A stretch of DNA of 64,000 nucleotides from Felis catus. Its lineage: Eukaryota. Shown here piece after piece: positions 1 to 64,000 of the stretch. Location of the stretch: assembly GCF_018350175.1 (NCBI RefSeq), contig NC_058368.1, forward strand, positions 42,162,001-42,226,000, in the 5' to 3' direction. The notes below the pieces were generated by a model. That model worked only from the letters and a program-made list of their open reading frames with translations. It was not told the origin of the DNA and made no database searches. A program made the position numbers and the translations under genes. Within the stretch, counting starts at the first letter, position 1. Every line of letters starts with the position of its first letter.

Positions 1-297
1 ATGAAATGTGATTAGTTCCACCTGAGATGTGCTTGAAATGTAAAGTATACATTATATTTCAAAAGAAATATAAAATATTGCATTAATATTTTCACACTGA
101 TTTCATGTTGAAGTGATAATGTTTTAGATATATGGGATTAAATGAATCATATCATTAATATTAATTATTTAGTTAATGGATTAAAATTAATTTCCCCCCA
201 ATTCTTTTTACGTGTGCCAATACAGCTACTAGAAAATTTTAAATTACAAATGTGGCTTGCATTTGTGGCTTACATTGTATTTCTATTAGACAGCAGT
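1..297. mobile_element. MER33-like hAT-Charlie DNA transposon fossil, truncated by window start
   Basis: 'gctactagaaaattttaaattacaaatgtggcttgcatttgtggcttacattgtatttctattagacagc' and the upstream AT-rich body match the MER33 consensus as recalled. Confidence 0.7.
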
Positions 298-1566
298 TCT
301 CTAGAATTCATTTAGAGAGACTATCTTAAATAGGGGAGTATGTCCTGTAAGAGGTAATTACACATAACTTTAGTCAGATAAATAAGCTTTCTTTTCTGTC
401 AAATCATAATGGATATTATTAATATTTCTAAATTAATGACCCACTATACAGTATGGCTCATTTAACATAAATTAATCTAAACAATTCCACATTTATGTGT
501 TTTAGCTTTGTTCTTCCCATTGTAAGAACAGAAACTTTTTCTAAAGCAGCAGGGCTGGTCTAGACTAGAATCAAAGCAACTCCAAAGGCCATTTCAACTC
601 TCTGAAAGACACATACATGGTCTTTATTGCCCCATAGGTTTCTACTTGTCTCTGTATGCAGACTCTGGAATTCTCTCTAGCCCATGTTTTCTTGACTTCC
701 TGTCCTGCTTTATTCCTTGCCCCCCTCAGATTTGGCCCTTACACGATTCCCAAGGGCTGTCCTCCAGCCTCTCTCTAATTGTGATTTTTTTTTTTTTGCT
801 TTTGATCCCTGTGTTCTCAGTCGATCCCGCTTTATTTTAAAATTCACACTCCCTGCAAAGGGAATCTGGTTCTCCTTGTTTATCTTCTCATTCCCTGCTG
901 TAGCTCAAAGGTGACTGGCTAACCTCTGGATGCTATAACAATCAGGGACAAGGTTGTTTGGCAAAAAAAATCAAAGAGACACTCAGATCATACCTTTGCC
1001 CAGGGTATGAGCAGGGCAGTTTCTTTCAAAAGTGCCATTCTAAGCCAAATATATCATGAGTGATGTCATACACAGTGAAAGAAATGAAATAAACCTAATT
1101 GAAACTAATGAACAATGCCCAGTACAAAAATAGAAACTCCTATGTTTATCAAAAACATGCATAGTTTTTTAATAATCACTATTTTAATTCATTTTAGTGG
1201 ATTTAAAAATATATAGAAAACAAATATGAAAAAAATCCCACACACATTACTGAATGAAGAAACAAAATGAAGGAGATAATCATACTGCTGTATTTCTTAG
1301 TAATGTATAATATATTCATTAGACATTCCATATTCTTTCCCCTAAAAATTATCACTCCTTTCATCCCTATACATTTTCTGACTTACTTTAGGTACAACAC
1401 AGCAGAACTGAAATATCTTGAGCATTATAAAACTGCATTCAAGATGGCATAGTTATTCTTTTTAAATTCATTTTTAATGATTGCTCTATCATTGAATATG
1501 ATTTAATTTTATCTAAGGGCTGACATATAACAGAATAAATCTCCAATTTCAAGATGGTAAAATGGG

Positions 1567-1602
1567 ATTATATAATTGAGAAGAATTATATAATTGAGAA
1601 GA
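1567..1602. repeat. 18-bp perfect tandem duplication
   Basis: attatataattgagaaga x2 (1567-1584, 1585-1602). Confidence 0.9.
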
Positions 1603-1682
1603 ATTTCATAAACAGTTTAAACAGAAATTTCATTAAGGAAAGGACAGTGGTATCACAAGCATGAATAGTAGAAATTTAATTA

Positions 1683-2200
1683 TGCAGAAAAAGCTGTTGA
1701 TTGTGTCCCCCAACAACTATTCTTCTCTTCCACCTTAGTAATAGTACTGTAATATTTAGCTTTTTAGCTAGCACATGCCACCACACATTAAAAAAAAAAA
1801 AAAAAAAAAAAAGATCTGCCAGTGCCCCTTGCATCTAGGTACTACCAGATGGCCTCAGTTTGAGCCAATGAGATATCAGCAGAAATGTGTGAGACATGTG
1901 GGAAGTCTTCTGTAAAAGAGATTCACCCATTGTCCTTCCTTTCTGCTTCCAGTTACCTGGAATGAAGGAATCCAGTCTAGAGTTCAAATAACCTTCTAGG
2001 ATCTGTGGTGAACTTGAGAATGAAGCCATATACCAGGATGTTGCAGCAGGTCTCTGAGCACACAGGGAAGCAATCCAGAAACTTAAGACCACCCACCTCC
2101 AGACCTAATTTATATGCAGATAAATAAACCTCGGTATCTTTTAAGTGATTGTTATTTTGTGTTTTTCTATTACACGCAACTGAATCTAATCCTTACTGAT
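1683..2200 (+). mobile_element. MLT1J-like ERVL-MaLR solo LTR containing an A23 run at 1790-1812
   Basis: 'gccaatgagatatcagcagaaatg', 'aaataaacctc...tttaagtgattgttattttg...gcaactgaatctaatccttactgata' are typical of MLT1J. Confidence 0.65.
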
Positions 2201-3729
2201 AGATTATTACTAACATTAAAGTCATGTTCTTATTTTAACTCACATGGGCATTTTTTCCCAAAATCGTAAGTGTAAAACTTCTATTGGTGTCTTTACAAAA
2301 GGGTTATTTTAAAAAAAGGTCAAGCATATACTTCATAATACAAAATATTTAGACTGCCAATAGCATCTTTATATAAAAAGGTCAGTTAAAACATATTCCT
2401 GATGTCAATACATCTTGATATTATTTCCAAAAGGAAAATCATAATTATGATGCCTATACTTCCATAAACTATATGTAATCTCTAAGTAATAAATATATAT
2501 CTTAATAATTTTTCTAAACTTTAAAGGGATCTGCTGAAAATTATCTTTCCTTTTTCTCTCATTGTTGAAATTCTGCTTTAGTAACTCCACTGTTATTGAA
2601 ACTAATAAATCTAAAATGCATTAAAAATACTAATAATTGTTGTATATTTACCTTTAAGGAGGTGACACATGGGACGACTCTAACTGCAATTTTTGAATTT
2701 GTTTTATTCACTTAACATGACAACAGCTTTATTAGCCATGACATTAAATATCATTAGATATTATTAAGTTTGTTTAATGCTTTACCAAAATACAGCATGG
2801 TAACAAGTTAATAAATCCATGTCTGCATCAATTATGCCTTTGGAAAATTGGTGAGTGTAATTTTGAGTCCAAAAGTATGAGTATTTTTAATATTTTTGAT
2901 GAATATTTTCAAATTATTCTCTTTGAAAAGTGTATTATTTTAGTCTCCTTCACTGAGACTAGATTGATCATTTTTTTTTATTTTATGGACAATACTTTTG
3001 TTCAATTTGCATTCATTTGATTAATATATTTCTCTTGATTTTTAATATGAGAGAGGTAGACTTTTCCTAGAAACACTTACCTCAGAAAGCATATATCTGT
3101 CAAGGCAGGGATGGTGTCATTGGTTTTAGTCTGCTTCAGAAACTTACATTCTATTGATAAGTGACAGACCATCAGCAACATCAAAGTGACATATCTGCAA
3201 GTCTATCACTCTGATCTACATCCTCTTATTTTGTCATCCAATAGAAAGCGGCTAGCAGAATGTAATGATTCATATACTATTTCACCATTTTCCTCACTTG
3301 AAGAGCATCACTGAACACGGCATATGTGGGACATCCTGACTTTTGCTCACTGATTAGTGTTGAGGTTTCATGGTTCCTACCAAAAAAAATTTAACTACTT
3401 AAGAATGTCATTTATCTAGTTCATAGAGACTGGAGGAGACAGCAATGATAAATTTTCACATTTAAAAAAAAATAATAGTGATATGAACATAATACTGTTA
3501 TAATACAACTATGTAACAATTTTGACAATAGATCATTGCTCAGTATTATATTATTACTTCATGCCATGTTACCTCACTTAATTTCTTAGTTCTTTATGAA
3601 GTAAAGTTTTAATCTCTACATTTATATTGCTCTGAGAGCTTTATCAATGTTTTCCTGGTCACAGAGCTAATTAGCCCCAGTGGTAAGTTGGTTGAAGGCT
3701 CAATATCCATTTCTTCCTATCCACTTCAT

Positions 3730-4200
3730 TATAGACCCTTGGTGTCATTTGAGGTGTCTACTTCTGCCACATACAGCCACATGCACCAAGAACAGCAGGG
3801 CACATGCCAAGCTCCAGAAAGTAAATCCTCATGAGGATCAGCCATGTGGTATTGCCCTGGTGACTGCTCCTGTTCAAGGATTAGAACCATTATATAAGCT
3901 GGTCCAACAGGATCAAAGGAGAAAGTTTCATGTTTGGGGAAGAGGTCTGCTTTTATGGACTCCTGCATGTAAAGGAAACTGTCCAAATTGTCACTCACAT
4001 CTATCTTGTAAACATGAGAACAGGAATAAATCTGATGCTAGACAGAATATAGAAGAAAGTTCTGGATTTCTCCACATTGTTGAGTCATTGATCTGATTGT
4101 GTCAAGATAATTAAGTGAAATACACATTTTCTTATTTTTTAAAAAAACAGTTTGAATCAGGTTTTCGATTAGTTGTAGCTCAAATCATCCAATTTATTCC
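3730..4200 (+). mobile_element. Degenerate MLT1-like (J/K) LTR fragment
   Basis: 3' motif 'cagtttgaatcaggttttcgattagttgtagctcaaatcatcc' resembles an MLT1 LTR end; boundaries approximate. Confidence 0.4.
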
Positions 4201-4952
4201 TTTGGCCTACCAGAGCATCAACCATCTTCCTTCAACTGTCCTATCCTTCCAGAAAGTAGGGCTAGGGAAAATGCCATTTGGGTAGACATAGGATTTAAGG
4301 GTAGCAAATAGTTTAATGATTCAAACTGGAAACCCTGTCAATTAAGACAAAGTTGTTCAGTGGAGAAAATTTAACCTTGATTAAATTTTTAAAAAATGAA
4401 ACATAAGAAAAAGTCTTTGGCTTGTAGAATAAGGAGAGCGAAAAAAATCACAACCAATGGTGTGTTACAGGAGATGTCTAAGCAGCATATTAAAAAAGGC
4501 CAAAGAAGACAACAGAGAGGATAGCAATAGATTCTCAAAAGCAAATCAAAATATTAATCTGACTTCCTAAACGAATGCTCCCAAACCACTAAGACTTAGT
4601 TAAAAATTAATCCTGATTGGAAAATGTAGGTGGGAAGTAGAATTCATAATGGATTTCTAGTCTATGATAGTCTGCCACCGAAGTAATCAGGTTTGCTACT
4701 TGTGTTTGTGTGAGTGTATGTGTTTATAGTAAGTTGCATGAATCAAATACCTTCAATGTTGTTTGGTGTAACTCTCCTCTCTTAAACTAGTATCTCTGAC
4801 ATACAAGGTTGGAAAAGAACACACTCAGTAAAAAACACAGAATGCTTTCTATATGATACTGTATTATTAATGTTTTTCCAAAGTGAGGACTGTTAAAATG
4901 TGAAAGTTAAGAAAATGTTAAATTTGTAATTGCTGCTTTATTTTAGTTATTT

Positions 4953-4982
4953 TTATTTTTTTAATATTTATTTATTTACTTT

Positions 4983-5021
<39 letters not shown>

Positions 5022-5152
5022 GGGAGAAGCCAACAGAGGGAAAGAGAGAATCCCAAGCAGGCATGGGGCTCACTCTCACAAACTGTGAGATCATGACGTG
5101 AGCTGAAATCAAGAGTCACACACTTAGCTGACTGAGTCACCCAGGTGCCCCC
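4953..5152 (-). mobile_element. Can-SINE (SINEC), older copy
   Basis: Reverse-complement head 'ccaggtgccccc', (GA)n tract and T-rich tail. Confidence 0.92.
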
Positions 5153-5165
5153 ACTTTAGTTATTT

Positions 5166-5377
5166 AAAAAAAAATTAACGTTTATTTATTTTTGAGACAG
5201 AGAGAGACAGAGCATGAACGGGGGAGGGTCAGAGAGAGAGAGACACAGAATCTGAAACAGGCTCCAGGCTCCGAGCTGTCAGCACAGAGCCCGACGCGGG
5301 GCTCGAACTCACGGACCGTGAGATCTTGACCTGAGCCGAAGTCGGCTGCCCAACCGACTGAGCCACCTAGGCACCCC
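5166..5377 (-). mobile_element. Can-SINE, felid type
   Basis: Full head with A/B-box region, CpGs largely retained; flanks actttagttattt / actttaattattt. Confidence 0.95.
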
Positions 5378-5739
5378 ATACTTTAATTATTTTAAATAAT
5401 GCTTTTGAATTGTAACCCAGTGATTTTCAAACGTAGCTAGCCTTTAGAATCCTCTGGTGAGAATTTTTTCCCCAACCAATTAAAGACCCGGTGCTATGAA
5501 GTCCTTACTGTCAAGGAGAATATACACCTTCTATATTACCAATGGACCATATTAAAGTCTTTGATAGGAAAGTATGTTGAGGAAATTAACTCACTTTTTA
5601 AAAAGAGGAATTCTTCAAAATTTAAAGATATAGACCTTGTAAATGAAAAATCTTGTTTTTGCATCTTTTTTGGTTTTGTTTTTATCATTTCATCTCATGT
5701 TCAAAGCAGTCAGGGAGATGGCATGGGCACAAGACCCCA

Positions 5740-5833
5740 GGACTTGGTTTAAATCCCTGTTTACCATGTTACTGTTTGACAACCTTGAGTAAATTATATG
5801 CTTTGACTGTTGCCTTCATCATCTGTAATTACA

Positions 5834-5872
<39 letters not shown>

Positions 5873-5955
5873 TATATATGTCATAGGAATGTGACTGTTA
5901 CGTTGAATGGCATTTGTAAAGGCATTTAATAATGCCTGGCACATTTAGCATCCCT
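5740..5955 (+). mobile_element. MIR with internal (TAA)n expansion at about 5835-5870
   Basis: MIR core 'accttgagtaaatt...catcatctgtaa...gtaaaggcattt...tgcctggcaca'. Confidence 0.6.
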
Positions 5956-6316
5956 CTGTTGTTCTAATATTAAGTGTTGGAATTGCTTGCTGGCCCACAG
6001 ACTTCCCCACTCTGAATTTCAGGGTGAAATTTCAGTCTATTATCTCCCAGGGTACACAGAGAAACAGTATTTGTTTCTCCCTAGGCTTCAGGTCAATATC
6101 TTAAAGGCTCTAAGGAAAAATCAAAACAAAATAAAGCAATAAACATCCCAGCAAATTAAACTCATCCTACTATGTCCTCCCTGTTAATCTTCCTTCTTTC
6201 CTGGCAACAGAAGATACAGAGTTTTGTCGAGATAAAAGTTCCACTCTGACTAGCACATCCAGAATTTCCTTGGTTCTTTACAAATCCACTGGGCTTTAAA
6301 AATTGCTCCCCTCTTT

Positions 6317-6552
6317 GGGGTGCCTGGGTGGCTCAGTGGGTGGAGTCAGACTTCAGCTTAGGTCATGATCTTGCTGTTGGTGGGTTCGAGCTCTGCTTCA
6401 GGCTCTGTGCTGACAGCTCAGAGCCTGGAGCCTGCCTCAGATTCTGTGTCTCCTTCTGTCTCTGCCCCTCCCCTGCTCCTTCTCTTCCTCTCTCTCTCTC
6501 TCTCTCCCTTGCCCTCTCTCTCTCTCTCTCAAAAATATAAACATTAAAAAAA
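6317..6552 (+). mobile_element. Can-SINE
   Basis: 'ggggtgcctgggtggctcagt...', (CT)n, A-rich tail. Confidence 0.95.
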
Positions 6553-6629
6553 TTGGTCTGCTCTTCTTCCTCTCCTGGTCTTCCCCAAGAAGACTCAGCA
6601 ATTGTGACACTCAAGCAACAGTTACAACA

Positions 6630-6840
6630 AACATCACCATTTATGAGTGCTTTCCATGTGTCAAGGGTCTGAAGTGAGACATTTATAGATGCTGTCCAAT
6701 TTGGTTCTTATAAAGTCCCTTTGGATTATGGGTAATTCAGACCCTGAGGAACTTGCTCAAATTCAGTTGGGTGGCATCTGGCAAAGCTGAGATGTGTGTA
6801 AATGTCTATCTGACTCTGTAGTCCAGACTCTTAACCGGCA
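6630..6840 (-). mobile_element. MIR fragment
   Basis: 'ccatttatgagtgctttccatgtgtcaagg...tctgactctgtagtccagactcttaacc'. Confidence 0.5.
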
Positions 6841-7239
6841 CTCTTCCATCTCGAGGCAATCTTGTAGGTGGCTTACAGCTCCTATTAGCCAGGCCATTAG
6901 CATTGGAAGAATTTCTATTTCAACCAGTGCCTGCTGTTCTAGGCATAATGAAATGTTTCTTTCCTTGGCAACTGGGTAAACTTAAATTTTCACCTTTAAC
7001 TTATCAAAATAGTCTCCATATAGTAAGGCATTCATTTATCCACAGTGATTTCTTTTTTTTCGGTTAGGAAGTTTTTAATTGTGAACCTAGTGTTGACTGA
7101 CAGAGCAACTGAAGCTACTTCCAGACTCCAAAATGGATTACATATGTCTTCCTGGCTCAATATCCTCTATTAGTAAAGCAAAATTTAAGACTGCAACTTC
7201 CGCTGGCCCTGTTTCCCTCTTTCCTGTTTTATTGGTCTT

Positions 7240-7430
7240 GCTAACAGTTACCATGTTACAATATACCCCATAATTTGTCTGCTTCTTTTGTTTATTATCT
7301 GGCCCTCCTTCATAAAATGCAAGCTCCATGAAGACAGAATTTTTGTCAGTGTTGTTTGCTGCTATATCCTCCATGTTTAGAATAATATCTAACATATAAT
7401 ATATGTTTAGCAAATATTTGCTAAATTAAT
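7240..7430 (+). mobile_element. L2 3' end fragment
   Basis: 'aatgcaagctccatgaagacagaattttgtcagtgttgtttgctgctatatcc...aaatatttg'. Confidence 0.6.
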
Positions 7431-7479
7431 GTTTAAAAAGTGAACAATAGATATGTCTATTCTTTGGTAGAGGATTCTG

Positions 7480-8290
7480 TTAATTTTGAGTAATGCTAAA
7501 GTCTGCAATACTTTATCAAGCAAGATTATTTCCAGAAAACCTATTTTGTAGTAGAATAGCTGGATTATGGGGCATTTACTAGGTAATGCTAACCTATAGT
7601 TAAAGTGGATCTTCCAATTTTTGTTTCCAAGATGAATAAGGATTTCACAGAAGCCGCATGCAGACCACTTGGTATTGTAAGACTTCAATTTTTTTTTCAA
7701 CCTGAGAGGTGTGAAATGGTATTTCACTATAATTTTACTAGCATTTCCCTCATAATTAACAAGATGAGACATCATTTCATACAACTGTAATTCTTTCTTT
7801 CCTGTAAAATTACTTTGCCAATTATTTCCCAATGGATTATTGTTTTTGTTCTTATTGATTCATAAGAGTTCATTATATACTTTGCACAGTAATCGTTCAT
7901 AGATTTCAGACTAAATAAGTGGAAAATATGTTCCAGTTAATGGTTTAACTTTTCTTTCACGTCTGGTAACTTCACATAAAGTTTCTTATTAATTGTGTTT
8001 GAACATATTAGACTTTTTCTTCACAGTATATAATTTTTTGTATATTTTAAAAGAGGCTCTGGTACTGCAGAGATATATTTCTATATTGACTTCTACAAGT
8101 TACCTAGTTTTTCCTTACATACTTTGTTCTTCAATGCATCTGGGGTTGATTTTTGGGTATGGTGTGAGACAGGAGGCTATTTAATGTTTTTCTTCAAATG
8201 AATAACCAACTCTCCCATCAATATCTATTGAAAATTCTATCCTTAACCCAATGATATGCAATGCCACCTCTCTTATATATCAAATATCAC
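7480..8290 (-). mobile_element. Old LINE-1 (L1M) ORF2 3' region fragment
   Basis: 'gtgtgaaatggtatttcact...gcatttccctcataattaacaagatgagacatcatttcata' and 'tttttgggtatggtgtgagacagg' resemble antisense L1 ORF2. Confidence 0.7.
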
Positions 8291-11200
8291 TATTTCCTTT
8301 TTGACTGCCCCATCTCATATATAGTTTTAAACAATATTCCTCCATTTGGCCAGAAACCCGTCACCCTGTTTTTAATCTGTGAAACTTTATACAGGATTCA
8401 AGAAGAAATCTCATGTCATACAGGAATCTAACCACCTAAGCTGTTTTTAAAATTGTATTTTATCTACACCAGTCAATGTAAGTTCTCTGTGGGAGTTACA
8501 TTTCAATAAATAATCAATCAAACACAATGTAGGAAAGTTAATGCTCAAATGTGAGACAATTTCTAAACAGGCAATTTACTATCACTATGCAAATTTTCTA
8601 GCTCTGAGCCTGTAGCAAGGCAGACCCTATTGTGTAAGGTTAGCTATCATCTTTCACCACGCAGTGGATTTATTGCCAGAGTAGGTGGAGTGACTTCACT
8701 TTCTCTTGTAGCTCTGTTAATCTGCAATACTGCGAGAGCAAGGCTTTGCACATTAACACATCAGGGAATTAATACATTTTAAATAAATACAGCAAAATCA
8801 AGGTTGGTGAGTCAGAGCACACAGAGAATTTAATGTTTGACAATTATTTTATGTTTTGAATTTGTGAAGTAGTCAGTATAGTATAACTTGGGCAGTGTTT
8901 TATAAAAATAATTAAGTGTATGTTTAAAAGAGAGCTCTTTACAAGGCTATGCTGGAAAACGCTTCAGTGAAATAAATTTAGGCTCTTGGCACTGTTCAAA
9001 TGACTAACTCTGCAGGACTGTAAAGATTTTGAGATTTACATGTAATGCATACGATAACATTTTGTTGTAACAGCTTTCTAAACATATATAAACCACACTA
9101 TCTTTAATCTTGTTCTATCATGTGAACTTTCCTACAATATAAGTATTATAGTGTATCAATTACCACCCAAATATATCGAATTATGTCCCCAAAAATCTTT
9201 GTTGACCCAAAGTCAATACATACTTATTCTAAGACTCTTAAAGACCTGGGTTATGAATTTTACAATGGAAATCAATAATTTCCTATTTAGAATGCTTACT
9301 TTGCTACACCAGAGCACTTTGCAAATTTCACTTCACAAAACTCCAATGGTCTATAAAAGGCATATTCATGTGGTTTTATGTAATACAGCCATTGAAAATA
9401 TTTTTCTTCTTGGTCAGTTTATCACCTTCAGGATTTATTCCAGGGTCATGAAGAATTCCAAAGTAGTAGGAAACTGACTATATTAATATATACAGCTGGG
9501 GATAAACTATTACAAGGATGTGCCAGTTAAAATTATGTGAACATGAGCTTTTATTAAATATTAACACATGCATACATATTAATTCTATACAGTTAGGAGA
9601 AAATAGAGTATATACATGTGGCTTATTATAAAACCAAAGCCTGTGATAATTTGTTGCATTACTATATGTTACCTTTGAAAATGTCTGATCGCTAAATTGA
9701 CTCTATGTGCATATATATATAAATATATATATATACCCACACACACATACATATATGTCATGTATATATGCCTATGAGTGCATACATAGGTCACACATGT
9801 GTCGTATACATGTCATAGATATGTTGCATATATTATGTATAAGATATTTGCTACATACAACATTCATAATATGTATAGACTTAATTTTGTGATTAGAATT
9901 TTTTTCAATAATATATTTGTGGATTTTGCACTTAAGGGTAGAATGACAAAGCAAATCAAACACTAAACAAGAATATTCAGAGTAGTTACATAGGGTATAT
10001 TGGTATCTAAAATATTAAATAGAATCACTGAAATAATTTAAAAATAATTTCAACAGTGAATCAAAGAATGAGTAATATTTTCCCCTTGGTTGGTTGGATT
10101 CCATTATTATGGAGGGATCCTTTGTAAAACAAAACAAATACAAAAAGATTAAAATTGCCATTTGCTACCAAATTAACAATCTCACAATATTGCATATGTA
10201 ATATATAAAAAATAGACAACACAGTAGCTTAAAATGCATCGTCATATGACAGTCAGAAAACCTGAAATCTGGCTCTACATTTAATCTGTGAACATCTATC
10301 ATATACCAGTTCTCATCTTCAGAGAACTTGGACTCTACTGATTTACTGTTAATTAACCATGATTGTATTCACGCTTCAAGCCTACAGTGATATATATTTA
10401 CCTATAATCTTTCATCAAATATTAGATTTACTGCAAGAGTGGGTGTAGTGAATTAAGATAAGAATAATATAGCTAGAAAATAATTTAATGCTACCCTAGA
10501 TGAATCATTGATTTCGAAGGTGAGGAAAAGGAGGACCCAAGATGTAATTAATTTTAAATATCACTACTACATTGAATCTAGTGATACCATACACTCATGT
10601 TATCACTGCACTGAAATATATCTAAACAACCCTCATGTTGTCTTTCAACATTTGTAATGTTCTTATTTATTTATTAGTAGTGCCAAAACACTTAATTGGA
10701 GTATTATGAAATGAGTTATTGTTCTGTCAAATTTATCTCTCTTTGTAGAAAAATATATGATCATCTCGTTTAAAATCCAAGGGAAGAAAAAGAGGGTATA
10801 AGGACTTGGCTATTAGAACCTAATTTCTTTCAGAAAGAATTGTGTTGAAAACACAACATCTGTTGTACTTGATTATTGAAGCTTTATTTTCATTGGCTTC
10901 CCCAAAAAATGCTGCTACATTCAAGCAAGTAGATTAAATGTTATTAGCTTTAATACCTTTTAAAACAAGTAATCTGTTGAAGTGATAATGGAATTTAAAG
11001 TAAGTACATTCATTAAATTGGTTTTTACACTATTGTGGTTTCCCTGTTGGCCACATGAATCTCTAAACCTGACACTGCTAATTACAATTATAATAAACGG
11101 TATATGTATACATGATTAACTTCACCCTACACTTAAAGCAGACATAGAGGTAATTGAAGAACTCTACTGTCATATATAATTCTAAAAAAGAAAAACTGTG

Positions 11201-11336
11201 TTTGCTATTTTATTTGTCTTACAAATAAGAAATAGAGGTTATTCACATAAATGCACGAACCCATTATAATCAGAAATTTAGACTGCAACAATTACTTGCT
11301 AACTTACTATTGGATGAAAGGTAATGAGACTCATTG

Positions 11337-11390
11337 GGAAGGGAGGGAAGGAGGAGGGAAGGAAGGAAGGAAAGAAGGAAGGAAGGAAGG
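11337..11390. repeat. (GGAA)n-like microsatellite
   Basis: ggaagggagggaaggaggagggaaggaaggaagg... Confidence 0.9.
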
Positions 11391-12028
11391 TTACTGGAGA
11401 ACATCCAAGAGCAATCTTCCCATACTAATACACCCCAATTTAGATTTGCAGTTACTTAGGCTTGAAGAATTGGCTCCACTGTTATACATGGCTAGAGGCA
11501 TAGTTTCAATACTTCTTTTTGTGTCAAGACACCTGTCTTTTTACTTCAGTGCCAGAAGGGTTTAGCATCTTGTCACTGAAGCAACACAGCCTGCACATTT
11601 ATAGGTGTCACTCACTCTACCATCTGTTCCTTAGGATAACAGCCACCATTATCACCCAGCCTCCACCTGAGGCTTTAACAATCTCTGTGGATTAAAGTTC
11701 AGATCTACAAGGAAGAATGGTTAGCAGTAATGTTGCCATTCAACTTTGCTTGACCTTAACTCTATTGCTGTCAATACTGTATTGCAGCCTGCTAACTTGC
11801 GTTTTCATCCTGTATGTATATTGTACTGTGAAGTTCTTGATTAAGCAATGAAAGCATATAAAAGCCTTTGCACTGTTATTAGCATTTTTGGTCTTTTTTT
11901 CTGCTTTTACTTTATCAAAACACTCAAGGCTAGATCTATAGTATTTTAATAAATATATTTAAAGTGAATGAACCCTAATGAAATTTCAGTTCTAGGGTCA
12001 CTAATCAGATAGTTTCATAAATGGAATT

Positions 12029-12030
<2 letters not shown>

Positions 12031-12069
<39 letters not shown>
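12031..12069. repeat. (AC)19 microsatellite
   Basis: Direct reading. Confidence 0.97.
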
Positions 12070-12072
<3 letters not shown>

Positions 12073-13464
12073 TGAAATAAGAAAAAAGGATGGTATTGTG
12101 TTGAAAGCTAACCAACACATGATAACCAAGTTCTGAAGGACTTATTTAATATGACATCAATTATTTTTCCTTTGTAGTCTAAAATAAATAACATTGTGTA
12201 TAAATATAAATTATAACATGATTAACAAATACTTACAGCCTACACTTTCATAAAAGGTAGCACCTGACAATTTATATATATCTTTAACCAAACAATTCTA
12301 GTCAATATATAACTGGAGGAAAATATTGCAATGTGATATTTTCCCATTCTTAATTTACTCTCCTTCTTTACTGGTGAAATGAAATGTTTCCACATTAGAA
12401 GTGTTTTTTTTTATGCCCCCTGTATTTTAATGGCTGTCATTATTTTTATAAAAGGTACTCTTCCACATTCAAATGATAGGGAAAAGGAAGTGGGCTCTGT
12501 TTATTCATTACCGATCAAGCTAATAAAAATGTTTTGCAAAGATGGTAAAACATGATAATGCTGTCAATTTAAAGCAGTTCATTACGAGGAGGAACGTTTG
12601 TGCTCATTTTGTTCTACAACTGAACTTTTACTGTGGCTATAAAACAGCATCCCTTTGTTACTACAAACAGTGAAGTCTGCTATATCCTCTTGCTCTCCCC
12701 ACCAATTTGTTTATGTGTGTGCTCACTGCTTTTAGAAGGATTCAGCTCCTCTCTCCTCTGGGAAGCAGTAACTGTTGCCCAGTAATGTTCTAGGATGGCT
12801 GTCTGCAAACTCACTCCCCCATTTTATACAGGCAATATTAGCAGGTTAATCAGTGACTTACTCTATGAAACAAATAGTTTAGGGTTTCACTGCACTATAT
12901 TCCTATGACAATCAGTGTGATCTTTGGGAGCATTTTTGGAGACCAGTTATCACTAGCCATTGGCTTATGGGGAACTGGTGGCTTTCATCTTAAGTTGTGT
13001 CATGACTACACCTGATCCATTTAAATATGTGTGAAGGAAGCTCATTTCTTTAGCCAGTTCACACTTACAATAGAATGATGGTATTTCTGTAATGTGCACA
13101 GAAGCTGAAGAACAATAATGTTGCAGCCCCTTGTATGCAAAACATGTGAGCCTACCAAGGAACAACGTGATAATGTCAATGTAACGTTCTCATTATTGCA
13201 GTGGTATCGCTTGTAACTAAGTTCTTCAATTAGTAACAATCACTTAAGAGGAACCCAAGTCTACTACAGATAGTGGCAACTTCCTCAAACAATTCTGCTT
13301 CTCTAGTTTGAAAAAGAAATTAAGTACAACTGTTTTTAAGTTCTGGATGATATTGATATAAGGCAAATATAACTCAGTGATCCCAATAGGAAGTATATAT
13401 ACATAATAAACTGAACAAATGAAAAAAATAGCATTATTCAGAATATAGTTTTGTTCTAGAGAAT

Positions 13465-13860
13465 TAATTCACTCAACAAATATTTATTGAGCTTCTTCCA
13501 CACATTGTTTATAAAAAATGATGAATAAAATAGCTCCTGCCTTCAAGAAAGACAATGTCTATGGAGATAGACATGTAGATAATCATACTATATTTGCATT
13601 ATTGATATAGTAAGTGCCAATCAAAGTGCATTAATGTTCACGAAGATAATAGCAGAGTAGGAGAAGTAGGAGAATGTTAGACAAAGTCATAAAGAAAAGG
13701 AAAAGTTTCATTTTTGACTTTAAAATATGGGTAGTGGGGAAGAAATTTCTGTGCAAAGAAAATAAAAGGTGCAAAGACATAAAGCAAAGAAATAATATGG
13801 CTCAGTAAAGTAAATTTCAAGAAATTTGATACGACTAATTCATACATTGAGACAGAACAA
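13465..13860 (-). mobile_element. L2 fragment
   Basis: 'ttcactcaacaaatatttattgagc...ctcctgccttcaaga' is the antisense L2 3' end. Confidence 0.5.
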
Positions 13861-15844
13861 CCGAGGGATGTAAACAAAGAAACAATCGAAGGTGTTGTTC
13901 TATGCTATGTAAAGTAATTAAGACTCTATTAAGGCACGGGTTACAGGGATCTGTCGATTGGGAGTTTACTCTCAAAATAAGCACTGCTTTAATTTTTCTA
14001 GTGCTTTAGGGCATTGTCTTGTATTGGTTTAAAGACATCCAACCTACCCATATTTGGATTTCTTGGGGAAAGTGAGGTAAGGAATCATTAAAAATTCAAG
14101 ATGACAATGATATGTTTTATTTAAAATTATTTAACCCGTAATCCAAATGTGCGTAGGTTTCTAAGTAGAATTTACCACTTTGCCATACTGACATGGCTCT
14201 CTGAATTGTAAGAGTTAATCTCTGGCTGCTTAAAGTTTATTGAAGAATAAAGTTACTGCAGAATATAAAATATTAATCTAGTATATGGAATATTCCATAT
14301 AAATCCTAACTTTCAAAAATAATTGTGCACAAATGGTAAATGAAGACATCACCAAGTCAGTACATATGTTACAGTGCATAAAACACATATGATTATTTCT
14401 TACAAAGTAACTTAACATTGAACCTTCTCCATATGACATGTCTTTCTTTTGTATATAATTCCCCCACATAAATGATTGTATTTAAAGAGTATACACATTA
14501 AAATAAATATAAAATGTTTTTTTTTTTAATAAGGGGTATCATCATATACATACAAGAACAGGAGATTATAACTCTCAGTAGTCATTAATCCTTTTCCAGT
14601 TTATCTGGAATCTTTCTCTTTAGACTAATCTATCAATCATGTGTCTGGTTACAATGTGGTGTTCTCAGCCCATACAGACAGAGAGCATTCAATGTTTTAT
14701 TTTCTTTCATTTTGTGTATGCAATAAAAGGAAAGAGGAAAAGAGAAAGGAGGAAAGAAAGAATAAGGAGAAAGAGGAAAATTAGGAGAAAGAAGGAAGTC
14801 ATTCTTGGGAATCAGTCTTTTTTTTTCTTATTTTTCCACATGCTAATATTAAATTAGATATTCACTAAATTCTTTATTAACACAAATACCATTCTGCAAA
14901 ATGTATGACTGTCTCCTCAAAATGTGTTCTAAATATGACTTATCATAATATCCTATTGACTTTTGAATACTAAATATCCTAAAGGATTTCGTTTAGTAAT
15001 TAAAACTATCACCTTTTCCTGGTCAGTGAATCTCTAGAACCAAGTGCTCCTTTAGGAGAGTCTCTACATATCTTCTCTGCCCTTTATCTTCCTTTCTCCT
15101 TTGGAGTTATAAGCATTTCTATTAGCAGGCATAAGTGTCCACTGACATTGAATGTAGACAAAAGAGAAATGTCACAGAGAAAAGACTCCAGTTACCCCAT
15201 CAAAATTAGAAAGGAAAACGTTGGTTCCCTCTGCATTTGATAAAGGTAGACATATTTGAAATGATCTTTTGGCAATAGAGGCAGTCTTTCTGAAGGGGAG
15301 TTTTGCCTAATGGAAACCTGTTGGTCAGATGCTCAACAGGACACTCAGACTTCAGGGCTGCTTCATTCATTTATTCATTCATTCAATCAACTTCCTAAGA
15401 GGAAACACAATCTTAGACCCATAATATTTTCTTCCCAAAGAAGGTGCTTTCAATCAGAAATCACTGGTGCGGTGTAAAGATGCAAAAGAGGCTCCAAATT
15501 ATTTGAATTATTTTGCTATTTGATCTTTATTCCACTCCTTTTTTTTGAAGAGAATATTTTACCATGATATATCTTATACATTTCACAACCAAATTTTACC
15601 ACATACTTTAGACTCCTTCTTATCTTTAACCGCTGGATTTACATCCACATTTTGCCCTTTTCTAAGCTGGATAGCATAGGAGTTGGTTTATATAATCAAA
15701 TGGTCAAAAGTAGGCACCATGACTAAATAAACACAGGTAGTCAGCTTACTGTGAAGAGCCTCCCATCACACACATCATGCCAAGGCTATGTGGTTTGCAA
15801 AGTGGAGACACTGCACTATAAAAATCACTTTAGAAATCTTCCTG

Positions 15845-16705
15845 CATTTCAAAGCAAAACTACAATGAGATATCACCTCATATCTGTTAGAATAGCTATT
15901 ATCAAAAAGATATGTGGTAACAAATGCTGGTGAGGATGTGGAGGAAAGGGAACACTTATACACTGTTGGTAGGAATGTAAATTGGTGTGGTCACTATGGA
16001 AAACAGTATGGAAATCCCTCAAAAATTGAAAAATAGAACTACTCTATTATCTAGCAATCTCCTCGGGATATACCCAAAGAAGTTCATATAGCAGAGTACT
16101 AACCACTATACGATCACGGCAACCTAAAGAAGTTCAAATCAGGATCTCAAAGAGCTACCTGCACCACCATATTCATTGTAACATTATTTATGATAACCAA
16201 CACATGGAAACAACCTGTCAATGAAGGAGTGAATAAAGAAAATGTGATTATTTATACAGGGAGATAGAATAATATAATTTAGATATATAAATTATATATA
16301 TTTATATAGAAGTAATATATCTGGATTATAGAATATGTAATATATATTATATATAAATATATAGTATATAAATAAAATAATATATGATTATAATGTAATA
16401 TATTATATTTATAGATAAAACTCAGCCTTAAAAAGAAAAGGAAATCTTGTCCAGTTGCAACAAGATGAATGAACCTGGAGGACATTATGTTAAGTGACAT
16501 AAGTCAGACACAGAAAGCCAAATACTTTATGATCTTACTTATATGTGGAATCTAAAACATTCAAAATCATAGAAACAGAGTAGATTGGTGGTTGCCAGGG
16601 GCTAGAAGGTGGGGAAAATATATATATGAATGTATATCATTACAGTATACACTTTAAATATATTATAACTCTATTTTTCTGTTATACCTCAATAACACTG
16701 GCAGG
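15845..16705 (+). mobile_element. LINE-1 (L1MA/MB-like) ORF2 end plus 3' UTR, with a TA-rich low-complexity insert at about 16270-16415
   Basis: 'aactacaatgagatatcacctcatatctgttagaatagctattatcaaaaag...gaggatgtggaggaaagggaacact' and 'gatgaatgaacctggaggacattatgttaagtga'. Confidence 0.9.
16091..16120 (-). pseudogene. Tailless retroposed 5' fragment (nt 1-30) of tRNA-His(GUG)
   Basis: Reverse complement GCCGTGATCGTATAGTGGTTAGTACTCTGC equals the first 30 nt of vertebrate cytosolic tRNA-His-GTG as recalled; flanked by acccaaagaagttca (16072-16086) and acctaaagaagttca (16122-16136). Confidence 0.9.
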
Positions 16706-17029
16706 GAAACAATCTATTGCTTTGGAATATTATCACCATTAACTTATAACCCTGATGAGTCACCTATGAACAAATGATTGACTTTACTAGCAACGTGGTC
16801 AATATGTAATAAAATTATTTTCCTTAATGTATAGCAATATTCAGTAATTATAAATTAAGAAATATAAAAACCAGTACTTATTTCATTTATAATTTATTAT
16901 TAGGGAATAAAGAATTACTACATATTGTCTGCTCCTATATTCCCTTTAATACAACCACTGATTTATAAGGAATAATCAGTGATTTTAAATTATCTTTCCT
17001 CATAACTTTCATTAAAACCCTACCTTTTT

Positions 17030-17195
17030 GGGGCACCTGGGTGGCTCAGTCAATTAAGCATCCGACTTTGGCTCAGATCATGATCTCACTGTTGTAGGTT
17101 CAAGACCCATGTCAGGCTCTGTGCTGATAGCTCAGAACCTGGAGACTGCTTCAGATTCTGTGTCTCCCTCTCTCTCTGCCCCTCCTCCGCTCATG

Positions 17196-17226
<31 letters not shown>

Positions 17227-17256
17227 AAAAATAAACATTAAAAAATAAAATAAATA
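17030..17256 (+). mobile_element. Can-SINE
   Basis: ggggcacctgggtggctcagt head, (CT)n, A tail; degenerate TSD taaaaccctacctt / taaaaccatatctt. Confidence 0.95.
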
Positions 17257-17271
17257 AAACCATATCTTCTC

Positions 17272-17478
17272 TTTTTTTTTAAGTTTATTATTTACTTATA
17301 TTGAGAGAAAGCACACAAGCAGGGGAAGGAGAGAGAGGTAGAGACAGAGAATCCCAAGCAGACTCGTTCTGTCAGTGCAGAGCTCGATGAGGGGCTCAAA
17401 CCCACAAATCGTGAGATCATCACCTGAGCTGAGGTCAAGAGTCAGACACTTAAACCGACTGAGCCACCCTAGCCCCCC
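17272..17478 (-). mobile_element. Can-SINE, tail-to-tail with the previous copy
   Basis: T tail, GA-rich segment, 'ccgactgagccaccctagcccccc'. Confidence 0.92.
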
Positions 17479-17639
17479 AAAGCCTACCTTCTTTTAAATG
17501 TCAATTCACAATATCAGAAACTAGGTCAAAAAATGGAGTATTTTAAGAGTCTGCCTGAAATTTGGACATTTAGCAGTCTGGGTGACAGCTTTAAAACTCC
17601 CACCCATCAGAAAGTTTTGTTGGCTCAGCCATTTAAATC

Positions 17640-17928
17640 TTTCCTGAATCTGACCATGTCCCACCACTTCTATACCATCTAGGCCCTAGTCATCTGGATT
17701 GGTACAGAAACTTTTGACTTACCTGGTTGCTTCCCAACTTGCTGTCTTATAATGTTTCCTATACAGAAACCAGAGTCATTATTTAAAATAATAATCCAGA
17801 GGCACCCAGGTGGCTCAGTCGATTGAGCACCCAACTCTTGCTTTCAGCTCAGGTCATGATCCCAGGGTCATGGGATGGAACCCTGTGTTGGGCTCCATGT
17901 TAAGGTGAGTGTGGAGCCTGCTTAAGAT

Positions 17929-17982
<54 letters not shown>

Positions 17983-18590
17983 TCTGCCCCTCTCTCCCAC
18001 TCTCTCTTTCTTTCTCTCTCTATAACAAACAACAAAAATAACAATAAAAAATAAAATCATAATCCATAGCACTTGATTTCCTTCCTTAAAAATCTCCATT
18101 GGTTTCTTATCATATTTAGAATTAAATCCCAAGTGTTTTCCATGGCCACTGAGTTACAGTTGCAGTCTAGCAGTTGCAGTCTGAGAATTTATAGTACACT
18201 CACTTCAACCCTTTGATCTCTTCCTCCATAAAACCAATCTCTTTTCTCCCCCTAGGGTCCATTCCTTCTTCTTGAAGTACTTTCCTTCATATTGTTGAAT
18301 TCATCCTCACTTCATTCATTGAAATCTTTGTTCAACTAAGCAATTCCTAACTACTCAAACTACAACTTAACGTTATCAACCCCCACTGTCAATCACCTTG
18401 TACTACTTTGTTTTTCTTACCATTTCCTGAGAGTATATTATGCATATATTTGTTTATTTATTTGTTTATCATGTATCTCCAACATCTTCATACAAGCACC
18501 CAGAGCACAAAGTTTGTTTGTTTTACTGAACAACAAATCTTCAGTACCTAAATAGGACAGCTTGGAGATGCATTTCAAATGAATAAATGA
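17640..18590 (+). mobile_element. L2 fragment interrupted by a Can-SINE
   Basis: 'ccagagtcattatttaaa...cttaaaaatctccattgg...ttagaattaaatcccaa' is L2-like; boundaries approximate. Confidence 0.55.
17799..18052 (+). mobile_element. Can-SINE with long (CT)n
   Basis: TSD aaaataataatcca (17785-17798) / aaaatcataatcca (18053-18066). Confidence 0.95.
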
Positions 18591-18725
18591 AAAGTACTTT
18601 GCTAATCTAAAAACGTTGAGGCAAGGTTTCAGTCAGTAAAATGCATCACTTGCATATTAATTTTGATTAACTTTCTTGGTATATTTTAATCTAACCAGAA
18701 AATCTTGGTAGAAATTAAACTCTGA

Positions 18726-18991
18726 GGGGTGTCTAGATGGCTCAGTCGGTTGAGCACCTGACTCAGGGGACTCAGGTAACTCAGGGGACTCAGGTGACTT
18801 TGGCTCAGGTCATGATATCGCAGTTCATGAGTTTGAGCCCTGCTTCAGGCTCTTCTCTGATACTGTGGAGGCTGCTTGGGATTTTCTCTCTGTCTGTCTG
18901 TCTCTCCCTCTGCTCCTCCCCCATGTGCTTGCACATGCTCTCTCTCTCTCTCTCTCAAAAATAAATAAAATTTCTTTTAAAACTTACAAAA
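18726..18991 (+). mobile_element. Can-SINE with internal 9-bp tandem array
   Basis: TSD agaaattaaactctga (18710-18725) / agaaattaaactttga (18992-19007). Confidence 0.95.
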
Positions 18992-19064
18992 AGAAATTAA
19001 ACTTTGATTTTAAATCACAAGGCACATCAAATTGCTCTTTATGCAAACATATTTAACAACCTCT

Positions 19065-19225
19065 CTATTCTCCATTTCCCATATTTAAAATGGTGATAAT
19101 AATGATATGTACTTTCCACAGTTGTTGTGAAAATTAAATGAGCTAATATATGTCAAGCACTTAGAATGGTATCTGGTACTTTATAAGCACTCAATAAATG
19201 TTGACTCTTATTATTACTATTACTA
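19065..19225 (+). mobile_element. MIR 3' half
   Basis: 'gttgttgtgaaaattaaatgagctaatatatgtcaagcacttagaatggtatctggtac...taagcactcaataaatgtt'. Confidence 0.8.
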
Positions 19226-20479
19226 TTTACTTCAGTTCAAACCAAAATGATGTGATTCCTATTTCACAGCAAATGTATCCTTCCTAATTCAAAATGTGTA
19301 GTCTGAAAGCCCTAGGAGGCCAAAGCAAGTCAAAATCTATCCCCAGCATCTCATAAGTTGCCTGGAAAAAAATAGATATTAACAAATTCTATTTGACTAA
19401 ATTAATGAACATGATTAAAAATAAACCTGATTTTTCAGGGGTAAGAAGGTTAACCAATAACATTAGTTTTCTTTTGAATAATGAGGGCTTTTTGCACAGT
19501 GTGTTTATCTAGAACTATGTATAAATAAGTAGTAACCAGAGGAAAACATAGTGACCTTAAATTTCCATTTTTGTGTGTGTTCTAGGACAAAAGTATAGAC
19601 ATTGCCAAGGTCACAGAATCAAATGCTCATGGGGGCTGATTAATAAAATTATACTTACCGATATTTTCACTGTAACAAATTTCCATCTTAAAGCTAAATG
19701 AAGTTTACGTATTGCTGCAGGCATTGTGCAAATTAGAACTTCATTGAATATTAATGAATTACTCTTTGTGGCCAATTGTTATGCAAATTACAAGAGTGTC
19801 AGAATTTATCATTTTATTTGGTTGAGGATTTAGGGAAAAAATGCTTTTAAACATCAAGCAGCTATCTCTACAGATTACTATGTAAGGTCAAGCAAGAAAA
19901 TGCTATATAATTCTTGAATGTTCAAAATTACTATGTCAGTTTTTGGTTATTTTATATTTTATATTATATATATGAATTCAATGCATATGTAGTTCAAATT
20001 TCAGAAAAGTTAAGCTATATTAATGCAAATGGAGACTGGCCTCTGCATTTTAAAATTCTTTTGAACATTTTTTAAAAAATAAAATCTATACAGCCTATTT
20101 CTCTACAAATTGTTTAAACTGACTATATTAACTTCAGAAAATGATTTTAAATAGCTTAGTTCCAAATAATTTATCAGACCCCCAAATTGGGATTTTAAAA
20201 CATATATCATATATATGATATATTGAATTCTTAATTTTTATAATGTGTGGACTAAGAGAATTTTTTTATAAAAGTTTCCAAAGGAAATATAACAAAATGG
20301 TAATAACACCTCTAAACCAGTCAACTATGCACAGAATTCATTAATCAGTTTTCTTTTTCCCTTAGAGCTATTTATTATTTGCTTTCATCTGCTTTTAAAA
20401 ATTAATTTTAGTCAGTATATATCAAAGTTGCCAAAATACAGTTCTAATAACTGATTTAGTCTTAAGTGATCCCAGATAC

Positions 20480-21099
20480 TGTTAAAGAGAAAAATACTCA
20501 GCAACGCCTTTTTTTCTTTTCTTTTCTTTTCTTTTAGGCTCCACACCCAGCATGAAGCCCAATGCGGGGTGGACTCATGACCCTGAGATCAAGACAAGAG
20601 CTGAGCTCAGATCAAGAGTGGAATGCTTAACTGACTGAGCCACCCAGGTGCCCCCTCAGTGAGCTTCTTAAGAATGCTAAGGCAAACTTTATTCAGGACC
20701 ATTGTGATAGGCACAGGGCCCACTGCAATGGGATTTTACAACATGGGCGACAGAGTAGGCTCAACTCCAAATCCAGCTTGCAGGAATTTTTAGCCAAGGA
20801 GCAGGATGGGGGTCAGTGGATGGAAAATTACTAAGAGGAAAAACATCAGGAGTAATGGGGATTCTGGCTAAACCAATCTAATGGGACAGGCTGGGGTAAT
20901 GTGACATCACCTGGAAAATGGTGGAGGATGAGGAACTGGGACAGATATTGAGGGTGATCGGATATCAAGGGTGGAGGTTATAGTTCAACTAAGTAGCATC
21001 ATCCTGCTAAAATTGTATTTTTTAAAGAAGGGCACTGATGAGCCTTAGACAAGGCTCAGGAGCCTGACTAAAGTTTGGTTAAGTCAGGAATCTTTGTCA
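20480..21099 (-). mobile_element. MER31-like ERV1 solo LTR, interrupted by a Can-SINE
   Basis: TG...CA termini (tgttaaag...ctttgtca); 'tagccaaggagcaggatgggggtcagtggatggaaaattactaagagg' and 'caggagcctgactaaagtttgg' match MER31 as recalled; 4-bp flanks atac/agac. Confidence 0.8.
20508..20654 (-). mobile_element. Short older Can-SINE without (CT)n, nested in the LTR
   Basis: 'ctgactgagccacccaggtgcccc' head; (TTTTC)n tail. Confidence 0.9.
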
Positions 21100-23447
21100 A
21101 GACAAAACTTCTCAAAAGGGTGAGTTCCTTTTGAACATACTGCCCCTCCAATATAAAATCCTGTGAAGAGTCTGGCACACACAAGGCTACTTATTCATAT
21201 AGAATATTTAAAACAATGAAAATGTGAATTAATAACTATTAGGCACAGTTTTTCTCAATAAGGAAAAAATTGACATTATTCACATGTTTTACCTTAGGAA
21301 TATTTTGAAATCAGAGATGTAATAACTGTCATTATGATAACATATTTTGTATGGCCTACTTCTTAAAGAAAATGGAGAACCTCATTCAAATGAAAACTAC
21401 TGCAGGTACTGTCCATTTCATGTTATTTAATCTCTTATAAAGTATGTCCGGTACCATGAGTTGTTATAAAGCTTAAAAGTACTTAATTTTTCTCTCATGA
21501 GAGTCATTAAACTATAAAAAAAATCCATCCAAATAATAAAAAAAAACTATTAATATATGGTTTGCAAAGTAATTTACTTCTGTAGTATTGCAAAGCGACT
21601 GGGACAATCTTAAAATGTATCAATTTCTCACTCTGTCCTTTCATTTCATTATTTTTCAATTATTTCCAACTAAGAGGTGATTTGCTAATTAAACAAGAGT
21701 GACAGTGGAGTCACTAGTACTCGAACAGTACTAACAGATTATTATAGGGGACCTTCTCTCTCCCAAATTCAACCAGGTGTTGAACCATCTTTAACCTAGC
21801 AGTCAAGTCATAAAGTATGGAAGACATTACTACTTTAAAGATCTATTTCTAGAGTTCAAGTTATTAAAGTGTGCTATACAGTTTTACAAATGGGATCAAC
21901 TCTGTACATGGTGGAGTCAAGACGGAATTCCTATGAAACAAATGGGTGTAATTAATTATGATGTCAGCCTCTCTAGAGTGGGTATCCTGTCCCTTGAGGT
22001 ACACAACTCATATGAGCTGTTCTCAGCCCTATGCCATAAAACAAGCACTCTTTTTCTCTTCTTTGCTTTCTATAAACATGCAATCCCTGATGCAATAAAT
22101 GACTGGAATGAAAAGCTGTCCAAAGCAAGCATGAAGAATGCATTGCTATTGAGGAAACCTATGCAGTAGTAACTACATCGAAAGGTGACATTTAAGAGCT
22201 CAATGAAACAAGTGTCCACTCTCAACCACCCCTATTTTCAAATGCTACCATTTCATAATATTCACGATAGCAAAGCCTCAGCGAATCTCCCTACACATTT
22301 GATGCCTACTACTGAGTATCCAGTAGGGACCACCTGCCCCCAACCACAGGCTACAGCAGAACTCCTGCAGCCACTCTCTGAAATCACAAACCACATGTTC
22401 ACTGAAGCAATCCCTTTTCTCTGGAAGTCTTCAATATGAGGCCAGGAGGTTTTTTATTTCATTTTCCCTTCCCTCTTCATTACTCTAGGGTGTTTGGAAT
22501 TTCATTACAATAATGACTCCTTTCATATACCTATGGCAGACAGGTTTAGAGACTGCTTTTTGTAAAAACGGGTTGATAACGTTACAGTTAACTTGACCCA
22601 TGAGAAGGAACTGCCAGCTATATTCTTTTGCTTAGTAAAATATTTTAAACAGTATCTGGAAACATGTGTGGCAACTGTATTGGCTTGCAGAATAATCTAC
22701 AAAATATGAAGGTGCTTTCCAACTTGCTGAGACAGACATGCTGTTAAGTGATCTGTGTGATTAGTTCAGTGTAATAACCAGTTGTCTCTGGCTCACTGGG
22801 TGCCAGGGATAACTCGAACAGCTCAGCCCTGAGCCTGACAGAGACTGCTGAGTGACCACAACATGATTTTGATACAGGCAGCCATTTTCCTGGTTAATAT
22901 CAACGAAATCCTGCTGTAATAGCAGCATTCGGCCATGTGACTCCACTGTTATCAATCAAGAGCCTGCCTATCTTATTTTCTATATGCATCTAATTCTCCC
23001 TTCCTCCCCTCTCCAGTAAGATGTCACACTTTTCTACATTTCATTTTGGACCAACCACTCAATTAAGTCAGCTGTAAAACTGATCTCTGGGTTAAGAACC
23101 TTGTCAGTAATTTTTTTCCCTAAAGATTAGTAAATATTTTGATCATGAGAATGTATTCCCACAATCACCATACATGTAAAGAACAGAGGAGACTGGTACT
23201 TGGCATAACTAAATGCATAGATATATTTTATGATATTTTGCATGATTCCTAAATTGCTGAACTTTTAAGGTAAAATTTAAATTATTTTAGTAAAGGGTCC
23301 TGGTTGGGGAGAAGATGAAGATTGTAAAGGGGACATGTCTTCACAAGCACTGCAGCACGATTGTCAGCTGTCTTTTACATCTTCCCATTAGAGGTGCAAG
23401 GGAAGAAGTATTAACAAACAAATTAATACCTAAAATAAATACATAGA

Positions 23448-23652
23448 GAGGTGCCTGGGTGGCTCAGACTCTTGATTTTCAGCTTCAGACTCTTGATTTT
23501 GGCTCAGGTCATGATCCCAGGGTCTTGGGACTGAGTTCTGCGTAGGGCTCTGTGCTAAGCATGGAACCAGCTTAGGTTTCTCTCTCTCTCCCTCTGCCCC
23601 TCTCCCCGGCTTGTGCTCTCTTTCACTCTAAAATAAAATTAAAGAAAAATAA
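23448..23652 (+). mobile_element. Can-SINE with internal 16-bp duplication, followed by (CATA)n
   Basis: Head 'gaggtgcctgggtggctcag', CT-rich segment, A tail. Confidence 0.9.
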
Positions 23653-23930
23653 AAATACACACATACATACATACATACATACATACATAGAAAGCCTCCT
23701 TGCCCTATTACTGCTTAGAAGATCTGCTAACTAATTAGAATTATTCTCATAACAGTCAAGTTAGTTCATAGCCATAGCTCATATACTTCTCCTAAATGAA
23801 AATTATTATTGCTTTTTTCTAGAAAGTTGGAAATATAATTGATACCTCCCAAGTTTGTCCAGGAATGTAGGAGAAAGGGTTATGAAGACCTGAAGTTCAA
23901 GTTCAAATCTAGAAAGTTGGTAGGGATTTC

Positions 23931-24137
23931 TTTCTTTCCTTTTTTTTTAAAGTTTATTTATTCTTTTAAAAGACACAGTGTGAGTATGGGAGGGGCAGAG
24001 AGACAGAATCCCCTAGCAAGCTCTGCACTGCCAGCACAGAGCCTTACCCGGGGCTTGAAACCACAAAACTTTGGGATCATGACCTGAGTGGAAACCAAGA
24101 GTCAGAAGCTTAACCTACTGAGCCACCTAAGAGCCTC
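23931..24137 (-). mobile_element. Can-SINE, diverged
   Basis: T tail, 'gatcatgacctgag...actgagccacctaagagcctc'; flanks agggattt on both sides. Confidence 0.88.
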
Positions 24138-24161
24138 AAGGGATTTGTTATACTTCCTTCA

Positions 24162-24285
24162 TAGAATGATAAATTATTTAATTACCCAATTTCACACACT
24201 TTTGAGTGTAAAAGAGGTTGCTGTTAATAATTGCATGAAGATTACCAGCAGGGTCCTAGACAAACTGGGATATATGGTCAACCTA
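24162..24285. mobile_element. MER81-like hAT-Blackjack MITE
   Basis: 'acacttttgagtgtaaaagaggttgctgttaataatt...gtcctagacaaactgggatatatggtcaaccta' matches MER81 as recalled. Confidence 0.65.
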
Positions 24286-26799
24286 CCTCTAAGCAATGTT
24301 TTTGGAGGTTCTAAGGGCATTGCCTAAGCTTACATAGAAAGGTTCCATGGATGGGGTACCTTGGCCAGAATGTATCCTATTCTATTATCTTCCTTGTCTT
24401 ACAGACACCTAATAAAGATTTTGTAAGCCATTATTTATTTATGCTCCTTTGGGTGCTTAAATGCTTGATTTGATGGTACTATATAGCACCATTTTTATTC
24501 AGTTTACAATAAGTAAATAGTTCTAAGTTTTAAAAATCCAGTTTTGCAGTGTTTCCTAAAGTACACGTACTACAGAAATCCTACAGGATGTATAGCAGAT
24601 CTCTCGAGAATATTTTTTATGTTCTAATTGCCGAACAAGGGAATTAATTCTACAGTCAAACTTATTCAGCATACTCAATAGCAATGGTCCAAAGACAATA
24701 ATTTAAGCCTTGAAGACATTTTAGGAGAATCCAAGGATGACAAGTCTGTATCCACAGGGAATTTCAAGAAAGATGCAAACTTTAAACCAAAATAAATAAA
24801 AATAAAATCTTATATTAGTGTGTAAAATTAGAAACATGGATTTTTATTGCTAGAAGGAAATGAGTAGTGATGTATTTTAATCCCTTTATGTTACACAGGC
24901 AGACATCAAGATCACTGAAGTTAAAAAATAGGCATGAGTTACTCAACCTGCCACTTGCCTACTGGGATTATAACCTTCCCTCCATTATATATTTTATGAA
25001 AGAAAAATATTAATAGGTTTGTTGACATAAAAAGTAGTCACTATTCCAATCCCCTCATATTTTCTTCAGATTAAGATGATACTGTGACTTTTTCCTTATT
25101 TATTTTGCTACAGTATTTTTATCCACTCTGGATACAATACAATATTTGGCAGATTGCCCTTTTGGCTTAGCAGAGTTGATAAAAGGTTGCCAAATACCAC
25201 AGTAGTTCATATTTATTTTCTGTTTTATGACATTTTTTCCCAAAGCCCAATGTTCTTTTCCGAAGTAAACCATCAATCAATTCTTGAAAAAAAAAAATGA
25301 CTTCTTCAATGGGTTGCCAATGTAGCTCTAGCTGCTGACAGCATGTCTTTTATGAATGCAAAATATATTTTTAATAGTTCAAATCCAGGGGAAAAATGTC
25401 AAATTTTAGACTCTTGTGTAGGTAGGTGTAAATAGATGTAGATCTATCTATACATACCCACACATAGATGTGTGTTCATCTATGTATAAACATTCCCACT
25501 ACAAATATTTACATTAAATTTTATTTTAAATCTCAAATACAATTCAATTTAATTTTTCCTTTCTGAGGCTTGGTATCATGAACAGTTCAGTGTTACCAGA
25601 CTAGCAGCTGTTCAGAGCTCTGGTAGTTCAGAGTAGCCCCAGGTGGTATGATCTAATGTTGACTAACTCACAGTTTAGAAGATGTTGGAAGAATAGATAA
25701 CCACTTCTTGCTGGAAACTTGTGTCCAAGCCAGTATCCAACATGAATCAGACTATTAGTTACTATATTAGAACAGGCCCATCTGCTGAACACTTTTTGCC
25801 CAGTGTAATCTTGGCTGTGTACGATTACCTTTGTCGTTGTTATGGAAGCAAACAGCTAGTCATCTATTCTACAAACAGTTCTCCAACCCACATCTACTCA
25901 TTAGCATAATTAAATAACTACTATATAGATTAGGACAGTTCCTGGATTTTGTAGTCTCTGCTGTTTATAATTCTTTCCGATGGAACCTACAGTAAAGCAC
26001 TCAATCTAAGTCTGTTTATAAATTTGGTATAATAATAATATAAACTTGGGATAATATACCCTATTTTGCTGTATTTAGTGAGACAAATTAGTACAGTGCT
26101 TAGCACAGTGTCTTCCATGCAAGCATCCATCAATCAATCTATTTAATTTTCAAATATTGGCAACTAGCACATGCATAATGGTAGCAATTATTATGCATTT
26201 TGCAAAAGGAAAACAGGGTCATTTGTGTCCATTTATACTTTTAAAAATCTAATCTTAATTCTATATTTCATCACAGCTACTTTTCTACCCCAGATACCTA
26301 CAAATTAAGTTAGGAAAGTATCCTAGCTGGCACTTTACTTTTATTTTTCCCTTAGCAATATAAACAAAAACTCCATTAACATACTCAAACCTGAAGTTTG
26401 GTCCGTAATTAAGTCTCATATTTACAGAATATTTTTATCAGTATGAAATTAGACCATTTACAACCATTTTTCTTCTCTAATGAGAAATATAAATGCAAAT
26501 ATACAGTAATTTTCAGGATTATTTTAGATTATAGTTTAAAAGTTATAGTTTTATGATTCCCCTATAATTCCCTTTCTTCATCAAAAACACACTTTGTTCT
26601 AGCCTATAGCATTCAAAATCTAAGAAAAAACACTGCATTGCTTAAAAGTTTAAATGACTATCAAATAGATATATATGGATTTAGACAACACTGTTAAACA
26701 CACTATTTTTCAAATGCTTCAAACTGAAAAATTACAAAAGCATTATAGTCTAATATATCTTATCATTTAAATACAAACAATTTTGTAGGGTGGTATAAA

Positions 26800-27005
26800 A
26801 GAACTTTGGCTAGGATCTGAAAACTTTCTAACTACTTCTGTCCTTCAACAGGTGTGTGAGTTAGTTAACTTCCCAGGCATCAATTTCCTTCTCTGAAATG
26901 GGAATAATAACCAACATTTTAATGAGCTGTAATGAGATCACGTACATGAAGAACTGCACACAGTGCATAGCATAAAAACATGAGATATTTGTGATTACTA
27001 TTAAC
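26800..27005 (+). mobile_element. MIR
   Basis: 'agttaacttcccaggcatcaatttccttctctgaaatgggaataata...aatgagatcacgtacatgaa'. Confidence 0.6.
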
Positions 27006-27482
27006 ATAATTTTAAATAATTTGAGAGTTATAAGTAGTAGATGATGAAATATATTATTTTTAGGTCCTGAGAATTTTTAATCCTTTGTATTATTCAAAGC
27101 AATACACAAGTCTTAATAAATATTAAATTTCTTAATAGTTCTTTATTCTTCAGAGGTATTCATAATTATAACAATCTATAAACTTTCTGAACTCTTTAAT
27201 GGTAAAAGATAAAGGGAGGCAGATGGATAGCCATCCAGTTGGTTTCCATTTTCCAGATGTATCCTGGGAAGGCTAGCTGTGAAGGAATAGTGGTGGGTGT
27301 GGTAGGGGTGAATGGAGGAACATTCAAGAACCAGCTAGAAAAGCAGATCAAAGGACAAGCTTTCTCATTTTAAGAGTATTCTGGGTAGTTTCCTCTCAAA
27401 TTTGCAACCAAAGTAATGCAAATGACCAGACCTGCAGGAAAAAGCTGGACATTACTATCAAATAATAAAAATATATACAGCA

Positions 27483-27696
27483 AGGGCACCTAAGTGGCTC
27501 AGTCGGTTAAGCTTCCAACTCTTGATTTCAGCTCAAGTCATGATCTCAAGGTTCATGGGATCAAGCCCAGCATGGGGCTCTGCACCCATAGCATGGAGCC
27601 TGCTTGGGATTCTCTCTCTCCCTCTCTCTCCACCCCTCTCCTGCTCTCTCTCTCTCTTTCTCTCTGTCAAAATAAATAAATTTAAAAGAAAAAAAA
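27483..27696 (+). mobile_element. Can-SINE
   Basis: 'gggcacctaagtggctcagtcggttaag', (CT)n, A tail. Confidence 0.95.
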
Positions 27697-28269
27697 TATG
27701 TAGAACATTTATAGCCCACAAGTCTATCCTAATGAACAAAGCAAATCTTGGCAAATGTAAGGATATGAATTATATTTGGGAATCTCAATTTCTTTCTCTC
27801 TGATACTGAAGCAAGGCAGGGCATATGAAATTTGATTTTAATCAAATTTCTATAGTGCAATGATATATCATCAACATGCCATGAACAACACAGACTAGAT
27901 AAAAGTCAACATAGGCAATATGTCATTACTATTTATAGCAAATATATGATACGTGATTTTTATATTTATAAAAGCATTTTTTAAACAATTATATAGTCAT
28001 GGAATAATTTAACCTCAAATTATTCTACTGTTAAAGTAAAAAAAGAGATTTTAACTGTTAACAGACTTAAGAGCAGGTAATGTGACCCAATTCCTGATAC
28101 TTGCCTGATAAGTCTTTCAAATTCAATCTGATTAAATTCAAGTTCATTGAATATATTTCCATTCCTGCTTCCCCATAAAGCACTACTAGGCTAATTGACC
28201 ACAGAAGTTAAATATGCTATCAGCCTTACAAAATGCAGATTAGTCATGACTACTTTTGCTCCTGCTTCT

Positions 28270-28428
28270 TCAGGTGCAGACCCTAAACCAGCTGCATCAT
28301 CAACACCTAAAAGCTTAGTAGAAATACAGAATCTCAGGCCCTACCACAGGATTACTGAATGCATATCTGCCTTTTAACAAGTTCTCCAAGGGAATTGCAT
28401 GCACACTACATTTTGAGAAACCACACTA
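28270..28428. mobile_element. MER5A-like hAT-Charlie element
   Basis: 'tagaaatacagaatctcaggccctacc...actgaat...ttttaacaag...tttgagaaaccac'. Confidence 0.75.
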
Positions 28429-29539
28429 AAGGTATTCCTATGATTTAAAGACAAAAACAATCATTTTTTTAACAGAAAAGAAAGGAAGAACACCTGGAGT
28501 CTGAGGACTAAGTAGAATACATCTTAAGATTTATAGAAAACTTTATTCAGCTTTCTTATAATGGAAAACAGGCAAAATGATAAAGATGACAAGATCTCCC
28601 TAGAATCTACTTGTTTTAGTAATTATTCTATAGTAAACAAGAATGTTTAAATTATTACCAAATGTGTGGCCAAAGTAGGAAAAGAAATCAGTAAATTCTA
28701 CAAAGGCACTAAATACAGTAGCAGGTCTGTCTCTCAGGGTCAATATCATTATTGAAATGACACTTTTTTGTGTGTTTCCTGCAAGGGTTCATGATCATAA
28801 CAATTTAGCACCAATCTGTATATACTTCCAGTTCAGCGCCTTCTAATTTCAGTGTATCTCTTTGTTTCTACTTCTGTCTTGTAAGTACTTACAGGCTCAT
28901 GAAAGTAGGGATCATGTTTTATTAGCTTTTGTACTCTAGTTATCTACCTTAGTCCTTGGCAAAAACAATGGATGCTTAATGAATATTTATTGAATACCAC
29001 TGAAAATATATTCAACAAAGTCAATATGATCAGAAGCTTTCATAAATTTTATAAGAATATTCCATATTTTGGCCTGGGCCATTGTTACTAGATAAAGCAA
29101 TGTTATCAAAATAATAATTATCATAAATAAAAATAAATCTATTATTGAAGCATACACAAGGCATAATAATAAAAAAAGAGGCATAGAATATCAAGTGAAA
29201 GACAATAAGTCATAAAAGAGAATATGTGTGGAAAGTGCTAACCAAAAAGGACTATATGCTATAGAATTATGTTTTTATTACTGTCATTTACTATCATAAA
29301 AGCATGCAGACACAATTCACTGAGTATGTTGTTAACTTTACAAAAAGGTTTTGACCATAGGTTTGGAATAATTTCTTATGGACTTAAAATTCTCTTTTGG
29401 AAGGAAAGGATTAGTATAAATACAGATTTTTTTTCTCTAAGTTACCTTCTGTCTACATCATATTTTTAATACCTTGTAAATCAAAATGAATCAGTATGAA
29501 AAATGTAGGATTTTACAGTCCAATGAATCCACTCAAATT

Positions 29540-29730
29540 TAAGGTTAGTGTTGTCATTTACTTACTAGTTGTATGACAATGGATAATTTATTTAACTTCT
29601 CAGGCTCCTAATTACCTCATCTGTTAAAAAGTAGATTAAAAAAATGTATAGTTTTTAACGTTACCAGGAATATAATGAATGTAAAATACCAGGGCAGGTA
29701 GGTACTCAGTTAGTAGTAACTATATTGTTT
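29540..29730 (+). mobile_element. MIR
   Basis: 'cacttactagttgtatgac'-like start, 'ttatttaacttctc...cctcatctgttaaaa'. Confidence 0.55.
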
Positions 29731-30739
29731 ATTCCACTTTATATAAGCAAGAAGGAGCACTGAAGTATATGATGACACAAGCTTAAATTACACTTCTAAC
29801 ACTAATACACTTTGTTTCTATTAAGAGAGCTATATTAACCTCTAAATATGTATCTAAAAGACACCAAAAGAAATTTGAAGAATCTTATAACCAAGTGCCA
29901 GAGAGCAAAACATTTTCAAGTAGCAAATATTACTTTGGTGAAATATTCCAAGCTTAGGAAAAATGAACATCATTATGGAAGCTGGTTGGGAGTTTTTCTA
30001 TGGTATTGTCAATAACACTACAAGATACATATTGCTAACTTTTTTTTCTTTGCTATCTTCTCTTATACATGAAGAAACAACACCCATATAATTCAATTTT
30101 AGCTAATACAAATATATTTTTTATTTTGTCACACTTACCATTTGTGATCATCTTAACACTGATGATGAAGTGGAACTTCTAATAGCACTTTTTGAGACTT
30201 GATTGCAATTTCATTGAATATTATTTTAGCATAGGCATTTTTGTGTCAATAAGAAGTCATGCCTACCACAAATTCTGCCTCATATTTGTTTATAAATAAA
30301 ATTGTATTTTAGTTCAGTAAGGAAACAAAAACTTATTAGAACAGTGAATATCAAAACACTGTGACTGCTGATTTCAATTATTAGTTTATAGCCTCATAAA
30401 TCTTTTGTCCACCAGGGGGAAAACAAGTGGAAAGAGGTATTCTTGCCATTTTACAAAGAAATTCTAATTGACAAAGGGGGCAAAACAGTTGTACTGAAGA
30501 ATCTGCTAATGAGGCCCCTATGGTCCTGCATTAAGCATCTTCCAGTGTACCAGGTGTGTGATTGTCAAAGATTTTGTAATCATGAGGGGAATAACTAATA
30601 AAGATATTTTAAGGAATGCTCCCATTCAGCTTCCATAACAATGCTATTTTTCTATGCTTAAAATAATTCATCAAATTAATAGCTCATACTTGAAATATTT
30701 TTGCTTACTGGCAGTTAATTCCAATATTCTTCAGACCCA

Positions 30740-30823
30740 TCTCTCTCTCTCTCTCTCTCTCCCCCTCTCCCTCTCCCTCTCCCTCTCCCTCTCCCTCTCC
30801 CTCTCCCTCTCTCTCTCTCTCTC
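30740..30823. repeat. Compound (CT)n-(CCCTCT)n-(CT)n polypyrimidine repeat
   Basis: Direct reading. Confidence 0.95.
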
Positions 30824-32489
30824 ATTCCTTCTTCTTCTTGGTTGCAAAGTTTGCAGCCCAAAATATTTTCACAAGCCTGTAGAAAATCATGAAACATAAA
30901 GATTTCATAAAATTACTTCTGAATTGAGACTCCTCTTTCAATATTGTCTTATGGGTAGAACTTTCAAGATACACATCACACCTATAAGGATTAAAAATGT
31001 AGTTTAGAGGAAGGAGGTATATTATATATATATAAGGTGATAAAATATAAAATCCCTAATATCACTGTATACCAAATCTTTGAGAATCAGGTAATTCTAA
31101 ACTAGGCATCAAAAAAGAAAAAAGAAAAGAAAAGAAAGCAGAGCAAAGGAAAAGAAAAACTCGGAGGGTTTAGCTTCCACTCTAATCAAACAGTGTTGGG
31201 TCAGGAGGACTCCAATATTTAAAAGACATATTATAGACACTGAAAAATCACTATGTCAAACACTGAAATTATTACACTCTGATGATACCGAGAAAGAAAT
31301 CATTTGCATATAAAATGTATCTGATTTGTCTAGAAGCAACTTTTTTTCTATTCCGATTTCACAGCCTAAGGCACTGACGCAGCCTGGGGGGATTTAAAGT
31401 AGTGTGTGGAAGAAAGAGAGCATTTGAGTGCCATAAAATAGAATAGCGCCGAGTACAACATCTGACTATGGACTGTTACTTCCATAAGCAGTAACACACA
31501 CACACAAACACTAATCTTATGACTGGGTGACCACAGTTTAGTTGTTACAAGATTAAAAATAACATTTGAGAAAATAATTAAGAACAGGTTTATCAGTTAT
31601 TTTTCTTTTGGCTTAAACATTATTTCCTAAAAAGGTCAGGTAGTAACACCACTCTCAGTATTTATAGTTCCAGTGGCAACCATCACAGACACCAGTTTGT
31701 TCCAGCATTATCCCGATCCTGTGGTTATATGTGTTCACGCTTGCTAGTAACACTGGAGCAGCCTAAATGGGGATAGGCAATCAATAGACAATCAGCGTAA
31801 TTCCTCACACGCATAAATGCAAATTGTTCACATGGAACTGTTCACTTTCCCCTTTTCTGGCAGGAGCATGATGAATGGAGTCAGTGATGGTTGTGGAAAT
31901 TGATTTTTCATAAGCACCAACTCTTTTCACTTGTCAAAAAATGAGAAGATCGCTACCATGGGCTGATGCTCCTGGAATTAATAGAATAGAGATGACCGCC
32001 TCAAGGCATTCTGACTCTCAGAATTCCTAAAGCAATTCCTAAAGCAGTAAAAACACTATCTAATTTGAATGTAAGCAAAGAAGGCAAGCATTAAAATAAA
32101 GTAGATGTATTGTATTCTTTAAGCAGAATATAAAAGAAAACAGAGATTTTTGCCAAATAACTCCTGGTGCATAGTTGATACTCAATAAATATTTGTTGAA
32201 ATGTGTAAATGAATGGAAAAGGAAGGAGAGAAGGGAGGAAGGACTGAAGGAAAAAACAGATATCAAAATAAAGATGAGTATTATTTACCTAGCATATGTA
32301 AACAAAAATCTGAAAGATAAAAACAAAGATATCTTTGGAAATTGTATTGATTTCATGGTGGTTTTTCAGATAGTATTGAATATAATTTGCCTATTATTCT
32401 GTTCTTCATTAACTATAGCAGCTTTTATTCTTTGTTGTTAACCATACTATCCAACTTGGCAAATTATTCTTCCATTGTTCTTTTTTAAA

Positions 32490-32710
32490 AATTGTTTTCT
32501 TAATGTTTATTCATTTTTGAGAAAGAGAGGGAGACAGAGTGTGAGCAGGGGAGGGTAAAAGAGAGAGGGAGACACAGAATCCGAAGCAGGCTCCAGGCTC
32601 CGAGCTGTCAGCACGGAGACTGACGCAGGACTCGAATTCACAAACCGTGCACAAGATTATGACCTGAGCCGAAGTCAGATGCTTAACCAACTGAGCAACC
32701 CAGGGGTCCC
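32490..32710 (-). mobile_element. Can-SINE
   Basis: 'gaagcaggctccaggctccgagctgtcagcac...gacctgagccgaagtcag'; degenerate TSD tattcttccattgttctt / tatccttcgggtgttctt. Confidence 0.93.
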
Positions 32711-33645
32711 TATCCTTCGGGTGTTCTTAAAAAGAGAACAAGGACAAGTGTTCTGTTATACATGACATAGTGAAATTCAGGTTCAAAAAGAGCCTAGCCT
32801 CTTTAAACAACCAAGGGGGGATATCTGAAAAATAATGAATGTTACTACCAAAACCCATGCTTTTAAAATACAAGCAGGACAGAGTGGAGTCAGAGACAAG
32901 CTACCAGAAGTTTAGTACTAATTAGTAAAACATAGTCACATTAATGTGCAAATGTATTTCTGAAGTAAAACATGTAAATGCCACTAGTGTTTAGTTTACC
33001 CACTGGTCACAGGGAACAATGGACAACAGGCCTCTTACCTTTTAAAATGTCAACACATAGTATTTAATGTGGCTATACCAAAATTGTGGCACAGTATCAG
33101 CGAAAATACAAGAAAATAAGACTCCTTTTAGTTATGAAGATAAAAGATGTAACATTAAGAAAGCTATGCCTTCCAAATAAACAGGTTTGTTCAGAACGTT
33201 TTTAATAACTTATTGCAGACTAATTATAAATAATCGCCATGGAAATTTAAGCCCCAACTAGTGTAACTTCTTTGTAGCTTAATTATTTCTTCTTTCTCAC
33301 TTACAATTTTCTCTAGCATAAATTTATTAAGCTGTTATTAATCAATGATGGTTATGAGACAAGATGCACAATTTCTAACTAATTCCAAAGTCTGCTTAGA
33401 TATTCATATAAATGCAATTTGAGTGTTTATGCTATTAAAGTGATATATTTGCATAAAAATAAATACTTATCATATTAGGTAATAGTATAAGTCTGTTAGT
33501 CACCAATGCCTGGAGCAAGCCTGGCTTGATGCACAGAAAAAATATATACATTTACTTATCTGGGTACAAATATCCAAATATTCATTATTGGGCTCCCAAT
33601 GAAATAGTCAGCTTTGAATGCACTAGTTCTATTAATTGACTTTTA

Positions 33646-33874
33646 TTTATTTATTTTTTTAATTTTTTTTTCAACGTTTATTTATTTTTGGGACAGAGAG
33701 AGACCGAGCATGAACGGGGGAGGGGCAGAGAGAGAGGGAGACACAGAATCGGAAACAGGCTCCAGGCTCTGAGCCATCAGCCCAGAGCCCGACGCGGGGC
33801 TGGAACTCACGGACCGCGAGATCGTGACCTGGCTGAAGTCGGACGCTTAACCGACTGCGCCACCCAGGCGCCCC
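33646..33874 (-). mobile_element. Very young felid Can-SINE (SINEC_Fc-like)
   Basis: CpG-rich; perfect 16-bp TSD tattaattgactttta (33630-33645, 33875-33890). Confidence 0.97.
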
Positions 33875-34347
33875 TATTAATTGACTTTTAAATTAAAATC
33901 AAATATTATGTTGGGCTGGTCATCCTCATTACATAACACGATTCTAATACAAATGCATTTATTTTTCATGATATTTCAAAGTTTAGAGAAAAGTTTATTG
34001 AGTACTGCTATTCATTAGGACAGGTGCTTTACATATATCATATATGTTTCCCAGATCAAATCTTTAAGTTGTAGATTTAATTCCTTCTCACAAACTAGAA
34101 AATTAAGATGTGAAGAAATCAAGTAACTACATTAAATTTACTAAAATGTTAGCCGTACAGAATTTAGCATGTACACCTGAGGACAGACTGGATACCCTTT
34201 CCAGGACACTTTGATCTAGCCCTAGATAAAGGTGTCTATAAAACCAACAAACTAAACCAGTTCTAGATCAGTAAGATTGTGATCAAGTGCCAGTATGCCA
34301 ATAGTCAGAACCCAAGTGTACGGGGCATGTGCACAATCAATTCCCCC

Positions 34348-34348
<1 letters not shown>

Positions 34349-34391
<43 letters not shown>
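34349..34391. repeat. (AC)~21 microsatellite
   Basis: Direct reading. Confidence 0.97.
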
Positions 34392-34393
<2 letters not shown>

Positions 34394-37300
34394 ACATACT
34401 CTCAAAATATTTTTAAACTGGATTTCCTTGACTTTACCTAAGTTACCATTAATTTTCCTTTCTAGGTTTGTGGATAGCCTAGAGAGAGTAGGAGGGGAAA
34501 TTTCTCTGTAGGTATTTCAAAAGGTCATGTGTACTTTCATAAATATTTTCTATCTTGATGGGTTATTAAAGAAACATTTTTGTGTGTGAAACAAGCCATA
34601 GTTTTGTAAATCTTGGTGTCTTGGCAATATTGTATAGAGTATGAACTCAGTTGACTGTATAATAATTACTATTTGCATGGCTAACACATTGGGATCAAAG
34701 TTTTGGAAGTTTATTAATTCCTTTAATGATGAATGTTGTATATACCTGTTCCCTTTTCCTAAATTAGGGCCAGGAAACGGAGTCTGCAAAAGACTAAAAC
34801 TTCAAAGGATACCATTTTGTTTAGGAATTTTAATTTATATAAAATGTTTCTCTTTCACACGCGCATGCACACACACACACACACAAGACACACACACAGA
34901 TACACATCTATATGTCTCTTTCACATCTATGTGACTGATACATATCAATTGATAACTACAGTCCACTTACTGAACCATTTGCAATAATCTGCTTTGTGTT
35001 TTAAAAAAACTACCTAATACATAGAAGCTAAATGAGTACATTAAATACCTTAGGATTTTCTACTTTAGTTCCAATTTTAACAAAATATCCTAATAATATT
35101 GTAATGATATTTTGATATTTTTGAGTAAAATTAATTAAGAAATTTCATGCCAATAAAATTATGCATTTAATTAGATTTTCCAATTTATGGAGATAAATAG
35201 TTGATCCCAAGATTTTTTTTTATCACTCTAGAGAACTATTTTACTAGGGACCAAAATAAAAATATCCAAATAAATCACTGCTGCTGAATACAAAATATAC
35301 AGACATTTCCTTCTTAAAGAACAGAATCTCATCTAGTTTCTTCATTGATAACATTTTGAGAATATATATCTATTATCACGATTTGAAATCTTGACTGGTT
35401 TCAGAACACTGCTGTGGTAAGGAGCAGCCTTTATAAATTCAGGTGTATGACTTTGCCCTTTTTCTCCTAGCCACGTGCAGATTCACTTGCTGAGCAAACG
35501 ACAAAACACACATTTTAATTAAAATGTGTCCAAAAAAAGAAGTCTTAAATTCTCTTTTATAGTTAGTTATATTGCTATCCTTAATTGGTGTTTAAGTTCT
35601 GTTGTTTCTTACTGTTATAATTAAAAAAAAATTTGATCATGTTTCTCAGGAGAAGAGGATTTATTTCAACTCCAAGTTCAATGAGCATCTAATTTTTTAA
35701 ATAAAAATTCATTTATCCTGAATAAGCACAGAAAATGACAGTGTCTTAACTCTTATATTGTGACACAGTATCAGCAGAAAAGAAAATTAAAAAAAAAACT
35801 AAACTGAAAATATATCAAATCAATAGACAAATTAATAACTCATAGTATTCTTCCCTTCCGTGTTACAAATGCTGACAAGGTCAGAAACATACACAGAAAG
35901 AAAAAGAATTCGTGTTCTCTGTCAAAAGGTATGATAATTTATTTCAAATGAAAAGCCAAAGTTGTTTAAAGTAAAGCTTAAAATGGGTGTCAGTGTGCGT
36001 GATTACAACAAGTACCCTACAAAGAAGGGGTCTGTTAGGGCAGCCAAAACCAAAAAAATGTGTTCTATGTCATCACTTCCTTCAACTGAGCATAAGAAAG
36101 ATAAAGCGCTTGGCTGTGGAGTCCATATTTTAACAAATAAAAAGAAGCCTACCCGAACCACTGTTTTGCCAAACTTGGATTTTCCAATCTTAACAGAGCT
36201 GTTTACTCAAGCATTGATTTATATATTTATTTTTCCCATCATAAAACTTTCCATTTGCTTTCTCCCACAGCAGTTGATGAGAAGGAAAAACAAATCCTTC
36301 AACAGGGATTTTGCTTGACTCTTTATTAAAATGAACAATCTTGAAAGGACTGTAGGGAAAGACTAGACTCTCTTTTTTACCCACTCTGCAGTCCAGAGTG
36401 GTTCAAATTAATATTCACTATGACAAAAAATATGTAGATTCTTTTATGGTTGGAACCTATTTGATTTTAAAAGTCAACACCTCTAGTTAGGCTTTCATGA
36501 AATCCCTAAATATGAGCACATTGGAGAGAGTAACTGTTGTATTTTTTTAAAATATGCTTTGCAATTTCTCTTCATTCTAATTCATTCTAAGGGACAAACA
36601 TAAGGTTTAACAGAAAAGAGAACTATGGTACATTAAGATAAAAAAAAATAATGCTTACTTCTTTCTCTTTATTCAGAGTAATTCAAAGTAAGTAATTTTT
36701 AGGGTATTAATATTATTAATATTATGAATAATCAGAAAACTTGAATATTTATCTTATTCTAATAAAGTATTTTATAAACATTTAGATTAAATTAAAATGC
36801 TTATCTGCTTTCCAATGACAATAAATTTAGTCATTAAAATAAAAACCAAAACATAATCTACCTTATGTGCTATTCATGGTATTAGATACTATTATAAGAT
36901 AAAAAGAGGATTTATGTTTGGTGAAATAAATTTCTAGGCCTAAAATGGAGCCTCTCCTGCCCATGTACCACATCAGCAAACCAAAACTTTAACAACTTCT
37001 GTGTCCCTGTAAATTCTCCACTTGATAAGACACAAGAGTATTTCTAGGCAGCCAATCCCCAAATGCCAATCCAACTCGCAGTCTTCTCACCCCAAACAAG
37101 GTAGATTACATTGCCCCAGCCAATCAGATATTTTTTTCTATTTTTTTCTCATTCTCTATTCTTTATCCTTTGAAAGTTTTCTTCCTTCTGACCCATTCTG
37201 CAGTTATCTAAAAGGAAGCTGCCCACTTCATGAAGCATTAAGTAAATGTCTGTGTCACCTGAATTGTTTTTCTTCAATCATTTTTAAACAATTTTTGGTG

Positions 37301-37454
37301 ATAAGGAATGAGGCTGCTAACAGCCTGCAGGACAATGAGATTCACAGGCCAGGTTGCCACTGAACCCTTTGAGTTCACTGTTTCTGTCATAGTAATGAGA
37401 ACTGTGAGTAAGCCACTTGGATTTAAGCTCTGCTCCTTTGTGTGCAGCTCTGAT

Positions 37455-37458
<4 letters not shown>

Positions 37459-37509
<51 letters not shown>
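37459..37509. repeat. (AG)25 microsatellite inside the ERV internal region
   Basis: Direct reading. Confidence 0.97.
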
Positions 37510-37512
<3 letters not shown>

Positions 37513-38726
37513 TGATTTCAGAAAGGTTCTGAGGTCCTGAAAAGATTCAGGATTTATTAAAATTACCAGAAAGATTCTGGGTCTCCAGAAAAATTCTGGG
37601 ATAACTACATTGGGAGTCCACTGTGGGTGGTAGCTCTTAGGAAAAAGCCTTAAGGTAAATCCACAGCATAAACTGATAGGGGACATGGGAAAAGAACTCA
37701 AAATAAGAAATTCATCAAAATAAAAATCTAAGCAGGTGCAAATGGGACTATTAAAAGATATTAGGGTATCCACCATTGTAAAGAAATCTTCTCTTGAAAG
37801 GAATAATAGACCAACTGCAAATGGCAATCTCGGAAGCCAAAGCCACAACATTGGTAGACGTGGGGTGGAGCACTATAAAGCTGTTAAAAAGCTCACAACC
37901 TAACTCTAAGACTCCTGTGCTGGAATACATTGGTCAGGGAATTGGTTAGATTGACACTAAACCAACCTGCTAATCTCAAGAAAATTTATGCACAGTGAGG
38001 TACAATGTAAAATACCACAAACTCCCCAACCCAGCAATACACAATGTACCCTTCTTAGGTATTAAAGTGGCTTTGAGAAACCCAAAGTTTAGTTACAGAA
38101 ATGGGATCCTCAAGTTTCAAAGAATTGAGCATACCATCCTTTTGGCACATCTGCTTATTCTATGTCTAAGAACTGTGATCCTGGAAGCTGTAGATACTGA
38201 CAAAAATGGTAAAATCTTACTAAGACAACCAAGAATTACAATGACCATTATGAGGAGCATACCAGTTAGATAAGACCATTTACATCAACAAGAGTGCTTG
38301 AAAGAAATCGTTCCCAAATCAAACAGAATGAAATGCCTATTTTAATTATCATGCAGAAGCTGTCAAAAGGCTTCAAAATTCCAAAATAGCTTCACCGGAT
38401 GATTCACTGTAAAGGCCAATGAAAAATTAAAGACACATGTACTTTAAACAAAAACATATAGGACTGAAATAACTTCTACTACTTTCCTCTATCCTCCTTT
38501 ATCTGAGTACTCACAGTCTACTTACCCTCTTTCTGAATTGCTTTTCCACTCTGAAGAGATCACAAGCCTATAAACGAAAGTCCATCGAGCTAGTGGGCTT
38601 ACAATTGCAACAGCTTAAAGACTAGAGATGTAAAACACTTCGGACTCCCCTGTGCACTCTGCTAGGGGTCCATAATCAAAACTGACCCTGAATTCCAATG
38701 TCTCAGTTTCTCTCAAACAGCTTCAT

Positions 38727-38922
38727 TGAATAAACACTTGGGGGAAGTAGACACAGTTATTTAAAAATATATAAATAGGCCAACTGACTTATAGAAGTAT
38801 TCCTCAATTTGGGATTTCTTGACTTATTTGATTCTGGCTGATTTGGGTCATGGGGACCCTGGCTCAGGAGTATTCTCAAAACCATGGACATTGTTTTGTT
38901 GCTAATAATTACTATTTTCTAA
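38727..38922 (+). pseudogene. env: Decayed retroviral env transmembrane-subunit remnant
   Basis: Translation from 38821 is DLFDSG*FGSWGPWLRSILKTMDIVLLLIITIF*; the upstream frameshifted segment resembles the post-CX6CC 'WINTSGEVE...QA.WL' region of gamma-type TM. Confidence 0.65.
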
Positions 38923-40669
38923 TATGACATGTTCTCTCAAAAGTTTTAAATGCACATGGGCAGCTATTGACCAGCTGACACATGGTCTCTGACTGGAATG
39001 ACAGAAGAACAAAACGTTGTAACTATGTGTAAGAGTATACTCTGACATGGTTTCTTGTGTATACTACACTGAGACCTGAAAAGACAATGGTAACTAAGAG
39101 TCACACTAAGATTGATATTTTTGATCAAACCTCTTAAATGGTCAAGAGGATGATCAAAAGGGGGGACTGTTGAAATAAGTTTCTAAGTCCAAGATAAGCT
39201 CCTGTAAATGTTCTGCTTGACCAGAACACAGTACGTCTAGGCAGCTGATCTCCAAACATCAAGCCAACTATGGTCTCTACACTTATTCCTTATTCCTTTT
39301 CACCCCAAACAAGGGGGACTCTGTGGCCCTAGTCAATAAGATATTTTTCTATTTTCCTCTTTATTCCTTATCCTATAAAACCTTTCTGCCCTCTGTCCCA
39401 TTTTGCAGTTCTCCAAAATAAGACTATTTGTTTCATAAAGTGTTAAATTAAGTTTGTTTTGTATCACCTAAATTGTCCTCTCTAACCATTGTTAATTTCT
39501 TATCTGTTCTACTTCTAGGTTTGTTTTCTTTTAGGTTTGTTTTCTTTTATTGATACTTCTAACTTTCTAGTCTCTATTCAACTCATTGAGATTAAAAGGA
39601 TTCCTTCTCCGATAAAATTATTTATAAACTAGGGTTACTGGGTTCTGATTATAATGTAAATTCAGATTGAACTCTATGTCTTCAGTTATTTCTATTTTGT
39701 AAAACTTTTGTATCTCTGGTGACCATGAATTCTTTGTTGTACAATTGTACGTTAAAGGTGGAAATGTTTCTCTCCATTTTTATGTTCAGCTGAAAGCAGT
39801 ATTTTACACTAGATAAATAAGTACAATCATGTTTTCCTACTCAGATCTCTCTTAGACCTCTGGATTAGGAAAAAATGAAGATACTTCAGAGGATCAAAAA
39901 GAAATAGGCAACAAGAGGAAAATTGAATCACAGAAATATAGTAGCTATTCCTTTTTGAACCTTACAGAGTAATAGGGTTTATATAAACATAAGCTAAACG
40001 GACCATTTTATATCCCTCTGAGACTTTCTGGAAGCCAAACTCATAAGAGTCATACTTCACTAGCAATGGCACAACATATCTTCTACCAAGTACTTACTCA
40101 GTTTTCATAGAAAAAGGCAGTATTTTAAATGGCATCCTTAAGAGAGTAAGCCAGACCATTTATTTTCTGGAGGAAATAAATTTGGAGTGGTAAATGATGC
40201 AGGAACTTTTTTTTATTAAGTCATCCTAATTTCATAGCAGTTCTACAAACTCTGTGACCAGAATCCCCAACTTAAAAATAAAAACATCTGTTAATTGTTC
40301 CTGTATGAAATTGTTATCCTTATGTGAGGATTTTTGTGGTACACTCAATTCCCAATGTGCCGTAATATCATAACTGGAAATAATTAGCAACATGTCTAGA
40401 AGATTTAGCTAAGAAACATGTTAATTTGGCCTGGAGATAGTTCTTTTATCTTGCACATTTATTTTCACAGATTTCTTACTGAGTTTGTCTATATGATTTT
40501 ATGTCAACTGACTACTCAAAATTGCATACTATATGAACACTGCTTTTATAAAATGTTGAGAGTTGTTTTCTTTATTATTGAATTTTATGCCTCAATCTAT
40601 ATCAATAATTTGAACATGTCAGTATAAAGCAGCATGAGTCAGCTCACTAGTCCCTTAGCTTTTCATTCT

Positions 40670-41100
40670 TTTTCTTTTAACTTCATTGAGGAATAACTGA
40701 CATAAAATTATGTATATTTAAAGTGTACAATGTGATAATTTGATATACATATACATTATAGAATGATCACCAAGACCAAGATAATGAACACAATCATCAC
40801 TTTGCATTAGTTAATATAGGTAACTTTTGTCTGTGTGTTGTGAGAATGCTTAAGATCCACTATCAGCAGCTTTCAAGTATACAATACCATAGTCCATGCT
40901 GTTCATTAGACCCTTAGAACTTATGTTTCTTACAACTGAAAATGTGTACCCTTTGATGTATCTCACTGTTTCCCTTTCTCCTCAGCCCCTGGTAACCACC
41001 ATTCTATTCTGCTTATGTGAAATTGGCCTTTTTTTTTTATTCCACATGTAGGTGATAACATACTTTCTTTTTTATTTTGCTAGGCATAATGCCCTCCAGA
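40670..41100 (-). mobile_element. LINE-1 (L1MA-like) 3' UTR, antisense
   Basis: 'tatatttaaagtgtacaatgtgataatttgatatacatatacatt...cagcccctggtaaccaccattctattct'. Confidence 0.85.
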
Positions 41101-41113
41101 TACTAACAGCATA

Positions 41114-41676
41114 CATTTGACTCTCATGGGTGGTGGTGGGGAGGGTATGGGACACCATCCTCTCCCCCCTTGCAGTGGAAAATCTGCATATAACTTTTAA
41201 CTCCCCCAAAACTTAACTACAAATAGTATATTGTTGACTGGAAACCTTACTGATAACATAGACAGTTGATCAACACATATTTTGTATGTTATATGTATTA
41301 CATACTATATACTTATAATGACATAAACTAGAGAAAAGAAAATGTTAATAAGAATACTATAAGGGAGAGAAAATACATTTACAGTACTATACTGCATTTA
41401 TAAAAAAAAAAAAAAAAATCCGGGCACTGTGGTGGCTCAATTGGTTAAACATCCAACTCTTGATTTAGCCTCAGGCCATGATCTCACGGTTTGTGAGATC
41501 AGGCCCAGGGTCAGGCTTTGAATTATTTGGGATATTCTCTCTCCCTCTTTCACCACCACTCCCCCACTTGCACATGTGCTCTCTGACTCTCCAAAAATAA
41601 ATGAATAAAGCTTAAAAAAAATCCACGTGTAAGTGGACCCATTCAGTTCAACCTTGTGTTGTTCAAGGATCAAGTG
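41114..41676. mobile_element. Tigger2a/MER28-like TcMar-Tigger element interrupted by a Can-SINE
   Basis: 'gaaaatctgcatataacttttaactcccccaaaacttaactac...agtggacccattcagttcaaccttgtgttgttcaaggatcaagtg'. Confidence 0.85.
41421..41613 (+). mobile_element. Can-SINE nested in Tigger2a
   Basis: 'ggtggctcaattggttaaacatcc'; flanked by aaaaaaatcc on both sides. Confidence 0.88.
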
Positions 41677-42600
41677 TTAATATGTTTCATTTAATACATA
41701 AGCACACACATATACTGTATACTTAGGTATTAGAATTTTTTATTTACACACATAAACATATGTATAGGATTTATTTACTTCATGTATTTACTTTTGTCTC
41801 TGCATGCAGATCTTGAGTATACAGCAGGCTCAGTAATTTCAAATTTATCCATAATTACTAGGGAATGAATATCTCTGATGAAATTGGTTAAAAAGTTAAA
41901 ATGTATATGCTTAATGGATGACCAATATTCAAAGATTTAGAACTTGTATCATATCAAGCAAATCCTACTTTCAATTACTGACATGTTTCAGTCATAATTA
42001 TGAATAGAAGTTTTTACTATGCAGTGCTACAGCTATGTTGAACAAGAAATTAGTCTGAATTTGTGATACCTTAGAGTTTTTAAATCATTAACCTATTATT
42101 GATTTTCATTATTACTTTTAAAAGATATGTTTTAAATAAAGACAATTGACTTCTCTGAATTCTGGATGGATATAAGCTACTACTTATGTACCATATGGGT
42201 ATTATTCATATATTTGTATATAAGAACTGTATTGTGAGACTTTAACATATATTTCAAATAGTTTTGAGTTTTTAGAGCCTGTAGTATACACTCATCTATA
42301 CATTTAAAAATGCAATGTAAAATATTAAAGACATGTAAAATTATTGAGAAATAGAAATGTATTCTATCTCATATTAGATTATAAATTTAACAATACTAAA
42401 AATTATATATGTAAACGAATTTGAGACTATATTTACATGCTAAACAGAAAAAGTGACTCTACTTTTAATATGTTTACGTTTTTAGTTTTCCATAATTTTT
42501 AAAATATAAAAATTAAGTCATTTTTATGATTACAGTATTTTCACATATCTAACAAAGACAGCATACTGAATCATGCCCCATTTAAAAATGGGGCATTATA

Positions 42601-42816
42601 GTGGCTCCTGGGTGGCTCAGTCAGTTAAGCATCTGATTTCGACTCAGGTCATGATCTCCTGGCTCATGAATTTAAGCCCCACATTGGGCTCTGAGCTGAC
42701 AGTCCAGAGCCTGCAGCCTGCCTCAGATTCTGTGTCTCCCTCTCTGCCCTCCCCACTTGTGCTCGCTCTCTCTCTCTCAAAAATAAATAAACATTAAAAT
42801 TTTTTGAAAAAATAAA
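42601..42816 (+). mobile_element. Can-SINE
   Basis: Perfect 18-bp TSD taaaaatggggcattata (42583-42600, 42817-42834). Confidence 0.95.
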
Positions 42817-42872
42817 TAAAAATGGGGCATTATATACATGTTTCCAATTTAATGCAAAAAGTATAAAGTATT

Positions 42873-43091
42873 GGGGCGCCTGGGTGGCTCAGTCGGTTAA
42901 GCAGCCAACTTCGGCTCAGGTCATGATCTCGCGGTCTGTGAGTTTGAGCCCCGCGTCGGGCTCTGTGCTGACAGCTCAGAGCCTGGAGCCTGTTTCAGAT
43001 TCTGTGTCTCCTTCTCTCTGACCCTCCCCCATTCATGCTCTGTCTCTCTCTGTCTCAAAAATAAATAAACGTTAAAAAAAAATTAAAAAAG
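42873..43091 (+). mobile_element. Young felid Can-SINE
   Basis: ggggcgcctgggtggctcagtcgg; TSD aagtataaagtat (42859-42871, 43092-43104). Confidence 0.97.
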
Positions 43092-45519
43092 AAGTATAAA
43101 GTATCATTTATAAAGACAATCCCTTCAAAATATTTAATTAAGTATAGGCAGATTTTAATAAATAAGCCATGAATATATAGGGAAAAAACATAGATTAAAT
43201 AATTAAAAATAGAGATTTTATAATATAGAGTGAAAGTAACAATTTTGCAAGTTGCTTCTTTATATCAAAGGGTTAGCCAAGGATTTCCTTTGATAACAAA
43301 TTTTCATAAGACATCTTAATATAATGTTAACTGCATGTGATAATGCATTGATCTTTCAGGAACACAGATTAGTTATTGACAATGCTTAAAATCTCGCCCT
43401 ATTCTCAAAGCATATTTTGGTTCATCTCAGCCACTGTGCCCTAATATTAAGTATTAAACATTCTAAGTAATTTTAGACAGAGCTCATAAAATTGTCCAGG
43501 ATATTTGCAGTATATTTTAGTTTCAGACCACAAAGAACTTGTTTTAGTGAACAAAACTCATTTCTCTGACACTATATTACATCAGTCATCAAAAATGTCA
43601 GGTTTTCTGATTTCCTTTTCTATGCAGTTATCTCATCTTATGTGTTCACCCAGTCAACCAAAATTTATAAAACATGTAATATTTATGAAACATTCTTCTT
43701 AGGAAGGCACCATGTGGACTTCTAAAATGAATGGTACCTAAGCAACTTTGTTAGAGCCTTAGTTGTTTGTATCCAAAAATTCCTTTCATTATTTATTAAA
43801 TAGTCAAAATTAATCAATTCAACTTAAGCCATTAAAAACATTTTACTTATTAATACAAAATTGCAATCTATTGAATCGATTTAACTACTTCAAATCTATT
43901 TTTTAACAACTTGTCTTAACATACTAAGATATTTTCAACAAAATTTATTCTTTGACTTGTCAAAGGTAGCTTGGACTAAATTTTTAATTCCACTTTCCTT
44001 TGCTTGAAATAATATGTATATAGCTAAACGTTCAAAAAATGTTAAGTCCAATTGGACATAGGATTATTAAACTTGATTTTCTAATTCAAAAAAAATGAGC
44101 AAGGTGAGAGAATGGAACATATTCCAGAAATATCCCAAGGTCTGAAGTCCATCCAAAAGATTATACCCACATAAAAGGATGGGTTTTTGTAGCTTTCTTT
44201 GTGTCCCAACACTAAAGATTTCAAGCCACAGGAGACTTCTATTATCAGCATAGTCAACAAATTAAGAATAGAAGCTAAACTCTTCAGGAATAAAATAGCC
44301 CCATTAAGTTTAAGATACTTATGTTTATTCTGTTATAATCTACAACATGGCATTCTTTAATTTTAATTTGCTAGCATTTTCTAATCATCTGAAAGAGAAA
44401 CATGGTTCTAGAATGCTTTCATTCCATATGGCCTGTCACTAAAGGACACATGGAACAAATGCAAATGCACTTGCTACTTTAGGATACATTGTATTTTTTT
44501 CATAGCATATTTGAGGAGCATTGAGGACCAGTACTAAACTTTACTTGTATAAATTCTCAGTATCATGAAGCAGGGTATTTCAAAAGCTCTAACAAAGTTT
44601 AATGCAAGTTTGTTAGGTTATCTGTTTAGCTAAATCAAAATTGCCAAAGTAGTGATAAAAGTCGACTGTCTCAACAAAATCAACATGATGAAATTCCTGT
44701 TTTCTCACACACCCAAGCAACTACTCCACATGAACGCATCTATTCAAGAATTTGGCTGATAGACAACCAGCTTGATAAAATAAATGGTGCCAAAAGAAAT
44801 CACAAAATACATGACACTATAGAAGGAAGCTATTCTCATTTATTTAAAATATTATACTAAGTGTTTGCATATTGATCATAATCATTGACTTGGTAAGGCA
44901 TTAATATTTATCCTTAAAGAAACAGTAAATTTAGTAAAATGCATTACCTGTATAAAATTACATTTCTAGTATCAAATTAAAACCTAGAGACTCCTTAAAG
45001 ATTTCAATAAAACTACCCAAAGAATGAGTGCATTTAACATTCCAGAATCATTTTTAGGATGATAGAAAGATAACTTGCATGTTAAAGACCATATTGTATA
45101 ACATATTCAAGGACTTACATAAATCATTCCCTGAGCTTGAATTCACCACATGGTCATGGAATGGATTCCAAAATGGCACAATGTCAGGAAAGCACTGACA
45201 ATAGCACTTATTAGCATATTACTCTCCAGGATTCCCTGAAAAAATGCAAATGATGTCTGTTCTGGGTTTGGTTCTTCTTGTTGTGGCTAATGTAGATGCA
45301 TACTAATAAAGGTCATGATTAAATTCCATTAAAAAGAAAGAGGCAATATAAAGAATGTGGATTTTCAAGTTAGAAAAATCTGAGATGAAATCTCATTTCT
45401 ACACTACTAGATCTGTGATCTCAAACAATTAACACCTGTGAGTCTCAGTTTTCACTCCTTTGTAATTGGAATAATATACTGTTTACTCAATATGTATTAA
45501 AGAGATTACTATGTTCTTG

Positions 45520-46520
45520 CCAATATAGTTAATCCAGGGAATGCATCAATGAACAAAATAAAAACCCTGTCTTATGGTGGTGGAGTCAATTACATATAAA
45601 GCCAAATAAAATAATATCAGAGTTATATGGGCTGTGAAGAAAATAATGCAGAACTAAAGAGCGAAAAGGGAAGAGGGGGAGACTTTTAAAATATGGAATC
45701 AGGAAAGATCTCTCTGAAGAAATGGCTTTTGAGCAGAGACCTAAATGATAAAAAGAGGCCATATTCTGGACAGAAAGAAGAAGCAAAAAACTCAAAGCAT
45801 ATAAAAAGTTTAAGTTTTGGTTTCTGCAAAGCAATTCAGGGCTGTGGTAAGTTGAGTAATGACTCCCAAAGATATGTAAGTCCTCATCCCTGCAAACTGT
45901 GAATGCTACCTGATAGGACAAAAGGGACTTTGCAGATGTGATGAAGATTCTTGAGGTGGGATAATGACCCTGGATTACCAGTAATTACATGTGTTTTTTG
46001 TAAAACGGAGGCAAAAGGAGAATTGACTCAGAGGGTGGTAGGAGATGTGAAGCCAGAGACTGGAGTGGTGCAAAGAATGGGTCACCAGTTAGGGATGCAG
46101 GAAGTAAGAAAAACAAGCAAATAGATTCTCCCCCAGCATTTCCAAAAGGAACAATCCACTGACATCTTGACTATAGGTCAGCGAAACTGATTTTGAAATT
46201 TCATAGGTAACTTTGTGTTATTTTAAGCCTCTAAGTTTATGGTAATTTGGACAGCAAGAATAGAAAAGGATACTCTGAGCACCAGATGATGGTAAATTAT
46301 ACCTGGGGAGTGGTGGTGACTGAGGTAGAGAAAATGCTGAGGTGTGGGTTATATTTTGAAGGTGGTGTAGACAGGACTTGCTGATAGTTAGGATTTGTGG
46401 AGTGAACACATCCAAAACCATGGAGAAACTGGGTGATTGTGCACCATTTACAAGAGATGGCTAAGCCTAAACAAAGATGGTAGGAAATGGTGGAAAGCGA
46501 ATCAAGAGTTCATATCTTCT
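45520..46520 (-). mobile_element. L2 fragment split by an MLT1 LTR
   Basis: 'tttgagcagagacctaaatga' before the LTR and 'atattttgaaggtggtgtagacaggacttgctgat' after it. Confidence 0.55.
45843..46273 (+). mobile_element. MLT1D-like ERVL-MaLR solo LTR
   Basis: 'tgtggtaag...cccaaagat...caaaagggactttgcagatgtgat...ttttaagcctctaagtttatggtaatttg...agcaagaatagaaaa'. Confidence 0.8.
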
Positions 46521-46676
46521 CCATGTTCTATTTTAAGCAATGGAGTTGTTTTAAACGTTAATTAATGAATGGGTAACAAAGAGATTCAGCTAAAAATAAT
46601 GAACAGGGACAGTAAGGATGATAGTCCCTTTTGCCCCCACGGGACAGTTAGAGGACATTATTAAAAGACAGAAAAA

Positions 46677-46890
46677 GGGGTGCCTGGGTGGCTCAGTTAA
46701 GCATCCAACTCTTGATTCAGCTCAGGTCATGATCTCATGGTTCGTGAGTTCAAGCCCCGCATCAGGCTCCACATTGTTACCACGGAGCCTGCTTGGGATT
46801 CTCTCTCTCCCTCCCTCTCTGCCCTTCCCCCACTCGCTCTCTCTGTCTCTCTTTCAAAATAAATAAATAAACCTTTAAAAATTAAACAAA
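46677..46890 (+). mobile_element. Can-SINE
   Basis: ggggtgcctgggtggctcagttaag, CT-rich segment, A tail; flanks aaaagaca on both sides. Confidence 0.95.
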
Positions 46891-47788
46891 TAAAAGACAA
46901 AAACAAAAACAAAAAAATGACTTCCCCAGAGATCACATTATCAATAATTAGTAATTAAACAATAAAACCAACCATTATTTAAAAAAAATTTACTGAATAT
47001 AAAAATAGATCTCTTCTCTCTATCCAGTTTCTTAGAAGTAAAATTGCAAACATATTCACTTACTAATTAAATTCAAGCCAGTATCTTAACAACATCTGAG
47101 GAAGATACTGGCACACAGAAGAAATAACATAGAATACTAAGTTTAAAACATGAAAGTACTAATAACTAATTTATAGGGCTGATGTAGGGATAAATGAAAG
47201 CATAAATGAAAATCAGTACACCTGTAGTATATAGAGGTAAATCAAGGCACAATTTGGGACTTCAAAGTCCTATGTGGTAGTCAGTTTTATCCTAAACACA
47301 AAATAATTCCAAAATTCCTGTGATATAACCACTTTAGGAGATAAATATAAATACAGCACTCCAAAATTAAACTAATGACAACATTACTGAAAACAGGACT
47401 AAATACTAAGTCTGCCCCTAGTTATAAAAGTATATACTTCTTCTCCAACACATATGAGTCTTTTAATTATGCTATTTAATCAACATTTTGAGGTAAAACC
47501 AGCAGCATCTATAAACAATACTACATACCATTAATCATCTAAGAAAATCATTGTTTTTTAAGTCTATCAGTACATGATGTTTTAGAACAGTAGGAAAAAG
47601 CTAAAATAATTAAGATGTCCATAAATCACTCATCTGTCTTAGTCAACACTAACATAGTATACTAAGGAAAAGTGACAAAGAGTGCAGGGAATCAGAGAGA
47701 AGGCATCAAATAAAAAACTTTTTTAAAGGAATTTGAATAAATTATTAAATGTACCCTGAAGATCCACAGTGATTGTTCCTTAAATGTT

Positions 47789-50108
47789 CATGAAGGCCAT
47801 ATACAAAACAAAAAACAAAAAAAACAAAAAAAACAAAAAAACAAAAAACAATAAAAAAACCCAACAGGTAATATTGTCCTCAATGGTGAATAACTGAGAG
47901 CTTTCTCCCTAAGGTCAGGAACACAGACAGGAATGTCCACTTTCACCACTGTTATTCAACATAGTATTGGAAGTACTAGCCTCAGCAATCAGACAACAAA
48001 AAGAAATAAAGGGCATACAAATAGGCAAATTTTTTTGTACTAAAAATCTATAAAATACCTAGGAATAAATCTAACCAAAGAGGTAAAAGATCTATACACT
48101 GAAAACTATAGAAAGCTTATGAAGTAAATTGAAGAAGACACAAAGAAATGGAAAAACACTCCATGCTCATGGATTGAAAGAATAAATATTGTTAAAATGT
48201 CGATAGTACCTAAAGCAATCTTACATATTCAATGCAATCCCTATCAAAATAACATGAGCATTCCTCACTGAGCTAGAACAAACAATCCTAAAATTTTTAT
48301 GGAACCAGAAAAGACCCCAGATAGCCAAAGTCAGGTTGAAAAAGAAAAACAAAGATGGAGGCATCACAATTATGGACTTTAAGCTGTATTACAAAGCTGT
48401 AATCATCAAAACATATAGTATGATACTGGCACAAAAACAGATATATAGATCAATGAAACAGAATAGAGAACCCCGAAATGGACCCACAGAGATAAGGCCA
48501 CCTAATCTTTGACAAAGCAAGAAAGAATATCCAATGGAAAAAGACAGTCTCTTCAGCAAATAGTATTGGGAAAACTGGACAATGACATGCAGAAAAATGA
48601 ACCTGGACCACTTTCTTACACCATATACAAAAATAAACACAAAATGGATAAAAGACCTAAACATAAGCAAGACAGGAAGCCAACGAAGTCCTAGAGGAGA
48701 AAACAGGCAACAACTTCTTTGACCTTGGCTGCAACAGATTTTTACTTGACATGTCTCTGGATGCAAGGGAAACAAAAGCAAAAATGAAGTATGGGGGAGG
48801 GCACCTGAGTGACTCAGTCAGTTAAGTGTCTGACTTCAGCTCAGGTCATGGTCTCATGTCAGGCTCTGTGCTGACAGTTCAGAGCCTGGAGTCTGCTACT
48901 GATTCTGTGTATCCCTCTCTCTCTGCCCCTCCCCCACTCATGCTCTTATCTCTCTCTGTCTCTCAAAAATGAATAAATGTAAAAAAAAATTTAAATGAAC
49001 TATTGAGACCTCATCAAGATAAAAAGTTTCTGCACAGTGAAGGAAACAATCAGTAAAACTAAAAGGCAACCAACAGAATGGGAGAAGATATTTGCAAACA
49101 ACATATCAGATAAGGATTAGTATCCAAAATCTATAAAGAACCTATCAAACTCAACACCCCAAAAAACAAATAATCCAGGGAAGAAATGGGTAAAAGACAT
49201 GAATACACACTTTTCCAAAGAAGACATCCAGATGGTTAACAGAAACATGAAAAGATGCTCAACATCACTTATCATCAGGGAAATACAAATCAAAACCACA
49301 ATGAGATATCACCTTACACCTGTCAGTATGGCTAAAATTAACTCAGGCAACAATAGATGTTGACGAGGATGTGGAGAAAGAGGAACTCTTCTGCTCTGCT
49401 TGTGGGAATGCAAACTTGTGCAGCCACTCTGTAAAACAGTATGTAGTTTCTGCAAAAAATTAAAAATAGAGCTACCATATGATCCAGCAATTGCACTACT
49501 AGGTATTTATCCAAAGGATACAGGAGTGTTGATTCGAAACATGCACTCCAATGTTTATAGCAGCACTATCAACAATAGCCAAAGTATGGAAAGAGCCCAA
49601 ATGTTCATCAACTGATGAATGGATAAAGAAGATGTGGTGTGTATATATATATATATATATATAATGGAATATTACTCAGCAATCAAAAAGAATGAAATCT
49701 TGCCATTTGCAACAATGTGGATGGAACTAGAGTGTATTATGCTAAGCTAAATAAGTCACTTAGAGAAAGATAAATATCATATGATTTCACTCATCTGTGG
49801 AATTTAAGAAACAAAGCTGATGAACATAGGGGAAGGGAAAGAAAACTAAGATAAAAACAGAGAGGGAGGGTGGTTTTTAAAGATAAAAACTGTTAAATAC
49901 AGAGAACAAACTGAGGGTTGCTGGCAGGGTGTTGGGGGAGAGGATGGACTAAATGGGTGATAGGCATTAATTAAGGAGGGCACTTGGGATGAGCACTGGG
50001 TGTTATATGTAAGTGATGAATCATTAAATTCTATTCCTGAAATCCTTATTCCACTATATGTTAACTAACCTGTATTTTAATAACACAATAAATTTAAAAA
50101 GAAAAAAA
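47789..50108 (+). mobile_element. 5'-truncated carnivore LINE-1 (ORF2 RT-to-C-terminus pseudogene, 3' UTR, A tail)
   Basis: Encodes ...[33 protein letters not shown], then [20 protein letters not shown]; carnivore-type 3' UTR 'gatgagcactgggtgttatatgtaagtgatgaatca'; stops and frameshifts present. Confidence 0.95.
48797..48992 (+). mobile_element. Can-SINE nested in L1 ORF2, with its B-box region deleted
   Basis: TSD-like aaatgaagtatgg / aaatgaactattg. Confidence 0.92.
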
Positions 50109-50309
50109 TTATTGTAAGCCATATATCAAAATACTGGTAATAATTTGAGGAGAACAAACACGTTTCTTTATCACTTAGGTGAGTTGAGTTAAAAAATATA
50201 CCTCCTACCACAGCCACATTTGATAAGGATGTCTGTCTCCATTAGATGTTGTCAACAGCCATAAAAAGAAACTAGTAATGACATTATTAAAAATGAAAGA
50301 CAAGTAAAA

Positions 50310-50595
50310 AGCCAGAATCAAAAGGTTACACAATGTAAGATTCTATTTATGTGACATTCTAGAAAAGGCAAAAATATTGGGACAGAAAACAGATTAGAGG
50401 TTACCAAGGGATGGGATTGGGGGTGGGGTCAACAATAAAGGGGCAGAGGGAATTATTGGGGATGATGGACATGCTCCGTATTCTGATCGTGTAACTGTAG
50501 AACTGCATCCATTTGTTGAACATACAGCAACTGTACACTGAAAAGGGTGGTTCCACTGTATAAAATTAATGACTCCGTAAAGTTAACTTAAAAAA
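50310..50595 (+). mobile_element. Old L1 (L1MC/MB-like) 3' UTR fragment
   Basis: 'gattctatttatgtgacattctagaaaaggcaaaa...cagattagaggttaccaaggg'. Confidence 0.75.
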
Positions 50596-50737
50596 GTGAG
50601 AGAAAAAGATATCCCTTTGAAATGTTAAAAAACTATACATTCGTCCTAGAATTCTAAGTTCTAGAATTTATTCCAAAATCTCAAGTTTACAGCCCATTTT
50701 TAACTTAGCAAATCTTTATTCAAAAATCTAAAGTTTA

Positions 50738-50950
50738 GGGGCCCCTGGGTGGCTCAGTCGGTTAAGCGTCCGACTTCGGCTCAGGTCATGATCTCAAGGT
50801 CTGTGAGTTCGAGCCCCGCGTCGGGCTCTGGGCTGACAGCTCAGAGACTGGAGCCTGTTTCAGATTCTGTGTCTCCCTCTCTCTCTGCCCCTACCCTGTT
50901 CATACTCTGTTTCTCTCTCTCTCAAAAATAAATAAACGTAAATTTTTTTT
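50738..50950 (+). mobile_element. Young felid Can-SINE
   Basis: Perfect TSD aaatctaaagttta (50724-50737, 50951-50964). Confidence 0.97.
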
Positions 50951-52973
50951 AAATCTAAAGTTTATATTAAAAAATAACTCATTTACATTCAACCCTAAGG
51001 CTACAACATATAAAAATTATATAAAAGAAAAGGAAATTGTTCCAACTTTTTATTACTTTGGTTTTGAGTTTGTTGAGAGGAAAACAAAACAGCATGAACT
51101 GGCCAAGCAGGGTTATAAATATTACACAACCGTCATTGAAACCTTAATGTAAATAAAGCCAGAGCAAATCCTTGGAGCGAGAGACAAAATATGCAGTATG
51201 TGCTTTGCTTCTCAGTGACTAGCAGTGAAGGACCACGGATATGAAGGGAAACAAATACTGTCTGGTTAAACTAGTGATTTCATGATGGCTCAAATTCCAC
51301 TTGATTTTTTAAAAGGCTAACGGCTACTTACCTGAGGCAATTTGGCTGGTTTGTCAGTGGTCATTAACACATATTCACTATTGACTTCTCCAAAAACGAG
51401 CAGGTCACATTAAATATATTTCCATAAATAAACATCATCTCCAGGCTCTTAAAGCTAAGTCATAAATATATTCTAATTAAATATAATATGAATGGAAGAT
51501 AAAATATTAATATATGTATACTCATAAATATATAACATATAATCAAAGGTATTATTTATAATTATATTATGAAAAAGGTTCAAGAGATTAAGTTCTGAGT
51601 TATAAGACATGGGTATTTAAATCAAGGTCCTATACCCTAGTGGTAGCTGTCAACACAGTAAAATTAGTCGATCACTTCTCTGAAATTCAAAATGTCTAAA
51701 TTTTAGAAACTTTAATTGATCCACGGCCAATAAATGACTGAAGATATCTTAAATAAAGACTTGACAGGTTTTCACAATTACATAAATAACTTTGAAAAAA
51801 ACTTTTTTTTCTAGGAAAAAGAGAATGAGTTCAAGATGATTAGCACATATATATATTAAAGCTAGAGAATATTTTTTATTAACTTCAACTTTTCAAATTA
51901 TACCTTTCACAAACTTTGTGCCTGGGGCACAAACATCAAAGTAAAAACATTAATAGAAAACACATTAAATGGAAACAGCTGCAGCTATTACAAAAGTGAG
52001 GTCCCTTGGGTAGGTTAAAGCAAAGATATGAATTTATAGCATGGTTTGTTACAAACAGAAACTAGATGGAAGAGGAATATGAGTTAAGTAGAGTCAGGCT
52101 CTCGATAGACAGGTGCACGCTGCAGATGAGGAGTTCTTTCGGTGCAGTGGTATCTCTTTCTGTCACACAGATCTTTGGTGCATGCTAGGTTGTTGATCCA
52201 AAATGTGAATGATCATTTCTACTGATTGTTATGCAGCATTCTACATTAAAAAAACAAAACAAAAAAAAAAACAAAAAAACAAAAAAAACCTCCTTCGACC
52301 TCTTTTTGTTTCAAGCTAAAAGCCTTTTTAAAATTGACAGTATAAAGTATGAGGTGTGGCTTCTGGACACCAATCTTCCGAGAGATTAAGCTGCACTAAG
52401 CAGGCGATGTTTTCCTCGCCTTTTACGTTCTAAGTTGTTACAAGAGAATTCCAAAATGATAGCAGCTGTGACGAGCATACTAATTCTTGTGCACCACTTG
52501 TGTTTGTTAACTGGCAGGAAGAAATGATCTCTGAGACGGAGAGGTAGGGATAGGGATACGGAAATAAAACCTAGATGGCACACTGGTGTCATATCAAAGC
52601 TGAGGACATTTAAACAGCAGAAAAGCCTAATCTTCAGTTGACTTCCATTTGATTTTCACAAATAGGATTTCATCTGAAGCACCAAATTAAATCTGAGACT
52701 GAGAAATGGGCCTGTATATTAAGATGCATCCAAATTAATTGTCGTGATGAGTGGCTGGTTTTCAGCCTCAGATTTGTATGTCACTATTAGTATACTGGGG
52801 TTACAGTCCGGGGGTTGGGGGAATTTAAACATAGATTTTACCCTCTTAAGCACACGGCTCTCATCTTCTGGGACAACATTGCTAACAGATCTCTATCAGT
52901 TGAGCGATATAATGAAAACATCAGTGGAAAAAAACAAAAGCTTAAAAAGACTACATAATTCCTTGTATGTCAT

Positions 52974-52976
<3 letters not shown>

Positions 52977-53024
<48 letters not shown>
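52977..53024. repeat. (TA)24 microsatellite
   Basis: Direct reading. Confidence 0.97.
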
Positions 53025-53031
<7 letters not shown>

Positions 53032-54509
53032 GGGGAAATATTTCAAATACATTTATTTTCTCTTCACACAGTTGCTTAAATGTGTTACTGGATTCAAACC
53101 AAACCACAGGAGACCCCTCAATTTTCACAGAGTTAAAGGATGACAGTAACTGATCAACGACCTCAAAAAAAAAATTCTGTTTGCTACAATAACGGTACAC
53201 AAAGGGTATAGGAGCAAAGCTGGCTGAGAAGAACACAATCTAACCCAAGACACAAATCATTCTTTAAAGATTATAAATAAAAATTGTTCATGTCTGATCA
53301 TATTCAAAAAGTAAAACATATAATAAACTTAGAGCATATACAATTTTATATACAATTTAGTGTATTTAAAGGTGACTAACAACTAAAACAGAATTAGAAT
53401 GATTGGATTCAATAGTATTTAAAACATCTTGCAACAATCTAAACTCACTATAATACCATATGTTTTCCCCTAAGCTTTACCTTAAATGATAAGTTCTAAT
53501 TACTAATGTTTCATAGACATTTATGCAAAATCAAATCTATAGAAATAGTTTTCACATATACTGATATATGTTTATATTTAGTATGTGCCATACATGAATG
53601 AGTATATATAGATACGAGTAATGGTTATTCATTTCTCAGTCTCAATATAGGATGATCTCATTTGGTTAAATTTAGGTTATAATACCTAAATCCTTTTCCC
53701 AAATGTTTAATCAAATAAAATTAAAAATGTATTTTTTTCTCATCATTGTTATCTTATAAAACAGCTGTTATTATCAACTCAGAGATGTTAAACATTAGCT
53801 CAAATCAGATGACTACCCAATGTTTCTCTGGTCCTGGCCCCTTTCCCAAGGTCTTTAAGCTACTGGATGATATATCAGCACTACACTAATCATGCATAGC
53901 ACTGAGTTTATTTCTAAGGCCATCAGTATCCTTCCTCTTGTCCTTAAGCTAGTTGATGGAACCAATAAGCTCTAAGTCCCTCTGCTCAAGATCTGAATGC
54001 CCTGCCTCTTCACACCATAAAAGAATCAGTTATCAAGTCTTTTTGCATCTCAAAGTGTTTCTTTCTTTTCATTCACAGTGCCCTTATTCTAAATCAAACA
54101 CTTCACCAAGCAGTGTCCCAGCTTATCGATCTTTCCTTTCCCAACAATCCTACACCTTAATACTTGGTAAACTACCCCAAAGAGAGCTGTGATGCTCCTT
54201 ACTGATTCCTCACAGTAACAGAGAATGCGCCCATCTTGTTTCTTTCTTTCTTCTTTCTAACAAAACTAAAGTGAAACTCCTCCCTGGAGCCCAGGTCTTA
54301 TCTTGACCATACTAATCCTGTTGACTTTTCTCCTTCCTTTACTCATATTTCTAGAAGTATAACTTCTGCTTGTGGGCATCATTGGAAATGCCAACTCCCC
54401 CATAACATCCTGGCTGATCCTCTCTCCATCTCAAGGCCACGGGAATCATACTCTCATCTTCCTCTCACATTATTTTCCTTCTTGTGGCCAGCATCAAATT
54501 CTGTTTTTT

Positions 54510-54611
54510 GTTGTCTTGTCTTGTCTTTTCTTGTCTTTTCTTTTCTTTTCTTTTCTTTTCTTTTCTTTTCTTTTCTTTTCTTTTCTTTTCTTTTCTTTTC
54601 TTTTCTTTTCC
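54510..54611. repeat. (TTGTC)n/(TTTTC)n pentanucleotide repeat
   Basis: Direct reading. Confidence 0.97.
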
Positions 54612-55015
54612 TTCTTTACCTACTGTGTACCTGTCCTTCCTATTAGGGAAATATGACCACATTGAAGGTAGGCACTGTTTCTTATCTTTGTATTCCTCAA
54701 ACAGCCGGGAACATTATTTTAACTGGGGCACATGTTTGATGATTTTTAATAGATGAATGAATAAATGATTTTAACATTCCTCCCTATTTCTACATATAGT
54801 TTTTAGTTTAAGTTAGCAATTTCATATAGAAAAGAGGTCACAATTGTGTAAGGGAACTAGTATCTGATAATGTTTGCAGAGTAGGCCTTTTACAGAGAAC
54901 CATTTTTGTAAACTTGAAATTTGAACAAATTCTTCCTTGGTTGTGTATGAAAATAGACTAGGTGATTAGTAACAGAAATGACCTAACCATGATTAGTTTC
55001 ACCTTGTATTGTTTA

Positions 55016-55245
55016 TTTTTTTTAAATTTTTAATGTTTATTTATTTGTGAGAGAGACATAGAGAGAGAAAGACTGAGTATGAGTGGGGGAGGGGGCAGAG
55101 AGAGAGGGAGACACAGAATCTGAAGCAGGTTCCAGGCTCTGAACTGTCAGCACAGAGCCTGACTTGGGGCTCAAAGTCACAAACTGCAAGATCATGATGT
55201 GAGCCTAAGTCAGACGTTTAGCCCACTGAGTCACCCAGGTGTCTC
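55016..55245 (-). mobile_element. Can-SINE
   Basis: TSD caccttgtattgttta (55000-55015) / caccttgtcctgttta (55246-55261). Confidence 0.95.
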
Positions 55246-57849
55246 CACCTTGTCCTGTTTAAATAGCTGAAAATTAGCTAACATACTAAGTTCAGTAAAA
55301 CCACTACCAAAATATATTTTTCTATGGAAGAAAAGAATACCTATTCTACCTTGTGGTAAAGTGAAAAAAAACTCAGCTTTTGCAAATCCATTCCTTTGCA
55401 TTAATATGGAATTCTTTATTTCCACGTAGTCTTTATGTTCTGGTATCCCCTTAACACACATTTGCCAATTCACTATCCTGAATATAATTTCTATATGCCT
55501 AATAATCTAAATGTTTATGCACTTTTGGATGCATATATAAAACCATACCCAAAATTATAATTTACGGGTATTTCTAAATTTTGTAAAAGCCCAGAAGAAC
55601 ACTAGAATCATTGCAAACTCTAGGTGTTTGCTTTATAGGTCATTCAAAAAGTCAGTATATTGTGCTGCTTGTATAATTAGCTATTGAACACCAACCAACT
55701 GCTGTTAAGATGACAAATTCATAGCACGTTGGGGAATCTAAGAGTTAAGCTTCCTGGTGGTCTTTCAGTTAGAACACTCTTCGGAAAGAATAGAACAAAG
55801 AGTCAAAATGCATAAGTCTTAAGGTAAATGCCACTAATATTTAAACATACCTGTAAGTGAAGCTTCCCACTGTTCCATTTAACACTTTAGCAAAAGACTA
55901 ATGAACTGAGGAGTACTTGGTGCTTTGCTTAATCTGGATGCTATGTTTAATAGAATGTTTAATAGAATGACCTCTTTCAAGTTATAGGAGCAACCCTCTT
56001 CAAGTCGAGATCAGAAAATATCTGTTTAGCAAGCTTACTTTTAAACTTCAAAACAATAACTTAAATAATCAGGTGCTGAACAGCGCTCCACATTTCTTAC
56101 AGGAGTGTTTTGACCTGCGCCGTGTTAATTGGGCTTTGGTTCTGTCTTGAAACTGAAGTCCAAGTGCTAAGCATGGTATGTCCTGAGGACTGACTACCAA
56201 GTGTATTTAGGACACAGTTGCTAAAGACAATCGCCAGCTAGGCCCAGTTCCAATGGGAAACGATTTCCTCTGGCAGCTTTTGAAGTTTGTTTTTATAGGA
56301 AATTGCCTCTTGGAGCATATAAAGCTAATTCATGGCAGTTCCCAGAGCTCCTGCATACCCGTCTGGAGGTCCCCTGTGGACTGAGACGTCTTGTTGACAT
56401 AATCGGGCTCGGCTCTTGGCAAAGCTCCAGGTGTTTGCGTGGAGCCAGTCAGATTAGGTTGAAAGCCTCTAAATCTTCCCAAGCGTCCCCAGGAAGGGAA
56501 TATAAAATGGTGATGGTGATGTGGCAAGACCCAGGGAACACAGCAAAGTCGTGACATTTGTATTTGGGTCTGTCATTGTGATTCAATAACACAGACTTTG
56601 CTAGTGGATTCAGCAGAGGTCATGATACAAAAGTGATGGATGATCTGCAGTTCCATTCTTCCCACCGAATCTGCGTGAGATGCTGAGTTAACGTTACTCT
56701 GAGGGTTTGTTATCATGCTACAAAACTTGTTTTCCTCCTAACCATCACAGCAGATATTTTTTGCATTAGAACCCTAGCCTATGTACATTTAAATAATGAT
56801 TTTAAAATCAGTGGGCACTATTTCTTTTATACAGAAATATTAGGTAACAAGCTTATATTTTAAATTTGAAAGGGATTATCCTCCCCCCAGTTCATATACT
56901 TATTAACAGATTTTTAAGGACAAAAAAGCAATTTACTCAAATTATAAAAAGCAAGGAGGACAAAGCTTAAATATGACCTTAGACATCTAATTGGGGATAA
57001 AAGTGGAAAATCAAAAGCACTATGAATTTGAAAAATACAAGAACCAGCATTTCTTTTTCCAGGTGTAAGAAATACTGAGGTTTGAGCAAAAAAGTAATGT
57101 TAAGTGAGTTGAAACATCAGAAACAAAGAAAACAGCAGCTGGGTACAGAATAGATAGAAACAAAAGTGACAGTACATTTAGTCACCTGGAGAAACAGAGT
57201 TGAAAGAAACTGTATTTGTTTGAATTTGATATTGTCCACTGAAGGAACAGTGGGAACAGTAAGGAACCCTGAAGTTGAAAATGCAGAGCTGCTTCTCTTA
57301 TACCTTTGGCCCCTATTTTTGGCTCTACATTTCTTAGGAATAAAAGAGAATGAAAATCTGATGTGGGATCTTCTTATCAATAGCCTACTTAAATTTGACA
57401 ACTTTTTTATGTTATGCAAATTTTACAGATTGTCCTTTCTTTTATCTCACTCCTTTCACACTTAAATATCATTTTCATATGATTTTTTAAAAGATGTTCT
57501 TTTGTTTGGAAAGCCATCCTGGTACCTATCAAACTTCTTGACCTTCTTAGTGATTCCATTCACAGTCTCCTTTCTCTACTATGTCTTTACCTGAACCCCA
57601 CACACGAAAGGAACTCTATTTTCTGTGCACCTTCAGCACTTACTTCACTAAATGGTAATTCTTGCTTATATGTCTGTCTCATCCAAGAAAAGCTGAGCTT
57701 TTTGAGATTGGGAATACCGTCCTCTCCAACCCCCCATTTTTGCTTCATTGGCATATCTATTTTCTGGCCCTTTGTGGAGTAAACGTTTCTGAATGAATCC
57801 GTCAGTGGCTTTCCCTGTGTCTGACATTCCATTTTCTATGACTGATAGG

Positions 57850-58080
57850 TAAAAACCAGACTCCAGGTCAGATTGTCTTGGCTTGAATTTCGCATCCCTG
57901 ATGGACTAGGTGTGTGACCTTCAACAAGTCATTTTTCTGGGCCTCAATACTTCCCCTATAAAACAGTCTACTCATAACAGTTGGCCCGAGGGGTAAATGC
58001 ATTAATGTACAAAAACTGCTCACAAAAGACCGGCACATACTAAGTACCCAAGCAAGCACTAACGATTAGCATTCTCATTA
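57850..58080 (+). mobile_element. MIR
   Basis: 'ccagactccaggtcagattg...actaggtgtgtgaccttcaacaagtca...gggcctcaatacttcccctataaaa'. Confidence 0.7.
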
Positions 58081-60399
58081 ATGCATGGAGCCACCTGTAT
58101 CGAAACCGTGAGGATTTCCTTGGCATGTGTACCCATGGATGGAGTTGCTAGGCCACAAGAGATACCAAAATTATGAAGGTCAACTGCCTAGCTAATACTT
58201 TTGAAGTACTGTTTAGGGTACATGTTTTAATTTTTTATCTGCCTTAATTCCAAAATCTCTCAAAAGCAAATAGCCTTTTGAGTTTCCCTTTACTTTGTAT
58301 TTAACAAATGCTCACCCAGCAATTTCAGTATGTCAGGTCTTTTCCCAAATGTTTCATACATAGTAAGGTCACCTAATTCTCACGAACTAACATGCTGTTG
58401 TTAGTGGCTTCATTTTATAGAGGAGGAAAGTGACGGATAGAGAACTCAACTGATCTGAACAAAATGAGGCAAAAATAAGTGGCTCCAAAGACCATGCTTA
58501 GAAGAATCACTGCATTCCTCTGTCCCTCACCTAGCTGAACTCCTTTTGAACACCCTGCCATTTTTAAGCCTCTTCTGCCTCCCTTCCCTTTATTTTTTGT
58601 TCTGATTCTGTTCTGCTTCCTTTTTCCAAATCAACTAGTTGGTAAGGGAAGGAGGAAAACAAACTATGTAGTGGACAGAAACCTTTCTTCAATTTTTGCC
58701 CTGCTCCAAAGCCTACGAAAAATATGTCCCAAGTATTACATGTCTCAAATTTTTATGATTCAATGACTTTGTCTAGAAATAGCAACCTTCTAAGCCATCT
58801 TTGTGTAGCTATGAGGTTTGGCAATATTTTCATCAAATAAACTTTAAGAAAATAAAGGCAATCCCCAGGAAATAGATGAGAGTTATACCACAAGACTGCC
58901 AAACACACACCCATGGGAATTAACACCAAGAGCTTCTTCCTCTCCCATTTTAATCAGTGCCAGAAAGTGCATAGCAATTGGAAGATGGTGTGAATGAAAC
59001 TGAATACTTGATTTTCACTGAACATAAAAGAAAAAATTAAACATCAAAAATTAAAATTAAAGCATAAAAAATTAAAAATGAGATTAATCCACTGTGCCAA
59101 ATTTTCCAGTTTTGTACTCATTACCATTACTTCCAGGTTTCTAAATATATATTCATGTTACAGAACATATATTTCATTCCACATTATCTTTTCTCATCTT
59201 TCAGTCTTCTGTGAATCTCGACAACCTCACTAGAGTCCAACCAGAAAGCCGTTTACATTTTCTCCTTTAAAGATCTTCTCTAGGTACACTTCAGCCATTT
59301 GAGATATGTAGACTAGTAAAATAAACTCAGCAGTACCATGGACTTTTAAATTTTATGTTTATAAAAGTATTTTATTTAATTTAATCTTCAAAAATATTCA
59401 CATTTTTAAAAGAGCACATTTTTGATGTGTTGATGATTTGGAAAAAAGTAAATTCTGAATTTATTGTAAATAAAATAAATTATTACATGTTCACAGATAA
59501 CTTAAGAATAATGTAAAATTTAGCCAGGCTTTCAATAGAGAAACCTTGCTCTGATATTAATAGCTAAAATGTATTTGATAGATTTTACAACCTTTTGTTC
59601 TGCTTCATTAAAATTGAACCAATATTAACACAATTTTTCTTGCTAGCATGAAAAACTATAGTACATAAAAACCCATGTGAATGTTTGCATTTTAATATTA
59701 CAATTGAAATAAAATCTATGAGTTTATAGCCATGTCTTATTACAAACATAGCTAAATATAAGTGCCATGTTTCTACTCTTTTTTTCACTTAAAAGGAAAA
59801 CATGATATACTACAATTATTTAGAGCAGCTCATTTGTCTGTTCTGTTTATAATGTATGAGGCACTAATCTCTAGTAACAGACTTTTATTCAAAAGGGAGA
59901 AGTGATCACTTTAAAAATAACGTCAGCTATTTGAATAATTCAGAACAAAAAGAAAGGAACTGCAAATAAATTTTGAATTGGTGCAAGAAAACTAGCTCTT
60001 CTAATGATAATCCAATCTGTGCTTTCATAAACTGCAAAATATAATAATGAGATTTTAACCATTTTCCTTTCTAATACATTTTGTATAAACATAAGTTATT
60101 TCAAGGGAAGGGTGGTATTAAAATCATTTAAAATAATATATTATTAATTTATCAATATAGTTATGTTCAAAAATGGCCTCTTATAGAAGATTCTGAAACA
60201 TATGTAAAATATTGTGTAACTGGTTAGTATGCAATCATTACTTTTTAATGTATATCTAATCTGACTTTTCTCCAGATTCCTATCTCTAAATAATTATTTT
60301 GCACTGAATCTAGATATAGCAACAGAATTTTCAAGATATTAGGTGCCTAATTTCTTCACTTTATCTCCCAAATCTCTTTTTCTCCAATATCCATCCCTC

Positions 60400-60720
60400 C
60401 TCCCCAAACACACTCACCACCTTCTACCAATATTAAAACAGTGTCCATTCAGTCAGGCTACAGATATCTGGGCCATTTGCCACATTTTCTTTGCTTCACA
60501 CTTCATGGACTCTTATGCCAATTACACATCTGAAATGTCTACAATGTCATGGGTACTCCCCAGGTCTTCTGTTCAATTCTGGTATCTTATGTGGTTATTT
60601 AAGCAACCCTTTAACTCATCTTCCTGCCTTTACTTCTCTATCCTTAAACCCACTGGCTATAATATCATCAATCATTTTTTCAAAAATACCTCTCTGATAA
60701 TATCAGTTATTCATTCAGCT
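60400..60720 (+). mobile_element. L2 fragment
   Basis: 'ccattcagtcaggcta...ttgcttcacacttcatggactcttatgccaattacacatctgaaatgtct' is L2-like and heavily decayed. Confidence 0.4.
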
Positions 60721-63144
60721 TTCTGCCTCAGTTAGCTAATGAGCCCTTGCAGTCTCACTGGGGCTCAGAGGTCTGAGTTGGATTCTAAGATCCTTGATTG
60801 GTACCCTAGCACAATCCTAAGTACTTGTCAATTATTTTTCCCTCTCAGCCTAGTCCTCAAATTCTCAGAGATTGGCTGAGTTTCTGCTAAAAATTAAAAA
60901 GAATATTTGCGATATGAAGTTGTTATTCATTCTATTTCCTGATTTGCCACTACCCAAATATTTTACTTCCATATTTTTCCTTCTGGATCTAACTTCATTA
61001 GATACTTACTAGATTCATTACATATTTACCTAAAAAGTCTTAATTTAATGGACATTTTAATTGGATGTCCCATTCCACCTGTAGAGGATTTTCCATCCTA
61101 AGAAATAGCCAATTACCCTAGACTCTGTCCTGCTCAGTCCAGGTTCTGTCTCTTTCTATACTAGTTAAGCTACTCTGGACCTAATATATCCTCACAAAAG
61201 CCTATCAAACAATCTACAAGGCACCCAGCACTATTTTTTAATATATACTATATCCTATAATATGGAATCAATTACTCAAAGTCCTTTATATTATATTGGA
61301 AAGATAATATTTCTTTTTATGCAAAGGGTTCTTGAATCACTTGAATTACTCTTGAATTACAGATGTAATTATACTTGGAATTAATTGATTTGGAGATTCA
61401 TTTTGCATTTGCAAGTATTTTTTTAAGAAATATAGTTAGCTAATTCAAATATCTCGATTTATTCGTGAACAAGACATTTTCCTATAAGCTTAATTATTTT
61501 AATAGTGGTGACCAGACTTGACAAAAGTCTATAGAAAGCCCTGTTATATTTGTTAAATTGTCTACATTATTCTGTGAAGCCCTTATTCTAGATATAGAAT
61601 CATGTAATAAGACTAAAGAAGAATCACCACATAGCCAACAGATATTACGACTTGTTTGCAGCAACAAAGCACTTGCAAGGAGGAAAAATCACAGAATGTT
61701 GAGAGAATGGGACTGTGATATAAGAGTGGATCTGATTTCACTCTAGTAGGGCAGTTTTTCCATCTGCCACTTTGAGTGTTTCTGTTGTACATCTGTTGCA
61801 TGACAAACATAAAATGGTTGGGTTCACTATCAGTTACAGGCTGGAACAAGTACGATTTCAATTACAACAGGAGAGCAAAACAGCTGGGAAATCCCCAAGG
61901 GGAGGTGCAAGAACCAAGGGGGTGAAGCAGGCATCACAATGGTACATTGCACACTACTAATTAGAGAGAAATGAAGTCAAGTTAAAAGAAAATATACCCC
62001 TCGATGTTCTGTTAGGTGGAGACCATTTGGGTACTGAAAACAGCACCTCAGTGGCTTGTCTCAGTCTGAATTCTCATGTAATTGTTGCCTCATGAGCAGC
62101 TTAAAAGCAAACTCTAATATAAAAATATCTTACTTTTTTAAAAGGCAACTTATTTTTAAAAATTCAATGTGATTAAATGTAGGCATTTAGATTAGATCCA
62201 AATATGTTTAAAAGACAGGGTATCTATCTTTAAGGGTAGCAAAGTGAAAAAAATGAAGAAAATTATGATAATGAGTTTTACAATAGCCTGCAGGTCCCTA
62301 AATAAGCAATGCATAAATATAGGCACACATAAAAGTCTTCCCGACAAACATCTTAGTCTTAGGAAAAAATCAGGAGTCCTTCCACTATGTATACTGCATG
62401 AAAATTATGTGATTTGCCCCCTCTAAGCCTGTTTTTCTTATGTTTAATTAAATGAACTATAAGCAGTGCAAATTAAAACAGCATAATATGCTATTGAAAA
62501 TAAATTCAGTATTTTTTTTTCTAACATAGTTAGGATCTAGTAATACAGTTAAGAATTAGCCATAGGTTATAAAATGTTAGAGCTCTATAGAACAGCACAT
62601 TTTTTCTGTACTTTTCATAATTAACATATTTCATAACAATAGTGAAAGAAAACAATAAAACTAACTTTATAACTATGCCATATTTGAATTGCCCAATCTA
62701 TAACCCACCCAGTACACTTTCTTAGGAAATTCACATATATGGATTTAGGAAAATAACAATAATAACAATTATTATTATTTTAATAAATATTAATGGAGAC
62801 TCTCCAAGATCTACCCTGTAGCTCACACATCCCTGCTATCAACGTTGGAGGAGTGAACACGGATCTGAAGTTTTACCTGGAGTCCTCCTGAAGTAAATCT
62901 CTTTATTGTTTTATTTTTCTCACTAGAAATTTACATGGGAAGATATAAAATCATTATATTAATTCAGATAAAATATGATTAGGGGCTCATTTAGGACAGT
63001 GTGGGAAAAACATGACATTCTAAAGATAGGAATTAGGTATTAGAGAACAATTTAGGTGAAGGTTAGGAAATGGAGAGAGTAGGATAACTGGGATTCCTGG
63101 CTTAGGAAACTAAGAGTGGAGAACACTGTAGAAAAATAAGATGG

Positions 63145-63356
63145 GGGGCGCCTGGGTGGCGCAGTCGGTTAAGCGTCCGACTTCAGCCAGGTCACGATCT
63201 CGCGGTCCGTGAGTTCGAGCCCCGCGTCGGGCTCTGGGCCGATGGCTCAGAGCCTGGAGCCTGTTTCCGATTCTGTGTCTCCCTCTCTCTCTGCCCCTCC
63301 CCCGTTCATGCTCTGTCTCTCTCTGTCCCAAAAATAAATAAAAAAACGTTGAAAAA
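63145..63356 (+). mobile_element. Very young felid Can-SINE (SINEC_Fc-like)
   Basis: CpG-rich; perfect TSD aaaaataagatgg (63132-63144, 63357-63369). Confidence 0.97.
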
Positions 63357-64000
63357 AAAAATAAGATGGGAATACTGCCATGGATTTCTCCAGGCACACA
63401 ATGCCATACTTTACTAACATCAAATGTAGCTTCATTTAACTTCAGAGTTGAAAATTATCTTTTATATTAATTTGTTTCTATACAGAATTATACATAAGGT
63501 TTTTGAAAACCAGTAAATCCTCATAGAGTTACCATTATGTATGAAAGCAGTGTCAGCTATAAAATAATTCAGCAATGACCTGGGTCTTATTTTAAACATT
63601 ATCTTGGAAAAAGAAAATTTATTTCCTTTACTCCTTTTCTCAATGTATGCATAGCAAATTAATTCTAATGTGATTCAAATCCCAGTTCTTTAAAGCCACA
63701 TGCATTGAAGAGGGAAGAGCAATTCATGGTCTCTTCCCCTCTCCCTGCTCTTTTCTCCATTACTGCGTTCAGGCTTTGAATGAATGATGCCTTCAAAAGG
63801 AACAGTAAGCGTCTCACTGGAGCTTTGACCTACTGTAGCCCCCAAGACTATCTATACCTTATTTTCCTCAAATTATAGAAATAGGGAAACTTAATCTCTT
63901 TTCTAAACTGAGGATGGCATAAAGCTACTTCCAATCTGAGCATAAAACAACATAGGACCAGGTTTTTATGTACATGTTTTTGGTATTACCCATTTTGTTA

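Follow-up and report, generated by a model that had tools for sequence, protein, structure and literature searches.

The short antisense insert described here very probably arose as a tailless retropseudogene of cytoplasmic tRNA-His(GTG), a neutral fossil that came to lie within an older, decayed L1 element of the cat genome. It is located in the window, i.e. the 64-kb stretch of DNA that was analysed (G000:C1:42162001-42226000), and the genome-wide searches covered the 2.43-Gb, 71-contig assembly to which the window belongs. The duplication of the target site, the exact 5' end of the tRNA part, the lack of a tail and the nested position are directly observed, and the target-site duplication together with the target motif points to L1 as the source of the enzymes. 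The insert is real but ordinary, as it represents one more of the published tailless tRNA retropseudogenes, with an endpoint class that is already on record in human. The individual features, in window coordinates, are as follows.

15850-16071, plus strand: host, decayed L1 ORF2 C-terminal region to the left of the insertion, recognized by its ORF2p match; the left limit at about 15850 is the point from which a within-window BLAST matches another copy.
16072-16086, minus strand: target-site duplication, 3' copy in tRNA sense, minus strand TGAACTTCTTTGGGT; its first bases TG equal tRNA U35-G36.
16087-16090, minus strand: four junction bases TATA, placed where tRNA nt 31-34 would be by register and where the gene has GTTG.
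16091-16120, minus strand: tRNA-His(GTG) nt 1-30, comprising the 5' strand of the acceptor arm, the D arm and four of the five bases of the anticodon stem 5' strand.
16121, minus strand: single extra base between the repeat and G1 (position -1; T in tRNA sense), where all 11 genes have C.
16122-16136, minus strand: target-site duplication, 5' copy in tRNA sense, minus strand TGAACTTCTTTAGGT; present as a single copy in paralogous L1s.
16137-16695, plus strand: continuation of the host L1 on the right side; the alignment of paralogous L1 copies extends over the junction, and the approximate right end, near 16695, was set by eye.

On the plus strand, the order is acccaaagaagttca (16072-16086), tata (16087-16090), the 30-mer (16091-16120), a single a (16121) and acctaaagaagttca (16122-16136), after which the host sequence picks up with aatcagg. 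Read in the sense of the tRNA, the same segment consists of the flank GATT, the repeat TGAACTTCTTTAGGT, a T, tRNA nt 1-30, TATA and the repeat TGAACTTCTTTGGGT. This is exactly the layout that had been claimed in the original prediction, in which the 30-mer was also taken to be nt 1-30 of tRNA-His-GTG. When the minus-strand 30-mer was compared with the genes of the same assembly, it was identical at 30/30 positions to each of the 11 full-length tRNA-His(GTG) genes. The copy begins exactly at tRNA nucleotide G1, i.e. the 5' end is complete, and there is no A-run or oligo(A) tail 3' of the tRNA part, where TATA and then the repeat come next; the claim that a poly(A) is lacking thus holds as well. 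Allowing up to 2 mismatches, the 30-mer occurs at 17 places in the 2.43-Gb genome, and allowing up to 3 mismatches at 22 places, while the reversed control pattern gave no match at either setting.

The potential sources of the copy are highly uniform. ARAGORN finds tRNA-His(GTG) at 11 distinct places in the genome, and a BLAST search with one 72-nt gene returned 11 genes that are 100% identical over positions 1-72. In cloverleaf numbering, the 5' strand of the anticodon stem has five bases, the fourth of which is C30, and past C30 the genes continue with G31 and then with the loop T32 T33 G34 T35 G36 G37 C38. At position -1, C is found in all 11 genes and T in the window copy. As the copy thus differs from all genes at -1 and has no gene match past nt 30, a transfer as a DNA-level gene duplicate is excluded on these sequence grounds. 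For the same reason, i.e. the C at -1 in all 11 genes, the T is not derived from a gene leader but may have been added without a template or reflect a U-1 5' variant, as is reported for human tRNA-His (PMC7745994).

The tRNA-His genes of the cat are clustered, with five on C17 in 0.3 Mb (104.27-104.57 Mb), where tRNA-Asn, tRNA-Gly and tRNA-Lys genes are nearby, and three on C15 inside 2.3 kb (58.460-58.462 Mb). The flanks of L009, L010 and L014 are identical, which suggests that a segment was duplicated recently or that contig C57 is an unplaced duplicate. One full-length but diverged tRNA-His-like sequence (L029, G000:C17:104572416-104572485, minus strand) shows 81% identity over 1-70 and is situated about 500 nt away from the intact tRNA-His gene of L012/L020; it is probably a decayed tandem gene copy. 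It was considered as a source of the window copy and rejected, because its nt 1-30 are not identical to those of the copy and its positions 31-34 are CTTG.

The fragment itself is not a functional tRNA gene. ARAGORN made no tRNA call at the insert site, and Rfam gave no tRNA match there when positions 15900-16300 were searched at E-values up to 10, so that neither program recognizes a complete cloverleaf, as is expected for a fragment of 30 nt. Two Rfam matches in this region, to SpF56 and mir-6130, are far under the gathering score and are chance matches. Nucleotides 1-30 are identical to those of the functional tRNA-His(GTG) genes of the same genome, but the fragment is devoid of the anticodon arm and loop, the T arm, the B box and the terminator, and it carries T instead of C at -1. 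No function is expected. Elsewhere in the window, ARAGORN's sole call is a tRNA-Arg(tcg) at 5287-5372, which forms the head of a tRNA-derived SINE at 5180-5375 (minus strand) that also contains a CT-rich region and has an A-rich tail. At about 17030-17250 (plus strand) there is a similar element, and both resemble SINEs of the carnivore type. Rfam reported nothing at gathering score in the whole 64-kb window.

The host sequence had been predicted to be an old L1, and this assignment is supported. The translation of 15865-16086 contains 3 stops in 74 codons, and with X at the stops it matches residues 1110-1173 of the 1275 residues of human L1 ORF2p with an E-value of 3.8e-21 (PDB sequence match). 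Pfam recognized no family in the three frames of 11001-16086 or in the three frames of 16122-16600, and as no reverse-transcriptase domain is thus found upstream, the identity of the host L1 rests on the PDB sequence match. The host is thus a short, 5'-truncated L1 piece. For the 227-nt piece to the left of the insert, a first look yielded 6792 candidates in the genome, of which 40 were scored; 39 of these, all besides the window's own, are L1 copies with 79-86% identity to the host. In an alignment of 29 loci across the site, none of the 29 paralogous L1 copies has letters in the 50 inserted columns, and copies colinear with the window cross a single 15-mer region straight into the sequence that follows 16136. 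Two further observations concern the L1 content of the window: an AT-rich simple repeat with inverted self-similarity (about 16260-16400) splits the host L1 some 130 nt downstream of the tRNA insert, and a second L1 ORF2 C-terminal fragment, which shares about 72% identity with the host L1, is found at 49286-49746.

The direct repeat that flanks the tRNA part (16072-16086 and 16122-16136) is identical at 14/15 positions. When the 64-kb window was scanned with a degenerate 15-mer pattern that tolerates up to 1 mismatch, these two sites were the only ones found, compared to 0.04 expected from 100 shuffles. Together with the single copy of the region in the paralogous L1s, this agrees well with the predicted target-site duplication of about 15 bp. 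With regard to age, the tRNA part shows 0/30 changes and has both CpGs intact, and the repeat copies differ at 1/15 positions, as opposed to the 79-86% identity among the L1 paralogues. Judged by these numbers, the insertion is far younger than the host L1, which had been anticipated from the intact CpGs.

Further evidence comes from related insertions in the same genome; a search for other duplication-flanked His 5' fragments had been proposed in the original prediction. The first 24 letters, with up to 3 mismatches, occur at 25 places genome-wide (control 0), i.e. at the 11 genes and at 14 truncated copies, the latter being the window copy (L001) and 13 sister insertions with the same layout (L002, L003, L015, L016, L017, L035-L039 and L070-L072). 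A BLAST search of the genome with the whole 72-nt tRNA returned, besides the genes, only 5' pieces that end at query positions 30-37, and neither a 3' piece nor a full-length retrocopy was found in this search. In all 13 sisters, the tRNA letters extend through nt 34-36, and positions 35-36 are TG without any mismatch in 14/14 copies. Using a simple ungapped repeat search, target-site duplications of at least 10 nt with at most 1 mismatch were detected in 10 of the 13 sisters (L002, L003, L015, L016, L017, L035, L037, L038, L070 and L072); two more (L036, L071) have a perfect 7-nt repeat, and one (L039) has no convincing repeat. In 10/13 sisters, the repeat itself includes the TG of positions 35-36. 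At positions 31-34, the sisters read GTTG (7 copies), GATG (2), ATTG (2), GCTG (1) and GTCG (1). The mismatches within nt 1-30 range from 0 (L001, L002 and L003) up to 7, which places the window copy among the youngest of the 14 copies. Additional bases ahead of G1 are not restricted to the window copy with its T, as A is found in L017 and GCTA in L003, and as 3/13 sisters (L002, L016 and L037) have an extra G between the 5' repeat and G1, which fits the copying of mature tRNA-His with its post-transcriptionally added G-1. The view that L1 machinery generated a tailless retrocopy of the 5' part of tRNA-His is thus supported by the tRNA identity, by the L1 host, by the absence of the insert from the 29 paralogues and by the 13 sisters.

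How could such a copy have been made? According to the target-primed reverse transcription model, as described in Noll 2015 (PMC5322556), the 3' end at a nick pairs with few bases of an RNA, which is then copied to its 5' end, and a staggered second nick results in the duplication. Applied to the window copy, an L1 endonuclease-type nick would have been set on the plus strand after ...AGTTCA (the bottom-strand site TTCA/AATC), as suggested by the boundary of the duplication and by the sisters. The first-strand nick TTCA/AATC that is implied on the plus strand almost coincides with the nick sites of L002, L070 and L072. The site TTCA/AA matches the canonical L1 site only in part, and the nick context TT/TGAACTT fits the consensus TT/WAAAAWW that has been published for targets of tailless retropseudogenes (PMC5322556). 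The freed 3' end ...CA may then have paired with U35-G36 of the tRNA-His anticodon, which is suggested by the TG at the start of the repeat here and by its presence in the repeats of 10/13 sisters. From there, L1 reverse transcriptase would have copied the RNA to the 5' end of the tRNA, where the start of the copy at G1 is observed, and a staggered second nick 15 nt away would have given rise to the observed duplication. Before the insertion, the site would have consisted of a single ACCYAAAGAAGTTCA directly joined to AATCAGG.

The original prediction had left it open whether a 5' tRNA half or an internally primed tRNA served as template. For the family of His retrocopies, internal priming in the anticodon loop is now favoured and an angiogenin-type 5' half disfavoured, because the TG that corresponds to U35-G36 lies inside the repeat in 10/13 sisters, and because human 5'-tRNA-His(GUG) halves are reported to end at U33 or G34 (PMC7745994). 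The stereotyped endpoints and the TG thus together support a priming in the anticodon loop over the reverse transcription of pre-cut tRNA halves. In case of the window copy, the situation is more complicated. Its start had been correctly placed at +1, i.e. exactly at G1, but the predicted stop at nt 30 in the stem is doubtful, as all 13 sisters reach nt 34-36 and the window copy follows the same register: 30 nt, 4 nt, and then a repeat that starts with TG. Letter by letter, the match stops at C30, i.e. in the anticodon stem, whereas the register of the 13 sisters would put the end in the loop, at nt 34-36. The four letters in question, TATA, agree with the GTTG of the gene at position 33 only and differ at 3/4 positions, and an anticodon-loop priming of this particular copy is for this reason deduced from the register and the sisters. 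The TG at the repeat start corresponds to U35-G36 as in the sisters, but for a single copy, two bases carry little weight by themselves.

Two readings of the endpoint are about equally likely, namely a priming at U35-G36 with aberrant first four bases, or an end at C30 that was followed by four filler bases. If the priming was at U35-G36, it is unlikely that the four letters were altered later, because ordinary decay does not account for 3/4 changes beside 0/30. An aberrant start of synthesis at positions 31-34, with pseudouridine at 32 and queuosine at 34 in human tRNA-His (PMC7745994), would be one possibility to explain the TATA. An end at C30 is disfavoured by the fact that the TG start in the right register would then be a coincidence, and that 0/13 sisters end near 30.

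The most serious rival explanation, which we regard as plausible but do not prefer, assumes that a pre-cleaved 5' fragment of tRNA-His (an angiogenin-type half or a 5' tRF of about 30 nt) that ended at or near C30 was reverse transcribed, and that TATA is a non-templated or template-switch filler. Such a template would directly account for the stop of the exact match at C30 and for the 3/4 deviating letters thereafter. His 5' halves are moreover abundant, with 5' ends at G-1, U-1 or G1 (PMC7745994), and the T ahead of G1 could be such a U-1. However, the published halves end at U33 or G34 and not at C30, no sister copy has an end near 30, and the TG exactly four letters past C30, in the register of the sisters, would be a coincidence with a chance of at most about 1/16, considering TG alone. 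Furthermore, the search for truncated-RNA intermediates of 5S and U2 that is reported in Noll 2015 found none (PMC5322556). A half of the angiogenin type should have its 3' end at U33 or G34 independently of U35-G36, whereas here the match ends at C30 and the repeat starts with TG.

A second rival, which appears quite improbable, concerns the extent of the duplication. The repeat search stretches the pair to 18 nt with 16/18 identical positions (ACCCAAAGAAGTTCATAT / ACCTAAAGAAGTTCAAAT), and if this were the true duplication, the insert would consist of T, nt 1-30 and T, with a priming after ...TTCAAAT, so that three of the four junction letters would come from the target. The three extra letters match at only 2/3 positions, which is obtained by chance with a probability of about 0.16, and the implied nick AAAT/CA would be a poor L1 endonuclease site, while the 15-nt reading gives TTCA/AAT, as in the sisters L002, L070 and L072. 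Finally, the match could be fortuitous, or an L1/small-RNA chimera could have arisen by template switching in place of a nested insertion. These explanations have nothing in their favour except the location inside an L1 and are practically negligible, as the reversed control pattern gave 0 matches in 2.43 Gb, as the tRNA piece is antisense to the L1 although such a chimera would share orientation and target-site duplication with a 5'-truncated L1, and as the L1 continues on both sides with the repeat flanking the tRNA piece alone.

One may also ask what information the junction letters contain. Position 32 is variable in 4/14 copies, with A in L002, L017 and the window copy and C in L035. An origin of the A32 from the upstream flank was considered, as the three copies with A32 have A at -3, and was rejected, because A at -3 is common among the targets, several copies with A at -3 keep T32, and the flank is outside the first-strand priming in the established model. 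It is in principle conceivable, albeit speculative and rather unlikely, that the state of the germline tRNA template is preserved in the junction letters of His tailless retrocopies: the extra G in L002, L016 and L037 would then represent G-1, the T of the window copy U-1, and A32 (L002, L017 and the window copy) as well as A34 would be misreadings of pseudouridine-32 and queuosine-34 by L1 reverse transcriptase. The idea that modified positions are mismatch hot spots has weak support, as the unmodified position 24 also varies in 4/14 copies and CpG positions vary, too. If the speculation were true, one could use such fossils to trace how tRNA ends were processed and which modifications tRNAs carried in ancestral germlines.

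Taken alone, the window copy matters little, as it would be a neutral by-product of L1 activity, of a class that is catalogued in thousands of human cases. If related species carry it too, it could serve as a clean presence/absence marker in phylogeny. The window copy and the 13 sisters together show that tRNA-His retrocopies are stereotyped in the cat genome, ranging from nt 1 to 34-36, with a repeat that mostly includes the TG of anticodon positions 35-36. Repeat annotation may hide such pieces of 30-50 nt inside their host L1s.

The class to which the insert belongs is well known. It has been described under the name “tailless retropseudogenes” in Schmitz 2004, as related in Noll 2015, where hundreds of tRNA-derived copies and 2,402 curated human tailless retropseudogenes are reported (PMC5322556). 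According to the same source, these copies are truncated at single-stranded regions, the final 2-18 nt of the annealed RNA show complementarity to the target, and they are most abundant in the clade that includes dog. The insert has the small-RNA origin with a complete 5' end, the flanking target-site duplication and the lack of oligo(A) by which such copies are recognized, and it shares with the published cases also the 3' truncation and perhaps a target that is complementary to the last copied bases. It differs from them in that the tRNA letters match exactly only as far as C30, inside the anticodon stem, and in that the repeat is preceded by four letters without a match. The closest known relatives are the human His-GTG tailless copies, nine of which are given in Table S2 of that study, seven spanning 35 positions, one spanning 37 and one spanning 56 (PMC5322556). 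They derive from the same source tRNA, and the 7/9 that span 35 positions match the nt 34/36 endpoint of the sisters and the register of the window copy. They reside in another genome and are independent insertions, and the comparison with the human set is one of coordinates and source names only. The 5'-tRNA-His(GUG) halves, in turn, represent the same part of the tRNA, and their heterogeneous 5' ends, which in human are G-1, U-1 or without an additional base (PMC7745994), could explain the extra T. In contrast to the retrocopies, the halves are RNAs that end at U33 or G34, whereas the retrocopies include or pair with U35-G36, so that their template reached further.
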